Assembly (NCBI GenBank): GCA_964247055.1
Contig: OZ176055.1
Coordinates: forward strand, 9,672,001 to 9,736,000
Reading direction: 5' to 3'
Length of the DNA: 64,000 nt
From: Paragordius varius
Lineage: Eukaryota > Animalia > Nematomorpha
Position numbers and translations under genes: made by a program. Shown here piece after piece: positions 1 to 64,000 of the stretch. Below the pieces are notes generated by a model, which was given only the letters and a program-made list of their open reading frames with translations, had not been told where the DNA came from and did no database searches. How positions within the stretch are numbered: position 1 is the stretch's first letter; every line of letters starts with the position of its first letter.

Positions 1-47
1 ACCGTTAATTTATGAAAGAGTTAATAATATTCACATATATAAAATAC

Positions 48-1777
48 TTTGAATCAACTTGGAAATAAAATTCTTTATCGATCATCGGTTTCTCGTGGCA
101 AGTGTTATTGAAGTGACATATAAAGTTTTGAACAAAATTGAATAGTCCACTTGATAAGAGGGCTTTGCTATCAAAATGACCTAAGCATTAAAAAACGCAA
201 AATTATAATCCTTCTCTAAAATAAAAACTGATATGGGCAGCTGAAACTCAATGAAAAAAAGATACGCCGGTATATTAAATTTAAATTTAAATCTTTAGTT
301 TTATTTTACAAATTTTTATAAAAATAACAGCTGTTTACTTTTAGGATTATTCTCCATCTGGCAATTTTGAATGTAAATATTCAAATTTTTTGAAAAAATT
401 AAAATTAAGATTCTCATCAACATTTTTCCGCCGATTTTTTACAAAATTAATTTTCAAATAGCTAAAAATGGCATCTAATAAAATATTATGGTTGAAAAAA
501 AATTAATTATATTTCAATAAATTCCCAACTATCAATATTAATCAGCTGTTTTTTAAAACAGATATGAGTGCTATTTAGATTTTGGACTTTAGAACAAAAT
601 TGCATGAGTTTATAATTAAATACCGATAATATTTTTTACCACTAGATATCATCCAATGTAATCTTTTTTAACTAAACTCTTACCTTTTTTTTATAAATTT
701 GAACCATTTTGATAAAATAAATATAATTTTTTGGCTCAATTGATAAGGCTCAGGTTCTTATTAAGGCATTTATAACAAACACACTCATCTCAATAAATGT
801 GTGTCGATTTAAATACGAAAACTGAAATTATACGGACAAAACGATATAAAGACATATATTTTTTCTCAAATACAACCATACTTTTAAAATCTAGATTTAT
901 AACAATATAACTCATCAATTTAACTGACAAAGTGTGAAATAGAGATATATATATAAGACTAACACAATTATATATTTTACAATTGTAACTAAATAGCTAG
1001 CTTATATAAGAAAAATTAAGGTTTTGAAAAGTATGGTTGTCTTTTAGTAAAAAAATATTTGTCTTTAAATTTTTACGTTTTATCCGTATAATTTCAATTT
1101 TTACTGTAAGTAATATGTGATTTTCTTTAATAGGACATACATTCTGATTGCATCATTGTTAATCCCTTTTCATTGCTTAAACGGATAAGGACAATAATGA
1201 ACACAAGAAAAAGCGGCCATAGAATATCAAAAAGTAGTCTAATCTATAAAAAATGTAAATTATTTTTTAATGTTAAATTAAATTAAATAATATTATCAAT
1301 TTATCCTAAATATGATAGAAACCTGTAAAATAAGGTAATATAAGATATTATTTAGTATTTATTTTTTAAAATTAAATCGACACAGTTTAGAGATTGTTTT
1401 TTTGTCTGGCCTAACCGTTGGTTATCTTTTTTTTCTTTTTTATTAAATCTAATTTAAATTCGACTTGTTGATCAAAGGTCAAACAAAATTAAGGACAAAA
1501 TGTGACTTTTAACAGTATGAGGCGTGATTTACACCGTTTTTTAAAAAGTGGGATGGATCCCTTTGGCTATTGAATGTTTAAAGAAAGGAAATCGTTAATT
1601 TGCCATCAGTAGATGAAAAAATAATCTCCAACATGTTTGATATTTAAAATATGTTGAATCTCTTTGATATAATCTCAAAAGCACATAAAAGAATATTTAG
1701 TATAATACCTTGTTTTTTTGGACCATTTTCATGTGTTTCCACATGAGCAGTAAGAATTGGTGAAGTTTTACGTTCAT
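48..1777 (-). CDS. ABCA: ABC transporter subfamily A, first three coding exons (gene continues beyond the left edge)
   Basis: Exons 1777-1709, 1243-1141 and 180-48, all GT-AG with matching phases, splice to MNVKLHQFLLLMWKHMKMVQKNK-IRLLFDILWPLFLVFIIVLIRLSNEKGLTMMQSE-CHFDSKALLSSGLFNFVQNFICHFNNTCHEKP. This matches the ABCA1/4/7-type N-terminus (QLxLLLWKN, first TM with WP, CHFxxKAxxSxG...C...N.C). The donor at 47 is less certain. Not in the ORF track because the exons are short. Confidence 0.88.
816..1106. mobile_element. MITE family A copy in ABCA intron 2
   Basis: Same TIR core (TACGGACAAAACG...GACAACCATAC and its inverse), ending TTTTACTG|TA. Confidence 0.8.
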
Positions 1778-2489
1778 TGTATAAAGTTATATCTTAGCAT
1801 TTTATCTCTAAATTTCCAGGAATAGATGTGGAATTACTCGTCATGGCTTTTTTATAAGTTAAAGATGTATGTATGTATAATTATAAGATAATAATATGTA
1901 TAGTATACATTTTAGAAACATATAAATATATATAATACATTGAGTGAAAATAATATGGAACGACTGACACAACCACATTATATTTTCACTAATTATAATT
2001 TACTAGGGACAATGAAAGTAGGATAAAAATATAGAAATATTTATTTAGGTCTTGGTCACTTAAGGCCTCCGGTAATTTAGACATTATAAGAATTATAAAA
2101 AAATAGAAGAATTTGAAATCGGAAAATATAATTTTAGTAAAGTAGGACGTTATTAAACTTTTGACACTTCTCTATAAACAAAATTATGATTTATCATAGG
2201 CACAATGTAATAATTTAAAAGATTTATTGAAATAGCCTTTTGTCCTCAAAGTAGAGAATTCTTGTCATATATAAATGTAAAAACTTTATATAACATTTAT
2301 ATTATATAACCAAAATTTATTGCTCTGGGAATTCAAGTTTTTATTGACACCATAAGGTGTTTCAACTATAATAATTTTACCGATTTATGATAATAAATTT
2401 AAGGTATTAAAATTTTTTACTGAAACTACCTCCAAGGGAAACGAAAATTATTATAGGTGAAGTCAATACAAAATTTATAAAATATTTTA

Positions 2490-2830
2490 AACAGGTAGTG
2501 ATAACGTATGTGTTTAAAGCATATATTATCTAAATCAGCGGGTTTATTAGCCATAATATCCATTACAAATAGGAAAATGTCACTTAGGGCAGCACTTAAA
2601 TGCTATAAATTTTATTAATCAAATAGAGTCCTTGGATTATCATTCTTTAACCATGTTAAATTATTAAATAATATTCTCAAATAAAACCGATTAAAATGTT
2701 GTTAAAAAAGCCTATAATAATTTCGAATAAATTCAGGAAATTTCATTATTCTAAGTCCTGTTAGGCTAAAATCTTAGTATATTTGTTCAAAAAGGTTGTA
2801 ATCATTCATTTTCTTCTTTTAACTGAACCT
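2490..2830 (-). mobile_element. Highly decayed non-LTR RT fragment (tentative)
   Basis: The minus frame DYNLFEQIY*DFSLTGLRIMKFPEFI...LSAALSDIFLFVMD loosely follows L1/Tx1 RT motifs 3-4 and has many stops. Confidence 0.25.
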
Positions 2831-5279
2831 TTACATTAGTTTTCAAAATTTTATTAAAATCAAATTGCTCAGTAAAATGATAAGCAAACATGAGTCAGAA
2901 ATGGAACGAAAGATAAAAATTATCAGAAATTTTACATCGGTTAAAGAAATTATAAGATATTAACTAAGGATATATTAACTTTAAAGCACCAAAAATCAGA
3001 ATAAAGTTAATTATATAGAATAGAATTCTTTCATATCGAGGCTGGAAGACATAAACACTGGTCTCATTCACCCTCGAACAATTCAAATCCCTAAAAATAA
3101 AATATGTGTTTTCGGGCTAATATAACTCATTATTAATATATGTTTATCGCTAAATTTATTATTCTTTCAGTATTATTTTAATTTTAAACAAAATATTATT
3201 TTTTAAAAATATAAAAAGCCAATTTTTAATCTTAAAAAACACGTAATTTATTTTAGGGTGAATTTGAATTATATAAGGGTGTTGAATTGCTCAAAGGTGT
3301 TGAAGTGTAAATAGTATATTAAAGCATAAAATTGGTTAATGTCATTGCATTTAAAGGCAATAACGGCGTAAAACATCCCATTAATTTAGGGTAAAATCCA
3401 AAGATAATCCAATATTTAAATTGATCTCATCAAAACACCACTGAAAGGGACGGTTAATATTCAAACACCTTTGCAATTCATTCCAAAGAATATCATTATA
3501 ATATACAATTTAAAGTTCAAATTCACTCTAAAATGTGTTTTCAAACTAATATAACTCATTATTAATATGAAATAAAATTTTATGGCATAGTTTATTATTT
3601 TTTCAGTATTATTTCAATTTAGAACATAATTTTTAAAAATATAGGTAATTTTTAATCTTTATATATATTTGAGGTTAAATTTGAATTGTTCGAGGGTGAA
3701 TTTAAATTGTTTAAGGGTGAATTCGAATTGTAAATGGTATGTATCATCAACTGCATATAAAAAGCAAAACAATATTTTTTTTAAAAATATTTTTTTGTTG
3801 GCTCCGAAAGTCATTTTCTGAAATGAGCCAGTTTCTTACAACTTCCTGACTTTTTAGGGTGGTTAATCCCAGGCGATTCTAAATTTAAATACTATAAAAA
3901 GTATTTAAGGTATTTTGTTACAAAAATGTAAAATTGTAACAAAATCATCAACTCAAACTTTTTTGCCGTCATTTTTTTCCCATAATTTTTTTTAATCGCT
4001 AATGCAACAGGCAAATTAATGTATATTATCAAAATGCAAATAATTAACTTTTAAAAGATTTCAGACTTGATTTTACCAGCGAAAACTTGGTATATTTTGA
4101 TTTTCATATAAGCTATTTATCTTAATCGTGTTTTGGAGCTCCAATTTTCAACTCTAGAAGTCAACTGTAAAAACATAATTTTTATTTGATACATGAGAAC
4201 AAGGTTATTTAGTTTTAACTGAAATACTCACAAAACAGTAGTTCATTTACAAAATTGAGCTTTAGGATATTAAATTCCTCCAATATGTCAACTAAGATGA
4301 AAAGTGAAAAATACATGAAGCTTTGAAATAAACGCATAAATGCCGAGATTGGCCGATAAAAATTTTATATATATATGCTAAATTTACCGCATACTTTTTT
4401 CAATTTTAGAGCAAAATCTTTTTAAAGCACACTTCAAAATATTTTGAGGCATGATAGAATTATAAAAACGATATATAATATAAAAACCTATTCAATATAT
4501 GATAATACTGAACGTTTCTATCACCTTATGATTGAAATATTCGTTCACCTTCACATTTATATTAAATTAATATTCAACCAAACTTGAAAGCAAACTATAA
4601 TATCTTATTGCTTTATATCGGTTCCATCATCCCTCACAATAATATAAAGTACGCTTCAATAAAATTTTGCTAAAAATTAAATTTTTGAAAAAAATATGCT
4701 TTTTTCGAAAATATTTTTATTTATCAATTAGCATATATTAAAATTTTTTACGCGCAAGTTCGGCATTGATGCGTTTATTTTAGAATCGGAGTTTCGGACA
4801 CATATAAAGATTAATTTTTTAAAAAATTTGTTTGCTTTTTATATGCAGTATAATATATTTTAGTGATATTTTTTGGAAGGAAGTATTTAGCAAAAATTTT
4901 TAAAATTGTGCACAAATTTTGCTATTTTTATATATGAATCACTTACTAATAAGTATAAATACCTTTCTTAAATTACTTGTAAGGGCCAAAAACTAAGAGT
5001 ACCAAAATGCACCTGATACAATTCCTATCAGATTATTTTTTTTCATCAGTTTTTTATACCCCCCGATCTTGTACGAAGTGTAAGTAAATGTACCCCACGC
5101 CATAATATAAAGTCGCTAAATTATATTAGGTATTACATGTGAAATATTTTTTTGATTTTTTAAAAATAAATATTTTTATTTACAAATTAAGTTATTTTCA
5201 ACTATACATATTTCTTGATCCAAATTTTAATTTTGCGAATAATTTTTATCATTTGTTACCATTTTAGTTAGGCAGCCAC

Positions 5280-6549
5280 ATGCTTACTACAAAATTTGTG
5301 ATCTCTGTTTTTCATAGAAAAATATGTTATAATTATATGAAATTACACTTAATTCCCAAACGTCTGGCCGGACATTCTCATTGGCAAAACGTAAAGAATA
5401 CTAAAATGGCAAAGGATCACCAAAAATCTCTTCTTTTCAATTATTTAGTGGTTCAAATACGACACGCTATTAAGGAAATGAATGGCAATACCAATCCAGA
5501 AACTAACCCGAGATTAGCAGAAGCTCTTAAAATGGCTAGGACTAATATGGTACCAAAAGCGACCCTGGAAAAAGTTTTGAAAAAATGGGGAGATTCATCC
5601 GATCAGAACGAAACACATTATTACGGGGTAAAGGGACCTAACGGTGTTGTTTTTATCATTGAATGTTTGACCTCCAAACCTAAAATCATAGGTACTGATG
5701 TTACTGTTGTGGCGAAAAAATCGGCGCTGCAAATTGCCGATTACCAACAACTGCTATATGCATTCGATAAAAAAGGTGTGATTAAAGTTTTTAATTCTGA
5801 TCGTTATGCTATTGACGCAAACTCAGCCGTTAATAAATACATGTTATTTGATAAAGCCGAAGAAATTGCCATTGAAAATGGTGCAGAAGAAGTCATTGAA
5901 GATTACATTGATGATACAAACGATAATGACACAAATACTTATCAAAGGTTTTTTTGATAATTAAGTATAAACAGTAAAAATATAATTATACAGACAAAAC
6001 GTATTCAAAAGAATTTTAGTATAAACAGACCACTATACTTTTTCAAATAATTTTTCCATAAACTATATATTTAAATTTTGATTCACATAAGTTGGTGCAA
6101 TACTTATTTGTATTACCAATTTTCATTTCATAGCCCAAAAATATACAACTATTTTTTGTTTTGTTTTTACGGTTTCTGTTTAATCTAAATCTTAACTTTA
6201 CAATCATCATGTTTTTAGGGATATCCTTCAATTTATAGTTCCGCTGCAAGAATTCAATAATATTCGAACATCGCTATCTAATCAATATTCTTTGCCTATA
6301 CGTTCGGCCGAAATCGAATACCTTCCCAAACCTGAACACATGGTAAAGTTAACGGAAAAATTACCGGTAAAACTTTGTCAGCGGTTCTTCGAGAAAGTTT
6401 CTGAATTAATTCCATCACACAACAAAATTTATACGAATTTAGATCCCACATCGTTTGCGCAATTGGAAAATACTTCAAATGACATAGCAGACGATAGTAA
6501 CGCAACGGCAATTCTCAACACCCTAAAATCTTCCATAAAAATTAGATAG
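5280..6549 (+). CDS. TACO1: Mitochondrial translational activator TACO1 (YebC/PmpR family), 2 exons
   Basis: Exon 1 5280-5947 and exon 2 6219-6549 (phase-2 GT-AG intron 5948-6218). Motifs AGHSHWQNVKNTK, NPETNPRLAEAL, KGPNGVVFIIECLT, AEEIAIENGAEEV, SAEIEYLP and KIYTNL match TACO1/YebC. A basic, presequence-like N-terminus precedes AGH. Confidence 0.92.
5972..6201. mobile_element. Degenerate MITE family A copy filling most of the TACO1 intron
   Basis: CAGTAAAAATATAATTATACAGACAAAACGT left end; eroded right end. Confidence 0.6.
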
Positions 6550-6812
6550 ATAGATAGATAGAATAAAATTTTGGCTTTCAAATTATTTTATTATATATAT
6601 AGGGATTTTAATAAATTTTTGATATTTAACACACATGTTTGATAAAGGAATGTTTGTTATATACATTTAACATTTTTTCGTCAATAACTTTGACTCTATA
6701 AAATCGGGGATTATGTGATTAAATGATATATATTGCAGTATGTGTCCCAGAGAATAGTTATGTATATAAATTTCAATAAAATCAAACAATGTTAGATATA
6801 TTAGGAGGATTT

Positions 6813-7447
6813 TCATAAATTCAATTGTCTTCTATCCATTCTCCATGAGCCACACTTGGGGAAATCTAGGGGGACTTTGAGCATGTTTTCGTATTCTCCA
6901 ACCTTAAAGACCACAGCCATCCCACCCAGCAAATGGAATCCCAAATGACAATGAAATATCCAAAAACCTTTACGTTTAAGATCAAACATAAAATTATTTG
7001 TAACGATATTTATTGAATCTTCAATAACTTTTATTCAAAATATTACCTGGATTATCGGCCTTAAATCTTACAATGGCATAGCCTCCTTCTGGTACCGTTA
7101 CTGTGTCTTTAATGACTGGCATATCGAAATTTCGTTTAAGTTGACCCAATTCGTCCAATCTTCTCACCTTGCAAATATATTAATTAAACATATTTTAGCG
7201 TATCGTTTCGAAATATTAGATTTAGGAGTAAACTCTGAATCGAAATTAAGGAACCGTTTCTGGTTTAATTCCTAGTAAATTTTTAATTTTTCTTTAAAAA
7301 TAACGGTTAAATTGTTCCGTTAATTATATTAGTCTGTTTTCATGGTCATAAAATCTGATTCTATAATATACAGATTTTTTTAACAAAAGGTGAGTGCCGA
7401 TATAAACTATGATGCTGCACACTTTTATGGTTTGGGTTAATTTGATA

Positions 7448-7491
<44 letters not shown>

Positions 7492-10064
7492 CATTGAATT
7501 AGTCATATTTAGCAACATCTTTCCCTTTAAAACTGGTGATTTGGTCACATCTATTATATTTTGTACCTCTTCAATCCTAAGTTGGGATCCTAAGCGTTCT
7601 TGAGCCAAAATGGCAAAGGAATATCCATGCAAATGAAACGTGTGGGTATCTCGTTTTAAATTATGGCCTATTATAATAAAATTTATAATTTTTAGTTAAA
7701 TATATAGTAAGAATTGAAATTATACAGACAAAACGTAAAAACGTGCGACAAATATTTATTTTCAAAAGACAACTAAACTTTTTTAACGTTGATATCTGCT
7801 ATGTAAAACAAAATTCACAGCTAAATTTCATATACTTTTCAGTTTAACAATAATGTGTTATAAAATTAGTATTTAAAATATATGGTTGTCTTTATAAAAA
7901 AAATATATGTCCTGATGTTTTAACATTCTGTCCGTATAATTTTTGGGTTAAATATAATATTTTATTATATGAATTTTTTTCGGGCAAATTACTTTCATCA
8001 GCTATGATTAATTCCACAATTTCTCCACTGTTAATTTCGTACGAATTCACACAATGGCACACCTTTTGACTTGAACATTCTGGATTGGATTCTAGGTTAC
8101 AGAACTCAGCCTTTGACACGTCTGGATATTGACTGAGCAGAGGTGAGGTTGGATGAATAAATGAAATATTGTTAATATTGGGCAGTTCTATTGAAATATT
8201 TAGAGTTAGATAAATGTTAAACAAATATTGGCGATTTTTAGTTTAAATTTTATAAAAAAACTTTAATAACGCCTGTTAAATTTGTAGGGGCGCTAATTTA
8301 ACAACGCTAAAATATTTGATTCTTGAAATGATGAACATTTGAAATTAAAAATCAAGGGTACTAATAGTAATTAACATATCTATAAGGTCTCTTAGTTCTG
8401 AATATTATTTTTATATATTAAATAGATTTCAAATCATTGCTCTTTTAATATTACAGTAAAAATTAAAATAACGGACAAAACGCAAAAATATAAAAATGAC
8501 AAACATTTTTTTCTAAAACACAACCAACCATACTTTTTAAATCTTGGTTTTTTAAAAATTAGTCATTGTATACAATTGCAAAGTACAAAATAGAGATGTA
8601 TATTGGTCACACAATTAATTATTATATAACTAAACAATTTATACAGGAAAAAATAAGGTTAAAAAGTATGGGGTTATCTTTTGAAAAAGAAAATATTTGT
8701 CTTTATGTTTTTACGTTTTGTCCGTATAATTTCAATTTTTATTGGACTGCTTGGGACACAGATTTATCAGTTGAATCATGAATCATGTTCACGTTACTTT
8801 TGATTATAATTTATAGCCATTTTTGATAACAGCTGTCGGTATTGATCCTAATTGATATTTAACATAAATGTTTTTCTTAATATACTCAAAAAAATTTATA
8901 ATCATTTTAATTTAGGATTTTGCCGTCGTTAAAATTTATTAAATTTAATTTAAAAAAAACTGAGAGTCTGTGTTCACTTTATACTGTTTATATTACTTTT
9001 AAATTTATTCTCAAACAACTAATTAATTAAAGGGGATTCTTTATTTTTACCATTTCCTATGGAACTATCAACAAACATGTAAATTTTTCGAAAGTTTTCA
9101 GAGCTCATTAGATCCTTCATATTGTATTGCGTAGGTAAAGATTTTATATCTGTGAGTGGAATGCAAGTGTGCATTTCACATCTATCATAATCTGACAGTA
9201 AATTGAAAATCTAAAATAGAATTTGAAAAAAAACATAGGATATACTGTTTGAAATTTAGTAGTGAAATAAAGAATTTAATAATAAGTTTAAACGTAAGGA
9301 TATAAAGACAAATTTTTACTAAAGCCGCTAAATACTATTAACGCTGATTTTATATTAAATATAACTCATTGTTTGAAATTGTAAATATGAAATAGAGACG
9401 TAAATTGGTACAATCAATTATATATTCTGGATTTGTTTAATTACTTATAAGGAAAAATAAGGTTTAAAAATATGGTTATTGAAAATAATTGCCTTTTAAA
9501 AGCTTTGTGTCTCTGTATAATATTAATTTTTAGTGGACATAAGTCCGGTCAATATTCTCGATTGTAAAAATCCCCTAATACTCCATATGCCGCCATTATA
9601 ATTTAGTAATGAATGTTCAAAAAATTTATTACCGAAAGTTTTAAACTAAACTAAACTAAATTATAACCTTATAATCCTTGTTTATTGGTTCTTGTGTGGC
9701 AAAATCAACCCTTGAATTTTCAATCATATTCAACACTTCCACTATGCTAAGCGAAGATCTTTCCTTTTCCGTATATATTAGGTAGGAGGTAGCACTTGAT
9801 ATCATAGAGTTTTTCTTGCAAACGCCCGAACCTTGCCATTTCATTTCAAAGACAAAATTATTTTTTGTTGTAATATTGCTTAAACTGTTAGCAACACCAT
9901 CAAACTGGTTATTTGTCAGCCAGGCATCGGTAATAGGTTCCAGGAAAACGTCATATCTAACATATTGATTGGTATGAGTCAGATATTTACAAGAATTTTA
10001 CAAGTGCAATAATAAAAAAAACTGATACAAATATAACCTAAAAATTTTTTTGGGGACAGTTTCT

Positions 10065-10101
<37 letters not shown>

Positions 10102-13100
10102 ATTGTATATGATAATAAACATAAATCCAAGGATTATCACTGATTTACATACAGATTTTAATCATAATAACGCCCGTATTATGCAGCATGGAGAAAGACT
10201 CGATTAATCCACATTCTTAAAAACGGTAAAATATAAAAGGCAATTTTTCCAAGCATTAATTTTAAAAAAGGAACTAAAATATTTATTGTCAGCAGAAGAT
10301 TAAAATGGGGCTATCTATACCCTTCCTAATAATGTCAATATTAAATAGCGGAATTGAGGTATTTAAAACTGGGCTAAAAAGATAAGCGACACCGCTATTT
10401 CATGGTAACACATTAACAACAAATTACTCCTATTACCTTTCAGGCTATTGTCGGCTATTATAAATCCGATAAAATAGTGTATCAAAATTTCTATTCTACA
10501 ATCAAAGCCCTGGCAAAAACACATGTTAAAGCTAATGAAATATTTTATAAATACCTTTCACTCGTATAAATGTACATTTCATCCACAATGACTGGTTGAA
10601 AAGCATGGCCATCTGAGCGTACAATTTTTAATCGATGTCCTTCGATGGACAATGAGATTGGACAATACAAGAATCCATTACTAACTATTCGGAGAAAGGG
10701 CTTCTGACCCCTGGGATTATATATAAAATAGGATGGTGGACTGTTTGCATTGCCTAGAGTTTTGATTTAATAAATTATATTTTTGATTTCATATGCTCTA
10801 AAAACAGTGCTTATAAAGATATAAATAATATTTAGAAACAATACAGAAAATTTAATAAGATAAAATATAAAAACTAACAGACTAATATCTTTTTATTATA
10901 AATTTCGTTAAATATAGTGGGCGTGACTGCAAACATCAGCTGATTAATAATTAAATATATTATTCGATAACTAAACTTTTCCAATCAAATGAAATTTCAA
11001 TAATTGGCATCTTTACAAAAATATTTAATAAGACTATTTTTTATAAAAAACGAATTTCGAGATTTTCCATATAACTTTTATATAAGATTACCATGTATAA
11101 TTCATAACTGATTGTTTTTTCTACAATAACCCAAAACAATAAAAATATGGTTTGCTTTGCTAAAAAATATTTTTGCGTATGTCTTTAAAATTTTTTCTTT
11201 TTACCGGATACATATATTTATTCATACCTATTCCACCCTGTCTACCGTTTACCACAATAGAAAAAAACGGGTCTTGATCTCTTACAAAGTATGGCGGATA
11301 AAAGATGGGTGACCAATCCTGAATTAATGCCACGGAATTTAAATCATTCTCGTAGTATTCGTATTTTGGCCCGCTTGTCATGGGGTGCTTGGGACGTACT
11401 ATTAAACCACCAGCTACACCTACATACATATACAGTAAAAATAATTGCGGAATTTTACAGAACAAAATGTAGAAACTTAAGGACAAAAATATTTTTATTT
11501 CTCAAAAGACAGCCCCATACTTTTTTTGTTAATCGTAATTTTTACATCAACTATTTCAAAAAATATGTAATATATAAAAAATTGAGTTACCAATTTACAT
11601 TTTTATTTTCACACTCCACAGTTGGAAACAATAAACATTTTTTTTATTTTTTCTTTATCCTGAAAAAGGGTTTTAGAAATATAACCGAAAATTAGATATT
11701 TATTAAATAAATTAACTATTTATTTTTTTAAATTTCATTTATCCGCGTTTTTGCCATTTACTTAAACTATATATAGATATGCGTGATTCTTTCCTTTTTT
11801 TAAAAATAAATCAAGCTTAAAAAAGTACAGTGGCCTTTTGAAAAAAAATATGTCTATCTATTTTTACGTTTTGTCTGTCTAATTTCATTTTTTACTGTAT
11901 TAGGCATATACATCTGCGGTAATCACCAAAAAAATCTTAAAGGGCCGCAAAAAATATTTATCTTGTGTCTCAAAGGCCGTGCACCATGTAATACAAATAA
12001 AAATTTCATAACTGTGAGAAAATTTAAGTAGATCAAAAAAATTTTTAAATAAATAATTCAGGGTTACAAAAAAGCACTTTACCACTGATATAAACAAAAA
12101 AGGTACATTTATAAAAATTAATAAACGCCAAACTATACGAAAAACTAATGTTTTTTTACCTTGATCTCTTACAAGCGCAGCATGAGCATGCCAAAAATGA
12201 GTTCCGGCCGGTTTTGCCTCAAACACGTATTCAAAAGTTGTACCAGGTTCAATTCCACATTGCGTTACCATGGGAACGCCATCCATAAAAGGTGTGGTTT
12301 CCTGATGAATCCCATGCCAATGGATCGTGAGCGATTCTCCACTCAATAGTTGATTGCTAACATTTACCATGACTATATCATCTTCGCACACCTTATTATA
12401 GAGAAACTTTGAAATTTATATTAAAAAACAACTTAATCCTGATTTTATTTTTTTTTGAAAATAATATTATTAATATCTATTATTTATTATGGATTTATTT
12501 ATAGTTTTGATTCCATATTTTTTGGAGAAAAAAACGGTTTTAAACTTGATTCCGATCTTATTTTTAAGCTTAAATAGGCGGCTACGGTTCCCTTGTTGTT
12601 TAGTCTAATGACACGAATGGGTTTTATTTTTTAAACTTAATGACATCTTAATTATTATGATAAATGGGAATAGTAAGCCAATATATATAATGTATAGAAT
12701 AATTTTTTATGAAGCTGGAATATTATAATAATATGTATGGGGACAAAATATTACAAAATTAAGGTCATTTAAAACTTGAAGTAGATAATAATTAAAAAAT
12801 AATCAAATTCATAGAACCGTAGTTGAGACCGTCACGGTTTTTACCTTATTTCGAAAAAAAAACCCCATTGAGTAATCGTTTAAATATATTTTAAAGCAAT
12901 TAACCCTAATTTCAGGCCCAGGGAATTGATTGTTGGTCAAATAAATGGGTCTTAGGTGGCCATCAGCAACGGCGCAACCAGGTAAATAGCAATCTGCCTT
13001 AACTTGTGGACATTGACCACAATAGTGTGGGTTTAGGGTTCGCGTATAAGTTACGGTTAAATCGTATTGGCAAATTTTTATTTCTGTGTTAGGGTTACAT

Positions 13101-13207
13101 GGTCGATCACATGGATGCAGGGGTTTAATCATTTGTCCATTTACGGTTCCAATAATAAGAAAAATAAAGACAAGAGGTGCCACAAAAGGGAAAAGGTATG
13201 TCATCAT
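6813..13207 (-). CDS. Secreted three-domain multicopper oxidase (laccase-like), 10 exons
   Basis: Exons 13207-12905, 12391-12160, 11419-11228, 10753-10555, 9956-9668, 9210-9051, 8187-7993, 7667-7567, 7167-7047 and 6967-6813, all GT-AG with consistent phases. Signal peptide, Cys-rich N-terminal region as in arthropod laccases, and all four copper-binding segments: [30 protein letters not shown]. Confidence 0.93.
7451..7487. repeat. (TA)n microsatellite (representative)
   Basis: Further (TA)n tracts lie at about 10069-10098, 17832-17870, 25247-25281, 37096-37121, 44605-44628, 46128-46161, 53241-53281, 54631-54652 and 62470-62488. Confidence 0.95.
7705..7950. mobile_element. MITE family A copy in oxidase intron 7
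   Basis: TIR cores at 7712-7770 and 7880-7940. Confidence 0.7.
8454..8746. mobile_element. MITE family A copy in oxidase intron 6
   Basis: TA|CAGTAAAAATT...ACGGACAAAACG left end; inverse core CGTTTTGTCCGTATAATTTCAATTTT. Confidence 0.8.
11433..11897. mobile_element. Long MITE family A copy in oxidase intron 2
   Basis: TA|CAGTAAAA...TTTTACTG|TA termini with an enlarged interior. Confidence 0.75.
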
Positions 13208-16200
13208 TATGCTTTCTTGAAACTATTATGTATGTATGATATAATTATAAAAATTTAAATATGGTTCATTGTATTAGCTTGATATATAAGGTATTTTCAA
13301 ATTTAAATTTAACCAAAGCGTAATTTATATTCATTTTAATTTTGATTTAATAAATGAAGTTATTTTTATGGTGATATCGGTAAAACTATGCTAGAATATT
13401 TGTATGTTATCTGGTGAGTTTTTTATATTCAGTGTATTGCTTCAAGAAATGTAAAAATAATTATTACTTTAAATTTGATCTCTACCAATATTTTTAAGTT
13501 TAAGAAAAAATTAAAAGCGAATTTCTCATAGTTATTCCCCGTTAATCAGGTGTTTTATGGAAAGCACAAGGGTATACTTGTGGGTTACAAAAACTCTTCC
13601 TAATCACAAATTATTAGTTAGTTTTCAGGTTGTCAAAATTAGAATTTTTAAAATATTTTAATATGGGCTATATGCGGCCTTTTCCAAAAAACAGCACTAA
13701 TACCTCTAAAAATGAAGTATGCATTTTTTATTATATACATCAAATATATAATTAAAAAGTGTAAATATCTACCTCAGTGGGTTTGTGAAAAACAAGTATG
13801 GATTACGATAAATTTAAGAAAAAAAATAAATTGTAAATTTGTTTAAACGATAAAAATGGTGTTGTTTTTATTACACTGGACAACAATCCAAAATTGATTA
13901 ATTTAATTATAAACAAACCTATCAATTGTTTTGATTCGAGTTATATTACAAAATTATTTAATTACATTCGAAATATACCTCTATATATATATAATATATA
14001 TCAGGCAACATATTTTTAAATAAAATTAGTTGTTTGTTATTAAAAAATATAAAAATTAATAATAATTTGGCTATTATTCTTCAAACTCTCTAATTTAACT
14101 TTTTAGGAAAAAAAAAGATTTTCTCAGAAATATCTTTTAACCATTATATGGAAATTGTTTATAACTAATCAATACTATCATTTTTTATTGAATGACCTTT
14201 TCACAACATTTCAATATTATATATACATTTTAAAAAAAAAGTTGTTTCTTAATTAGCATATTGTTATCGCTGATAATTGGTGACACATTCGGACCTTAAA
14301 AATACACATCCTGTTTACATCATATATATATAGGTAGGTAGTGGTGTTGATTTATTGAACTTGTGTGTTTTTCCCGTTTATTTTGTTTTAATTATAAGAA
14401 TAATTAACGTTTTTATTTTTATAAGTGAATGGTGAATGAGTTAAGGTCAAATCAATTTTATTTCATAAAATGTATAAATATATATAAATATTGGTAACTC
14501 TTTTTACCTTCACATAAAAAATTATCAAGGTTTAATATATCTAACTCGAAACTTGTAGTTACATACGACCATACTCTTTGCCTTAATTAGCAACGGATAA
14601 AATTCTTTTAGTTATTCAAGTGTGCTTTTTGGAATTAAAGCATTTTGGAACCATTTTAGATGCCAGTTCTGTTTTTTAAAAAAATTGTGTATTAAAATGG
14701 TTTTCTATAATTTGGTGAGTAATCTCTGCTATTAAGTTTTAAATCTTCATCGGGAAATAAATTCATAAATTAGGTTCTGATTCATAGAAAATTTGTTTTT
14801 TTGAATTAGTATACCTTAAATCAATAACACTTAGTTGAAAATAATTTTTCAATATGCCCATCCTTTCTTGATATTTGATCCATTTAAATCTCTTAACTGC
14901 CCATGTGACCGTTTCTGACAGTTTTTTATTTGAATTAGGTATATAACGTTACAAAGATCAAACTCCAATAAAAATTATTAATAATATCCATTCAACTGGT
15001 AAATATTCTATAAAATTTGTTTAAGATGTTATATCGGAGCCTTCAACCAGGCCTAAAAAGGTGGAATTGGAATTAGGGTGGTTTTTAATCATATGTGGTT
15101 GGTCTCTTAAAAAAATAATGGTGCCAGAACGTTTCATTTGGAACCGTGTCCAAATTCTTACGTTTTCATACTTTTTATAAAACACCTTTATAATACAAAT
15201 TTAACAATATATTAAATTTTCGTAAAATTTATAAAATCAAACCATATCCAAAATTTTCGAACATGGTAGTATCTAATGGATTAACTAAAAGCAAAAGAAA
15301 ATAATATTGATAAAATTTTTAATTACACCAAAATTTGAAAAAATAATTATAAAATATGATAAAACAAAAATGTAATATTGATGTCTATATTATTTTGAAG
15401 TGGTAAATAAAAAAGCTTTTTAATTTTACATAAAGCAGCACATTTTAACTCAATTGCAGGGTTTTTAAGCTATCCCAATTTTGGACTTTAGTAAGCTCTT
15501 TCATTTAAATATAATATAATGTATAATTATTATTGTCTAAACAGTATTTAGGGTACAAAATTACCCCAAAATGTAATCATCGATAAAATATGAAAAGTTA
15601 AGAAAGTGCATATTTTACTATATTATATTGAATAATCTGTATTATTTCAGTAAACAACGTTTTTACCAAGAATTTATTTAACACTTTATTACTTTTTGAG
15701 GTAGTTTCATAACGGCGCGATATTATGAACACCTGTAAAGATATTGGGTCAAATTTGAAAATACATAATTTACAATTTCGAAAAAGCAAAATTGTAAACA
15801 TCATTTTTTTTAAATTGATAATACATGAGACAAATAAATGTACATTATAGTTAAAAAATATAATAATTTATTCTACAAAGCTTTCAGATTTTACGAGCAA
15901 AATGTTGACATTTATTGATTTTATCTGTGTGTTTCAAAAGAATTTTGGAGCTATCAGAGTTCGGAATTCTAGAAGTTAAAATTCTGCAAATATATAAGCT
16001 TTTTTTACCTAATATAAAGTGTTAAATTAAGACAAAAGCACCATTTCTGAATATTTATGAGAACATATTTATTCATCTGGGTATAATTTATAACCTTAAA
16101 TGATTTCTGCAAAAATTTTCAATATAAATTAAAAGGACTACGGGATTTTCTAATTTTAAGCAAATAGGTTAAAATATTAATTTTTTAAATTGGACAATGT

Positions 16201-16879
16201 AATTAAAAATCTGAAGGAAAGAACTCGGTATTAAAAACGATAGCGATCGTTTATAGAGTTTTTTGCGACAAATATAAGGTATAACTCTTTTTTATCAACC
16301 CAAAGGCGCCTTAAGATATGCATGCACAAAATATTCGAATCGAATCGATCTCATTCTCTGGACAACAAGATATAAATTATCCATTACAAATGTACATATA
16401 CTGGTTCAGATGGTTTTTTGACCACAATTTGCTTCAAAATAAAATTTCAATTCCCACATATATCAACTGCAGCACAAACCTTAATTGGATTTTTAATCAA
16501 TACCGAACAAATTCTCACTGTATTTAAGAGCAGGTTCGAAACACTTATAGAAAATAATGCTGAAAGCAGGTGGTCATCGTTAAAAATATCAGTACAGCCA
16601 ATCAATCTATTACACACACTGTAAATAATCGGGTGTCATAAAAATTCTGAAAAAAAATTTTTTGATTTTGGCCCCTACGAGTTATATAATAAAGGTATTA
16701 TTACTTTTTAACTGCTAACATCAGAACATGATATAATTTGATTTTGTGAAAGCAAAATGCTTTATTCCAAAGATATCACTAAAATATATCATAGACTACA
16801 AATAAAAAGAAAATCATAATTTTTTACAAAATTTTACACTCCGTAGGTCCCAATTTTTTGCCCTTCTATAATGAGCTAA

Positions 16880-17826
16880 ATAAAAACCCAAAAATGCCGA
16901 GATTACGTGATAAGAATTTTAAATATATCCTAAATTTTCATATCAACTAATATATTTTTTAAAAAATGCATATTTTTTTAGCAAAATTTTGAAATAGCGT
17001 ACATTATATTTTGACGCATGATGGAAACGATATAATAACGCTTTAAGATATTATAAAAACACTCTGAACATTTCTGTCGCTCCAGAATTTTAATTTAAAG
17101 GTTCATCTGCTTTGAAATTTTGGTGAATTTCGGTAAAAATGACTATTTATATTTAACATATGAAAAATAACGATGATTTAAAATAACGATTATTTTTATT
17201 ATATAATTCTGGTAGCATCAATTCATATATAAAAGTGTTTTTATAATATCTATGTCCCTTCTCGGTACATGTATATCTTTAATATAAATCGCATATGTGC
17301 GCAATAAAAGTCTCATATAAAAAATAAAATTCGGAGTCTGAGTTAATATAGTTATCCCATAGTTTGAATCTGGAAAACTTTCAACTGTCCTATCATCTTC
17401 AAAAAAGCTATACGTAATAAAAATCGTTTTCTACTTTCTTAAATAAATGCTTTGATTAAAACCCAACAATTTCACATTATTGTTTTTTTTATGAATTACA
17501 GTAGCATATGGAGTAAAACAATATTAGTCCATAAAAAAATAAAAAAATGTTTTTTTCTATAAAAAACAAGGGGATATTATAGATATGTGTATTTACAACT
17601 AGGACTGTTTTTTTAAAAAAAACATTTTTTATCCATTTATGGACTAATATTGTTTTACTCCATACGCTACTGTATTATCAAAATAAAAAATTAATTATCG
17701 AAGTATGCACAAGAGATATGCAATGTTACCACTTCTCTCATAAGATATGTAGCGATAAGGGACGAATTGCAATGTTTTTATTTTTATCATAAGATATGTG
17801 TAGTGTACCTAAAAGGGACATATAAA

Positions 17827-17873
<47 letters not shown>

Positions 17874-18330
17874 TAATCAACTTTTAACAAAATTAAAAAT
17901 CTTTTTTTGAAAAAATAGAGTATTAAATATTTACTGTGTATGTTTCTATCATGTCTCAAAGTAGTATGAATTACGCTTCAACAAATATCGGCATTTTTGC
18001 GTTTATTTTATGAGAACAGGCCCATTTTATAAAAGCGAAAATATTTGGGACTGAAGCCCACAACTAAAATTTAAATTTTTTAAAAAGTATTGCTTTTTAT
18101 ATGTGGTATATGATATTTAGTGATAATTTTTGAAATGAAGGATTTAGCCCTCACCAAAAAAAATTAGTTAACAAAATGAGTGTGTATTTTGCCTTTTTCT
18201 GATTTGCACTTACCAAAGTGTAAACTTCTTTCGTAGGGCCGAACCCAAAAGTACCATGATATTCCTGATACGATTTCGTATCAAAATATATATTGTATCC
18301 AGATATTTTTTTGGTACACTATGTTAGTCA
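16880..18330. repeat. Old dispersed repeat homologous to 4330-5100
   Basis: Collinear shared blocks: TGCCGAGATT..GATAA, GCATGAT, CGGCATT..GCGTTTATTTTA, TGCTTTTTATATG, AGGGCC...GTACCA...CCTGATAC. Interrupted by the 17499-17672 MITE and a (TA)n tract. Confidence 0.55.
17499..17672. mobile_element. 174-bp MITE (TA|CAGTAGCATATGGAGTAAAACAATATTAGTCCATAAA...)
   Basis: 37-bp near-perfect TIR with TA flanks. A related 72-bp mini-copy lies at 49326-49397. Confidence 0.85.
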
Positions 18331-18399
18331 AAAATCATATCATATAAAATTAAATTACTTAAAAAATAGATCAAGCAGCCCATCGTCGTCAGTCAAAGC

Positions 18400-18830
18400 T
18401 ATCTAACAACATTTAAAAATACAATTCCTTAACACCAGAAAAGCACCCGTGGTAACAAACACAATCAGTATAATAACCTTTGCCTCACACTCAAAAATTC
18501 CAAAAACAACGACAGTTATTGCAATCGTATCCTTCATACCACGCAAGTCTTTCTCTTACAAAGCCCAGTGAAAAGATGGGGATAAGACAAGAATTTACTT
18601 GAAAATAGGGTGTATTATGCTGTAAAATTCTACAGCACCAGTTTATCAGAAACAGCATAAGCCACAAATCATACAAGAATAAATGAATGGGCCATCGATT
18701 ACTCACTGACCAACAAATCGGAATAATGACATTCCAACCGAGCTTAGAAGTGTCACAGAAAATATTCGCCCACGCTTTTTTTTCCAAAGATTGGTAAAGC
18801 CATACTTATTTCATTTTGCGAAAAGAAATC
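18400..18830 (+). mobile_element. Decayed 3' end of a CR1/L2-like LINE (tentative)
   Basis: An A/C-rich island in which one frame reads NNDIPTELRSVTENIRPRFFFQRLVKPYLF, resembling the WNxLPxxLR...FKxxLKxYLF C-terminal signature. Multiple stops. Confidence 0.35.
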
Positions 18831-20281
18831 CTACAATAATATTATTTTAGTAAAAGCGAAATGCTTCACTCCAAATATCACTAAATAAAAAGCAGTACAA
18901 TAATAGTATTAACAGTCCATTACCTTTTGAGGTATTTTATATCACAAGAAAATTCAAAATTTAAGTATCTTTAACATTTAAGGTATTAAGCTGAATTTAA
19001 AAGAAGCTTTTATAAGCTTTAAGACGCATTATACAAGAAAGAATTTCGCGGAGTTGTCCCAATTTTGGACCCAATAAATCACTAACTGTAAAAAATATAT
19101 TTTTTATACACATGAGAACAATGTTTGATAATTAAACTTAAATAACTTTTAAAACAGTAGTTTATTACAAAATTGAGTTCTGGGATATAATACTATCCCA
19201 CAAGGAAAAGTTAAAAAAGGTTAAATATCATATCTTAGATGCGGATTTCGTAATCCCACTAAAAAAGGCAAATTTTCGAACAACGCAAAAATACCGTTAT
19301 TGCGTAATACAAACTTTATCGAGGAAAAGTCGAAAAAATTGTGTATTTTTAAATTTTGAATTATAGAAAAATATTAAAGAAGCGAGTTTATACGTACTTC
19401 GAGCAGGTGGCAACAATATAGACTTTTTCTATATAAGGATCTTAACATTTCTATCCCCTCGCATTTTTTAAAAAAACGTATTTGTCGAGAAATTAAGTTT
19501 TATAAAAGTTGCGTTATTAACAATAGATATCAAATTTAAGCGAAGCTTTATTAAATCTAAAATCTGAGGTGATATTTATGTTCGATATCATTGAATTAAA
19601 ATATTTTATAATATCGAGAGGTCAATTATACCAAATCGGGAAAAAAATTAAACAGCAATTTTTTTTCGGATCATGCTTTAAAATCAAGCTTACTATTTTG
19701 GCTATATGACTTGAGCCAAAAACTGCTCGTGTCGTGAATGTATAAGGCCGCAAAAAACACAGTAGGGGAAAAACGCATTGGATCTATAACGTAATCAATG
19801 AAACCAAGGTTTCTGTGTAAACAATTGATACTACAAACCGTACAAGCCGACGATACTAATGAAATAGCGACAAATCTGCTTTGACATAATAAATCGTAAT
19901 AAAAACTCAAGATAACAGATGTGTTTTTTAGAGAATCGAAAAATTAACTGGGTAGTTAATATAATATTAATGTCATCGTATTCTTAAATTTGATTTTCAC
20001 ATAAGATAACCATATAAAACAGATAATATTATGTTTAAAATACTAAATTTATTATAGGTGAAAACTGGTAATTCAAATTGGTTAACACTGTTTTTATAAA
20101 TAAGTCTGCACGACTACAAATATGTTGTTTTTTCGTTAAATAAAATTAAATTGTTTAATTAGCGTACCTTGTGTATTATTGTTTTAGTCATACATTTTGC
20201 GTGCTTGAAACGGTTATCATATTTTAATTTATTTTTATTATGAACCCCAAATAAATTTATTTTAATTATTTATTTCGAAAC

Positions 20282-25909
<5,628 letters not shown>

Positions 25910-27423
25910 TTTATGTTTTACTTATAAGACTTAAGAAAAAAACCTTGATTTATTTTTTTGCCTCTCTCTTTTTATTTTTTGTAAAATCACTCACCACCTT
26001 AAAAACGCTTGCTTAAACAGATTTTTTGGATTATTTCGATCTATAGATTAAAGTTTGCGCTTTTTTCTGGTAAATTTATAAAAATTCCAAAAAGGTTTTT
26101 TATTACACCATTTTTTTAAATTATGAGGAAATGGACTTATATAACAGACAAAAAAAACGCTTAATTTGTTCAGATTTTATCATCATTCCTTTAAACTTTT
26201 TTAAAAAAAATTTACCTTTGAATTTTAATACGATATACTCATCCAACCTGGCTATTTTGATTGCTTTTCACATTGTATGTATATAGATATTCCATATCAC
26301 CAAATATAAAAATATGTACTTTTTTGTAAATCTTTGCACCTTAATAATATTTGTAGCTTTAAATATGTTTATTACGAAAAAATGCAGTTGCTATGATTTT
26401 TCATAATTTGTGCTATATTGCGCTCTCTTTTTTATATTACCATTGATGATTTTTTTGCATAATTATTTTATCTTTATAGTTGTACAAAAATTTATATATA
26501 TATTATATGGGTATTTTTATTGCAAAAATATTGTATATCTTTTAATTCCTATATACATTATTAAAATAAATGCGCTTTTTATGTAGTTTATTTTTAGGCC
26601 ATTTATTAATGCATATTAGTTTTGTTCACAAATATTTTTTTAATTAGTTTTTACAAATCTTAAAGGCTTTTTGTCAAACTCTGGGCCACATTTATTCATT
26701 CAATAAATAAATGAAAAACGCTATAGGATAAAGATTGGTAATTTCTTATTTTTAAATAACAAACTCAATCTTCTTAAGAAAGAGTCAAAATAGTTTTAAT
26801 AGCACTTCAAGAATGCCTTGAACACTTTAAGTTGCTTGAACATTTTAAGTTAATCTTTAAACACTTCAAGAGTGTCCTTTAACATTTCAAGTTGGTCCTT
26901 GAACACTTCAAGTAGGTCCTTTAACATTTCAAATTGACCCTAAAAAATTTATTTAGATTTAACCATAAATTTTCTATGTTATTAATTTTATTAATTTAAG
27001 CAATATTCTTGAGTTATTTATTCATTTAAAATTAAAATTTTAAAAAACCACCTTTTTGTTTCAAATTAATATTTTTCCTATTCTTCAACAATATTACTCT
27101 TTTATAAATATTTGCTATGAAAAATCTGTAATTTAACCCAGAAAACTTATGTTTTTTCAATTACATTTTAAAATCTTAATAAAATTAATATTTTTTTTAA
27201 GAACATAATAAAGATATACGGTCTGAATGATCAAAATTGATATATGAAATGCAAATGATATAATATACATTAGCAGCCGCTCAATTTTTTAAATAAATAT
27301 GTTTGAGAATGATATAATAAAGACGCGTTTATAGATATTCAAGCGTCTTCCAGTTGTTTTAAATCTTAAAATAAGTTTTTTTTATAAAAATTACGATTGT
27401 GAAATATTTAGAGCACTTATTTA

Positions 27424-27643
27424 CAGTAAAAAATAAATACTATAGGGACAAAATGTAAAAATTAAAGATAAATAATTTTTTTGAAAAAGGACAGCCATAC
27501 TATTTTAATCCTTATTTCATTATAATCAATATAACTCATATCGTTTTTGAGTAAAATGGTAACACCTCTTTAAAAAAAGTATGGGGTGCCTTTAAATTTG
27601 TCTTTTAGTTTTTACATTTTGAACATATTTTCATTATTTACTG
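27424..27643. mobile_element. MITE family A copy downstream of DCAF13
   Basis: TA|CAGTAAAA...TTTACTG|TA. Confidence 0.75.
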
Positions 27644-27817
27644 TATTATCTTTGAGATTTTTAATTAGTGTAAAATCAGCGGCTGTAATACATAAAAGAA
27701 TCGTATTTTCCATAAATTATTCCAAGTGAATACAACTAATAAAATTATGATATCAAAAATTTATAAATTTAGTTATTTTTGCTTGTACGGAAAATCATTC
27801 ATCATTTATGGCCACAA

Positions 27818-30800
27818 TTACTTTTTGTTTTTCCGCTTTTCTCGTCATTTTCTTGGATTTGTTTTTAATCACGTTCGTCTCCCTAAAATTATGATATAAT
27901 AGGTACCAATTATAATATTATGGAAATATATGAGAAATTTAGCATGTTAAAAATAAAAAATGTAAGGATGTCAACCACATTTCTATATCATTCTTAATAA
28001 AAATAGAGAAATAAATTATTATAGGAAATAAACAACCCTAATTCGATCGGCTATGTCGCAAAAGATTGGTTAACTTTATAAAAATGACAATAAAATACAT
28101 AAACTATAGATATAAATTTAACCGGAATCGCGACATTTTTTGAGAAATATAAAAAATTTTAGACTTATTATTCCAATGTATTAAAAATTTCAAACCATAC
28201 TTTTTAATTTGCGCCTGTTTGATATCAAGGAGTTCACGTTTAGCCTTAAACAATGTTTTAGGAATGTGTCGATGCCTATAAATTCTAGCGATTTCTGGAT
28301 GGTTGACATATTTTTCTTTCAATTTGGCATTGTAATTGAACGCATTCCGTTCTCGCGTTTTAACCTATGATTATTTTATAGCAAAAAATAATTGAATTGA
28401 AATTTTTAATAGGGTTTATATCTGTAACATAGGATTAAATTTAATTCAAAAATTAATTAACAGTAAAATTAGTTATTTGTAAAAGGATTAAAAACACACA
28501 AAAATAAAAGGTAATATATATTATGTATTTATTTAATTTTTATGCTAAAAATAACTTATGTTTCCTAAAAAGATTGCATTACTTAAATTATTAAAATTTG
28601 ATAATACAAGTCTTCAAATATCAAATCTTTACCATATTATACCAATTAAATTAGATTATAAGTTAAAAACGTTTGTCAACTAATAAAAATAATTACAAAA
28701 AAATTACAAAAAAACTAAAAATTATATACGATTCCAATCTTTTCCCATGCTCTGGCCTTCCAAATCCTGATATTGGTTTCATCCGAACCGGAATAAATGT
28801 ATTTGTTATCGGCTGACCATTTGACACAAAAAATGCGTTGCATACGTTGAGTGTAATACACCTCTCTTTTGTTAATGTTCGTAAAAAAAATATAAAGAAA
28901 AATATATTTTACAGTAAATAATGGAAAAATATAGAATTCAATACCCGAATCACAAATCTTTTTTTTTTCAAAAAGAACAAATTTTTTTAACTTTTGTCAT
29001 TACCATATTATACAGTAAAAACTGAAATCAAGTAAAAATATAAAGACAAATATTTTTTTTCTTAAAGACAACCATACTTTTTTAATTTCAATTTTTCTCA
29101 TATAATTCATTTATTTACAATTAAAAATATATAATTGATTGTGTTACCAATATAAATATATATATATTATACTTTGTTGTTTAAAACATATATAATTAAG
29201 ATTAAAAAAGCATGGTTGTCTTTTAAAAAAAAATATTTGTCTTTATATTTTTACGTTTTGTCCGTATAATTTCAAGTTTTACTGTAAATAATTTCACTAG
29301 TATTCGGAAAGATTAAAACAAAAATATTATTAGTGGTTTCCTTATATGTCTTAAAAGTGTATTCGTAGAAAAATATAAATAATTTAAAACAACTTTATCT
29401 TAAAACCCTAAAAGTTATTCTGCAATTAAAAAGTTTATCGTAAAAACTCAGCATCACATATGTCAAATTTTAAGGCTCATTTTTCAAAACTATGAGAAAA
29501 AATTTTATATTTCTTTAGAAAATGTTGAAATAGGGATGCAAAGACCGACTCCCACCTCCTCGCGGGGCATCCCGGGTAACGCTAACGGGAGCGGCACTGT
29601 TTGTAAAGAACAGTCAATGAACATCAATCCAGAAGGAGGAAAACTAGTGTGTGGGGCGTGGCGGAATTGAGATTGGCTGTCTCATTTTCTTACAAAATAC
29701 CACAATGCCTGTATTCACACACATGGTTTTAAAGCGGGTTTATCTGGGCGCTATAACCAGCAGCCAGATGATAATAACGATAATATAAGTACTTATAACG
29801 AAAGATGGAGTGGGAGCTTCCAAAGCCCAGAAAGGCACCTCCCTCGGCCGTAGACTTAAATCTACAAACGGATTGAGAGATTCGAAGTCTTTTCAGACAC
29901 TCTCTAGCCTGGTACAGCGAATAAGGTACTCTCTCCTCCGAGTTAAGAGGTTGGCTATAAGGGCATATAGTCTATAAAAATCAAGCCTCATTACTTTTAC
30001 CATGTTCAACAGCGAAATAATAATGAAAAAATACTACGAAACTTTATATTATATATTTTTATACTGCATAATAATAATAATTATATTTATAATACATCTA
30101 CGGAAAAGTGAAATGTTACCTGAGAAAAAATCATTTAATATTAAAAATAATAACTTTAAATTTGGCACATGGAATGTCGGAACTCTTGTTGGAAAAGCTT
30201 GGATGATAATAAGTGCGATTAAAGAACAAAAGCTTGACATATGTTGTTTACAAGAAACTCGTTTTAAAAACGGAGGTAATTATCAACATGAAGGTTTTAC
30301 ACTGTATTATGAAGGAGGAAAATCAGGGAAATCAGGGGTAGCAATAGCCATAAACGATCAGATAAGAGATAATATAATTGACATTACACGTCACAACGAC
30401 AGAATTATTCAAATGCGAGTGGCTCTCAATAATACCACCCTTAACATACTATCCATCTATACCCCTCAACAGGGTCAAAATGAAACTACCAAACAGGAAT
30501 TTTGGAATCAGCTTTATCAGATCGCACAAAATGTTCCCACAAATGACATACTTTTGATCGGCGGGGATTTTAATGGACACATTGGAATGCACGCTGATGG
30601 TTATGAAGGTATACACGGTGGAGTAGGTATTGGCTCTCGCAACAAAGAAGGCGAAACCCTCTTGGAATTCTGCAGTGCCGCAAACTTATTGATTTGCAAC
30701 ACACACTTCTGTAAAAAACCTAGCCAAATCCACACATATAAAAGCGGAAATCACACATCGCAAATAGATTTTGTGTTGCTGAACCAACAACTTAGAAAAA

Positions 30801-33800
30801 TTATAACCAACTTTAAAACTTATGAATATGATACACAACATAAACTAATAGTTGCTTTTTTAATAATAAATAAGAACCGACCTAGCCCTAAAAAATTGCC
30901 ACAACTTAACGTTTCAAAACTTAATGATCCTAAAACAAAGCATCAATACATCAACCAAATTACACCTGAACTAAAACATTCCCCTAACAACGTTCATGAC
31001 GGCTGGGAGCATCTCAAAAACACCCTTCTCTCAAACGTTTCCAAAATCTGCGGAAGAAAACGTACCAAAACAAAATCTCAATGGTGGTGGCAAAGCGATA
31101 TTAAACCCTTATTGAATGAGAAAAGAGATGCCTTTAAGAAATGGAAAGCTTCTAAACATGATGATGACAAACATTTTTACATAATGGTTAAAAAAAGAGT
31201 AAAGAAAATAATAGCTGACAAAATGAATGAAAGATGTTTGGAAATGGCCAAAAAACTTGAGGGAGAAATTAAAAACTTAAAAGTTTTTAAAACACTAAAA
31301 AATATTAATAATAATAAAAAAGATATTCGGGTAGTGAAGGCCATAAAAGATAAAAATAACAACACAGTTACTGACACTCTTAGCATTCAAAATGTATGGA
31401 CACAATACATGCAAAATACACTGAATTTCCAGCATTCAAATGTCGAGATCCCAAACTTACCTCCAGTTATTGGGCCACCCCCAATTATTACTGCAGAAGA
31501 TGTGAGCTTAGCCATGCAAAAATGTAAAATCAATAAGGCATCTGGTCCAACGGAAATTAAAACTGAAATGTACAAAAATATTCCTGAAGCAATTACCTAT
31601 TTCACAGAGCTATTTAATCTGATTATAATGGAGGAAAAAATCCCGAACGACTGGAACCAAAGTGTCATAATTCCAATATATAAAAACAAAGGCGACATGC
31701 TCAACTGCGCCTCCTACAGACCATTAAAATTACTTGAACACGCAACCAAATTATTCGAAATAATTATAGAAAAGAAAATACGTCAGCTTTGCTCGATTGA
31801 CGAAAACCAATTCGATTTCCAACAGGGGATCAGCACCTCTGACGCCATATTCATTCTTAGAAGGCTACAAGAGAACTACAGATGCAAAAACAAAACCCTA
31901 TATCACATCTTTATTGATTTAAGCCGTGCATTCGACTGCATCCCGCGGTCCATGATCACATTTGCGTTACGAAAAAAAGAAATTTCGGAATGGATAATAA
32001 GAATAATAAACTTACTATATGAGAACACCACTAGTTGTGTGAGAACTCCCGTGGGTGATACCAATCAATTTCCAGTAACTGTCGGACTACACCAGGGCTC
32101 CATCCTGAGTCCATTACTATTTATCATCATTATGGATGTAATAACTGATAATATAAAAACAGGTTTACCTTTTGAGATGATGTACGCTGACGACATAATA
32201 CTAACAGCCACCAGCGAAACAGACATTATCAATAAATATAACCTCTGGAAATCTACTTTAGAAAAATTTGGCCTCAAAATTAACACAGATAAAACAAAGG
32301 CTTTAATAACAGGCTCACCGGTACCTGTAATAAAATTCCCTTGCTCCATTTGTCGCTCTGAAGTGAAACTTAATTCCATCAAATGCACTAAATGCCAGCT
32401 GTGGGTCCATAAAAAGTGCTTACAAATTAAAGGAAGTTTATTGGGAATTGAAAATTTTATATGTAAAGCTTGTGCAACACCAGATATAAACCCAAATAAT
32501 CCCACACAAACCACCTACCTTCCAACTACAAACATCGAAATAGTAAACAAGTACAATTACCTGGGTGACACAATAGCAGCTGATATGAATATTAAAAACG
32601 CCATAACAACACGGTCACATCAGGCTTGGGCCAAATTTTATCAACTCAAGTATATAATGAAACACAAACACATTTCAAACCCAAACAAGGGCAAAATCTA
32701 CACGATTGCCATTCGCCCTGCCCTCACCTATGCTAGCGAATGTTGGCCCTTAAACCAAACTAATGAAAATAAATTATGTGACATAGAAAGAAAAATCCTC
32801 AACTCATGCCTCACCAATCAGTATCACAATGATAAAACAAATAATAATAAAAGCATACATAATCTATTTCATATCGCACCTATGTCTTCTTTTCTCAGAG
32901 CAAATCGTCTCAGATACTGGGGTCACATTGAACGCTCAAATAGTTGGATTAACAAAATTAGATCCTTTCATCCGAACGGCAATTTAAAACGAGGCAGACC
33001 ATACCATGATTGGGAAAAAACACTCAGCAATGACTTACACTTAACTCAACTGAACAAAGACGATTGTCTCGATCGCAAGCTATTTCGCTCAAGAATTTGG
33101 AAGCTAGCACATGCTGGACAAACAACGACTTGATGATGATTGATGATGATGAGAAAATGTTGAAATAATTCTAACCAATAAGGTTATTACCTACTCCGGC
33201 CCTTGGCAACCTCAAAAATACGCAGCGTTTTATCAAAACTGCCAGTTACAAATTCCGTTCCACACGGGGAATAATCAATGTCCAGCACGGCGCCTGTATG
33301 GTCAGCATGAATAAACTTTGGTCGATTCATAAACCGAGTATCAAACGTGTAAGCATTGTAATCTTCATTGGCAAGCGTTAACGTATAACTTTCTACCGGG
33401 TTCCAAGCCAGCGCATTAGTTCGCATTTTAAGTGTTAACTAGGAATTAGGAATTATTATTCAAGCAGAGTAAAAATTAATTCACCCTTGAACAATTCAAA
33501 TTCTCCCTTGAACAATTTAAATGCACCCTTGAACAATTCAAATTCAGCCTTGAACAATTCAAATTCAGCCTTGAACAATTCAAGTTCACCCTTGAACAAT
33601 TTAAATTCACCCATGAACAATTCACCCATGAACAATTCACCCATGAACAATTCACCCTTGAACGATTCAAATTCACCCATGAACAATTCACCCTTGAACG
33701 ATTTAAATTCACCCATGAACAATTCACATTCTCCCTTTCAAATTTACCCATAAATTCACCCTTGAACAATTATGAACAATTCACATTCTCCCTACAATAT

Positions 33801-36350
33801 AAATTCACCCTTGAACAATTCAACATGAACAATTCACATTCTCCCTTAAACAATATAAATTGACCCTTGAACAATTAAAAATTACCCTTAAATTCACCCT
33901 TTACAATTTAATTTCACCCTCGAACATTCATAATACCCTTAAACATTTCAAAATCACCCTTGAACAATTCAAATTTACCCTTGAACAATTCAAATTTACC
34001 CTCAAATTCACCTTTGAATTTGAACATCAAATTTACCCTTGAACAATTCAAATTCACCCTTAAACAATTTAAATTCATCCTCGAACAATTCCAATTCACC
34101 CTTGAACAATTCAAGTTCACCCTTTAACAATTCAAATTCACCCACGGAACAATTTAAATTTACCCTTGATTCGATTCACACTCGAACAACTCAAATTCAC
34201 ACTCAACAACTCAAATTTACCCTTGAACAATTCAAATTCACCCTCTAATAATTCAAATTCACCCTAAAAATACATTGTTGTGTTCGGACTAATATAACTA
34301 ATCAACCATCTGTAATATATCATATGGCATAGTTTATTATTTTTTTTAGTATTATTTTAATTTTAAACAAAATTTCATTTTGGTAAAAATATAAAAAATA
34401 TAGGTAAATTTTAATCCTAAAAAACCCATAATTTATTTTAAGGGTGAATTTGATTTGTAAATGGTATATAAAGAAAAAAGTATAGTATTTTAAAGGAAAT
34501 ATTATTTCTTTTTTTATAAGTATTATAGAATTCACTGTGATTCGTATTTTGCAGCCCAAATTTAGAAGAAGACTCAAAATTTTTGTGGTCCTTTTTGTTT
34601 CAAACTATTTAAAACTAAAATGAAATATTGGAGAAAATAAAAGTACAATAAATGTATTAAATGGTATTATTTCGTAATAAAATTTATACAACTATAAAGA
34701 ATTTTGGATATTACTAAATAAAATGCATAAAAAGTAAAAAAAAGTTTGTTTTACCCTTTTTTTAAAAGCTGGATTATTATCGTTTGTAAAATATATAATT
34801 AAAGATTTTATCAATTAAATTCATCCTCCTTTGCAACTTGGTTAAAAATATGATTTTCTTTATAAAAAATATTAGACTTTTAGTTTTAAATTTTGCCTTC
34901 ATAATTTCTTCAATTTTTAAAGTAAAAATAAAAATATGCAAATATAAAACTTACTTTTCTAATATGTGTAGGTTTTCGAATATCATAAAGTGCTACACTA
35001 CGGTCTGAGGCGGCCGATGCCAATATATCGTGCTAAAAATAATAATAAATTAATCTAAACTAACAAAAATCAATCCATTAAAATTTTTTATTGATTTTCC
35101 TAACACTTTCGTAAAATTTTAAATAAATTATTGGTTTTTTTTGATATGTCAATCTTACTTTCTGTTAAATAAAAACATTTTTTGCCTATTTTCTTGGATA
35201 TATAATAATAACAAGAATAACTTCAATTGGGTTAAATTTTATGGCGTTTGAGGTTTCGTTCGTTGAGAAATAAGATTTGATAGGTTCAGATCGATTCAAA
35301 TCCCACAAATTTATTTCATGTCCTGAGGTGGCGTATAAACCTTCACTGAAATGATGATCACATCCATGGATCATGCTCTATAAAACAGAACAGAAATATA
35401 AAATTAAAATTATAATAAGGACAACTCATAAAAAGAAAAAGATTTTTTTCGATAAAAGAAACCAAATTTTAATCATAATATTTATATATACAACCTATAT
35501 AATATTCTATAAATGAATTTAGAAGTATAAAAAAAACATTGGAAGGAACCGTCAATTATGAAATCGAGTGTGGATAATTAATTTAAATTTCCATTTATAG
35601 TTTTCACAATTTAAACGGATAAAGTTTTAAAAAATATATCTCTTTAGAAAAAATTTAATACTAAATCAAAATAAATTTTAATATTATAGCGGTATAGCTT
35701 TAAAGATAAATCCGTCATAATTAAATTTATATTTATTAAAGTTTTAACTACATTAGAAATATATTTTAATTTTTATGTTAAATCTAAAAATTTTTATTTT
35801 GGTTGTATATTAAATTTTAACGTAAATTATAGTGTTGGGACATAAATTAAAATAAACCTCATAAACAATTATATTGTGAGGTTTAAGATCTTTAACGTCA
35901 GCTAAACTTTGCATACTCCAAAACTTGATGGTTTTATCATCGCCACAGGAAATAAAATAGTTTGCAGATTGAGGTAAGGTAATACACCTTACAAAACCAT
36001 TATGAGCTTGGAGGGTTTGAAAAGAATCTTTGGTGTTAAGATTCCAAATACGAATTTCACCATCACATGATCCACTTAAGAACCAGGAAAGAACTGAGTG
36101 ATGACGATTCAAGCAGAAAACGCCATCACGATGACCGGAAAGTACACCTACTAAAGGTTTAGCAAAAACGCGTTCAAGTTTGATTGCATTTAGAGCTTGC
36201 GTATATTCACGTTCAGCTTCAAACGGGTGCAAATATTTGTCATAATTTCGGAAAACTTTATAAATTTAAAAAAAATATACTTTTATTAATATCCTTTTTC
36301 GTTTCACGAAGATAAACGTCAGGATTTCTGGACAAAACTTTAATTTTCAT
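27818..36350 (-). CDS. DCAF13: DDB1- and CUL4-associated factor 13 / SOF1 (WD40 U3 snoRNP protein), 8 exons
   Basis: Exons 36350-36281, 36255-35858, 35377-35222, 35032-34955, 33438-33191, 28865-28730, 28364-28201 and 27882-27818. MKIKVLSRNPDVYLRETK, LHPFEAEREYTQALNAIKLERVFAKP, MRTNALAWNP, GTEFVTGSFDKTLRIF, SGSDETNIRIWKARA and RIYRHRHIPK are characteristic of SOF1/DCAF13. Confidence 0.95.
29013..29284. mobile_element. MITE family A (Tc1/mariner-type, TA|CAGTAAAA...TTTTACTG|TA), best-preserved copy
   Basis: Imperfect TIRs of about 80 bp (CAGTAAAAATTGAAATTATACGGACAAAACGTAAAAATATAAAGACAAAT...AAAGACAACCATACTTTTT), TA flanks, 272 bp in total. Confidence 0.85.
29533..29594 (+). ncRNA. HDV-like self-cleaving ribozyme (predicted) at the LINE 5' end
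   Basis: P1 GGGAUGC (29533-39)/GCAUCCC (29567-73); P2 CCG-A-CUCCC (29545-53)/GGGAGCGG (29587-94); P3 ACC/GGG with one A-G mismatch; L3 UCCUCGC; P1.1 CC (29558-59)/GG (29574-75); J4/2 GCUAA with putative catalytic C29582. L3 and J4/2 are identical to those of the antigenomic HDV ribozyme. Confidence 0.85.
30002..33133 (+). CDS. LINE ORF: APE-type endonuclease + reverse transcriptase + PHD-like finger (1043 aa)
   Basis: Endonuclease motifs FGTWNV, ICCLQET, GVAI, IGGDFNGH and SQIDFVL. RT motifs IPIYKNKGD, YRPLKLL, FIDLSRAFD, GLHQGSILSPLLF, MYADDI and YNYLG. C4HC3 finger at 32342-32473. No stops or frameshifts. Alternative start at 30113. Confidence 0.96.
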   Translation: MFNSEIIMKKYYETLYYIFLYCIIIIIIFIIHLRKSEMLPEKKSFNIKNNNFKFGTWNVGTLVGKAWMIISAIKEQKLDICCLQETRFKNGGNYQHEGFTLYYEGGKSGKSGVAIAINDQIRDNIIDITRHNDRIIQMRVALNNTTLNILSIYTPQQGQNETTKQEFWNQLYQIAQNVPTNDILLIGGDFNGHIGMHADGYEGIHGGVGIGSRNKEGETLLEFCSAANLLICNTHFCKKPSQIHTYKSGNHTSQIDFVLLNQQLRKIITNFKTYEYDTQHKLIVAFLIINKNRPSPKKLPQLNVSKLNDPKTKHQYINQITPELKHSPNNVHDGWEHLKNTLLSNVSKICGRKRTKTKSQWWWQSDIKPLLNEKRDAFKKWKASKHDDDKHFYIMVKKRVKKIIADKMNERCLEMAKKLEGEIKNLKVFKTLKNINNNKKDIRVVKAIKDKNNNTVTDTLSIQNVWTQYMQNTLNFQHSNVEIPNLPPVIGPPPIITAEDVSLAMQKCKINKASGPTEIKTEMYKNIPEAITYFTELFNLIIMEEKIPNDWNQSVIIPIYKNKGDMLNCASYRPLKLLEHATKLFEIIIEKKIRQLCSIDENQFDFQQGISTSDAIFILRRLQENYRCKNKTLYHIFIDLSRAFDCIPRSMITFALRKKEISEWIIRIINLLYENTTSCVRTPVGDTNQFPVTVGLHQGSILSPLLFIIIMDVITDNIKTGLPFEMMYADDIILTATSETDIINKYNLWKSTLEKFGLKINTDKTKALITGSPVPVIKFPCSICRSEVKLNSIKCTKCQLWVHKKCLQIKGSLLGIENFICKACATPDINPNNPTQTTYLPTTNIEIVNKYNYLGDTIAADMNIKNAITTRSHQAWAKFYQLKYIMKHKHISNPNKGKIYTIAIRPALTYASECWPLNQTNENKLCDIERKILNSCLTNQYHNDKTNNNKSIHNLFHIAPMSSFLRANRLRYWGHIERSNSWINKIRSFHPNGNLKRGRPYHDWEKTLSNDLHLTQLNKDDCLDRKLFRSRIWKLAHAGQTTT
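33478..34464. repeat. Family B element with a greatly expanded left arm: about 790-bp minisatellite of 21/15-bp units, in DCAF13 intron 4
   Basis: Tandem CACCCTTGAACAATTCAAATT and CATGAACAATTCACC variants at 33478-34265, followed by the family B core and the right terminus AAATGG|TA at 34464. Confidence 0.9.
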
Positions 36351-36438
36351 CTCTCAAGTTTGCTTTTAATAAAAGCATGGGTGTAAATACATTTTTGTGT
36401 TAAACCACACTTGAATCGATAAAACGATATATTGAAGG
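36351..36438. promoter_or_regulatory. Putative bidirectional promoter DCAF13/ZMAT2 (88 bp between start codons)
   Basis: Divergent ATGs at 36350 (-) and 36439 (+). Contains the palindrome TGCTTTTA-A-TAAAAGCA (36361-36377). Confidence 0.7.
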
Positions 36439-37094
36439 ATGGCAGATCATCGCAGAAAATGGGATATCGGGGAGTTTGAAAAGAGAGCTTATGAAAGGAT
36501 GATATCTGAACAGGAACATGATGAAAATGATAAATCTCTTAAACCATTTCAAAGAGATTTATTAAGACCTCGGGATTACAAAGTATTTCCATTTCTTTTA
36601 TATCTTTTTCTAGATTAATATTGAAAACAGGATTGGTAAATCTATTATAGTTACTAAAACTACACCTGTAAGTAATTCTGGTGGATATTATTGTGAAGTT
36701 TGTGATTGCGTTGTCAAAGATTCCATAAACTTTCTTGATCATGTTAATGGCCGAAAACGTAGATATTTTTTATTTGTATATACATATAATTTATAAAAAA
36801 AATTTAATTATTAATATTGATTTAATTTTTTGACATATATAAAATAAAGAATATTAAAATATTTTAAAATAAAATTTTATTTCATTTAATTTGGTTTACT
36901 AGATATTAAAAATTTGGGAATGTCCATGAAAATTGAACGTTCCTCCCTTCAACAAGTTAAAGATCGAATTAAAAAACATGTCAGCAAAACCTCAGCTTCA
37001 GACACCAAAGGTGACGATTACGATTTTGAAAAACGTATGAAAGAATTGCAACAAGAGGTCAGCTTTTTATAATTAAAAAATCGGCAATGTGGTT

Positions 37095-37125
<31 letters not shown>

Positions 37126-38393
37126 GTTTTAAAAACAAAGACGAGTGTTGGGTCTGTTCGCAAATATTACGCCTTTTAAATACAGTTAAAAATTTGATCG
37201 ATATAATTATTAGAATCTAAATAGTTTAGATTTTATATTTTACTAAAAATTTCAAATTGTATTTTTTATTTAATTATGTTTATGTTTGCATATACCATTT
37301 AATTCAAATTTTCCCTCGAACAATTCAAATTCACCCTTGAACAATTTAAATTCACCCTAAAAATAAATTATGTGTTTTTGGGCTAATATATCATTAATAT
37401 AAAATATATTCTTATAGCATAGTTTATTTTTTCAGCATTATATTAATTATAAACACTTATTTTTAAAAAAATATAGGTAAATTTTAATTTTAAGAAAAAC
37501 ACATAATTTTTAGGGTAAATTTGAACTGAAAATGGTACATTTTATCCAAATTTTTTAATTGCGCTTGTTGCCAAAAAATAATATTGAATAAGCAATACGA
37601 GTTTTTTAATCCCCTATGAACATAGCGATGTATAATATATGGAATATTTTGTGAATATAAAATTTTTTCTCACTGTCATAGTTAAATTTAAAAATGTAAT
37701 GGTTTTTAATTTGTTTTCCGGAAATTTTTGAAATTATTCTACAAATTCAACCCTAACTATCTATTTTGTTTTCCATATGTGCCTTTTAATTTTATATAAA
37801 AACCTAAATTTTGCTTTTCATAGTGAAAAACGTATACTATCTAAAAATGGCATCATGCCAAAATTATTAAAATTTGAAAAACAATAATTGTTTAAATTTA
37901 TACCTAAAATTTCCATATCAATGCAGAGGTTTTCTATCACTATAACTTTAAAAAGTTATTATATTGCTTGTTATTTTGTCAAACTGTCACATTATATTTT
38001 TAATTAGGAATCAGCCCTAACTTTTTACATACACATCAGTTAAAATGGTGATGGTAGACGAGTGAATTTACGAGTTATAAAACTTTATCCTTTTAAATTT
38101 ATTTGTCTCTAATTAGGATTTTCAATTTCATCGCACTATTTTACATACTAAAGGTTTCAATATTGTTTTTAAAGCTTATTAATCATAATTTCAGACTTAT
38201 ATAGTTTTATATATATTATATCTAGGAGGAACGTGAAAGGCAACGTAAAAAGGAAAGGCAAAAAGCCAAAAAATTGAAACATTCTTCAGAAAATAATGTT
38301 GATTCATGCTCTGATGTTGGAACAGACCCACAAGATCTCCATAACATTGCTTCTGTCATGGGTTTTGGCAGTTTTAGCTCTACAAAAAAATGA
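36439..38393 (+). CDS. ZMAT2: Zinc finger matrin-type 2 (Snu23, tri-snRNP/B-complex protein), 4 exons
   Basis: Exons 36439-36582, 36614-36758, 36903-37057 and 38226-38393 give MADHRRKWD...[19 protein letters not shown]...[46 protein letters not shown]...[13 protein letters not shown]...[12 protein letters not shown]. Confidence 0.93.
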
Positions 38394-39124
38394 AATGACT
38401 TATAAAGCAATTAAATAAATTATTTATTTTGTATGTAAGTTAGTGTAATACTAATAGTTGTAGCTACAATTTGATTTAAGAATAATTTAACATGCGCTCA
38501 TTTAAATGTCAGACTGATAACTTTAGTGAGTAAGCTTCTTCTAAATTTAATATTATTCCAAACTATTGCCTAGATAATATCCTCCTGGAAAATATGAAAT
38601 CTAAGTTAAATAGATTGTGTACACTTATTTGAATACTCAGTTGATTGTAACATCTCAGTTGTTGGATTAGGAGCCTTTTGTTATTATTGTATTCATTCTG
38701 AATAACTTGTTAAAGTAAAAAATTAAAACAATTTAAAAACAGAATGTATTACTAATTTAATTAATTAGAAATTTTCATTAAAATATTCACCTTTGAAATA
38801 AAAAACTAAAATTATACATATAAAGTTAATAAATCTGCCCTCTTTCTAATTATTTTACTTTAATTTATAATGTTATATTGATTGAAATACTGTATCTTAA
38901 CTTTGTCTATTAATAAATTAGGCAGTTAATATAATTTAACAAACGTTATAATCAAAAGTGTTATAGTGAATGTGTGTTTAAATGATTAACACCTATTTAT
39001 TTTCAAAGTTTTTTATAGTTAAAAAGATATATTATGTTTTAAAGATTTTCAACAATCAACCATACTTTTTTAACAATCAAATAATTTTTGCGACGTAATT
39101 CCATAAGTTAAAATACTAATTTAA

Positions 39125-40710
39125 CAGTCCAATACCTTTTGGGGTACTTTCATATCCCAGAGCCATTTATAAATTTATCTTTAAAGGTATATAAGGTAGG
39201 TATTAATAAGAATTTAAAATATTCCTTTAATTTTTAGGAACATTATATAAATTTTTTTAAAAAAAATGTAAAATCATCATTTCAAACTTTTTTGCCGCCA
39301 TTTTTTGCTATATATTTTTTTAAATGGCCAATGCAACAGGCAAATAAATGTATTTTGTGTCAATAATTTACTATTATTGTAGCAAAGATCGTTGTCGATT
39401 TATTGCTTTTTCGAAGGTGTATTTCTCCAGTTTATTCGATTGTAAGTGAGTGATGTTAACTGTTGCAAAGAGTGATTAGTTTCTTTGGTTAGGTTTTCGA
39501 TCCAGCGCATCTTGCAGCGTCCACGTTTCCTGGATCCTTCGACCTTACCTGACATTGGTTGAAATTCCAAGTCATTAGCTCTGGTAATGTGACCAAAGTA
39601 TGTTAATTTCATTTTGAGGCACATACCGATCAGGTGTATCTCGGGTTTATTTTGTCAAAGATTACAGTGTTTTTTATTTTGTCTTTCCAAGTGATTCGAA
39701 GTATCTTCCGCCAGCACCAGATTTCGAAGGCGTTAATGTATTTTTCGTCTACCTTTTTTATTGTCCAGCTTTCTGATGCGTATAGCATGCTAGGAAATAT
39801 TAGGGCTTTAACTAAACGGATTTTTGTTTTAAGTTTGATGTCGTATGATGACCATAGTTTGTTATATTTTATCATTTTTGTCTTAGCAATTCCTATTCTT
39901 CTTTTGATGTCTGGGGTGCTGTTGTTTGTTGTATTTATAAGACTGCCTAGGTATGTGTTGGGACACTACTTCTATTTGTTGGTTGTGAAAAGATAAGTTG
40001 TTATAGTGGTTATGAGCGTTTATAATCATGATTTTAGTTTTTTTAAAGTTGATCGTCAATCCAAATTTTTGACATTCGTTTGTGAATTCAGGGAGTTTTT
40101 TCAGGTTGTCCACTGAGTTTGACAGCAGTATAGTGTCATCAGCATAGTGAAGTGATGATATAATATTGGCGGCAATGCTTATACCATTAGTTTTATCTAT
40201 GTTCCGTAATACGCTTTCTATGCAGACATTAAAAAGAGTGGGTGAAAGGACACATCCTTGTCTTAAACCATTGTTCATTTGTACCCAATTACTTGTATGT
40301 GGAGTTTTTATGTTTAGTGATGAATTGGAATAGGATTTTATGATGTTTAAAATTTATCAATATTATTCCTTGAAAAAGATAATACTATGTATCGAAAATT
40401 TTGGATATATTTCAATTTTATAAATTTCACCAGAATCCAATTTTTAATTTAACATTAAATATCGTTTTCGTTGACAATATTAAATGTATTATATGGTTAG
40501 AAAAAATGTATACTGCTGTTCGTTTTAATCGTGTTTTGTGTCCCAATCTTAGACTCTAGAACTCACAAAACTAAAAAACATACACTTTTTTATGTAATAC
40601 ATGAGAAAAATGTTTGATAATTAATTATAACAAAAATAACATTCATTACAGTAGTTCATTTGCGAAATTGAGCTCTGGGATATAAAACTACCCCAAAACG
40701 TAAACTGGGA
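39125..40710. mobile_element. MITE family C copy hosting the RTE fragment
   Basis: Inverted arms TTTTGGGGTACTTTCATATCCCAGAGC (about 39137-39163) and GCTCTGGGATATAAAACTACCCCAAAA (about 40672-40698). The interior is similar to 3950-4290; smaller relatives lie at 18913-19205 and about 3850-4290. Confidence 0.6.
39400..40320 (-). mobile_element. 5'-truncated, decayed RTE/BovB-like LINE fragment (RT C-terminal half)
   Basis: GLRQGCVLSPTLFN, LHYADD, FGLTINFKKTK, YLGS, MLYASESWT, AFEIWCWRKILRITW, YFGHITR and GSRKRGRCKMRW, spread over frameshifted ORFs with a premature stop. A different family from the 29.5-kb element. Confidence 0.9.
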
Positions 40711-41089
40711 CAAACAAGTTAAAATGTAATGAAGTTGTAGTATTCTCAACTCTCTAATAATTGAAATTTTATAATTCCGTCTAATTTTAATCATTAAGAT
40801 TCATAATATATTACTACATTTTATTATATTATATAGATTTTTTAAGAAGACAAGCTTTCAGAATAAATTGTATATGTTATACTCTATTCCTTACTTCTAC
40901 ACCCAAAAAACGATGGTTTTATTATATAATTTTAATGATATCGGCAATCAACCATTCTTTTTCAACATTGTCTGGCTGGACAATCTTTAGTAAATAACCA
41001 CAGTTGTGGATATCTGCAAGCTAGTGAGAGGATAGTGTGTTCAAAAAAAATCAATTTAACGATTGAATGCACAATCGTCTATTATTAAT

Positions 41090-41940
41090 AACGGAATCGT
41101 ATTTTAGCATTTCCAACAATTATATTTTCTTGATCATAGTATTTTCAAAAAAATATACCAACCATATTATATTATGTCCAACAATCAAATTTTCTTACCT
41201 CATCACATTATATCTCAATTAAAATATATATTCAGCCAATGATATTTTAGTATTTTCAACTAATAAATTTCATTACCCGTCATGTTATTTAATTAAAATA
41301 AAATATTCACCCAATTATATTAATTATTTCCGAAAATCAAAATATTTGTGTGTGTGTGTGTATATGCCTATTGCTACAGTTGAGGACAAATTTTTGTAAT
41401 CTTGTTAATAAAACTTCTTCATAGGTTGTGATTTTTAGTTTTAATGTTGAGTTCTGCCAAGGTTGCATTGGTTTCTTGCAAAATATTGTCCATCCACCTT
41501 TTCCTTCTTCGGGCCTTTTTACGTGTATCACTAATTTTTCCCAACATTAAGATATTTTCAATGAGTTAGATCTCATAATATGGTCTAAGTAGGATAGTTT
41601 GGTACGGATGGATATTCCAATCAATGACATATATTAAATTACGTTGTTAGTTTTTTTGTCCCTGCAAATACCCAATTATATTTTAGTATCTCTAACCAAA
41701 ATATTCACCCAATATTTTTTCCAAACAAATTTTCCACCCAATTATATATTAGTTACTCTAATTAAAGCACTCATCTATTTCCATCAAAAAAATTATTTAA
41801 TTATATTTTAGTATTTCTAATGAAAACCTAATAATATTATAGTATTCCAAAGAACAAAATTTTTCCACCCCATTATATTTTATCAATACAAATTGAAATA
41901 TTTACCCAATCATATTTTAGCATATTCAATTGAATATTGA
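41090..41940. repeat. Degenerate minisatellite (CCCAATTATATTTTAGTATT core)
   Basis: The core recurs many times with irregular spacing and is interrupted by the short RTE remnant. Confidence 0.55.
41345..41530 (-). mobile_element. Very short 3' remnant of an RTE-like LINE ending near a (CA)n tract
   Basis: The minus-strand frame reads TRKKARRRKRWMDNILQETNATLAEL, similar to the C-terminus of the 39.4-kb fragment (RKRGRCKMRWIENLTKETNHSLQQL). The (GT)n tract is at about 41347-41361. Confidence 0.5.
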
Positions 41941-42623
41941 TGGCCTAAAACCAAAAGCACTTTTTTGACCCCAATTTTATGCATTGTGCAATTATCTAAA
42001 ATTTGTATATATGAATTTAAAATTTTTTTATTTGATAATCAAAGTTCAATTTTTGCCATCTGCTATAAATAAATAAGATTTAATAATTTTAAAAATGATA
42101 TTTTTAAAGTACCTAAAGGGGGTTCCGTCACCCTTTAAATTATAAATTAACGGTTGCTTCGAATCCAATGTTTTTGCAAAACCACATTTTACGGGCGGAA
42201 CTGAGTTAAATCATTTAGTCGTAGGCGCATTTGTGAAGAAATATAATAAATTAACATCTAATTTAGTTAAAGATATTCCTTTACTAAATTACCCCAATCA
42301 CTTTAATAATATTTTTAATGGGGTTGGTTTAAGAAGGCTATGTTACCTTCGGCGAAAAAATTAAAAGACTGGTGCATTTGTTGTACTAATTAGTATCTAT
42401 TATTTATAAAATGTGTCTCAAAAAGATTGTGACTGTATTCTTAAAAAATATTTAGTCTCAGTGATAAAACTGAGGGGTTTTAAGGAGGTTATACATGAGC
42501 TCACATGCTTTATTTAAATGTACTAATCAACATTTAACAGTTAATTAATGAAAATAGGGACAACATTGAATTTTAACATATGAATATGCTAGTTTAATAA
42601 AATCATATGACGAGAACTGAGAC

Positions 42624-45600
42624 ATGCCTTTGGGGTCATGTATATTAGGCTTTTTAATTATAATCAATTGCCTTAATGCCCTAGAATTGTTAAAGGAAAA
42701 TGAAAATCATACTAGAAAATACATGATAATTGTTTTGAATCGTATATTCTGTAAATATGGGTATAAAACCAAATACCATGATCATTGTAATCCTTTTGAT
42801 GCGAACAAAAACTCAACTCTCAATGTTACGACAACTGAAAATGCGCTCATGGGTGATGATGAACACAATTATGATACCATAAAATATCCAGAATTCGTAA
42901 AATTGGTCAAAAATATTGGTTTGATTACAAAGCCTCCGTACCGTATTCAAAAAAATCGGCGCAGTCTCCCGTTTAAACAAACGGTATTTTTTTGGATTTT
43001 AATCAATTTAATAATGTTTAAAGTACTATATATTTATAAATTTTTAAAAAATTATACTATAATTTACATGAGTTTACACTTATGCTATTTATTACATTTT
43101 TTTAATATAAATATCTTTATGAATATGCATTAGGAATGCCTAAGTCCCTCCGAAATATTTGCTCAATTTAATTTACCCATTCAAAAGGGCTTAACTAAGC
43201 ACGATTTTTTAGCTCACATTTGTCCTGTCCTCATATATCAACTCGATCAAGATAATTGTAAACAACATGTAGATTATTATTCAACCTCATCAAATTCCAA
43301 ACTACTTGTGCTTAGTGGCAATGAAGTCTCAAAATCAAAATCATTGCAAAACAAGAATAAATTGACATCGTTTGTATTTGTGAGCATACCCTTAGGTATT
43401 TTTTTACAGTATATATCTTCTTTTAAGGCATAGAAAATGTTTGAAATTTTTTAGATAATCTTGAGTATAAATTGATAAATTTAAGTGATTAACGACGAGG
43501 GTTCGTAATGTAAATGTTATACATTATATATCTTCTTTTAAGGCATATAAAATGTTTAAAATTTTGTATTATTAAATATACAGTAAAATTGAAATTATAC
43601 GGACAAAACGTGAAACTATACAGACAAATATTTTTATCTAAAGGACAACCCCATACTATTTAAAACCTAAATATGTTTCCCATATAAGCTGCCACTTAGT
43701 TACAATTGTAAAATATAGAATGTCTATTATATATCTCATTGAAATAAATCAAGGGTCTTTATATTTTACGTTTTGTCCGTATAATCTCAATTTTACTATA
43801 ATTGGTTAATAAAACGTCGTGAATAATGTAAAAAACAAAAATATTAAAAACAATTTTCGCCCCCTAAAACAATGTAAAAACAAAATAAAATAAAGTGTTA
43901 ACAGCTCCTGATGATGGAACCAGGCATCGGGTGAAAAATTTTTCAGTTTTTTATAAATTTATTTTTATTTCCTACATTATTCAACGACGACGTTAATACG
44001 ATGCTTGTTTTTAACAAGCCTTTTCGCTCTAAATTCACCCTTGAACAATTGAAATTCACCCTAAAATAAATTATATGTTTTTGAGATTAAAAATTACCTA
44101 TATTCAAATATATTTTTAAAAGATAAAATTTCGTTTAACATAATGCTGAAAAAATGATAAACTATGCTATAGATATATTAAATATAGTTGATGAGTTATA
44201 TTAGTCCGAACACACATAATGTATTTTAAGGGTGAATTTGAATTGTTCAAGGGTGAAGAAATATAAAAAATTTAATATATAATCATACATGTCTGGGTTA
44301 AAAATTAAAGACTATATAGTTCAAAATAAGTTGACAATTTTATTAGAAATACAGAGACTGACACCCATGAGACAAGTATTTAAGAAATAATTTCTAAATA
44401 TATTTTGATTTTTAAAATTTTTGATTAAATGGAATCCGGTTTTAACCGAGGGAACATATTGTTTAAAATTTTTTCTATAGGAATTATTATTGATAAAAAA
44501 TGATTATACTACGTTGTTAATTCTAGGTAATGAAATAAAGTATGCCATATTTATGTTAACAAGCTTTCTTTATAAATACACATCGAAATAATTTTTATGC
44601 GTTTATATATATATATATATATATATATTACAGGTTAAAGGTTAATTATACGAGGAAAATATATTTTTATTTTCAACTAAATCTGATTACATCACACATA
44701 TATATTGTTGTAGTAATATTAATTAATTTTATTTACATAAAACAAGGGATGATGCAACATATTAATTATTCCTAATAATTAATTAAGGATTTTTGATTTG
44801 AAAATATTCATATAATAACACTTTTTAAGAAATTATTGATTGATTTATCAGAAAAATTGATCAAAAACTAATGAAAATTGCAAATAATGGATTTTCTTTT
44901 ATGGATTTGACTTTGGATGCCTAATTCATATAGCTTAACCCCACGAATAGGTGTGTTTGCGTGGCCTGGTTTTTTGGTTTCAATTCATAAAGCCTAAATA
45001 GATATGAATATATATATATATATAGATTATATAGTTGTTACCTGAAAAAGAACCATTAGTTGGAAAATATGCATTAATATATTGTGTAATCAGACAGACA
45101 GAGAATTTTTAAATTAGAAAAGAAAATCCATGCAACTTTTAAGGATATTTTAAGCTTTTAAAATATTTTATGTTGAATATTTACCATATAGGATGATACA
45201 GCTGTTTTAGATTTTGTTTTTATACTAAAAATTGCACTTTTATGGCCTTTTTTTCCTTCTTTTAATAATGAAACTGGTGTTTGTCATCTAAATTAATTAG
45301 CTGAACAATTTAGTATGGAATTATATTATATCATATAAATGCTTAAAAAAATTGAAATCAAACTAAATCTAAAAAATATTTGCATTGATACTACCTGACT
45401 TAATAAGATAATTGTTGTTCAAAGTTTAATATATGCGACATATTAACTGATCACATATATAGTAACCAGATCAGGTTTTTTTCCGTAAATCATTTTTTGT
45501 CTTTAATCTAAAAATTGCTATGGGATACTTTCTCGATAACGGTTAGTTAGTTAGTTAGTTAGATTTTTTCAAAAAAATTAAAATTATTTTGAAATAAAGT

Positions 45601-46124
45601 GTAAGGAAATTTTTTTTCAATATAAATTTTTTTTAATTCCGGAGCACACTTGATTATGTGTTAAATATATCATTTGCACTTTAATTCACCCTTGAACAAT
45701 TAAAATTCACCCTTGAACAATTCTAATTCACCCTAGAAAAAATTATGTTTTAAAAAATTAAAAATTACGCATATATTTTTATATTTTTACCAAAATGAAA
45801 TTTTGTTTAAAATAAAAATAATACGGAAAAAAATGATAAACTATGCGCCACAAAGATATATTTCATATTGATGAGTTATATTAAAGCCCGAAAACACAGA
45901 ATTTTTTTTTAGAGTGAATTTGAATTGTTCAAGGGTGGTGAATTTGAATCTGGGCTAATCACACTTTTTTGTCCTTTATTAAGGTTAATTTACTTTTTTT
46001 TCAACGTTAGTTAATATATCTAAAAATTCTTTAAATATGGAAATTTAAAATTACCCATCCATTTAGTCCAATTTGAATATAAAGGATACTAATCTCCTAT
46101 TTCCATATATCCTTATAAACATCC

Positions 46125-46166
<42 letters not shown>

Positions 46167-46470
46167 TTAAATTGATCAAAAAATGAGTTTTATTAAAATC
46201 TTTAATAAAATAGCCCTAAAAACACAAATGTTTTATTACAGTAGATTTTAAGTTATGCAAGCAATAAACTAGTAACATATAAATAGGGGGATGAAATAAT
46301 TCAATTAATGTATAGGATCGTAAGCTATTTGGAAAACGAGTCTATATTATTCACACTTTGTTTTTCTAAACTCATCTTTATGATAAAAAATAAATCTTAA
46401 CAAGATAGATATTTCGAATCAATAAATTATTAATTATATAGGTTATTGATTAATTTTTGGATTGCGTTGT

Positions 46471-46504
<34 letters not shown>

Positions 46505-49500
46505 ATCAAATCCCAAATACTTGGGGTTTTTTATATAATTTCAAGCAAAGACTACATTTTTTTAGTTAATGCTTGGAAAAATGTTGCGTTTTCTTGAAAA
46601 AAAATCTATTTTTTACTAAATACTTCTCTGAGGAAAGTAAGGCGAACTTGTTTATAAATTCTTGGGTTACCATTGTATTGTAAAAAAACTCAATGACATT
46701 ATTGAAGTTTTAAGATAAAAATACAACTACTGAAAATTAGATTTATTTTATAAGATTTTAAAATATTAATTAAAAAATATATTGATTTATTTATATATAT
46801 TTATTCATTATGTATTAAAACCAAATACACAATTTTGGATTAAAAAATTATTTAATATGATGCGCGCGCTGTATTTTAAAATAAAGATTGCATTTTTTTT
46901 ATAAAACCAAGATTTTAAAATTATGTAATCGTATTGCACCATTAATCTTCCAGGAAAAAAATAAACATGAAAACAAAATATCAAACTTTTTTACAGTCGA
47001 AAAAGTCATCAACTATATTTGTAAAATCTTGATTTTTATTTAAAGAAATAATTTATTATAATTTTAAACGGAAAAATATTTTATAAATCAACAGGAGTGC
47101 AGAATTAGTAAATCCTAATTAGCACAACCGAAACTATAAGAAACCCCAATTTTGTTAAGAGTGTTTTTTGTGGATTCATCAATCACACTAATATTTCCAA
47201 CCTGCAACTATGTTGACTAACTATTTCTAGACTCCTTTTTCTGGATTCATAACTTATAAGCTAAAAATTTTCTGATTCCACAAATTGTAAAATGCTTAAT
47301 CCTGGCTTAAGGATTATATGAAGTCATAATATCTGTTCGTTGCTAACTAAGATATTCTAATATTCAACCTACAACTAAGTAGGATTAACTATCTATCTAT
47401 TTACTCTCCTGTTGATTTATAAAGAACTCATTGTTTTGGCATTGCAAAACAAATGGAATAGAGATGGAAATTATTGTTAATATATTTGCTCTATTTTCTC
47501 TTATATTGGACAAAAGTTTCTGTTGGTTTTAAAACCAGGGTATGGTGTTCAATACATGGCTCTCTAAACTGTAGTCTTTGCTAGAAATATTTTAATTATT
47601 ACAAATTTTTCTTGAAATTTGATTAACATTGATTGACTCTTAAACCCATTTTCAGGATAAATCTGCCCGAATTTGGGGCCAATAAAGACTACCCAAAAAA
47701 TGTGATATTTAATAGTGATTAAAATATGATAATAACATATTTGTTAAGGATACCCCCCTCCACCCCCATATATTTTCCGAATGTGGGGCGTGAAACTATT
47801 TGTGTTGAAAACAACACTCCTGTTTTAAAAAGTATGGTTGTTTTTTTTGAATTTGTCTCTTAATTTTTACAATACGTCCGTATAAATGTAATATTTACTC
47901 TATATATAGCTATACTTGGCGGCTTAAAACCAATGACATTTATATATTACATATATCTCAAAACTTTTGTTTTGTTGTTTTTCATTTATTGGCAAATACC
48001 ACAAACGCGCAAAAATTGTCGTATTTTAATTAAGATGACACTTTCATTTTTTGAACACAAAAAAAGCAAAAACTTTCAAAGTAAGATATATACTCTTTTA
48101 TTGTTATCTCTTATTATGTGTTGTAAAACAACTTGAATTTTTGCCAAAAATTCAAATACCAATACGAGTATAATATAATATATTATCTTGTATCAACTCT
48201 TTTATATATTACTTGATAAATAATTTTTATCTATATATGTATATGTTTTAGTATGGTTGTATGCCTTAACCTCTATCCTGGTTATAAGTGCAATTGGTTT
48301 CATGTTAGTTCTAGTCGTTAGCCGATATATATCAACTAAACACATCCATAGCCGTAAGATAAATCTTAATTTTAATTTGGCATTGAATGCAAAATATTTA
48401 AGATACCTTTTTTTTCGGTTTTTTTTGGGAAAAAATATATTGTCGATCGGATAATATTAATTTATGTTTTTTAGCTATCTTTCATTAATCAACTTTATTT
48501 AGGGAAAATATAAATTTAATTTTTAGTCATTTGAATAAAAAGTGCCACAAATACTTTTAATTCATATACTATCATTATAAATTATAATATTTGTAAAAAA
48601 TGGATTTTGGTTCTTAATTACATTTTACAAAATTTATTTATTTTAACTATGTTAATTTTGTCAAATATTTTAGATACTAATCATACCTATGAACAATGTT
48701 TAACTGTTCAATCATCACCATCACCTACAAGAAACAAAAAAATTGAACTCTCTTCTAATAAAAAACGGCTTTTAAGTGCCTTGTTGTCACAATTCACTGT
48801 CGCGTTGGCCGTAGGGAGTTTGATTGGAGATGCCTTACTTCATTTGCTACCTCATGTGAGTTGAGATAATTTTTAAATTTTAAATGTAATTGCTTTATAA
48901 AAGTAGAACTATCCAATCAAAATAATTTTTTATTAATTTTAAACGATAGCATATGATTTTACATTATGAATAATGTAACACAATTTGAAAACGATAGCTA
49001 TTTAGGTCTTAGGCTTATTGATTTCTGCGGTTAGTATATAAAAGTTAATTAAAAATTTTATAAATAATCGTCAATAATTTTTGGGTTAACATTAGTAAGT
49101 TTTTTAAAGCCACATTTTTCGATTTTATTGATAATTAACATTCGCGGCCCTCCTCCCGTTTTAATTTAGCGCCGTCTTTTTGACAAAGATATCCATTTCA
49201 GTCAAAACGATATATTTTAAATTAAAAGCTTAAATTACGTATTCAATGTTTTAAAAGTTTTTACAGTATGAATTTCAATGGTTGCTTATTTCACAAACAC
49301 TATAGTAGGGCAATTTGCAAAAGAACAGTAGTGTATGGAAAAAAAGAATGGAAATAATTGTTAATTAACATTTTATTGTTTTTTCCATACACTACTGTGT
49401 TACGATTCCTATACTATAGATATGAAAGTTAAAATGCATATTGTATGTATTGTATTCATATTCACATTTAGTCATCCTTTGTAATGGGTATGCTTTATTT

Positions 49501-52500
49501 GCTCTAAATATATATATAAATATATACAACGAAAGTTATATACGGACAAAACGTAAAAATATAAAGACAAATTTTTAAAGACATTCATACTGTTTCAAAC
49601 CTTATTTTTTTAATTTGTCCAATATATATATTAAAGTGTTTATTATCAATTTATATCATTCTTTGTTTTGCAATTCAAAACAACAATAGGTTAAAATGTA
49701 AAAAATCAAGATTTTAAAAATTATGGTTGTCCTTTTATTTTTTGCGTTTTGTCTTAAATTTTTAACCGTATGAATTGAGATTTTAATTACATTTTACTAT
49801 ACATGTATGTATGTTTAAAAATAGGCCTTAGACAGCCATTCTACCCCAAATTACTCAAACAATAATCCAAAATGGATTGTTTGGAAAGGATTCTCTACTG
49901 TTTGTACCATCATGATTTTATACGCGTTTGAAAAGGGGGCACATTTATTCACTCTTTTAAGGAGGCGAAGAAGGAATCCTAACTCTGTATTAACAAAGTC
50001 TGGAAATCCAAATCTTTATAGCGAAGTTAAGGTGAAACTTATTTTGTAATTTTCCACGTTTTTTTTGGATTTTCTTAATTGAATATATAAGATCAACTAG
50101 TTTTAACTACAAAATAAAGAAATCCGAAATTATGGAAAAGTAAAAATTGTATATTTTCGGATTGGACTACTCATAGATATATCCTTTAATTTATTTTTTA
50201 AAATTTATTGAATTGTTTAAAATTAGGGTCATTTTATATACCAGGCGCTCCAACCTAAATGGCTTTGTAGGCCGCATTCACAAAATATATGTGCACTATT
50301 AAATATTCCATTAGATTTTACACATAAGACTACTCTGAAAACTACTATTTATTTTAACATTTTGGCTAGGTTATTGTCTAAAAATTCCATTTGACTCATT
50401 CAAAAAAAATTTTAAGAAAATCATTTTTACTTAGATTTCATGAAATTTTGTATTTAAAATATCTTGCGGGCTACAGAATTAGATGGCTGGATGTTGGTTA
50501 TTTCCCGTTTATACAAATATTTACTCAAACTTATTACTATTTTCCCTTTTTTTTAGTATAAAACTCCATCAGATCACCCTTATCAATCTGAGCTTGTTAT
50601 ACCATTGGCAGCCACTTCAAACCGGAATCATAAAGTCCTACCTGACACATTTAATTCCTTAAAAACGTTAAACATAAATGATACTATTGATGTTAAAAAA
50701 GGGAAAAATTCAGCAATTTTTACGAGGACAAATTTAACGGTGAATGCAATAACTTGTATTCTTGGTGACGCATTTCACAATTTATTTGATGGTGTCGCTA
50801 TTGGTAAGTAACCTTGCATTTAGTTATTTTTTTTAGAAAGAGGGGGGGGGGGATAAAGTTTTATTAATATTTAACCAGCCCTATGCAGTAAAAATCAAAG
50901 CCTAAACATGGAAAATAAAAGACTAATATGCTTTTTATAATGAAAGCTACTGTATTCTGTATACGAGATAATTTAATTCATTTTTATTTTGTAATTCCAA
51001 GTTTTATTGAAAGACTAGGCTACCTGGATTTTATGAAACGAGTTGCTTTTATTTTTAATTTTTACAATAAAATTCAATTTAAGTTTATCATTATTACAAA
51101 ATTATTATATTGCATATTTTAAATAATTTAGAGGTCTCAACAAAAAATATGCATTTAAATAAATACGATTTATTAATAATCCCTTATCGTTCAGGAGTTT
51201 CTTTTGGCGCAAACATCACAGCAGGGATTGGAACAGCCATTGCAATATTATGCCATGAATTACCTCATGAATTGGGTATCAATATATAAATGCTCATTTG
51301 CTATTTTAATTAATAATTTTTATTTTTTCAGGTTTTAATTTTATTGTTAAACTATTTTGTAATAAAAGATGTAAAAATATATAACTAGCTCGCTGAAAAT
51401 ATTTCTCCTTTTTTGAAGTTTGAAATTAGATCCGCTTTGATCTTTTTTTTGTTTATGGTTTCGGATTTTAATTTTTTAAGCAAGTTTTATATTTTAATCA
51501 AATGGTTCTTATTGAACAGTTTTTTCATTACCTATGACCTAAGTTTTTGATTAGATAAAAATAAATTTCGTAAAAATTTTATAAACGCCCCAAAAATTTT
51601 GCCCATATTTTTATAAAATCCAAAATTTACTTAAAAAACATCATATTAACATGGTATTAGTAAAAGTTGATTAGACTTGTTCTTGAAACAGTTATTTTTT
51701 TAGATTCAAAAACGTTTTATTTTTATAAAAACGGTTATTATATATGATATTCTGTTATATACTCATATATATATTAAAATTTGATTTTAAAGGTGATTTC
51801 GCCTACCTTATGCAATGTGGTGTGGGACGAAAGTTGTGTCTTTTACTAAATTGCGTTTCCAGTATATGTGCCATCATTGGTTGTTTAATCGGTTTATCAA
51901 TCCTTTCAAGTCCAACTTTAAACAATAATCCTGACCATAGTAGTAAATCATCACCCCAGGAATTACAAAGCTGGATATTTTGTATCATATCTGGCATGTT
52001 TTTGTACATTGCTTTGAGTAATATGGTAGGACTTTTTTTTGTTAAAACTTCTCAAAAAAATTGATTTTATAGAGAAAATCCTAACAAAAATTTATTTTTC
52101 ATGTATTTGCCATTTTAAAATAAAAAAAATTTTATAAACTTATCTTTTTAGCGGTTAAAACACCAGATATATAATTAAAAAAGTGCAAGTTTTTTCCATA
52201 CTGTTTAAATTATTCAAATATATTAATTTGCCACATTGTTATCATAAACTATTCTAACATTTTTTTCATTTTTTTATTATATTTAATTTGAAATATTATG
52301 TGTGTATGATAATTTTTGGTTTACAAAAAAATTTAAATTATTTAGATTCCCGATCTTAAAACGAACAAAATCCATGATCATCACACGGAACACAGTCATG
52401 AAACATTGATGGATCATACAGAATTATATAAATTACAAAAAGATAGAAATAATATAAACTCTGAAGAAATTAGCCTTAAAAATCAAATGTACCCTTCATT

Positions 52501-52987
52501 ACCCAATAAAACTGGACATGCAAAGAATAAAAAAGTTGTGAAAGAAAGCCTAATATTTGCCGTTCAAATGGGTGGTTGTTTTACTGGTGTCGTTATTATG
52601 CTTTTAATAGCTTTATATGAAGAAAGCATAGAGGTATTTTTTCTCCCCTTTAATCAAAAAAAAGCATTTGATTTCCGTGCAACTTGGATTTTAAATCAAT
52701 TTCAAAAATTTATATTTCAGAATTTAAAAGTATTGATTGGTGGTTGATTTCCACGTAATGCATGTTTTTATTTAGTAAAATAATAAAAAAATCTCGTCTC
52801 TAACCTAAAATGTTTAAATAAAAATTTGAATTTTTTAAAAAATCTTGGTTAATTTAGCAGGAAATGGTACACAAGCGAAAACTAATTTGGTTAATTTTAT
52901 TTTTTAAATTGTACAGGATTGTAATTACTTTGGATTTTTATATATAAAATTAATCTTTTCTTTCTGTTCCAGAAACTGATCTCATAA
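42624..52987 (+). CDS. SLC39A: ZIP (SLC39A) zinc transporter, LIV-1 subfamily, about 10 exons
   Basis: Exons 42624-42983, 43134-43395, 48252-48353, 48674-48855, 49825-50031, 50557-50803, 51195-51275, 51793-52025, 52346-52633 and probably 52973-52987 (alternative read-through stop at 52747). Signal peptide, CPVLIYQ (CPALLY-like), ALAVGSLIGDALLHLLPH, GDAFHNLFDG, CHELPHELGDFA and GMFLYIAL. The exon 2 donor is less certain. Confidence 0.88.
43581..43798. mobile_element. MITE family A copy in ZIP intron 2
   Basis: TA|CAGTAAAATTGAAATTATACGGACAAAACG with the inverse at the right end. Further partial copies lie at about 9270-9535, 47820-47900, 49530-49800 and 63150-63385. Confidence 0.8.
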
Positions 52988-53237
52988 AGAAAGTCTGGTG
53001 GTTTTAAACAATAAAAGAAACTGAATAGTGCCATTCTTAAAATAAACTTACTCAGTTCTTTGATGATGATAACAAAAGAGGCAAATAAAATTTATAATAA
53101 TAATTATAATTTATATATATATGGCAATAATGTATTTATCAAAATTGAGATTCATATTCACTTTCATTGTTTAAATAAATTAACTATGTATATAGTATGA
53201 TATACGTTTTAATTATATTAAATTTCAATGTAACTTT

Positions 53238-53278
<41 letters not shown>

Positions 53279-54050
53279 TATGATAAATATGATTGATAAC
53301 ATTAAATCATTTGTATTTCAAGGAATATTTTTTAGTTTAAACCTTAAATACAGGTGGATCTCTGTAACCGTTTTTTGTCCAGTATGTCTTTTTGGATAAT
53401 CTGAGAGGCGCATTTAAAATAATGATGGATATCCTTATGACCATAAAATATTCCAACAAATCATCGTAGACATTAATTAACTCAATAGTAAAACTTTCTT
53501 TATTGCTATCAATAAAAATGGCATTTTTTATGGCAAAAATGATTATAAAAGATACGTTATTTATGGGTAATAGCTAATGTGAAAAAATTGAATGTGGTTT
53601 TGTATTTATTATTACATAGCTAAGCTAATAATTTATCAAGTAAAAATACATGTGACGCATGATTAGGTTTATAAATATTATTAGTTTGGATCAATGTATA
53701 TGATGTTCAACTAAATGGCATATAAATTGTAATTAATATAAATGCAGAAATAGCATCATATTGATGATAAATGCAAATTTTACAGTAATTATAATTCGTA
53801 TGAATCACAACTTAAAGAGCAAAGCAATAATACATGTAAATATAGAGCGATACAATTTCGAATATGGGTAATATCGTGTTGATTTTTAAAATTTCAACAT
53901 ACAATATTGAAAAAACAAAAACGCAAAAACTATCAAGGTTTAAAAGAAGTATGGATATGTCTTTTCGGCAAAAAAATTATAGTTTTTGGTTTTAACATTT
54001 TGTCTTTTAAATTTTCAAATAAATTTCGACAAAATATATTTTTTTGTTGT

Positions 54051-57835
<3,785 letters not shown>

Positions 57836-57889
57836 GGTTCCTCCCCTTGTTTTGTGATTCAATCACAAAATATTTGTTCACTCATTAAA
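57836..57889. promoter_or_regulatory. Putative bidirectional promoter ABI/RNF113A (54 bp between start codons) with central palindrome
   Basis: ATGs at 57835 (-) and 57890 (+). TTTTGTGATT-C-AATCACAAAA (57850-57870) lies almost at the midpoint. Confidence 0.7.
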
Positions 57890-62666
<4,777 letters not shown>

Positions 62667-63651
62667 GTCAATTATAATTATAAAAATTTATTGTTATAAG
62701 ACAAATAAATACTTAAAATTGAAAATGCTTGTCATTTATGATTTTGCTATCGAATTTCTATTCATTAATTAAATCATTATAAAACTCTCGAGGTATTTCA
62801 AAAAAATGTCCTTTAGGCACATGGGGGTAATAATATGTAAATTTTTCGATCTATTTATTTTAAAATATCTCTTTATGTCATAAAAATAGGTATTTTAGGT
62901 ATATAAAATATTCTGATGTAATTGTTGGAATTGTATTCTTATTATCACACATAATTGAGAGGTATAAAAATTTAGATTAATACTGAGCAGGGCGAATTTG
63001 AAAAAGCATGATAACAAAAAGGATATATATATGATACGTAAAAAAAATTGATATTTTTTAAATAAAAATTTTTTTATAAAAAATACAAAAATTGAATTGA
63101 TACAGGCTAAATACTAAAAGTTAAAAATTTTGTATATGAAGATACATCCATGTTATTTAAAAATATAAAGACAAAATTATATTCTAAAAGACAACCATGT
63201 TTTTAAAACCTCAATGTTTCCCATAATAAAGTGATTGTGTGAGTATTATATATCTCTATTTCAGACTTTGTCACATTAAACAATTAATTTATTAATATAA
63301 ATCTAGTTTTAAAAAGTATGGTTGTCTTTAAAAAAATATGTTTTTATATTTTTACATTTTATTCGTATAATTTCAGTTTTTACTTTTTTATTATATATCG
63401 TATGGATGTAAAAAATGATTGATATTAATAGAAATCCTTCAAAAAAAAAAACAGAGTTAAATATTGAATACAAAAGTTAGAACTAAAAGACAAATATTTT
63501 AAGTAAAAATATTATTTTTTTTGTGTTTTGCCTTTACACAATATAATACATTAATTTTGGCGATTATTAGACATTTTTTTAAAACTTAGTGATTTTATGG
63601 ATAAGTAAACAGTAAATTTGTGAATTTAAAGCAAATTTTTATGCATTGTTG

Positions 63652-63794
63652 CTATGACAGGTTGTTTTTAAGTGTTTCCCTGCGTTTCTTGTGGCCTTCA
63701 TGAACAGCTTCATCATGATAAATGTCATCTAAACTGTCCCACCAAAGTACCCGTCTAATTGCTTTTTTCCAACGTATAAAACGTTCAGATCTTT
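63652..63794 (-). CDS. Possible terminal exon of an unidentified gene entering from the right edge
   Basis: The acceptor-like TTTTCTAG precedes the open frame RSERFIRWKKAIRRVLWWDSLDDIYHDEAVHEGHKKRRETLKNNLS*, which is locally GC-richer than its flanks. No family recognised. Confidence 0.3.
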
Positions 63795-64000
63795 CTAGAA
63801 AACGATTAGGAAAAATATAAGATATGTAGGGTCTACTAAATAATTTATACCATTTACTCGAATTCCCCCTGTTGAACAATTTATATTCACCCTAAAAATA
63901 AATTATGTGTTTTCTTCAAACTAATATTATAAATTATTATTAATATAAAATATTGAAACAAATTTTATTTCTTTAAAATATATTAGGCAATATTTCTTAA

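Follow-up and report, generated by a model that had tools for sequence, protein, structure and literature searches.

The window, by which we mean the whole 64,000-nucleotide stretch of DNA analysed here, carries on its plus strand a LINE of 3,619 bp (29533-33151). The element is flanked by a perfectly matching 16-bp target-site duplication (TSD), AGAAAATGTTGAAATA. Its 5' copy (29517-29532) ends immediately before G29533, the first base of the LINE, just where the original prediction had placed the junction, and its 3' copy occupies 33152-33167. The 5' UTR is 469 nt long; the predicted ribozyme takes up its first 62 nt (29533-29594), and the remainder (29595-30001) includes a conserved hairpin at about 29648-29723. 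A single intact open reading frame (ORF) of 1,043 aa follows at 30002-33133, and a short TGA-rich 3' tail (33134-33151) closes the element. By Pfam, the ORF encodes an AP endonuclease (aa 55-264) and a reverse transcriptase (RT; aa 564-769). Directly after the RT comes a PHD-like zinc finger (aa 781-824, window 32342-32473), which scores 24.6 bits against a Pfam cutoff of 24 and whose family is also listed for many of the metagenomic relatives. The best protein relatives lie on unnamed metagenome contigs of 3.2-4 kb, with ~35% identity and the same domain set; the few named ones are plant reverse-transcriptase and 'craniofacial development protein'-type entries. A single ORF of ~1,000 aa with an N-terminal AP endonuclease and an RT, short UTRs, a 3' tail of short repeats and a TSD are all traits of the RTE clade, and from these traits, rather than from a tree against reference clades, we infer that the LINE is RTE-like.

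Judged by the matching base changes in sister families, 29533-29594 very probably adopts a genuine HDV-like double-pseudoknot fold. P1 joins GGGAUGC (29533-29539) to GCAUCCC (29567-29573), with 7 of 7 positions paired and cleavage predicted 5' of G29533. Five nucleotides of J1/2, AAAGA (29540-29544), lead into P2, where CCGACUCCC (29545-29553) and GGGAGCGG (29587-29594) form 8 bp around a bulged A29548. P3 sets ACC (29554-29556) against GGG (29564-29566), giving two C-G pairs and an A29554·G29566 mismatch; most sister families have U at the position of G29566. The loop L3, UCCUCGC (29557-29563), provides C29558 and C29559, which form the 2-bp P1.1 with G29575 and G29574 (the GG at 29574-29575). 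The fold is completed by GUAACG (29576-29581), 6 nt that stand in place of P4, and by J4/2, CUAAC (29582-29586), which puts C29582 at the catalytic position. On direct reading of the sequence, this 62-nt fold and all its coordinates, including C29582 and G29566, are as originally predicted. The one-pair P4 that had been drawn at G29576-UAA-C29580 did not hold up. Sister families do not conserve this pair, family B having U-UAA-U instead, so that positions 29576-29581 are more aptly described as a 6-nt linker in a ribozyme that has no P4.

HDV-like ribozymes are defined by a nested double pseudoknot (PMC4908430) and by an L3 that supplies two C for P1.1 and both the U and the G of a trans GU pair (PMC3386971), while a P4 helix is common among them but dispensable (PMC3774820, PMC10879173). 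On 29533-29594 four helices can be drawn in this nested arrangement, with P1 and P1.1 stacked and P2 on P3. The first base of P1 is a G paired with C (G29533-C29573), and in the sister families it pairs as G-C (five) or G·U (four). The first base of J4/2 is a cytosine, C29582, that is invariant in eight families, as are U29557, C29558, C29559 and G29562 of L3. A P4 helix is absent, with 6 nt between P1.1 and C29582, which does not disqualify the fold. A 44-aa ORF (29536-29670) opens at an AUG made of ribozyme bases 4-6; family B has GUG there, and the ORF is not conserved.

At gathering scores, an Rfam search of the window returned no match. In a local below-threshold search, RF02682 reached 26.3 bits (E 0.0053; gathering score 44) and RF01787 15.7 bits (gathering score 37), both starting at 29533, and RF00094 reached 24.8 bits from 29531 (gathering score 50), with about 30 model positions of its P4 region matched by a single base. 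In the covariance-model check suggested with the original prediction, three HDV-type models thus start at 29533 or 29531, and all of them stay below gathering. A loose descriptor of our own found one match in the window, at 29533, where 0.25 are expected per simulated 64 kb, and the HDV-like fold is by itself only modestly unusual. What takes it far beyond chance is that it starts on the exact first base of a LINE and that its pairs covary. Nested minimum-free-energy folding of 64 nt, a method blind to pseudoknots, gave a result no better than shuffles (z 0.53).

If a ribozyme sets where the copied RNA has its 5' end, then independent insertions should all begin at the same base. We searched the genome, 110.5 Mb in size, for the family of the window LINE, hereafter family A, and many copies are present. 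Eight loci, which amount to seven insertions since L007 overlaps L019, show no difference in their first 64 nt, and unrelated flanks precede the first base, G1. Six independent insertions have TSDs of 13-16 bp that end 0 nt before G1, which bears out the prediction that the RNA copied into them began at G1. The same is seen beyond family A: in each of families A, B, C, D and F, all full-length copies start at the same base after unrelated upstream flanks. Over 3.6 kb, seven other full-length family-A copies share 97.3-98.8% identity with the one in the window, and ORFs of at least 1,003 aa persist in five of the seven, besides the intact 1,043-aa ORF in the window. Family A is thus young, so that neither its A·G mismatch nor its lack of P4 is at odds with recent retrotransposition.

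At three loci the 5' junction is more complicated. L022 (~1565-1600, minus strand), L062 and L059 carry a 5' fragment of the ribozyme, roughly from J1/2 to L3, ahead of G1; the duplicated fragment ends in ...ACCUCC at L022 and L062 and stops inside the P2 strand at L059. These fragments look like partial tandem duplications, and may be template jumps or nested insertions.

A covariance model built from the first matches gave at least 118 matches in the genome, in several LINE families and with the fold at the first base. At least seven LINE families other than A carry an HDV-like fold in this position, and they differ in what lies between P1.1 and J4/2. Families B (L031; ~45-50% protein identity to A), C (L038; ~42%) and F (L044; ~45%) have linkers of 6, 8 and 7 nt, respectively, and family A, in the window, one of 6 nt. 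P4 hairpins of 4 bp are found in family D (L053; ~43%), where the loop is GAAA, and in family H (L075; ~45%); the hairpin has 7 bp in family G (L074; ~45%) and 5 bp in family E (L033; ~22%), which lies in 28S rDNA-like sequence.

We aligned nine sequences from the eight families and found standard pairs in 98.9% of pair cells, with compensatory changes at 12 of 20 pairs. The observed covariation was reached by 0 of 500 shuffles, and sliding the partners by 1-3 columns left only 39-46% of cells paired. The compensatory changes that had been proposed as a check on other genomic 5' ends are thus present, and in all three helices: at 5 of 7 pairs in P1, on both sides of 6 of 8 pairs in P2, where the bulged base at the position of A29548 is kept in all families, and as one C-G to G-C swap in P3. 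No change is seen in the CC/GG of P1.1, in the initial U or the G of L3, or in the C-N-A-A-C of J4/2 (8 of 8 families), all of which belong to the core as described for HDV-type ribozymes (PMC4908430, PMC3386971). Taken alone, the P4-less families A, B, C and F are 99.2% paired, with five compensatory pairs. Their sole unpaired cell is family A's A·G mismatch, which is present in family E as well and therefore arose more than once. The endonucleases of families A and B are ~50% identical, and the DNA of the two matches only over the 64-nt ribozyme, at 83%. The original prediction had further stressed how closely the core, L3 included, matches that of antigenomic HDV. For L3 the match to the HDV consensus is real in family A, but a special tie to HDV does not follow, as sister families carry other variants (UCCGCGU, UCCACGU, UCCCCGU) and the family-A loop is one variant under a shared constraint.

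Family E (L033, L084; G000:C2:2270931) has nine copies on C2. Its HDV-like ribozyme, 82 nt long with the 5-bp P4, reaches 32.8 bits with RF00094, more than any other in the genome. The element starts directly after 28S-like sequence ending in ...ACCACAGGGAT and has an open frame of 1,236 aa that includes APE and RT.

The absence of P4 is probably a derived state, going by the distribution of P4 in the sequences compared, because P4 is present in families D, G, H and E and in three metagenomic relatives from outside the genome, L078 and L079 (~35% amino acid identity) and L098 (33%), all of which have HDV-like folds with P4 upstream of the ORF. Rfam returned no match at E <= 1 on L078 and L079, although our own descriptor finds folds in both. 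In three further outside relatives, L096, L097 and L099, the descriptor found no ribozyme; L096 has 30 nt before its ORF. A protein tree groups the seven RTE-like families of the genome in one clade (94/93), whose inner branches fit one or several losses of P4. A single loss is favoured by 5'-UTR blocks that occur in families A, B, C and F and are missing from D, G and H. One such block is the hairpin at ~29648-29723 (also in L031, L080 and L081), which is common only to the four P4-less families. In it, GUGUGGGGYGUGG pairs with CCACAAURCCUG..UUCACAC, and a variable apical stem covaries; 9 of its 32 predicted pairs show compensatory changes, and its distance from G1 varies between 73 and 118 nt. 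A third conserved 5'-UTR block, AAAGCGGGUUUAUCUGGGCGCUAUAACCAG at 29731-29760, is likewise common to families A, B, C and F.

Tentatively, then, one genome may hold a natural series of a single ribozyme lineage, with a P4 of 7, 5 or 4 bp in some LINE families and none in A, B, C and F, which have kept a core of 62-64 nt down to ~42-50% protein identity; in these four, the downstream hairpin might serve instead to stabilise the RNA or to aid translation. Should the ribozymes of the P4-less families prove efficient at cleavage, they would rank with the smallest HDV-like ribozymes active in a eukaryote.

Collectively, these data favour a model in which the young RTE-like LINE opens, at 29533-29594, with a compact self-cleaving ribozyme that is HDV-like and has no P4, a reading to which we give a probability of roughly 85%. 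In this model, the LINE would be transcribed from upstream DNA, by read-through or from a nearby promoter, and the nascent RNA would fold into the nested double pseudoknot, with P1 and P1.1 on one side and P2 and P3 on the other. C29582 in J4/2 would then catalyse scission between A29532 and G29533. The released RNA, starting at G1, would serve both as messenger for the endonuclease and reverse transcriptase and as template, and target-primed reverse transcription would copy it. An RNA that begins at G1 would explain why full-length insertions start at G1, directly after the TSD. That the RNA is actually cleaved, and that its 5' end is determined by this cleavage and not by where transcription starts, is what we infer from sequence comparison. 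In family A, the A·G mismatch in P3 and the absent P4 could slow or weaken cleavage.

The G1 5' ends fit transcription initiation equally well, and the conserved 64 nt might thus be mainly an internal promoter or a protein-binding 5' end, with initiation at G1 and the family-A fold a weakened, non-cleaving relic. There is precedent for a promoter in this position, as the first 77 nt of L1Tc are promoter and ribozyme both (PMC3383444), and the one unpaired cell among the P4-less families does fall in family A. However, compensatory changes keep P1, P2 and P3 paired while their sequence changes, which points to selection for structure in the RNA instead of for a motif in the DNA, and the cytosine at the catalytic position and the P1.1 bases are invariant. 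As for a relic, the same A·G occurs in family E, and family A is young, with intact ORFs. Since selection kept the base pairs and not the sequence, we consider this explanation unlikely.

Selection on RNA structure could also have kept the fold for another purpose, with cleavage secondary: it might help an uncapped RNA to begin translation, shield the 5' end or be recognised during reverse transcription. The title of Ruminski et al. 2011, as cited in PMC3774820, ties such ribozymes both to processing and to the initiation of translation, a potential part in starting the translation of retrotransposon mRNAs is raised in PMC4908430, and the conserved downstream UTR hairpin suggests further RNA functions. 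Such roles are compatible with cleavage, though, and cleavage would be expected to show just such an invariant cytosine at the catalytic position and ends exactly at G1; that cleavage is the lesser function seems to us very improbable. Mere resemblance to the HDV fold deserves mention because the loose descriptor gives 0.25 matches per random 64 kb and the Rfam scores are below gathering. Yet the sole match in the window starts on the exact first base of the LINE, more than 100 model matches occur in the genome, and covariation is strong. Chance, which we credit with next to nothing, is effectively refuted by this covariation and by the TSDs that adjoin G1.

HDV-like ribozymes at the 5' junction have been published for R2, R4, L1Tc and RTE elements (PMC3774820, PMC3185411). 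In the RTE-clade and other non-LTR systems, as far as they are described in PMC3185411 for L1Tc and in the citation of Ruminski et al. 2011 in PMC3774820, the double pseudoknot is the same and the cleavage site is the first base of the element, as is predicted for the window ribozyme. The host is also the same kind of LINE, with a single endonuclease/reverse-transcriptase ORF and a short repeat tail. The window ribozyme differs from these in having no P4, a 5-nt J1/2 and a total of 62 nt, and its host lineage differs in the PHD-like finger after the RT and in its nearest relatives, which are metagenomic and ~35% identical. With HDV ribozymes themselves (RF00094), it shares an L3, UCCUCGC, a P1.1 GG and a GCUAA-GGGA that match the consensus, but it lacks P4, has A·G in P3 and scores 24.8 bits against a gathering score of 50.

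A natural retroelement ribozyme without P4 had been put forward as notable, and on this point the original prediction is overtaken by the literature, because P4-less HDV-like ribozymes have already been published. In Bombyx mori and four more silkmoth species, the R2 ribozymes are without a P4 stem, and some R2 ribozymes have too few P4 nucleotides for a structure (PMC3774820); an abalone HDV-like ribozyme, as cited there, has 5 nt in place of P4. Like the window ribozyme, those of Bombyx mori and other Bombycoidea belong to a natural retroelement, lack P4 and conserve the catalytic C and a few core bases (PMC3774820). They differ, however, in a J1/2 of 216-498 nt, in a P1 that draws on 28S sequence and in their place within the site-specific R2 clade (PMC3774820), whereas the window ribozyme is compact and lies wholly inside its LINE, which inserts at many AT-rich sites.

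Minimal HDV-like ribozymes that lack P4 are also known from phages (PMC10879173). The gut-phage minimal HDV-like, or theta, ribozymes (Riccitelli 2014, as cited in PMC10879173) similarly have the catalytic C first in J4/2, and variants with an elongated J4/2 are active, according to the account in PMC10879173. In that same account they are nearly confined to Caudoviricetes and often process tRNAs, whereas the window ribozyme sits in a eukaryotic LINE; common descent of the two is neither shown nor implied. What is particular to the window ribozyme is its compactness (no P4, a 5-nt J1/2, 62 nt) together with its sister families with and without P4. It adds a well-supported and very compact 62-nt eukaryotic example to the LINE-processing HDV-like ribozymes, and leaves the picture of how such LINEs work unchanged. 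The sister set, with and without P4 in one genome, could be used to measure the contribution of P4 and to supply small natural self-cleaving tags.

Among the sequencing runs, none recorded as RNA contains the LINE, three that were presumed to be RNA yielded zero contigs, and the run that covers it consists of contigs, which carry no RNA ends. Run X2, whose label names a different organism (organism B), contains 71% of the sampled words of the LINE, and its contigs are 90-100% identical along the whole element; family A or near relatives occur in this second labelled sample. In the window, ~300 bp downstream of the LINE, a long degenerate tandem repeat with units like CACCCTTGAACAATTCAAATT spans 33450-33900, and similar sequence flanks other LINE copies, for example upstream of L006 and L030.
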